32,000 bases of DNA, from the NCBI GenBank assembly GCA_054661495.1, contig BAAFSQ010000068.1:12455-44454 (forward strand), written 5' to 3'. The translations under genes were made by a program, and so were the position numbers. The notes beneath the pieces were generated by a model that was not told where the DNA came from, made no database searches, and worked only from the letters and a program-made list of their open reading frames with translations. Below are positions 1 through 32,000 of the stretch, piece by piece. How positions within the stretch are numbered: position 1 is the first letter of the stretch; each line of letters opens with the position of its first letter. This stretch comes from Zygophlyctis sp. KS116 (taxonomy: Eukaryota; Fungi; Chytridiomycota).

Positions 1-609
1 CCAGATATTGGGTTTTGGAACTGTGTAAGACTGGCTACAGCTCTCGTTCCGTTGGTTAAACAGGAAACTAATGATGATCAAGTTCAACAAAAGCTACTTG
101 ATGTTCTGAAAAAATATCCAGATTATTTTGATTCTTATTATACAGATGAAATGTTGGAAAAATTGGGACTTTATAAGAAAATGGATTCAGATATGACAGA
201 GATTGTTTATCCTCTCTTGAATGTTTTAAAGGAGTTGAAAGTTGATTATACTCTATTTTTTAGATATATTTCCTCCAGTTCTGGAACTAGCTTTGGAGAT
301 ACATTTTTAGAAAGAATATCTAATCCTTTATTTACAGAATGGAATCTTAAATTTCAAAAACGGTTAGAAAACGAAGGCATGGATCCTAAAGAGCGATCTC
401 AAAAAATGTTGGCAAGAAATCCACTTATAATTCCTCGAAATCATCACTTATTGCATGTTATAAAGGAAGCAAATACAGGAAATTACACGCCTTTAGAAGA
501 ATATTGGGAGGCTTTACAAGAACCATTCTCTTCAAAATGGGATAAGTCAGTTTGGGCACAAGAACCAAGTCCTGAGAATAGTGGACTGAAATGCTCCTGT
601 TCATCTTAA
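1..609 (+). CDS. SelO/YdiU/Fmp40-family protein adenylyltransferase, 3' part (5' end lies outside the window)
   Basis: Frame is open from base 1 (PDIGFWNCVRLATALVPL). Family motifs DYTLFFR, NPLIIPRNH and LQEPF are present, and the C-terminus is CSCSS (TGC TCC TGT TCA TCT TAA). Confidence 0.9.
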   Translation, partial: PDIGFWNCVRLATALVPLVKQETNDDQVQQKLLDVLKKYPDYFDSYYTDEMLEKLGLYKKMDSDMTEIVYPLLNVLKELKVDYTLFFRYISSSSGTSFGDTFLERISNPLFTEWNLKFQKRLENEGMDPKERSQKMLARNPLIIPRNHHLLHVIKEANTGNYTPLEEYWEALQEPFSSKWDKSVWAQEPSPENSGLKCSCSS

Positions 610-636
610 TTCTGTTAAAACCATTTAAATTTAAAT

Positions 637-1652
637 TTATTGGTTTCTACCAAAATTAAAAAGCCTTTTACGTCTACAATTTAAAACAGTAGAAGAGCAA
701 CCAATTTCACTAGGTAATCCTGAATTTAGAGCATCAGTATTGGAAAAGTTATTCGCAGCCAGTCTTCTGCAAAATTTAGAAAGATGCAATCTTACATATC
801 TCTTAAGGCCTCCATACTCTGAATCGATAAAGGAATGTCTCCTGATAATAGATTGTCATTCAAATACCTAAAATTAATCTAAACTTTGATACAAATCCTT
901 CAAGAGCTGCAGATTTTCAATTTGGTTGGAAATAGTTCCATAAAACCTATTTTTTGATAAATCTCTAAATATTAGACTAGATTGAAATACAAATATTGCA
1001 GATTTTTCAAATTCCAAATTTCTGAGGGAATTTCGCAATTAAGTTGATTATTTTGTAGCAAACTAAAATTAGTCCGAATATAATATACAGCCATTCCAGA
1101 TCACCAAAATATCCAATCCAAGAACCTAGAGAAGAGAAATTATTGTTTGAAAGATTCAATATATTTAGATCGGACAAAAATCCGACTTGATCTGGTAGTT
1201 CCGATAACTGATTTCCACTCAAATCTCTTATGATCAAGTAAATAAAATCTTACAATATTTCTAAAGAAGTCAAAAACCCAATTTCTGTTGGGATTAAAGA
1301 GATCTTATTATTAAATAAAACAAGATTTCTCAAGTACACCAAGTTTGATATTACACTTGGTATCCCACCAGCCAATCTAGAGTTTGGCCATCTATAGTTA
1401 TTTAATGATATCTTACACAATTTCTACAACAAAATTCATCATACTACAAATAATCCCAGGAATCTTGCTTTGCTTATAATGGCAACATTGATCAGCCCCA
1501 ACAGTTTGTGGCTCTAACGGCGTATCACCTCCCAACTCTTTCCAAATTTCAACAACAACTGAACAATGAGATCGACCCATCGCAGCAGCAGTGCGATTTA
1601 CTACAATGGCAGATGTTTCTAGTAAGAAAAGTAAATGAATTAGATAATACAT
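637..1652 (-). CDS. Secreted leucine-rich-repeat protein, 7 exons
   Basis: Signal peptide MYYLIHLLFLLETSA, a Cys-containing cap (DQCC...IPGIIC), then LxxLxLxxNxL..IP repeats. Six 25-30 nt GT-AG phase-2 introns join the ORF pieces into one frame ending at TAA 637-639. Confidence 0.8.
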
Positions 1653-1793
1653 TAGCAATTACCAAGGGTTGGTGTGCATTCAATGACATTTGATCAGATT
1701 GTCTATTTTTGGAAAACATTCCATGTCGCTATTACTACATAGTTTGAATATAATTCCTTTGATCAGTATTGACAATGGCTGAGTAATCTCTAA

Positions 1794-1832
1794 AGAACGC
1801 GAAATCCGTCCGATTAGCCACTTTCGCGTTCT
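1794..1832. promoter_or_regulatory. Inverted pair of ACGCGAAA (MCB/SCB-like) elements
   Basis: AGAACGCGAAA (1794-1804) and TTTCGCGTTCT (1822-1832) form a perfect 11-bp inverted repeat with a 17-nt spacer, ending 22 nt before ATG 1855. Confidence 0.55.
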
Positions 1833-1854
1833 AAAACAATCCATTGAACTTGAA

Positions 1855-2794
1855 ATGATTGCATTATTAATGGTATCGAGCATGCTTTTTATGAACGTTA
1901 CAGCTCCTGGAAATTGTCGAGGATTTCCATGTTGTACAAAATCCGTTAATAACCCTTCTTATGATCCGAAAGGAACAGCATATGGCTTTGAGAATGGAGA
2001 GAGTTGTGTAAGCATAGACAAACTGATTATAGGTTGTATCAAATGTGGACCGGGTATTGCCAGCAGCCCCTCCTCCAGAGCCCAGCCCGAAAGCTGCGTT
2101 AAATTTAGGTCCTGGTTCGGTTAAATCTAGCTCCAGCACTACCTCTACGACTACCTCTACTTCTATTACATCCACTAGCTCCAGTTCTACTACTACTACT
2201 TCTTCTAGAACTACCTCTACTACTACGACGATTACCACGACTACTTCCACTACGCCTACCAGTTCAAGTGGCTCTACAACAGTAAGTAAAGTTGAGCCAA
2301 CGCCAGTGGTAAATGGTCAAATTCCTTCTTTCCCAGAATTACCTCTGCCGATTGCATCGTTGGATATTACTTGTGAATCCGCTAATACTATTTTAATTGC
2401 TGATCTGGAACAATGCGCTAATGCATTGGTAAATAAGGTACAGAATACGATTGATGCTGCCGATAAGACCAGTGTTGAAGTTGTGGACTGCATTTGTACC
2501 AGTCATTGGAGAGTCGGATCAAAGGAAGTTGAATTATCTCTAAAATCGTCCTGTAACGCTCCAGGAAACTTGACAAAATCAGAGTCACTGGAAATACATA
2601 ATGGGTGCAGTATTTTCCCTTATAGTTACTCGTCTATTATCAATGCGGCTGGTCTATATGCACGCTTATCTAATGGAGATTTGTACTTGCCTCTAACTCA
2701 AAGATCTGGCGCAGAAATGCTTAGACCTGAATTCTTATCTTTTGGATTTGGACTAACATGCCTTACTATTCTGTTAAAAGATATCATCATTTAA
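1855..2794 (+). CDS. Secreted, probably GPI-anchored protein: CBM10/fungal dockerin-like module, Ser/Thr linker, Cys-containing domain
   Basis: A 25-nt intron at 2008-2032 (gtaagc...ctgattatag) joins ORFs 1855 and 2045 in frame. Motif CRGFPCC-x8-YDPKGTAYGFENGESCVV. Hydrophobic N- and C-termini. Confidence 0.75.
2126..2280 (+). repeat. Low-complexity ACT/TCT-rich tract encoding the Ser/Thr linker
   Basis: Translates as SSSSTTSTTTSTSITSTSSSSTTTTSSRTTSTTTTITTTTSTT. Confidence 0.9.
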
Positions 2795-2826
2795 AAGTTT
2801 ATTTTCTCAAGTTTGAATAACATAAT

Positions 2827-4680
2827 TCAACTGTTACTAAGTCTAATTTTTATTTCCTGTCCAGTTTGAGAAACTTGTAGAATATCCTTTGTTGCTAAAA
2901 CTAAAACTTATTCTTTTAGTTTTAGAAATCTTACCATGATAAAAGGCTTGAGCAGCGACAGTTTTTGTAGAATCAGGAAGTAAATCATCCAAGAAGATCT
3001 GATTGCAATCAGTGTCTTGAAATATTTCTTTCAGATAATTGTAAAAGGAAAATGTTTCTTTTTCAAGAGCAGATTGGTCAGACACTTCTGTTATCGGATC
3101 AACATCTTTTATATTAGAAATCTGGAAATTACCAAAGAAATCCTGATCTTCTGTATATTCTTTTTCTGGAGAGCCTTCACGACTAATGTCAACTATCTCA
3201 AATTTCTTACCTGCGTTTGAACTTTACTTCATCCAAAGAAAAGGAATCAACTGATTGTTGAGAAGATAGTTTAGATACTTTGGAAACTGTTTTTAGAAGA
3301 AATGAATTTACCAGTGGATCCTGCATGAGAATGCCAAGGAAGTCTAGATGGCGTGTCAAGACTTGCGCTATAATCACTGATTGCATTTCTAAAAAGTTCT
3401 GGCTCCATACTGATATCCTTTTTACTATCATCAGGGGGTTGCGGAACATCGTAATCGGCAATATCTCTAAACACTTCTGGCCCCTCATCATAATTGATTT
3501 CAGCTTTGCGCTTTTTAGTTGCTGATTTATCTAAAGACTTTTTTGGAACAATTAAATCAAGAGGTATCCAAGTCTCTTTCAAATATGAACCAAGCCCTAC
3601 GTTTTAGTCCGAAAATAATTTACAAATTGGAGGCTCTTGCACCTGTTCCAAACACCATTCCCAAGAAATTATTTCAATTCTTTGATGACTAAAGCCTTTA
3701 ACTGTACCGCGCTGAAGCTCTGCAATTTCATCATTAGACAATGAAATTTCAGAATCAAATTGCAGCGCTTTTCTTTTTTGTCCTCTTTCTCTCTTTTTTG
3801 GTAATGGCTCAGACTTTTTACTTAAAAGATCCTCTTGTTCCAAATTTACACTTGCTTGATCCGATTTATGCGATCCAGTGATTGCACTGAAAGGATCCTC
3901 AAACAAATCATTCATCTGTATTATTAGTACTTTAAAATATTCTTACTATAAACGACGGACCTTCTAGGCCTGAATCTTCTGTTTTGCTAGTATCTCCAGT
4001 TATAGACTGAAATGAAAAAACATCAAACGGATCATTACCATTAGAATCATCCAGTAATATATCCTGCCCATCATCCAACTTAATCATTTCCTCCATTGGA
4101 GATTGTGGAAGAGTTATCGATTTGTTTGTTCGCGATACAGACTTCTTCACAGTTGGGGGTGCAGTTGGTAATGATGATTCACTACTTTGAGGAATCAACA
4201 TTGGCAATTTCAGCTAAAATTATATTAGAATGCATTACCTTTGTTACATCTAAAACTAATTCCAGAGGCAGTTCAATCCCTTCTTTGAGAGTAATTTGAT
4301 CTTGTCTGACCGTTTGTAGAGGCATTTCAAGATTATCAGATTGATAATGATAATAAGTATTTTTAACTCTTAGATAAACTGAATTAACATTTGCTATATA
4401 TAATTAGTAGTTTTAATATACTCAAGAAATACGTCGTTTGCGCCTCAAAGACTCTAGTCGTTCCCATCATTAAATTGCTCACTAGTCTCAAAGCCAATGG
4501 ATTGGGAGGATCAGCCAAAAACTCACTGCTATAAACTCAAATTTAAATAATACCAAGTCTTTGGAATGTTTATGGAAGAGATCTGCTTCTTATTCAACTT
4601 TCGACGTGGAAGAGTAGCTGCAAGCCTATCATTAGTCAATGCAAGTACCAAATCACTGCTAAAGATGAATCTTGAAACAT
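2827..4680 (-). CDS. REC8: Kleisin cohesin subunit, Rec8-type (meiotic), multi-exon
   Basis: Spliced N-terminus MFQDSSLAVIWLAATLPRRKLNKKQISSINIPKTCSEFLADPPNPLALRLVSNLMMGTTRVF. C-terminal winged helix VAAQAFYHVLVLATKDILQVSQ. The WLAAT and LRLxSNL motifs favour Rec8 over Rad21 (WLAAH). Introns include 4626-4648 (23 nt) and 2907-2934 (28 nt). Confidence 0.8.
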
Positions 4681-4692
4681 TTAATAAAGGTT

Positions 4693-5709
4693 TTAATTAG
4701 GCAATTTTGAGATTGGAAGCGGCATCACTAGACCTACCGCAAGTTCATTTCTTATTTCATATAACAACTTGTATGCATTCTTTAGTGTTGTTTCAGTACA
4801 TCCAGCGATTCCAGCAATCTCTTTTGCACTTTTTGGTTCTATAGATAAACATGATACAAAATAAAGACATGCAGCAACTAGAGTAATTGGAGATTTTCCT
4901 GCCAAAATTCCATTTTCTGTTACTGACCGTGATAAATGCAAAGTTCCCTTGATCACATCTTGTTTTAAATCTAAAGCGCTAGAGAATCTTATAACGCATG
5001 CATCTAATTCAGAGTCTGTATTTTCAACACGAGTAACAAAGATTGGTTGTAACAACTTGTAACATTTTCCAATATCTTTTTTACTAACCTTGAATAAGCA
5101 AAGAAAAGAAATACTTTTGTTAACGAACAAATTTCTTTAAAAGTTCTTGCGACCCGATGCTCTTTACAAGCAATATAGATGCATGCAGCAATAATACTTT
5201 CTACGCCTTTGCCCTTTAATAATTTTTCTTCATCAACCTGTTTGATTAATGGTATATTTTAACCTTTTTAAAGAATTGTTTGGCGCTATCCTTTACAATC
5301 CTAGATAGCCCTATTCCATCACTCATTATATCAATTTGTTTAAATGCATTCAATAGATTCTTTTGAGCTTTTCCGACAACTTTAACTTGAGTTTTGGATA
5401 AATTCAAACTAGCACCAGAGCCCCCATCCATTTTCCCAATGATTGTTGAATCCAACTCACCTTCTAAAAGTGGGTCAGTGGATGCACCAACTCTGGAAGA
5501 GTCTTTAGCTCCGTCATCATTGGAAGCAAAATTCCTCCATTCTATAAATGATTAAAAATCTCTCAAATACCAGAACGAGTGTCAATTACTCTATTTCCCA
5601 ATATTAAACCACAGGTGCCACAAATCAAATCCCCAGCTGTAAAGTCTTCCACAATGTTTGGGACAGGATCCTGACAGTCCCTGCACATTAGCCGAAGATT
5701 TAAATTCAT
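4693..5709 (-). CDS. SUA7: Transcription initiation factor TFIIB
   Basis: Zn ribbon CRDC...CGTC, B-reader SEWRNFASNDDGAKDSSRVG, and two cyclin repeats (AACIYIAC; GKSPITLVAACLY). Three introns of 26-29 nt. Confidence 0.95.
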
Positions 5710-5743
5710 TCTTGACAAATGATCTTAAATTCTTGGGGTTTCG

Positions 5744-8700
5744 CTAGGAGTGCGAGTGAATTATAAGGCTAGGCTCTTTTGCAATTTCTTTTGGTCCATG
5801 TCGGCATCGGCATTCTCTTTTGGAATTTTTTAGATTTTCCTTCAAGTAATCAGATGCCATTCTGCATGCTCCTCTCTTTGCATCCTTTCGTGTTTCTGCA
5901 GTACAAGTCCCAATAATTCTTGAATGAAAAGAAATGTTGCATTCAAAAATATTAAGTACTAAATCAACTTCAAATCTAAAATTAAGTTTTGAATAAATTA
6001 CCTTATTTTAGTCATGGTGCATTGAAAGTCCTTGTTAATAATTGTAAGAAAGTCTGAAATAGGATTCTTGTCCAAATTACCACAATTCAAGGATCTAGAG
6101 AGTTCAAATCTTGACCACCAACGATTTATAAGTGTTTTTTCAATGACATTATATACAGCTTGGATATTGAATCCTGAGTCTAAATATATCGCTCCAAGTA
6201 AAGCTTCATAAATATCTCCAGCAGCTTTAGGTGCACAAGTTAAATCATCCCAAAAAAATGGTTTAAGACCGTGAATGTCGGTATTATGTTTTGGACTTGG
6301 TAAAGCTTCTAGAATCTCTATACCGTCGCTTAAAGGATGTTTTAGACTTTGATTTGGATTTAGAATTTCAATAGATTCATCGAAAATACAATCTTCTGAA
6401 CCATTATACTCTTCTTTAATAAGAGCTTCATTCACACATGATTCAAGAGTTTGATCATCAATTCCATCCAGGTCAATGACATCTCCTTCAAGGACTAAAC
6501 TAATGTCAGAATTAGGGAGTTCAATAGCTTTGCTAAACTTGTTATCCGCGGTTTGATCTATCATAACCGCATCAAGTTGGATATCTTCAATTGGTTTAAT
6601 TGCGGTAGTTTCATCTCTTAAAGTAGTATCTTCGAGGAGATTTGGCGCATCGATATTCATTTCTCCATTTGGGAATTCATCAAGGATCGAGTCATCATCA
6701 GAATCTTCATCAATTACAATAATTTCATCAGCAGTGGCCTTTGGAACGGTCTCTCTTAAGCTTTCTTTCTCCACCATTTCAGTCTCAACTATTTCCTGAC
6801 CAGACATTTCTTCATCTTGATTTTGAGATTGTTCTACGTCATTTTCGCTTTCTATAGGCTGATTCTGGCGCTCTAGTGCTTGGGCGACAATAGCAGAGCT
6901 TCTAAAATTCTTTTCGCCGACACTGGTCTTTATTCTTTTTCTCGGTACCCAGCCAAGATCATTCTTTAAAATATCCAGCTTTTTCTCTAATTCAGCAGAG
7001 AATAGCATTAATGATTTAGCCAAAGGAACGCTCATATGATCTAGTTGTTTATGCAGGTCTAAAGAACATGCAACTGTCGCCAAAAATTGATTATTTACAA
7101 GAGCAGAACGATATTCAGTGAGTAAACGAGGAGTCATATCTGGATATTTCTTGTATAGCCAATGCATGATAATATAACCTAAAATTGCATCACCTGAAAA
7201 TAAATATACTATATCAAATTACCTAAATACTCCAAGCGCTGATAACAGAATCCAACACCGTCCACATTCGGGCCCAAAGAGCTAGGATGTGTCACAGCCT
7301 CTACTGCGTAGCGATAGTCATTAAATTTGTAATCAAACTGTTCCTCGATTTTTTGGATAGTTCTTTTCATTCGATTGATATATACACGACTCTGCTGAGA
7401 TTCAGATTTTCTAAAATGTTTCTTCCATACGGGTAAGTAGTCACCCAAATCAAATTTAAATTCTTCTCCTAGAAAACGATGAACGGCTGTAGCTCCTCCC
7501 CTTTCTCTTGAATCAACTATGCATGCGCCAATCACCGCTTCAACGCAATCAGCTACACATTTATCAGGCAAATATTGTGTTCTTTTACGTGAGTTAAGCG
7601 GAGGAAACCAATCAGATCGCTTCATTTTATGAAAAAGAATGGCTCCCTGTAAGTCTTGCAAAGTTCCCATTGTATGTAAATGCGTATTTCTTTCAACCGA
7701 ATGCCTCGCAACTGTTAACCAGCCTTTAATTTAACTTGACAAAACATACCTTCATGACGATTTGGATGAAGAACAAAATAATGCAAAGCCAGATGCATCT
7801 TAAGAAAACTGTCCCCAAGAGTTTCAAGCCGTTCGTAATCATATGATATTTCAACGCAAGGGCCAGTAAGGGCGGGTCTTAAGGTTTCCAGCGTGACCGG
7901 CAGTTCCTTCTTAAAATTGGTTCCTGATTCAGACTGAATACTTCTAGGTATCCAGCCTTTTTTAACTTCTAAAACTAGCAAATTGTGGTGCAGATGATAC
8001 AACATAAGCGGGAGCCTAGGAGCTTCATATCGCATAATCGACGCTGGGACGGGATGAATCGAACAAAATTGAGGAATTACAAATGTATCTGGCCGATCAT
8101 GATAAATTGCTGGTACAGTGAGAAATGGAAGAATAACTGGAGCCACGGAAAAGATTGGTTGGTTCTTGATAATATCACCCTTATATTGTAAGCGATATTT
8201 GTAGTAGTCTGCGGGAGTCTTGTGCTTCCCTAGAGAATTAATCGGAATATCTTCTGAAAAAGGATTATACTGATTTAAAAGATCAGTTACGAAGTATCTT
8301 CGTTTGTAATGAATATGATCATACAATACCAATTCTGCGAAGTCCCGCCTTTTAAAGTCTTCAGAATTGCAAAGTTCGTTCATAGGGTTCTTTGGCTCCT
8401 TTCTCATCAATTCCAAGAGCTCCATGTCTAGCATTAGATCAGCGTCCTTTTCACCATTTTTATAGGTTATTGGGGCTATCAATAGTGTGAATTTGTCATC
8501 AATATTAAAATTACTTCGTAGGATTGATGAAAAGATATTATAATGAAATTCTTTTATCAGATCAAATTTTTCTGCAGTGACTTGGATTTTACCAGCTATA
8601 GGCCGAACGTAGGCCGAAACTTCTTCCCCTTCCATTAGAAAGCTGAAGCTGATAGGTGGGATAGGATGATCTGAAGGTGTCAAAAGTCCAACTCTGAAGT

Positions 8701-10900
8701 CCTTTTTAGGAATACCATTTTCTTCCAAGCTTATAACATGAAACGTCGCATTAACAACGTCAGTTTCCCAAGCGGTACCAAACAGGGTAGGGTTTCTATA
8801 TGTACATTCATGAACTTCAATTGTTTTCGGCGTTTTTGTTGTATTTTGCATTATGACTAAACGATCAGGTCGATTGGGACGTAATCTATCGTCTAGTTCA
8901 CCAACGAAGAAAAGGCGTTGAATCGCTTCAAAACTAACCCATTGCCGTGCTTGCTTCTTTGTTTTTGATGGCTTTCCTGTTACTTTGCGGCACTCTTCCG
9001 GAGTATTTAGAGGCATAATGAGAGTAGAAACGTATTTTCGGGTAGTACACCCTTCTGAGTCGTTTTCTTCTGTCTCTTTCACCTCCAATTCCATAAACTC
9101 TGGTTTTGAAACAGCATATCCATCGTTTGGCAATGTATTGCAATAATTGTGGAGAAGAGAGAGTGCTGAATATATGCTTATACACGACCCTGTACTTTCA
9201 ACCATAAATATCTCGTCTTGCTTCATCGGTATGCTATTCAAATCCAAATCTTTGTCCGTCTTTTCCTTTTCATTATATAAAATATTTTTCATATTATTTT
9301 CTTCTAGTTGCATGCCTAAATTCAATCAAAAAATCATACATGCTAATAGTGAGGCCTCCTCCGGGTTGGACTTCTTTGAAAGAACAACAAAAACAGAGTT
9401 TTTATGTCTTGCTCTTCCACGTGATTGTATATATGCTGCAAGATTTACAAACATATCAAATCTTATTACCAATATGCAAGATTGAATATCTAAACCTTCT
9501 TCTGCCACTTGCGTCGCAAATAAAAGATTTATTTGCCCGTTTCTAAACTTTGTCATTATATCATCTTGACCTTGTATTGACATATTAAGTGTGGAACTAT
9601 CAGAAGATCCATGACCTACAATCACTCCTGGCCGGATCCAATCCAGCTTCTTCGAGTATTTTACAACCATTGCAAGAACACATGCAGTCCATCGCTGTCT
9701 ACAAAACACAATCCCACAAAACTTATTTCGAGTAGGCCTAAATGTTTCTAGAACTTTTAACAATGCAGAAACTTTTGGAGATATGTTTTCAATTGAAGGC
9801 GGTGGTGTATTATCACCCAAAGACGTACAGTTCCTTATATATTCATCGAGTTTTTCAACAATCTTTTCCATTTCTTCAAAGTTTTGATTTTCATCTTTTT
9901 GACGACTCTGAAATCTAGAATACTTGAGCTTTGTTGCTGCATCATGAATTGAGAGTTCCAACATCCTTTCTGCAGGCCATGGGCCCAGTTCATCATTTAT
10001 ACTAATTGCTTGCGTCATTGCCCTATTTAATTGAGGAATACATCCTCCCTGTAGATCCAACATTTTAAGATATAAATTAGGATATTCATTCCTTGGAGCC
10101 TCTTCATAGTATTGTATATATTCTGTTGGTCTAGCTACAAAATCAGACACCTTGCATGTATGTGCTTTTGCCAGCAAATTACTTTCTAGTATTCTAATTT
10201 TTGTTATTTAAAATTTAAAAACCTTATTGAATCTTCTGTATTTTCCTTTGAAATTAGAGGAGATGCTGTCATCCCAAATATTTTTGGTTTGTCTGATGAA
10301 TGCAGATAATGCTGAGACATGATCAACTTATAAGCGTGATTTCCTCTAGCATAATGAGCTTCATCAAAAACAATCAAGTTCAGCATACTCATCTTGACAA
10401 AAGACCTATCCAGCATATGTTTAAAAATATCTGGAGTAAGCACAATCACATCCGCTTCCTTGAGTTCGTTATTCCATCTTTCATCATCCCACTAAAACAT
10501 TTAAATTAATAAAAAGTACATAATCTAGACACATTGCACCATAATAATGCTTTACTCGTAAATTTAAATTAAGTCGCAGATATTTAGATTGCTGCGATAC
10601 CAGTGGCACTTTTGGAACCAACTACATATAAATAATTTCAAATCATACAAAAACAGATAATCTTGACTGCTTATTTGAAAAGTCGATATTATGCACATGT
10701 TTGATGATCAGACATGATATGAGAGTTTTACCGGATCCTGTGTCTAATACTGCGATTACATTCCCTGCCATTGCTTTTTGGAACATTTCCATCTGATAAG
10801 CCCGTGGGACCGTTGCTCCGGATTCTTCATGCTCATCGATCGTCAGTAATGATGAATCAAGTGTCTGGAATTCTCTAATGCCAAAGGAATGTGAGCTCAT
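5744..10900 (-). CDS. Dicer-like protein (helicase, DUF283, probable PAZ, RNase IIIa, RNase IIIb, dsRBD)
   Basis: Helicase motifs PRAYQ, DTGSGKT, DEAH, GMTAS, EEGLD and QSRGRAR. DUF283-like SALSLLHNYCNTLPND. RNase IIIa YERLETLGDSFLK...ADCVEAVIG. RNase IIIb YQRLEYLGDAIL...GDIYEALLGAIYLDSG. The last exon encodes a dsRBD with terminal ECRC, stop TAG 5744-5746. Introns include 9316-9339 (24 nt). Confidence 0.95.
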
Positions 10901-10970
10901 GAAAAGTGAATTGCGGTTTAGGGGACTGTTCTTTCAAGAGTGCACTAGTAAATCAATTTGTCTAAATTAT

Positions 10971-13900
10971 TCAAGGAGAAATTCTACGAGGCTTAAACCA
11001 TGCCAAGAAGAGAGAGCTTGTAATTACAGACACAGAGCTAAGAGCCATTAATAATCCTGCAATCCAAGGTTTTAATTCTAAATGTGGAATAAATCCTGCT
11101 GCAATCGGTATGGCCAATAAATTGTATGAAAATGCCCATGCAAAATTATATCTAATCTTTAAAAAGGTTGCTAAAGAAAGATCCAAAAGAATCTTTACAT
11201 CTTGTAAATCTGATTTCATGAGAACAATGTCTGCAGCTTCAATAGCAACATCTAGTCTTTAATATTAATGGGATACCTGATCCAGCGCCTATAGCTATTC
11301 CTAAATTAGACCGAGCAAGTGCTATAGAATCATTGATTCCATCACCTACCATACCAACATTACATCCTACAAAACGCTCTTGAAGCCATTGGATTTTTTC
11401 AGATTTTTGTTCTGGGAGTACATGAGAAAAGATATTTGTTGATGGGATTCCAACCGCTTTTCCAACGGAATTAGCCGTTAAGCTATTGTCACCAGTGATC
11501 ATCCATACGTCAATATTTTTGGATTTCAAGTATGAAATTACATTGAAGGCCTCTGGTCTGATTTGATCAGCTAATCCAAAGATTGCAAGAATGCGCGACT
11601 CTCCTAATCGAGATCGAGAGCCTACTAATACGACTGATTCTCCTTGATTCTGAAATCCTTCCAAAGTTAAAATTAATGCTTTTTGGGCGATTTCTGTTAA
11701 AGATAGTAATCCATTTTCCACCATCCAGGCTTCGCTGCCGGTAAATATAGTCATTCCATCCCACTCTGGAACTGTAACTTGAAATCCTTTCCCAGCAACT
11801 TCTTTTGAGTCTTCCAATTTCCAATTTTTCGTATCACTTGAATTCAAGCATTTGAAAGAAGAAAAAGAAGCAACTGCCGCAGCTAAAGGGTGGTCACTCA
11901 TTGCTTCAATAGCACACAAGAGCGACCAAAAATCATTTTCCACTATTTGGGAGCCTTGCAAGAGTAGGCGATGTTCAACGATAGCCGGCTTTCCAATTGT
12001 CAGAGTCCCTGTTTTGTCAAAAACTATTGTTTTTAATCTATGAGCTGATTCCAGAGCTGTTCCACCACCCTTGGCAAGTATCCCATTTCGAGCCGCCACT
12101 CCTGTCCCAACCATGATTGCAGTAGGTGTAGCTAGTCCTAGTGAGCAAGGACATGCGATTACTAGAACAGAAACACAAAAATTCAATGCTATTTGGTATG
12201 AATATCTACCGCTAGGAACACGATCTGGATTTAAAGAAAAGTATACCATCCAAAATGTAAATGTTAAAATCGCAATAATTATAACTAGCGGGACAAAATA
12301 CGACGAAATTTTATCTAATATTTAATGATTTAAAAATACCTGCCATAGCTTGTATAGGAGGTTTAGAGCTTTGGGCATTTTGGACAAGTTTAATAATTCG
12401 AGATATAGTAGTATCAGAGCCTGTTTTACTGACCTTGATCAATATTTGAGATGTCAAATTTACGGTTCCAGCCATAACCTCTGATCCTAGCGTCTTTGAT
12501 ACAGGTACTGTTTCTCCGGTGAGCATACTTTCATCAATAAAAGTCGCTCCTTTGAAAATGAACCCATCACAAGGTATCCTCCCACCAGGATTTATTTTAA
12601 GGATATCACCCATTTGTACCAAAGAGACTTGAATGATTTTTTCATTTACTGGATCAGATTCATTAAATTCAATCAAACACGCCTCATCTGGAGTTAACTG
12701 AAGAAGCTTTGTAATTGCTTGAGAAGTTTGACCTAAAAATAAATATCAAATAATAACCTTTTGCATAAGACTCCAAGAATTTCCCCAAAATGACAAAAAA
12801 TATTAAAAACACACAAGTTTCAAAATATTGCTCTAGAATCGATTCACCTTGATAAATATTCACCATTAAAGAAAAAACAGAATATGTGTAAGTGATCCCA
12901 GTACCTAAAGCAACTAATACATCCATCTAAAATAAGAAAACTTTGAAATTTCATACATTTGCAGTCTTTGCATACACCAGAGATCTGTAAGCACCATTGA
13001 AGAAATGCCAACCAAGACCAAACTGAACAGGAGTTGCCAACAAAAACAATACAAGATCAGAAATAGTCAATCCAGGAACAATAGTTTCCATAAACCAAAT
13101 TCTTAAAGAATTTTCATCAGGAAGAACCATCATGATAATCATTGATACAAAAAAAGTAGGCAAAACAAATACCAAGGACCATATAATACGATTATACAAT
13201 GACTGAAACTCTTTTTGATCAATATTTTGCGCAGAAAGATCCAAATTATTTTCATCCCAAATAGAAACAGAATATCCCAAATCTTCAATTATATCCTTTA
13301 TATCCCGAAGTCCTATCAATTGTGGATTATAAACCACTTTTGCCTCGTGTGTCATTAGACTGACACTTGAATCCAGAATCCCTGGTCTACCCTTTAATCC
13401 ATTTTCAACAGCAGAAACACAGGATGCACAACTTAATCCTTGTATTAACAGTTTTATAATCTTTTGATTAGACTGATCTATAGTCGCTAGAGAAATACTT
13501 TCAATCCCTCCTATTGTATACCCCATATCTTGAATACTTTTTGCAACATCTTGAGCAGAAAGAACTATTGAATCATGAATTAAAACTGCTTTTGGAGGTA
13601 TAAGAGATACTGAAACTGAATCTTTGACCACTCCTATAATATTCTTTAGAGAATTATCTATTCCTGAAACACAAGACGCACAACTCATTCCAGAAATCAG
13701 AATCTGCGTTTTAACCAAGTTTGCTACATTTATCCTATGATCAGCCTGATCTTTGTAAAGAGGTAAAGAGTCAATTGTATTTATAACAGCCTGATACCCC
13801 CTTTCAGCAAGAATTGAAATTACGGCCTTTTCTGAAAATGGAGCAGAGAATAATAGATTTAAAGTATTTTCTTTTCCAGTTTCCACAATAACATTCTTGA

Positions 13901-14108
13901 GAGTCTTGATTCTAGATGTTAATAGACTTGATACAAGTTCCACCGATCTCTTATTTCCATCCAAAAGAGAGAGAGTCATCAAGTGAAAAGACTTGATGGG
14001 CTTCAATGTCCGACAATTGCAAGTAATGCATTTACAGGTTTCGCAAGAACAACAAGATTCCTGAATAATAATTGGAATATTTGTATCAGGGCAGTTGCAT
14101 TCATTCAT
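10971..14108 (-). CDS. P1B-1 copper-transporting ATPase (Ccc2/ATP7-like)
   Basis: GMSCASC and GLSCASC metal-binding domains, TGE, CPCSLG, DKTGTLT, HP, TGDN, GDGIND, and the YN and MALSS transmembrane motifs. Short introns join the five ORFs. Confidence 0.95.
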
Positions 14109-14172
14109 TGCGGCCTTCACCTACGAGTATTGTAAATTGTACTGGAGTCGGTCCTCTTTGCTGGATACTTAA

Positions 14173-16612
14173 ATGATTGACTGGAAACCGGCTTTCAAGG
14201 CTTCGGCTGCATTGATGATTACTAGTCTACTTACATTTTCTTCTTGGTTTGATGAAATCTCCCAGGGATACTCTTATTTTGTGTCATTGGCCGTTTTATT
14301 CTTTCATCCGGCAAGAAGCGTCGGAGCAATGACTGAGGCGGTACTGATCTGCGCTATAAGTCTGGCGATTGGATATTGTATAGCTTCTGTTTGTTTGTTA
14401 TTGGTGGAATATGATGAACGATTTGTGGGGAATATGACACAGGCATATATTATTGCAATATTGATCTTATTTCTGACAACGTTTTGTTTGGCATTTGTCC
14501 GAGCAAAGTATTCTGCAAAGCGTCAAGTGATTGCAACTGCATGTTCGGTATATATGATTATTTAAAAATAGTTGGTTCATATTTTGACATTTGTTACAAT
14601 AACGCAAATGGGATTAGATGAAACTCTATATAGACTTCCACAAAAGATTGATTCAATTGTTTTATGTATGATGATTGGAACGTTGGTGTCATTTTTGGTT
14701 TGTGTAATTTGTTTTCCTGAAACTGCTTCTCAGAAGACTCAAAATTCTATGGTGGATATGATGGATGCATTCATTGATATTATTGATTTTTCAAATCTTT
14801 CTTTTCTTTCTAAAATGGTAGATGAACCAGTGACAGAGGATCCAAAGATTTTGGCGAGTAAACTAAAAAGTTTAGACTTGAAATTAACTTCAATTTCTAA
14901 TTCAAGATTTGAAACTTGTTTTGAACCATTTTCTAGATTCTCAAGAAAAAGACTCTGTTATAATAAGATAATATCAAGTATGGAAAGTTTAATTCTTCAT
15001 TTTGCGTCTTTAACATCTACAATATCATCAATGTGGGTCTTGAAAGATGCTAATGAAATGAATCAGAGTTTTTATCAAGGTTTCTTTACAAAATCTTTTC
15101 AGGAAATTAGAAATGTGCTTTTTCAAGATGGTCAATGTGTTAAAGTTTGCTCACATATTTTAGAGTTGGAAGGTGAACCTGATCAAGATTTACAGAATGA
15201 ATTTGATGCTCTTCATAAAAATTTATATGAATCATTACAAGACTTTCAATCTCTTCTCAATTCTGAATTATCCATTTTAAATCATGATTTAGACATGAAA
15301 ACATATCAAATATACTTTTTTGTATTTGGGGTGCAAGAAATTACCAGAGAAATTTTAAATTTGATGGATTCTATTCATGGATTATTTGACGAAACTCCTC
15401 AAATTAATTCTATGCGCTTAGATTTCAAGGATTACATATACTCTTTTTTTAAAGATATAAAGCTATTTCAAATTAGATTTGCGCTTAAAACTGCTTTTGC
15501 AATCACGTTAATGGGTATTCCTGCATTTCTGAATGAAACTAAACACAATTTTTACCGATATAGATTAAGTTGGGCAATGTCATCGACAATTGTAGTATTA
15601 ACATACAGTGTTGGTGGAACATCTTCTGCATCATGGTATAGAATATTAGGTACAATTGGAGGTGTCATGATGTCTATTATTATTTGGCTGCTTTTTCCTG
15701 ATAATGCAATTGGCTTATTGATATCTTTAGGCTGCATTTCTGTGCCGTCCTTTTATTTTCGGTTTAATTCTAAATATCCAAAAGTGGCTCAGGTAAATGA
15801 CTTTATCTCAACCTTAGATTTTTCTTTTAACCTTTACAATTATTATTCTTCAAAAATACTCCTCCTTGGAAGACCCACTGCTCGATAAAACCTTTTCTAT
15901 TTATGAAATAGCATTCAGACGTGGAACAGCCGTTTCTTTAGGAGTAATAGTTGGTGTTTTTGTCTCTCGAAATATCTGGCCTTATCAGGCTCGAACAGCA
16001 GTTAGAAAAGGAATATCTCTAGTATACCAAGATATCAGTGCTTTACTAGTGGAAATTTTAAAGATGATTAATAGTGACAATAGTCCTGATCCATTAAAAA
16101 TCAAGGAATTGACCAATTTAGAATTAAGACTACGAATTTCATACTCTGAACTTGAAAAATCCTTAAAAGAAACCAATCATGAAGGCTTCAATTTTCCTGT
16201 AGAAACTTATTCTAAAATTCTGTCAAGTATTCAAAAAATTCTGAATAGATTTTCTTCTATAAGAATGGGAGTAAGTCGGGAAGAATTTCCAAATTCATCT
16301 ATTAGAGACAATGAACATATTGACAAACTTTGCAAAGAAATGATTGATCAAGTCTTGTTACATTTTTATGTTCTCTCTGGAGCCATGAAACTTAAATTAG
16401 CCTTACCTCCAAGACTTTCGGACGCTCAAGGTTCACGAGAACGGTTATTGATGGCGATTTCAAATTTACCTACTCCCCACCAACCCTTCTATATAGCATT
16501 TGTTCTAGAAGATGTGATTGAAGAGCTGATAGTGTTGGAGGTCTTAACAAGATCGCTGTTTGGAAACTTTAATGGAACTCGCAGGGTTTTAGAAACCGAA
16601 TTGGACCCTTGA
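14173..16612 (+). CDS. FUSC/aromatic acid exporter/ALMT-superfamily membrane protein
   Basis: Two transmembrane clusters each followed by a helical soluble domain. Motifs RFALKTAF, SVGGT...RILGTIGG and IWPYQAR. Introns 14548-14571 and about 15794-15818. Confidence 0.75.
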
Positions 16613-16626
16613 GCGCGTCAAAAAAA

Positions 16627-16923
16627 ATGTCGAGTTTAATTGGTCCAACGTTTTCACTTAGCGAACGTTTCTCGGCTATTCAAAAGGAAAAATCCAGAAC
16701 AAGACCTAGAGAGAAGAAGCTAAATCACACACCATATGATAAACCAGTTTACAAGACACATGAAAAGCCGGTCGCTATCAAAACTTCAAGGAAAAAACAA
16801 AATATTAAAGATAGATTAGGACCAAAGTCTGCATTGGAAAGACTCGGACCAAAATCTTCCTCTAGCATTGGAAAGCCTTCTTCTATAAACTCTAGACTCG
16901 GGAAAAGAAATAGTCGTGTATAG
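16627..16923 (+). CDS. Small basic protein with an SLSERF motif and three RLG repeats (possible nuclear mRNP factor)
   Basis: ATG 16627 follows an A-run. FSLSERFS resembles the SLNERF motif of CHTOP-like proteins (from memory). Repeats IKDRLG, ALERLG, INSRLG. Confidence 0.6.
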   Translation: MSSLIGPTFSLSERFSAIQKEKSRTRPREKKLNHTPYDKPVYKTHEKPVAIKTSRKKQNIKDRLGPKSALERLGPKSSSSIGKPSSINSRLGKRNSRV

Positions 16924-16942
16924 CCTTTTTTTAATCAAAATC

Positions 16943-19002
16943 TTAAACTGAAACTGTCCATGAGGTTTTGTCTTCAACCAAGTCTACTGATCCCTTTGAT
17001 TTATAATTGCGGAAAGGTGATGATCTTTTTCCGGAAGGGGAAGAGGTGTTGACTGTACCATCAGCTTCAAATTCAAAGAATCCTGAATCACCATGAGATA
17101 CACTGGAGTTAGCATCATCCAAAAAAAATTTGTTGCTTCGATTTACACTTTCTTCATTATCTGAATTGCTCTCTGTCATAATTCCAACAAGAGGAACTAA
17201 TTCAATCTGTGAAACGGGTCGCATTTCTAGGGGAGGTTTAGAAGCTACTTTATAGTCAAGTTTATCAGTCCAAAGTTGAAGCATGTGAGCATGGAGCTGG
17301 GGAAATGTTAGAAATAAAAGACCGCTGACAGGAATATAGAACCAATCAGTCAGATTCCAATTAGTCCTTGTAGAAACTAAAGTTGGGCGTCTGCCAAGAT
17401 ACTGAACCTTGGAGAGATTTGATCTATTATTATTCTCCCATCTATCTGAAGAGCCCCATTGATGATATTTTTCATAAAATACCAACATTAGTAAAAGAGG
17501 AGGAAGAGTTAAAAATCGAAGCCAAAGTCCTAAATTAAGTGCAGTTTGAAGAATAGGATGTGGGTCAGAGGATGACCAAAGAGTCCAAAGATATGAGTAT
17601 TCATTTGCTCCTAACTGAGGAATGTATAATCCAGTTACAAAAACTAATGCAAAAATGTGTCCCTTTAAATAAGTTTCAAAATACAATTTACCATAATTAT
17701 ATGCGCTTCCAAAACGCGTAGGAATAACACCAGGACTTTGGATAGAGGTAGAGACAAAAATTGATTATTTGGTTTGATAACTGGAGCCATTGGTATTTCA
17801 ACAACTTCACCAGACTCTGTTATGTCATAGCCAGGTTTTAAAATTCCAAAAACAGTTCGTCGAATTACATATGCCACATCTAAACAACCCCACATATGTC
17901 TTTTACTCTGAGAATATCTTGCACCAATAGAGTCTAAATAAGATGACCCTTCTACATTACATTGAGAAGCAGGAGAGAGAATTGTTTTTACAATAAGTTG
18001 CCCTTGTGTACTAAAGAAACACTTTAGATACATGTGCATATCTTCACCAATAGAGTCTGTTCCTGAATCCCAAAACCCAACACTTTTAGCAAGTTTCAGC
18101 GAGAGTGAGTAAGCAGAACAAGGAAACTTGATTGGAGAACCTTCAAACAAATGAGACATTACACCTAAAATTAGTAAAAAAACCATTAAAATTACCTCCA
18201 GACCACAACATATCAGCAATTCTAATTGGAGCAGGAACATTGGCTGAATTCCTAGGTTTAGTTTATAAAAAGCGAAAACTTTCCGAAATTCGGAAATTTT
18301 AAACCTGGACCAACATGGTGGGTACCCAGTTTAAAGGGAATTTTTAAATTACCTATCAAATATAGTAGGAGGAGCAAACATTAAAATCCCCCTATCTTCC
18401 TTTCTAGTATCAAAATAAGCATCAGAAACTTTAATAAAATAATCCTGAGCAAAACAAGTATCAGAATCCATTATAGTTAATACACAATTTTCCCCCAAAT
18501 CTTGTCTTTTATCCATTTCTGAGACTGCCCAAGACACATTTGAAGACTTTCCTCTAACTTCCCCCTCTAATCCTGCCGGATGTATAGTAAAAGTAATATC
18601 TGAAAAATGATCTTGATACATTCGAACTAGAGTCTTTGCTTTTACAACTGCTTGAGACTCTGATGCTTCCATTGCCAATACCAGAGTATAATTTACAGAA
18701 GCTTGCTCATGAGAAGCTAAAATATCCAAAGTCTCTGTTAGAGTTTCCATTGATTCCTTATAGTTTGGAAGAATTATTAAATGTTGGACAGTTGAAGAGT
18801 ATTTCCTTAAGTAGTCTTTAGCAGCATCCTTTGAAATAGAGTAAATTCCCCAAGCCGTTCGGAAGTTGTTATTGATAAAGACTAAATGAAGAGCTATGTA
18901 GAAGAATGAGAATATAAATGGAGTGTATAGAGGTCCCCAGAAGAGAAATGTAATGAAGAATATTGCATAAGTCCCTGGTATCCTTTGAAGTAGAGATCTC
19001 AT
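16943..19002 (-). CDS. Membrane-bound family-2 glycosyltransferase
   Basis: PNYKE, GKSSN, DSD (DxD), GEDMH and QSKRH (QxxRW variant), with flanking transmembrane helices. Introns 18252-18352, about 18166-18196 and about 17663-17691. Confidence 0.8.
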
Positions 19003-19260
19003 TTTCAATTTTTTTTTCAACGCGAGAAAATCTTTTTAAAAATAGAAAGTTGCCGCTCAAAAAACGCCAAAATAGAATTCACAACACGAGTGATTTCAAA
19101 ACACTCATTTTAGTTTTTTATTTTATTTTTAATTTTATTGTTTTATGATTTTATTTATGATTTTTCTAATTTTTAAACTCCTAACTTAGTAATGATCTTT
19201 AGCAATCACATAAGTAGTGCCAGGTCCATGCTCAAGGTTACACTAAACCCACCTTAAGAC

Positions 19261-20192
19261 ATGCCTTACTTGTCAGTCGCACATGGTCGTAGTGGTGGTC
19301 CGTTTTCCTTGTTTTATAATATTCATGGATCTGGTACTGAAAAAATTCTGTTAATCAATGGAATGGGTGGAATATCTAGTCAATGGGATGATCAAGTGGA
19401 ATATTTACAAAGATTTAAGGAATTTCAGATTTGTGTTTTTGATAATAGAGGTGCGGGACATTCAGACTCTCCAGATGTCTATTATTCTACTTTTGAAATG
19501 GCTAAAGATGCTCTAGAATTATTAGAATTTTTAGGATGGTCTAAAGTTCATTTAACTGGACTATCTATGGGTGGGATGATTGCTCAGGAATTAACAATTT
19601 TATTAGGGAATAAAGTCTCTAGCTTAATTTTAGAAAGTACATACTCTAAATTTTCTGGATTACCAATGCCTGCAATCAAGAATATAGTTTTGGCAAAGCC
19701 TAGCAAAACTTTAAATGAATTTACTGAAAAAGTAGTTCCTTTATTATTTCCTGAAAAGTGGTTAAATGCACCTTGTGATCCTAAAAGAGGAACTTTTGCT
19801 AATAATGGAGAATTAGCAATGAATTATATAAAATCTAGGTATGAAATTACAGGATTACAAAATCCTACTGGTAGATTTAGACAACAGGTTGCTTGTTTAT
19901 TACATTATGTAGACTCTAGACTGCGTTTAATTAAGAAATTAAACATTCCAATTTTAGTAATAACTGGAGATAATGATCATGTTACTAGACAACCATTAGG
20001 ATGTGCTAATTTAGCAAGAAAATTAGGCGCAGAGTTGAAGATTTATACTGGAGGAGGACATGCAATAAGATTTCAAGGTATTACTAATTTGTAAATTCTC
20101 ATCAAAAAATAGATCCTGATTGGCATAATACAAACTGTCATCAATTTCTATTAAAAGCCATCAAACTTCCTGATAAGAAACAATCTCTCTGA
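19261..20192 (+). CDS. Alpha/beta-fold hydrolase
   Basis: FDNRGAGHS, nucleophile elbow GLSMG, GDND and GGH. A 35-nt intron at 20078-20112 adds DPDWHN...KQSL and TGA 20190-20192. Confidence 0.85.
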
Positions 20193-20702
20193 CTTTTTCT
20201 CTTGTGTTTTTTTGACTAGATTTAGTACTTGTACCCACTGGAGGACCCAATCTAGTATTTACTGTTGGTCCAAGTCTTGAATTGACGGTTGGTCCTAGTC
20301 TAGAATTAATTGAAGATCCTAGTCTAGAATTAATTGAAGATCCCTTTTTAGACCTCCTGAATTTTCCTGGTCTTTCAAACTTTCCAGATCTTTGCGGTAA
20401 TTTCTTGATCTTTATTGGCATGCCGTCAAACTGCCTCTCATCAAAAAACTGCAATGCTGAATCTGCAGAGTCTTCTAATTCATACACGACAATCGCTTCT
20501 CCAAGAGATCTCCCTGCAGAATCATATTTTAATTTGACACTCATAAATCCATCATAATCGCCAAACAGCTGCTTTAGATCTAAATTTAATTCTAGGTTTG
20601 ACTACCTTGTTCACTCACATTCCAATGTAAATTAGAGATCTGAAGAGCATATGTACTAGAATCTAGTGTAAAAGTGAGACTGCTATTGAAACTTTTAGGC
20701 AT
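20161..20702 (-). CDS. ALY/THO4/Yra1-like RRM protein with C-terminal RLG repeats
   Basis: Spliced LQISNLHWNVSEQDLKQLF...KYDSAGRSLGEA matches the ALY-type RRM (YDxxGRSLG). One 26-nt intron near 20580-20605. Confidence 0.75.
20245..20343 (-). repeat. Four coding 24-nt tandem repeats (SSINSRLG x2, PTVNSRLG, PTVNTRLG)
   Basis: The first two units are identical at DNA level (tcttcaattaattctagactagga). Confidence 0.9.
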
Positions 20703-20734
20703 TTATCTGTACCCTGGTCCTTGTTTTCAAGGCG

Positions 20735-20896
20735 TGCCTGGGAATGCCTTGGGAATGCCTGGAATGACAGCCTTAAAATTTACCAACCTACCAACAAGAC
20801 ATCAATTAAAATTTTACCAATGACAAAATTTTTACCAATGACAAAAAAATTTTATCAAACAAATTTTTACAAACAAAAAAATTTTACAGAAAAATT
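20735..20896. promoter_or_regulatory. Divergent promoter of the RRM gene and TUP1, with 3x GGAATG and a degenerate AAAATTTTAC(CAA) array
   Basis: GGAATG at 20741, 20752 and 20761. CCAAT at 20817 and 20835. Confidence 0.5.
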
Positions 20897-20914
20897 GAAA
20901 AAAAAAACTAAAAA

Positions 20915-22905
20915 ATGTATTCAAGTCAGAATATGCATAACAGACCTGCAAATTCTCCAAAGACTCATAGGCTCTTGGACGCCATAGATGCAACAAGATC
21001 CCAAGCCGAACTTTTAATACAGGAAGCCTCTCATTTTAAACTTGCCAGGGACGAACTGGAACATAAGCGTAAGTCTAATTTCTCTTAAAATTACAGTATC
21101 TCTACAGTTTTCTGAAATTACTGCGTTTCAAGCAACATTGTTTGAATTGGAAAGGGCTCATATGGTTGCTAAAAAGAGTTATGAAGAGGATTTAGGGAAA
21201 TTAAGAAAAGAATTAACAGATAGAGGAATTCCTATTCCTCATGGACTAGACAAGAATTTGAATTTTTCTGATACTAATCCTCCAAAATTACCTAGTGTTA
21301 ATCCGAATGGTAGTTTATTTGGATCAATCATGAATACTAATGGTGGAGCTTCATTACCAAAGGATCCTACAATAGGTTTCCAAAATTTTGATCCTTCAAA
21401 AAGACCTCTAGTAAGTCCTATATTCCCTCCAAAAAAATCACTAAAGATGGAAGAAAATCAGTATCCTCCAATGTCACCTCAATCTAGAAAAGGTCCCCAA
21501 CAATTATTACCTTCTCAACTAGGAATTCCTCCTCAACAAGGATTACCATCCCAACAAGCGGCACAAGTACAGCCTCAGTTTAGTCCCCCACCAGGCCTGT
21601 CTCAAGGTCCAGGGTCAGCTTCAGGACCAAAGCAGCTTGGAAAACCTGCACATTATCCCGAGACAGTAAGAAAAGGCGGCGAAGATTGGTCTGTTTTTGT
21701 TAATCCAAACTCCACATCTATAAATAAGAATTCTCTTAATTTGGAACTAGTTCAAACTTTGGAACATGATTCTGTAGTTTGCTGTATCAAGTTTTCATTA
21801 GATGGTCTCTATTTGGCTACTGGTTGTAATCACGTTGCGCAAATCTATGATATATCTACTGGACAAAAGATTTGTACGTTGATGGATGATACCATTCCCA
21901 GAAGCTCTGGGGATCTTTATATAAGAACTGTTTGTTTCTCGCCCGATAGTCATCTTTTGGCAACTGGTGCAGAAGATCGTATTATAAGAATTTGGGATAT
22001 TACAAAACGTTCTATTAGAGCTACCCTGAAAGGCCATGAGCAAGATATTTACTCTCTTGACTGGTCAGTTGATGGTAGGGTTATTGTTTCTGGAAGTGGT
22101 GATAAAACTGTCAAGGTAATTGTATTTGAAAAATTAATTATAGGTTTGGGATGCCTCTACTGGGCAATGTCTGAGAACTGTGTCAAATGATTCAGATACA
22201 AGCCTTCCCGTACAAACTAATCGTGATTCTGGTGTCACCAGTGTCGCAATCAATCCTGTAGATGGTTATACTATTGTAGCGGGCTCTTTGGATGAAATGG
22301 TCCGAATTTGGGATTCACGGACTGGCCAACTACTGGAGAGATTTGTCGGCCACACCAACTCTGTTTACTCTGTCGCCTTTTCTCCAGATGGTAAATCAGT
22401 TGTTTCGGGCTCTTTAGATAAATCCCTAAAGGTTTGGGATATATCTCTAGTTACTCTGGAACGAATGTCAAAGCCACCTAGCCCAGAAAAGATTGAAACT
22501 GTTGTAACTGCTCATTGGAGGCAATCATTTAGTGGCCATGGAGACTTTGTCCTTTCGGTCGCTTTTCCAGGGAAAGATTACTACAACCCGATTCCTGGAG
22601 AAGAGATTGAATGGGTTGTCAGTGGAAGCAAAGATCGAACTGTTGCATTTTGGAATGCTTGTTCTAGAGAAAAGAGTGGAAAGGACCAATTTGCTCAATT
22701 TACATTACAGGGTCATAAAAACTCTGGTAAGTGTTAAAAGATTTAATAATGATTAGTTATTAGTATAGCCCTGGCACCTCGCGCCACTAAACTTTTTGCA
22801 ACAGGCTCTGGAGATCACAGAGCCAGAATTTGGAGAATATGTTCTGATGCTACTAATCCTTCACCAGTCTCTGATAAAAGCGCATCTCGAAGTCCTCTTA
22901 AATAG
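20915..22905 (+). CDS. TUP1: General transcriptional corepressor Tup1 (Tup_N coiled coil plus WD40)
   Basis: N-terminal RLLDAIDATR...ELEHKL helix (intron 21069-21096). HDSVVCCIKFSLDGLYLATGCN, DLYIRTVCFSPD, GHEQDIYSLD and LQGHKNSVIS. Confidence 0.95.
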
Positions 22906-22937
22906 ACTTTGTAGCTAATATATTAATCTTTGAGTGA

Positions 22938-23644
22938 TTATTTCAAGTCCAATTCTTGCGTGAAAATTATTGGCTCCTTATTTTCCACTGTAATAGTCCT
23001 AGACTTGAATCTATTGGACGTACTAACCACTTTTCCAAAATTAAACTCGATTGATTCATCTAAAAGTAAGATATTCACTAAACACCTAAATCCCATTCCA
23101 GACCACTTGTCTTGACCAGAGCAGCACTACCGATAGGAATCAATCCACAATTACTTTTAAACGTGTCGTCAACTATTGAATGAATTCTATGCTGACCAGA
23201 ATCCAACAAAAACACAATACTTTCCTTTGAAATCAAAAATATTTTAAGCCTTGGATACTTGTAGAGAATATTTATATTTGCCATTTGATGATCAAAACGA
23301 CCTCCTAGAGCCCCTATAGCAAGAATCTTTTCTATTTCTTGATTATTACTAATCATTTGAATGCATTTTTCAAAATCATTGGAATCCTGATCATCAATCC
23401 TAATAATTTTCACGTTTGAGTAAAATGATTCTACATCCGAGTCTAAAGAGTCTAGATCCCCAATTATTACTTGCGGAGTTAAATTAAGCAGCTTTAGTCT
23501 ATTTGCACCGCCATCAGCACAAATCGTAATCGGACAGTGCGGCCATAATTGCCTTACCATAGCATCAGGCAGCGGTTGGTTTAGAATGATTAATGCAGCT
23601 TTAGAAACATTATCAAAGATTTTATCCAAATTCCAAATTTCCAT
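22938..23644 (-). CDS. THI80: Thiamine pyrophosphokinase
   Basis: LNQP, CADGGANRL, GDLDS, DQDSNDFEK, GGRFDH and GLEWDL. The last exon contains VSTSN, stop 22938-22940. Confidence 0.93.
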
Positions 23645-23795
23645 GAGGCAGGCTATGGTGGGGGTTAAACCTAAAAGGCCTGCGCAAAAAAAGACCTAGA
23701 ACCATGCGCATAAATAGCCAGTGGTTGAGGTTTCTTTTCTTACGAAGTTTTTCGAGTAGTAGAATACTCTCCAAAACTTCTCTATTAATCACCAC

Positions 23796-23916
23796 TGATG
23801 TACTTTTATCCTATCCAGACTTTTTTGGAATAGGTTCCAATGCATCAATGATCAATTCATTCTTACTGAGAGCAACTTTTATTTGGAAGTTTGCTTATTA
23901 ATGGAATGTTACATTT
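23796..23916 (+). ncRNA. Probable box H/ACA snoRNA
   Basis: Two hairpins, each with lower stem, internal pocket and upper stem. The ACA at 23911-23913 lies 14 nt from the 3' upper stem and is followed by UUU. The hinge hexamer UGAUCA (non-consensus H box) lies 14 nt from the 5' upper stem. G-U pairs favour the + strand. Confidence 0.55.
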
Positions 23917-24085
23917 TTCTAATAAATTTCTTTTTTTTGAACTTTTTGAATTTTTGAGTTTTAAACAGATTATGAGATGCAGATCAATATTTCTGCAATA
24001 ATCATTCAAAGGATTTCTACAACGAATGAGAAATGTCTTGGAATTTTAGACAACTCAATAAAAAATAAATGAATTTTCTTCATAT

Positions 24086-25907
24086 TTAATGATGGAATAG
24101 TCTATATTCTGTAAAGGCTAAAGTAATTCCAAGTTTTTCTGCTTCTTTAATTACTAATCCATCATTAACAGAGCCTCCAGGTGCTGCTACATATTTTACT
24201 CCAGATTGAGAAACGCGTTGAATATTGTCAAAAAAGGGGAAGAAAGCATCAGATGAAACAACCAAGTCAGTCATTTGAGATTTCCAATCAGACTTTTCTT
24301 TTGTAGAAAGAGGTTCTGGATCTTTTTCAAAAAGAGAGTTGAATGAAGAAATATCAACTATTTGATCAGTGATATAGAGGTCGATTGCATTGGATTTATC
24401 GGCTCTTTTCACTCCTGATTTGAAAGGAAGATTTAGAACTTTTGGATGATGTCTAAGCCACCAATTATCTGCCTTTTCTCCTGCTAATCTAGTACTGTAA
24501 AGTTATGATTCACAATCTTACCAGTGGATACGGGATTGTTGACCGGCGCCCAAGCCCACAACTTGGCCATTTTTAGCATAGCAAACAGAATTAGACTGTG
24601 TATACTTTAAAGCAATAGTTGCCACGACCAAATCACGAATAGAATCTTGAGGGATTTTACAAGATTTAGTAACAATATTTGTAAATAGAGATCCATTAAT
24701 AAGCAAATCGTTTCTTTTCTGTTCCAAGGAGAGACCATAAACAGTTCTTTTTTCAATTGAAGATGGAACATAGGATGGATCCATTTTCAAAACACAATAT
24801 TTTCCTGATTTTTTCTTTTTAAGAATTTCTAGAGCCTCTGGAGAATATCCAGGTGCAATTATTCCATCAGACACTTCTTTTGAAATGATAGTTGCAGTAG
24901 AAACATCACATTCTTGAGATAGAGCAATCCAATCACCAAAAGAAGACATACGATCAGCTCCTCTAGCTCTTGCATAAGCACAAGCCATTGGTGATAATTC
25001 CATTCCTTGAACAAAATAAACAGCTTTTTCAATATCAGATAAAGGAAGACCAATAGCAGCCCCAGCAGGAGATACATGCTTAAAAGATGCTGCTGCTGGA
25101 TATCCCGTAGCTTCTTGTAATTCTTTTACTAGAGGCCAAGCATTCAAGGCATCAAGCAAGTTAATATATCCTGGAGATCCTGACAAAACTACAAATGGCA
25201 AATCTTGTCCAGCTACACAAACCTGAGCAGGTTTTTGATGTGGATTTGCTCCATATCTCAAATACATTTGCTGTTTTCCATTTCCTGCAAAAGATCTTTG
25301 AAAGTAACTTGAAATGGCATCATCATATTCTGCAGTATGAGAAAATGCTTTCAATGCCAACTTTTGTCTAGTTTCTAAAGTTGTACAAGGCGTAGCATCT
25401 TTTTGAAGCGAATCTTTTAATTCATTAATGACCAGTGAATAATCTTTTGGATCACATATCACTGTAACTCTATCATAATTTTTAGCTGCAGCTCTTAAAA
25501 GTGTAACTCCTCCTAGAATTTAAAAAAAAACTTAAAATACCAATATCAATTTCTTCAATCGCCAGACTTATTGACACATTTTCCTTACTGATTGTTTCCT
25601 GAAACGGATACAAATTACAAATAACAAAATCGATTGCATGATAACCTCTAGCGGTCAATTCATCTTTATCCGATTGTTCATTTCTAGCCAGAATACCTCC
25701 ATGAACTGCCGGATGAAGAGTCTTTACTCTCCCCCCGAGCATTTCAGGAGCGCCCGTTAAATCACCGACATCTGCAACTTGCAGTCCTGCATTCTTCAAA
25801 ACCTTTGCAGTTCCTCCTGATGCAATCAAAGAAATCCCTAATTGACTCAAACTAGTACCCAATTCAACCAAATCTCTTTTATCAGAGAGTGACAGGATGG
25901 CTCTCAT
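24086..25907 (-). CDS. ADE17: Bifunctional AICAR transformylase/IMP cyclohydrolase (Ade16/17, ATIC/PurH)
   Basis: [57 protein letters not shown] and RLFHH. Two short introns. Confidence 0.97.
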
Positions 25908-26095
25908 AACGATTTAACTCCTAAACTCGGACACTATTGTAAAGTGGACAAAATGGTCTAAATTACAGACAATACCTGAAAGACAAGATTTCTTTTCATG
26001 GCCAAGTAGACTAATAATGATGCATTACATTTTATCAATACAAACAGGCTTAATGATCAAGTATCAGCTTGAACTTTAGGGCTTTCGATCCAAAA

Positions 26096-26910
26096 ATGTC
26101 AGAATTTGCTCCATTGGTAATTACGAGTTTAACACAATAGGAATCAGATCCAGAAGCGCTGTTACAATTTCAGAGCTTTGAACAAACCGGACCTCTTCCT
26201 TCATCTGCACCGCCTGCAACACAGTCTTCAGGAGGGTTTTGGACTGTAGATTATTATAAGAAATACTTTGATATTAATACAAGCGATGTTGTCGAGAGGG
26301 TGACGGCTGCAGTGTATCCGAAAAAGGACTTTTTTGCTATTATTTCAGTTAATCCGGACTTGTATGGACCGTTTTGGATTCCAACAACTGTAATTTTCCT
26401 GCTTTTTGCATGCAAAAATATTTCTCAGTATGTAGCTAATTCTTTATCAGGGACTGATTATATCTTTAAAATTTCTGATTTATCATGGGCATTTAGTGCA
26501 GTTTATGGATTTGTCACGGTTATTCCGGCTCTAAGTTGGGCTATTTGTCGGTATTATCATCTTTCTTTATCTCTACTGCAATTGGTTGATTTATATGGGT
26601 ATGGAGTGTCTATTTGGATACCAGTAGCTGTAATTTTTTAAAATTTAAAAATATAGATTTTATCAGTAATTTCTAATGAAATTTTTAGATATGTTCTCGT
26701 AGGATTGGCGTTTAGTTTATCTGGTATTTTAGAATTTGAATAATTTTAATATTAGTACTTTTCAAATATAAAAATATTCAGCCAGTGGCAATAGCTGCTA
26801 ATTCTAAAAGTGCTTTAGCAGTGCAAAGTGGATTTATTCTTGCTTCACAAGCAGGTTTGGCTATTCTCTTCAAGTGGGTATTTTTCTCTGTTGTAAATTT
26901 CTCTCTATAA
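26096..26910 (+). CDS. Yip1-domain Golgi membrane protein (YIPF1/Yip5-like)
   Basis: FWTVDYYKKYFDINTSDVVER, PDLYGPFWIPTT and LYGYG..IWIP. Introns at 26117-26140 and two more near 26630 and 26724. Confidence 0.88.
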
Positions 26911-26973
26911 TTTTTTAGGATATCCAATCATCCGATCAGAAGTCAGGTTTTTTGAGTCTCAAATAAAAAAAAG

Positions 26974-28208
26974 TTACAAATCTCTATCAATTGTTTCCGA
27001 GTTAATTAATACCATATCATCATCTTCCGCTTGAAAACTATCATCTTTAGGCGGTGATTTGGATTCAATAGGACTTGCCTGTGTTCGAGCTTGAGCTGCA
27101 GTATCATGTTTAGATCTAGAAACAATCGATTGTCTTGAAGAATGAACAGAATGCAAAATAGGCTTTCTAAATCCACGAATTTCGTCTGAGAAACCAGGTA
27201 TGTACAAACTCCACTGCCGTTCTAGAATAAATTTCAAAATTAATCATACCTAATTCAAGCTGAAAGTCTTTTATTTCCACATGAGTGCTATTTCTATGTT
27301 TAGCAGCTTGACACGCCCTATAAATGAGTTGATCAATGAAGTTATCAGCCATTGTTAGAAATGCCTAGATTGATTATTATAAAAATTCCTACATTTTCAG
27401 TTTCAGAATCTAGTTCTTCTGAAAATCCTGTTTTCTTGAACAAGTCTGAAAGCTTGCGTTTTTTTGAACTTCCAGATAGAACCTCTACTATTGTAGCTTC
27501 ACGTGGTATTTTATCTGCTCTTAATCTGGGTTTAAAAGTGGATGGTACAATTGGTGATTGCTGATTAGTTATAGTTATATTAGAATCCAAAACAGAATAC
27601 ATTGGAGAGCTGAATACTCTATTTGATAGTTGTGGACACGCAGGAAAAACGGGAGGACCAGATGGTAACGGGAATGCTGCTCCTGATCTTGGATGAATTT
27701 TAGTTGGCTGAGTCGAAGATGATGCTGCAGAGCTTGAAGGGCCCATACCTTGCAAAATTATAAACTATATCTTACCCATTTTACTCGCTGCATTCACGAA
27801 TTGTTGACTATTAGCAGAATTTCTTAATTGCTGTAAATCCCCTTCGAATTTAGCTTTGAATCCCAGAAACCGTTCTCTTTCCTCTGCTCCTAAATTAGGA
27901 TTTTTCAGTGCCTCGTCAACCTTGTTAACTTGCATCACCAACTGTTGGGCCATTCTATGCATCGCCATAACTGCCGACGCATGCTGTGATCTTGGATTTA
28001 CAGGTTGGGATCTATTGACAGGGGAAATTGCCGGTTTCTTAGATTGCATCATCATCATCTGCAGTGTATTTTTCTGTGATGCAGAAAGATTAGAATTCAG
28101 AGCCGCCTGCAGTTGGGCTGGAGTCAAATTAAGAGACCCTGGTCTTGGCTTTGGAGATGGCTTTGGAGACTCTTGAGGAATGTTTGTATTATCAAAAATA
28201 TGTTCCAT
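26974..28208 (-). CDS. TAF12: TFIID/SAGA subunit TAF12
   Basis: Histone fold KRKLSDL...LDSETE...MADNFID...AKHRNS...KDFQLELERQWSLYIPGF after a Q/P-rich N-terminus. Three short introns. Confidence 0.9.
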
Positions 28209-28279
28209 TTCTTGCTTTTCGACTGAATTTGTGAAACCCTAATTAGAGAAACTCTTTCGGATGGAAAAACTTTATTATT

Positions 28280-30223
28280 TTAGCTTTCGCTATCTAAAAA
28301 GAAGTAATTACCGCCAAGCTATTACATTTACAATATTTACAAATTACCTTTTGCTCCTTGTCTTTAACAGAATCATACTTGTTAATTCTAGGTCTGAAAT
28401 TGGTAGGATCACGCCTAAAAGTGATTTCAAGATCTTTCAAGAAGCGATTCATTCCAGACAATAAAGACTCTGGGCTGTTTGCACGCGCTTTAACAGAAGG
28501 TTGGCCATCATAGACAATAACACGGTCAGCTAAATATGTAGCCATTATAAAATCATGTTCGACGATAAATGCAGTCTTTTTTGAATGGAATATAAATCTA
28601 TAATTAGAATGAAATTGCGAATATTTGCATAAAAGAGTTAGTAACATACTTCTTTATAACCTTTGCTGCAATAATTCTTTGCTCGGAATCTAAATATGCT
28701 GAAGGTTCATCAATAAGGTAAATATCAGCAGGAGTTCCCAAACATAATACAATAGCGACACGTTGAAGTTCACCACCGGATAGTGTAGTAACCTGTTGAT
28801 CAATTATTTTTTCAATTTGTAAAGGCTTAACTACATCTGTCTGGAACTGAGGATGCATAAACATAGCCTTAATCTTTTTTAACAACAAAAGTCGAACACT
28901 TCCCTCAAACTTTGGCGCAATTTTTTGAGGTTTGTAACTCACATTTAATTCTGGCACTTGTTCATCCCCATCAGCTTTGAGGGCACCGGCGAGCATTCTT
29001 ATAAATGTGGTTTTTCCAGTTCCATTTTGACCAAGCATTACAAGAATTTCAGAATCAGTAAAGGATCCATGAGTAATATCTAAATGGAAATCACCCAATG
29101 ATTTACTCATATCTGGATAGTCGTAGAGTCTATTCTTGTCAATATCTAAGCCCTCATCTGCAGTTTCAGCAAGCTTAAAAGTAAGAGATTCATCCCTAAA
29201 TCGCAGATTTTCTGTAGGTACATGACCGTCCAAGAATATATTAATTCCTACAAAATCACTAAAAAGTTGAATCTACCTTCTCGAACACTAAATGGAAGTG
29301 TAACAACACCATAAGCACTTGGCATCCCATACAAAACACAAATAAAATCAGACAGATAATCCAACACGGATAAATCATGTTCCACGACAATCACATAAGA
29401 AGTTGGAGACAAAAGACTTCTAATAACTCTAGCAGCATTTAATCTTTGCTTTACATCTAAATAAGAAGAAGGTTCATCAAACATATAACTATTATTAATC
29501 AGAAAAATCTTACACGTCTGCCTTTTGAACACATGCAACTGAAATAGCAAAACGTTGCAATTCACCTCCAGACAATTGATCAACACTTCTACCAAGTACA
29601 TCTTGAAGATCTAAAAGAGAGATCATTTCTTCACTATTCCCTCTTTCTACTTTAGCCTTCAATATATCCTCTACTTTTCCTTTCACAGCCTTTGGAAGAT
29701 TATCCACATACTGTGGTTTAATGATAGCTTTAAGATTATCTTCTAAAATCTTTGTAAAGTAATTTTGAAGCTCTGAACCTCTAAAATACTTTAAAATATC
29801 TTCCCAGTCTGGTGGATCTGAAAAACGACCCAAATTAGGCTTCAACTTCCCAGCCAAAATTTTTAGAGCAGTTGATTTCCCGATACCATTAGTTCCTACC
29901 AGTCCCAAAACCTGTCCTGGTCTTGGAACAGGAAGCCTATGCAATTTAAAAGAATTTGCAGAGTATCGATGAGTTGTATCCTTTTCTAAATTTGTAGGTA
30001 AATTTATGATTGAGATTGCTTCAAACGGACATTTTTTAGGACAAATACCACATCCAATACACAATTCTTCTGAAATAAAAGCAACTTTTGACTTTGAATC
30101 AACCTCTATACAGAGCTTCCCCATTCGCACCACCGGACATGACTTTTTGCATTCCTGTCTGCACTTTTTCGGCTTGCATTTATCTGTAGAAACGATTGCG
30201 ATCCTTGTCAGTTTGTCACTCAT
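28280..30223 (-). CDS. RLI1: ABCE1/Rli1 ribosome-recycling ATPase
   Basis: Fe-S domain [15 protein letters not shown]...[12 protein letters not shown], two ABC domains (GTNGIGKST; GQNGTGKTT; LSGGELQR), and C-terminus [10 protein letters not shown]. Confidence 0.98.
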
Positions 30224-30361
30224 CGTTTCCTGCGCCGCTGTCTATCCTAGGCCTGAATTATGAGCATTGACCTTTGTGGCTTACACTAGTCACTGACGCT
30301 CTGGCCGTTAGAGTGTATTGTCTGCTCTTGAGCTTTTAAGATTTGTAAAAGGAAAGATAAT

Positions 30362-31718
30362 ATGGAAAATGTCGTTTTATTAAGGAATGAAGCGGTCTCA
30401 AGGCAAATGCCAGAAATTAGATTTTATTTGGGAGAAATAGTGGATTCTGGACAATTAACCCTAACCAACTTTAGACTCTTATGGATCTCTGCAAAGGATT
30501 CAAGGGAAATATCTCTCAGTGACATTGTTAAAATTGAATCTTTTGCTGGATTCTTTAATATGTCTTCTCCAAAAATTATTCTAGATGTTACTAAAATTCA
30601 ACAAAAGACGTTGGAAACCCTAAAAGATTGGGAATGCGGTGTCTGTAATAAGATTAATCAAGGGAATAATGATAAATGTTTAGAATGTGGGGTTTGGAAT
30701 CGTAGAGTAGAATTTAAGAATGATGGAAGAGTTTGTGAAAAATGTACATTTATTAATCAGTCAAAAGATGTTTGTGAAATTTGTGGAAATTCATTACTAG
30801 TAAATGTAGATACAATACAAGTAAAACTTTCATTTAGACAAGGGGGCATGATGGATTTTTTACTAGATTTACAAAAATATTGGAATAAGAAGGATTGGGA
30901 GAATCTAAATTCTCCTTCTAAAGGGGGTGTTGGTGGCGTGTCTACAGTACTAAACAGGATTAATGAAGCAAAGATAAAGGTAAATATGCTTATAGTAATT
31001 CAAAGGATGATCAAGTGATGTCTAATGCTTTTTCTGATTTAAAGGCTTTAATGAATTCAGCCCAGGAAATGGTTAATTTGGCAACTACTATTTCAACTAA
31101 AGTAGCTGCTGTAAAAGTATCAGAGACAGAATCAAGAGAGATTATGGAATTTAGAAACTCTTTAATGAATTTAGGAATAAATGATCCTGTTACAAGAAAA
31201 GGAACAAAAAATGATTATTTTCTAAAATTATCTACTCAAATTCAAGAATTCTTGGACCGATACTTTAAGACAAAACATCCAAAGATTATTTCTACTATTG
31301 ATCTATATTGTCTATTTAATAGAGCTAGAGGATTGGGTAAGTTTGAAATTTTAACAACAAGATATGGTTTCTCCTCAGGATCTTATAAGAGCATGTGAAT
31401 CATTTACAAATGATTCGAGATATAAATTACGGTGTTTTGAAGGAGGAGGGAAATTTGTTCAATCTACAAAATTGAATGATGACGATTTTTATAAACAGGT
31501 TTTAAGAATTCTATCAGACCAAGAATATTTAACTGCATCTTCTCTTGCACTTGAAGAAAATATCTCAATGATTTTAGCAAAAGAGGAACTTTTGGTACGT
31601 GTATAATATCTTTTAATGACAGTTAATGGAATCTAAAGGACTCTTATGCCGAGATGAAACTATCCAAGGACTATTCTTTTATCCAAATAAGTTTCTGTCT
31701 GTTGATGTAACACAATGA
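30362..31718 (+). CDS. VPS36: ESCRT-II subunit Vps36
   Basis: Split GLUE domain (LTNFRLLW; KLSFRQGG) with two NZF fingers (WECGVC..N..CLEC; CEKCTFIN..CEIC), DLYCLFNRARG and LCRDETIQG. Three short introns. Confidence 0.93.
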
Positions 31719-31891
31719 TTTGCATTTTCTGTCCGAGACACAGATTGTACAAATGGAATCCGCCAACTGTTTTATTTTGCATTACTCTAAATGAATACAA
31801 TTTATTGTTCCCAGATTGTCTATTCTATTTGTATTCTCTAGACATTAAATTCTCGATATTCCGATTAATTAAGAGCAGTGATGGCACGAAT

Positions 31892-31958
31892 GGGTTTTAG
31901 GGTTTTGGGTTTTTTGGGTTTTATGGGTTAAACCCAAATGAGGCTGAGGGTTTATGGG
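31892..31958 (+). repeat. Degenerate telomere-like GGGTTT(T) array, G-quadruplex-type motif
   Basis: GGG at 31892, 31900, 31907, 31916, 31925, 31948 and 31956. Confidence 0.75.
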
Positions 31959-31971
31959 TTATAAATTCAAA

Positions 31972-32000
31972 ATGGGCAAAACGCCGGATGAAGTTTGGTC
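31972..32000 (+). CDS. Probable start of the next gene (MGKTPDEVW...), truncated by the window
   Basis: AAAATG context directly after the GGGTTT array, with the frame open to the window end. Confidence 0.35.

Follow-up and report, generated by a model that had tools for sequence, protein, structure and literature searches.

Known Dicers and SUMO-interacting motifs

In human Dicer, the loop that connects the two catalytic halves of RNase IIIb is acidic, as in the Dicer described here, and we know of no conserved Ile/Val-acidic modules or basic patch within it; similarly, to our knowledge, S. pombe Dcr1 has no comparable RNase IIIb insert. RNF4 and Slx5 are tandem-SIM proteins, in which the SUMO-interacting motif (SIM) is repeated in several copies in a row, and a classical monopartite nuclear localisation signal (NLS) is an exposed, conserved basic cluster with the consensus K-(K/R)-x-(K/R). 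SIMs have been defined by a core of [V/I/L]-[V/I/L]-x-[V/I/L], or its inverse, located in a disordered region and flanked by acidic and/or phosphorylatable Ser/Thr residues, as exemplified by the VVVI core and adjacent CKII serines of PML (PMC9371903). Dcr1, a nuclear Dicer, owes its retention to a CHCC zinc dsRBD (PMC3199388). Dicer, TRBP and Argonaute have all been identified as SUMO substrates (PMC4482082, PMC4673853, PMC4103873); SUMO ligases have also been placed downstream of piRNAs (PMC8490990). The original remark, that no described SIM-bearing Dicer was known, agrees with the papers listed that mention both Dicer and SIMs, none of which describes such a protein, and the main text of a 2025 survey of 1418 fungal species is silent on insertions, loops, disorder and SUMO.

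A Dicer gene in Zygophlyctis sp. KS116

The window, a 32,000-nucleotide stretch of a Zygophlyctis sp. KS116 contig, contains a Dicer gene at 5744..10900 on the minus strand, delimited by open reading frames, Pfam matches and translated start and stop codons, and interrupted throughout by tiny introns. Read along the minus strand, it encodes a helicase, Helicase_C, Dicer_dimer, RNase IIIa, RNase IIIb and a dsRBD-like C-terminal exon. Exon 1 has a GSGKT motif and, upstream of RNase IIIb, Pfam matches were obtained to Helicase_C (5e-16), Dicer_dimer (8e-19) and RNase IIIa, with the Dicer and SUMO genes searched exon by exon and the exons unjoined. Ribonuclease_3 matches to both the IIIa and IIIb pieces place two RNase III domains in one chain which, together with the helicase, Helicase_C and Dicer_dimer (DUF283) regions, is the organization of a class 3 RNase III. 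The 536-aa exon that separates Dicer_dimer from RNase IIIa gave no Pfam match to PAZ at E <= 0.01. The catalytic acidic residues can be read directly from the sequence, in ERLETLGD and DCVEA for RNase IIIa, and as all four residues, the E and D of RLEYLGD and the D and E of GDIYE, for RNase IIIb. A 29-nt GT..AG intron (7194..7222, minus strand) falls inside the RNase IIIb signature, YQRLEYLG/DAIL, and joining across it restores the GDA(I/V)L that is continuous in other Dicers. As the RNase IIIb catalytic residues are intact, the enzyme, judged from its sequence, should still dice.

Among named Dicers, the closest all come from Chytridiomycota, consistent with the fungal Dicer originally proposed from the sequence, whose domains the Pfam matches confirm. 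The best full-length matches among 1.84 billion representatives are from Borealophlyctis (KAJ3287150.1), Rhizophlyctis (KAJ3038714.1), Terramyces (KAJ3274422.1) and Quaeritorhiza (KAJ3087920.1). The relatives that also carry the insertion described below are all metagenome-derived, and a scan of metagenome contigs added no species to those already found. Contigs of relatives also have the gene order Cu-ATPase, Dicer, TFIIB. A second Dicer-like gene in the genome (C585) has a short loop, and the insertion is therefore confined to the main Dicer. The organisms that carry the insertion are uncultured, so that experimental tests will need recombinant or heterologous systems.

An acidic insertion between the RNase IIIb catalytic halves

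The RNase IIIb exon (6002..7193, minus strand) is an open frame with a Ribonuclease_3 match at each end. Between the signature side, which includes NNQFLA (7078-7095, minus strand), and the second catalytic half, PKAAGDIYE (6205-6231, minus strand), lies an insertion of 241 aa, NDLGW..FFWDDL (6241..6963, minus strand), supported by alignment, open frame, AF2 and dN/dS, in which D plus E constitute 25% of the residues and the net charge is -42. The domain, the catalytic residues and the position of the loop, between the NNxxFA helix and PKAxGD, are all as in human Dicer (2eb1, 5zak). In the alignment to 2eb1 the catalytic halves are 262 residues apart versus 38 in the human enzyme, an insertion of ~225 aa beyond human Dicer at the same place. 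The gap is typically 30-75 residues, with a median of ~43, in ~130 other Dicers among the 150 top-ranked representatives in an exhaustive HMMER search, and 10 residues in bacterial RNase III. Both the ~230-aa acidic insertion that had been predicted to split RNase IIIb, with its motifs at the coordinates given below, and the assertion that this loop is normally short are thus borne out. The insertion is retained in all nine known members of the clade, at lengths from 150 to 266 aa.

Other Dicer-like proteins of Chytridiomycota have both the LFWxxL-APKAAGD core and the tail with H-x37-CxC in common with the Zygophlyctis Dicer, and their loops are mostly of 38-70 aa. Expanded acidic loops of 111-181 aa do occur in other chytrid Dicers, including those of Quaeritorhiza (139), Rhizophlyctis (114) and Phlyctochytrium (111), and so, from these alignments, loop expansion by itself is not unique to the Zygophlyctis clade. 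The loops of these three genera are, however, without the five islands, A to E, described below, although there is one VLVDLD in Quaeritorhiza. Gene capture was considered as a source of the insertion and rejected, as the insertion lacks a paralogue in the genome, matches nothing in Pfam and gave no useful lead in the protein atlas.

The insertion is almost certainly exonic

The frame of the insertion has no stop codon, versus 17 expected (P about 1e-8), with 8-37 stops in each of the other five frames. The same frame is open in six species, with the probability of no stop about 1e-8 in five and 2e-4 in the sixth, and the other frames across these species have 1-38 stops each. Every indel in the insertion between relatives is a multiple of three, and dN/dS over the insertion is 0.19-0.36 for core-clade pairs, although synonymous sites are saturated between species. 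The introns read in the Dicer gene are only 26-29 nt, and a sequence scan detected no tiny-intron, donor or acceptor candidates within the insertion. Because the frame is open, indels occur in threes, dN/dS is below 1 and introns are this short, the insertion is almost certainly exonic as far as genomic sequence can establish, in agreement with the uninterrupted coding stretch first proposed. That it might instead be missing from the mature protein, as an unusually long intron or through alternative splicing, draws on there being no RNA read across it, and is most improbable given these features; the long-intron reading was rejected on the basis of the open frames and dN/dS. The sole RNA-library evidence is a 164-nt contig, 100% identical to 6045..6208 (plus strand), from a single run of one estuary metatranscriptome (X1), that covers part of the RNase IIIb exon downstream of the insertion.

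Conserved islands in a disordered loop

In an AF2 model based on 41 sequences, pLDDT is >90 in the RNase III core and <50 over most of residues 121-300, consistent with the disorder initially suspected, and the insertion is predicted to be disordered except for two helices. Within the core clade, five short islands are conserved (dN/dS about 0.03-0.3) and the linkers between them drift with dN/dS about 1, most linker segments having values of 0.8-1.4.

In Island A (6862..6945, minus strand), a basic patch, PRKRIK (6928-6945), precedes a predicted helix, GEKNFRSSAIVAQALERQNQ, at residues 92-111 with a block-mean pLDDT of 63-76; the patch aligns as PRK[RK][ILR]K in six relatives, and dN/dS is 0.15-0.39 where measurable. 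Island B, designated SIM1 (ADEIIVIDEDSDDDSILDEF; 6673..6732, minus strand), has an IIVI core, an acidic tail and two S-x-x-D/E serines. Its central IIVIDEDSDDD (6691-6723) has the clade form E-I-I-V-I-D-E-D-S-D-D-D-S, both serines of the DEDSDDDS tail are conserved among relatives, dN/dS is 0.03 in two saturated pairs, and it is in the low-confidence, disordered part of the AF2 model. Island C, SIM2 (6556..6573, minus strand), is DAVMID here and D(I/V)IILD in the aligned relatives; the AVMI of Zygophlyctis falls short of the four-residue SIM consensus, to which the IIIL and VIIL of the relatives conform. Island D, SIM3 (6412..6486, minus strand), is GDVIDLDGIDD followed by a predicted helix, QTLESCVNEALIKE, at residues 247-263 (pLDDT about 73-75). 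VIDLDGIDD lies at 6454-6480, with the clade form G-x-I-I-D-L-D-G-I-D-D, and dN/dS is 0.10-0.12 in two pairs and 0.37-0.49 in four others. Island E (SLKHPLSDGIEIL..NTDIHGLKPFFWDDL; 6241..6348, minus strand) includes DGIEIL (6310-6327; clade form S-D-G-I-E-I-L), is 61-86% identical between saturated core-clade pairs, and at its end rejoins the RNase III fold, with pLDDT >84 from about residue 301. Of the two IEIL motifs originally noted, it is this second one that is conserved in the core clade. The first, in ESIEIL (6361..6378, minus strand), is not conserved, being replaced in aligned relatives by DKAEVG, ELAEVQ and EETEEA. Near SIM1, SIM2 and the first IEIL, block-mean pLDDT is 35-49; at the second IEIL it is 49-51, and SIM3 adjoins a predicted helix of pLDDT about 74. 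The expectation that SIM and NLS islands would be conserved within a divergent loop holds, by alignment and dN/dS, for the core clade. In P0007, P0040 and P0079, which are more distant but also carry the insertion, strict SIM-like motifs are lost or degenerate, with 0-1 in each.

Taken at sequence level, the insertion is a translated and lineage-specific enlargement of the acidic surface loop linking the RNase IIIb catalytic halves, and belongs to the main Dicer of a clade of uncultured aquatic chytrids. The loop is a disordered acidic tether, with near-neutral linkers between five short modules under purifying selection, and we are highly confident that it is coding, disordered and equipped with conserved linear motifs. 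Growth of a permissive surface loop that is tolerated and has essentially no function, with the islands kept only for folding or solubility of the adjoining core, would account for the linker dN/dS of about 1, the variation in length across the clade and the absence of strict motifs from distant members, but it is improbable, as SIM1 and SIM3 are far from the core and yet have dN/dS of 0.03-0.12, at saturated synonymous distance, and every known member retains the insertion. The loop might also act intramolecularly, as a nucleic-acid mimic or autoinhibitor that masks the active site of RNase IIIb, or basic surfaces that bind RNA, and tunes substrate choice or product release, anchored by the basic patch and helices. 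Its location between the RNase IIIb catalytic residues, its net charge, the acidity that this loop shows in many Dicers, from human, several animals and other chytrids, and the independent acidic or polar expansions in other chytrids are consistent with such a role, but a pure charge mimic would have no need of positionally conserved Ile/Val cores, and the linkers hold much of the charge and evolve almost neutrally, and we therefore consider this unlikely.

A possible docking platform for SUMO

Overall, the explanation that we prefer, with a probability of about 0.4, is that this tether functions as a docking platform with SIMs and a nuclear import signal. The three or four hydrophobic-acidic modules (IIVIDEDSDDDS, D-IIIL-D, IIDLDGIDD and DGIEIL) would most likely be SIMs that add a beta-strand to SUMO, CK2-type phosphorylation of the serines adjacent to SIM1 might strengthen the contact, and Dicer would thereby be tethered to SUMOylated, possibly poly-SUMOylated, partners. 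The basic PRK(R/K)xK patch could most simply be a classical nuclear import signal; KRIK in PRKRIK, and KKIK, KRLK and KKRK in relatives, conform to the monopartite pattern.

IIVI (SIM1), VIDL (SIM3) and IEIL (twice) conform to the SIM consensus, AF2 places SIM1, SIM2 and the IEIL motifs in disordered regions, and acidic flanks are present as DEDSDDDS after SIM1 and as D/E beside SIM2 and SIM3. This arrangement, a hydrophobic core in a disordered region with Asp/Glu and CK2-type serine flanks, resembles that in PML and Daxx (PMC9371903), and the insertion shares with tandem-SIM proteins the presence of several copies in succession. PML, Daxx and RNF4/Slx5 are, however, SUMO-pathway or nuclear-body proteins for which binding has been measured, whereas those in Zygophlyctis are putative motifs within the nuclease domain of a Dicer. 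The genome also encodes SUMO (C41, the gene being split by a small intron of about 25-28 nt), two SP-RING (zf-MIZ) proteins and two Piwi/Argonaute loci; a search of this fragmentary genome gave no match to the RdRP family, and nor did the control.

The number of SIM-like motifs is not above that expected from composition, with P = 0.13-0.8 for shuffles of the insertion, 0.05-0.2 for core-clade relatives and 0.12 combined, and the consensus is degenerate, such that conserved hydrophobic-acidic motifs can bind many partners. The structure-prediction check proposed at the outset, undertaken with SIM1 alone as a 38-mer and with Thamnocephalis SUMO (P0033) as a proxy that is 58% and 47% identical to the organism's two SUMO exons, gave ipSAE values of 0.37, 0.37 and 0.36 versus 0.02 for the best control, a separation that falls only in the 'weak support' band. 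Agreement between runs is at least 81% of contacts, with partner pLDDT of at least 70. Of 78 solved complexes, 51 reached the mark used, as did 2 of 108 mismatched pairs, but scores of 0.60 or below came from only 5 of these solved complexes and from every one of the 4 mismatches that passed. The SIM1-SUMO score may reflect memory of solved SIM-SUMO complexes. The prediction is not counted as evidence of SUMO binding, and the SUMO reading stands as a plausible hypothesis.

The islands might instead dock a partner other than SUMO, such as an Argonaute, a cofactor that binds dsRNA, a kinase or some other region of Dicer itself, with the two predicted helices and adjacent hydrophobic strands constituting the binding element. 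In Islands A and D a helix (pLDDT 63-76) lies beside a hydrophobic motif, which is more than a bare SIM needs, and the chance-level counts of SIM-like motifs and the weak complex score also speak for this reading. Four modules with one hydrophobic-core plus acidic/serine pattern are, however, typical of tandem SIMs (PMC9371903), the Pfam, atlas and paralogue searches suggested no alternative partner, leaving such docking a somewhat doubtful alternative. Inspection by eye revealed no LIR/AIM-type motifs. Leaving SUMO aside, the locus offers a clear instance of the evolution of conserved linear motifs within a catalytic-domain loop.

Returning to the preferred docking platform, our expectation that at least one motif of the insertion would bind SUMO in vitro is tentative, and SUMO binding as the physiological role of the insertion is doubtful. 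The fullest version, a phospho-regulated tandem-SIM loop with an import signal through which Dicer would read poly-SUMO directly and be brought to SUMOylated nuclear targets or activated there, is rather unlikely, and recruitment specifically to heterochromatin or meiotic axes is highly unlikely at best. If correct, the poly-SUMO version would connect SUMO signalling to small-RNA biogenesis by direct physical contact, a connection described for no Dicer in the literature searched, and a loop that binds SUMO would provide a compact natural example of a dicing enzyme targeted by a modification reader in its own nuclease domain. Early-diverging, uncultured fungi evidently have Dicer variants that are absent from current surveys.

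The C-terminal tail

The last exon (5744..5975, minus strand), which follows a 26-nt intron (5976-6001), encodes a dsRBD-like tail with an H-x37-C-x-C spacing identical to that of the S. pombe Dcr1 C-terminal tail (PMC3199388). The spacing to the first ligand differs, being 22 in Zygophlyctis versus 36 in the Dcr1-type CHCC (PMC3199388). The likeness to Dcr1 is one of ligand spacing alone, there being no sequence-level match to the tail in PDB or Pfam. The H-x37-CxC arrangement, together with an invariant upstream Cys, is present across the clade and in many chytrid Dicers.

A long acidic loop within RNase IIIb

The Dicer gene (10900-5744, minus strand) lies in AT-rich, eukaryotic DNA (~35% GC) and is recognizable by a GSGKT helicase motif in its first exon and by Pfam matches to Helicase_C, Dicer_dimer and Ribonuclease_3 pieces from both RNase IIIa and RNase IIIb. 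It is interrupted by very small GT..AG introns, including one of 29 nt (7194-7222, minus strand) that divides the RNase IIIb signature between YQRLEYLG and DAIL, and another, 26 nt long (5976-6001, minus strand), directly before the last exon. The SUMO gene also has a tiny intron, ~25-28 nt (about 1609-1636 of locus L015). Both genes were searched exon by exon.

The RNase IIIb exon (6002-7193, minus strand) contains, at 6241-6963, a 241-aa insert that is 25% Asp plus Glu with a net charge of -42. The original prediction of a Dicer with RNase IIIb split by a long acidic insertion was correct, and the motifs that it listed all lie at the positions it stated. RNase IIIb has all four of its catalytic acidic residues, and RNase IIIa has its own as well, so that the insert splits an apparently active RNase IIIb domain. 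Exon residues 1-58 and 321-351 align with residues 50-107 and 146-176 of the human Dicer RNase IIIb structure (2eb1), leaving 262 residues between the two halves versus 38 in human Dicer.

A family profile was searched against 1.84 billion representative proteins, and the RNase IIIb gap was measured with two small HMMs in the best 150 matches. Among these, most Dicers have gaps of 30-75 residues (median ~43), whereas the gap is 150-266 residues in the insert-bearing clade; in bacterial RNase III it is 10. Further expansions of 181, 151, 139, 114 and 111 residues occur in other Dicers in this set. The loop is thus short in most cases and a site of recurrent expansion. The 139-aa acidic loop of Quaeritorhiza haematococci (P0044, KAJ3087920.1, residues ~2150-2270) has expanded independently and holds one motif, VLVDLD, resembling a SUMO-interacting motif (SIM); loops of 111-181 aa occupy the equivalent site in other chytrid Dicers (P0058, P0069 and the fragments P0040 and P0074).

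Translation of the insert

The sole RNA match, a 164-nt contig from one estuary metatranscriptome, is 100% identical to 6045-6208, a part of the RNase IIIb exon that the insert does not reach. That the insert is exonic is borne out by its evolution. Its frame has no stop codon in the window or in the five relatives with DNA, where 8-18 stops would be expected (P = 1e-8 to 2e-4 per species); the other frames have 1-38 stops each. All length differences in the alignment preserve the frame and, with synonymous sites saturated between species (dS >= 1), dN/dS in core-clade pairs is 0.19-0.36 for the insert versus 0.03-0.06 for the catalytic parts. Inside the insert there is no donor/acceptor pair of the kind that bounds the tiny introns nearby, and it is very improbable that the insert is an intron. 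Sequence comparison thus provides strong evolutionary evidence that the insert is translated.

Conserved islands and resemblance to SUMO-interacting motifs

AlphaFold2, run with a 41-sequence alignment, gave pLDDT values >90 in the RNase III core and <50 over most of residues 121-300, with two helices predicted in the insert (92-111 and 247-263; block-mean pLDDT 63-76). Alignment of the core clade (the window protein, P0001, with its relatives P0002, P0003, P0004, P0005 and P0006) revealed five conserved islands. Island A is GW-PRK(R/K)xK followed by the helix VGEKNF-SS-VAQ-LER; B (SIM1) is E-(I/V)-I-(V/M)-I-(D/E)-D-D-S-(D/E)-D-D-S-I-(L/I/F)-D-E; C is D-(I/V)-I-I-L-D; D is G-x-(I/V)-I-D-(L/V)-D-G-I-D-D followed by the helix LE-CVNEAL; and E is SLKHPLSD-(G/E/D)-(I/V)-E-I-(L/I), leading into NTD-HGLKPFFWDDL, which rejoins the RNase III fold. 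The dN/dS falls to 0.03 in B and 0.10-0.12 in D in the best pairs; in most linker segments between islands it is 0.8-1.4. The expectation of conserved motifs within a divergent loop holds for islands A to E in the core clade, but not for the first IEIL (ESIEIL), which is not conserved, nor for P0007, P0079 and P0040, more distant proteins with the insert, which still have a basic patch and a loop that is acidic and rich in Ile/Val but no more than 0-1 strict SIM motifs. This chytrid Dicer clade has a real, translated, disordered loop expansion that carries conserved linear motifs. Searches with the insert itself gave neither a Pfam match nor a useful protein-atlas lead, and found no paralogue of it in the genome.

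SIMs have a [V/I/L]-[V/I/L]-x-[V/I/L] core in a disordered region with acidic or phosphorylatable-serine flanks, as exemplified by PML (VVVI plus CKII serines) and Daxx (PMC9371903). Islands B and D have such a core, as do the two IEILs; island C has it in the relatives but not in the window copy. The flanks are acidic and both serines after SIM1 are in an S-x-x-D/E context, the CK2 consensus. By sequence, the motifs of the insert are SIM-like and NLS-like; the SIM-like patterns are, however, no more numerous than composition predicts (P = 0.13-0.8 in the window, 0.05-0.2 in each relative, 0.12 combined).

As the organism's SUMO gene is split by an intron, a Thamnocephalis SUMO (P0033; identity 58% to one exon and 47% to the other) served as proxy in complex predictions with a SIM1 38-mer. 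These gave ipSAE values of 0.37, 0.37 and 0.36 versus 0.02 for the best control, with at least 81% of contacts in agreement between runs and partner pLDDT >= 70, a result graded as weak support. In the calibration, which covered no peptides or disordered chains, 51 of the 78 solved complexes reached the pass mark, as did 2 of 108 mismatched pairs; values <= 0.60 were given by just 5 of the 78 but by all 4 mismatches that passed. Since many SIM-SUMO complexes have already been solved, the SIM1 pass may show only likeness to these. That the insert binds SUMO is a reasonable hypothesis, but no more than that: binding in vitro is possible, at somewhat less than even odds, and a physiological role for it is rather unlikely.

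Human Dicer is a SUMO substrate whose phosphorylation drives nuclear entry (PMC4482082, PMC5386496), and TRBP and Argonaute are also SUMOylated. Among papers that mention both Dicer and SIMs, no title joins the terms, and none of the matches listed describes a SIM in a Dicer; insertions, loops, disorder and SUMO all go unmentioned in the main text of a 2025 survey that covered the Dicers of 1418 fungal species (19 chytrids).

Candidate nuclear features

Six relatives share the conserved basic patch of island A, which matches K-(K/R)-x-(K/R). The last exon (5744-5975, minus strand), with no PDB or Pfam match, encodes H-x37-C-x-C and an invariant upstream Cys. Nuclear retention of S. pombe Dcr1 depends on a C-x36-H-x37-C-x-C zinc site within its extended dsRBD (PMC3199388); the H-x37-C-x-C spacing is identical in the window Dicer, whereas the first spacing is 22 rather than 36. 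The H-x37-C-x-C spacing, with the invariant Cys, recurs at loci L016, L017, L018 and L019 and in the Dicer relatives P0008, P0037, P0044, P0058, P0071, P0084 and P0087; it is general to chytrid Dicers and not linked to the insert. The CHCC-like tail is a sequence-based lead to a nuclear Dicer; the proposed roles in heterochromatin and at meiotic axes have no support here.

Lineage and genome content

All named proteins among the best full-length matches are from Chytridiomycota (Borealophlyctis, Rhizophlyctis, Blyttiomyces, Terramyces, Quaeritorhiza, Gaertneriomyces, Geranomyces and Phlyctochytrium), and all proteins sharing the insert are metagenome-derived; we read the insert-bearing Dicers as a clade of uncultured aquatic chytrids. 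No RdRP (PF05183) match was found, which is uninformative in so fragmentary an assembly (12.7 Mb, 1175 contigs). The genome encodes SUMO, two SP-RING (zf-MIZ) SUMO-ligase candidates (C87 and C52), two Piwi/Argonaute loci (C95 and C10) and a second Dicer-like gene (C585, L001; minus strand). The open frame of this second gene extends over at least 855 aa and encodes two RNase III domains, the RNase IIIb loop being very short; no helicase is visible in the part of the gene covered by the contig, which is just 2.6 kb. With very short spacers between its genes, the chytrid genome is compact. The order Cu-ATPase, Dicer, TFIIB on one strand (2800-14100) is kept in relatives (L016, L017) at saturated synonymous distance. 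In L016, a small ORF adjoining a Ser/Thr-rich protein has a weak match to CBM_10 (fungal dockerin-like) at 10027-10242, corresponding to about 1855-2124 of the window.
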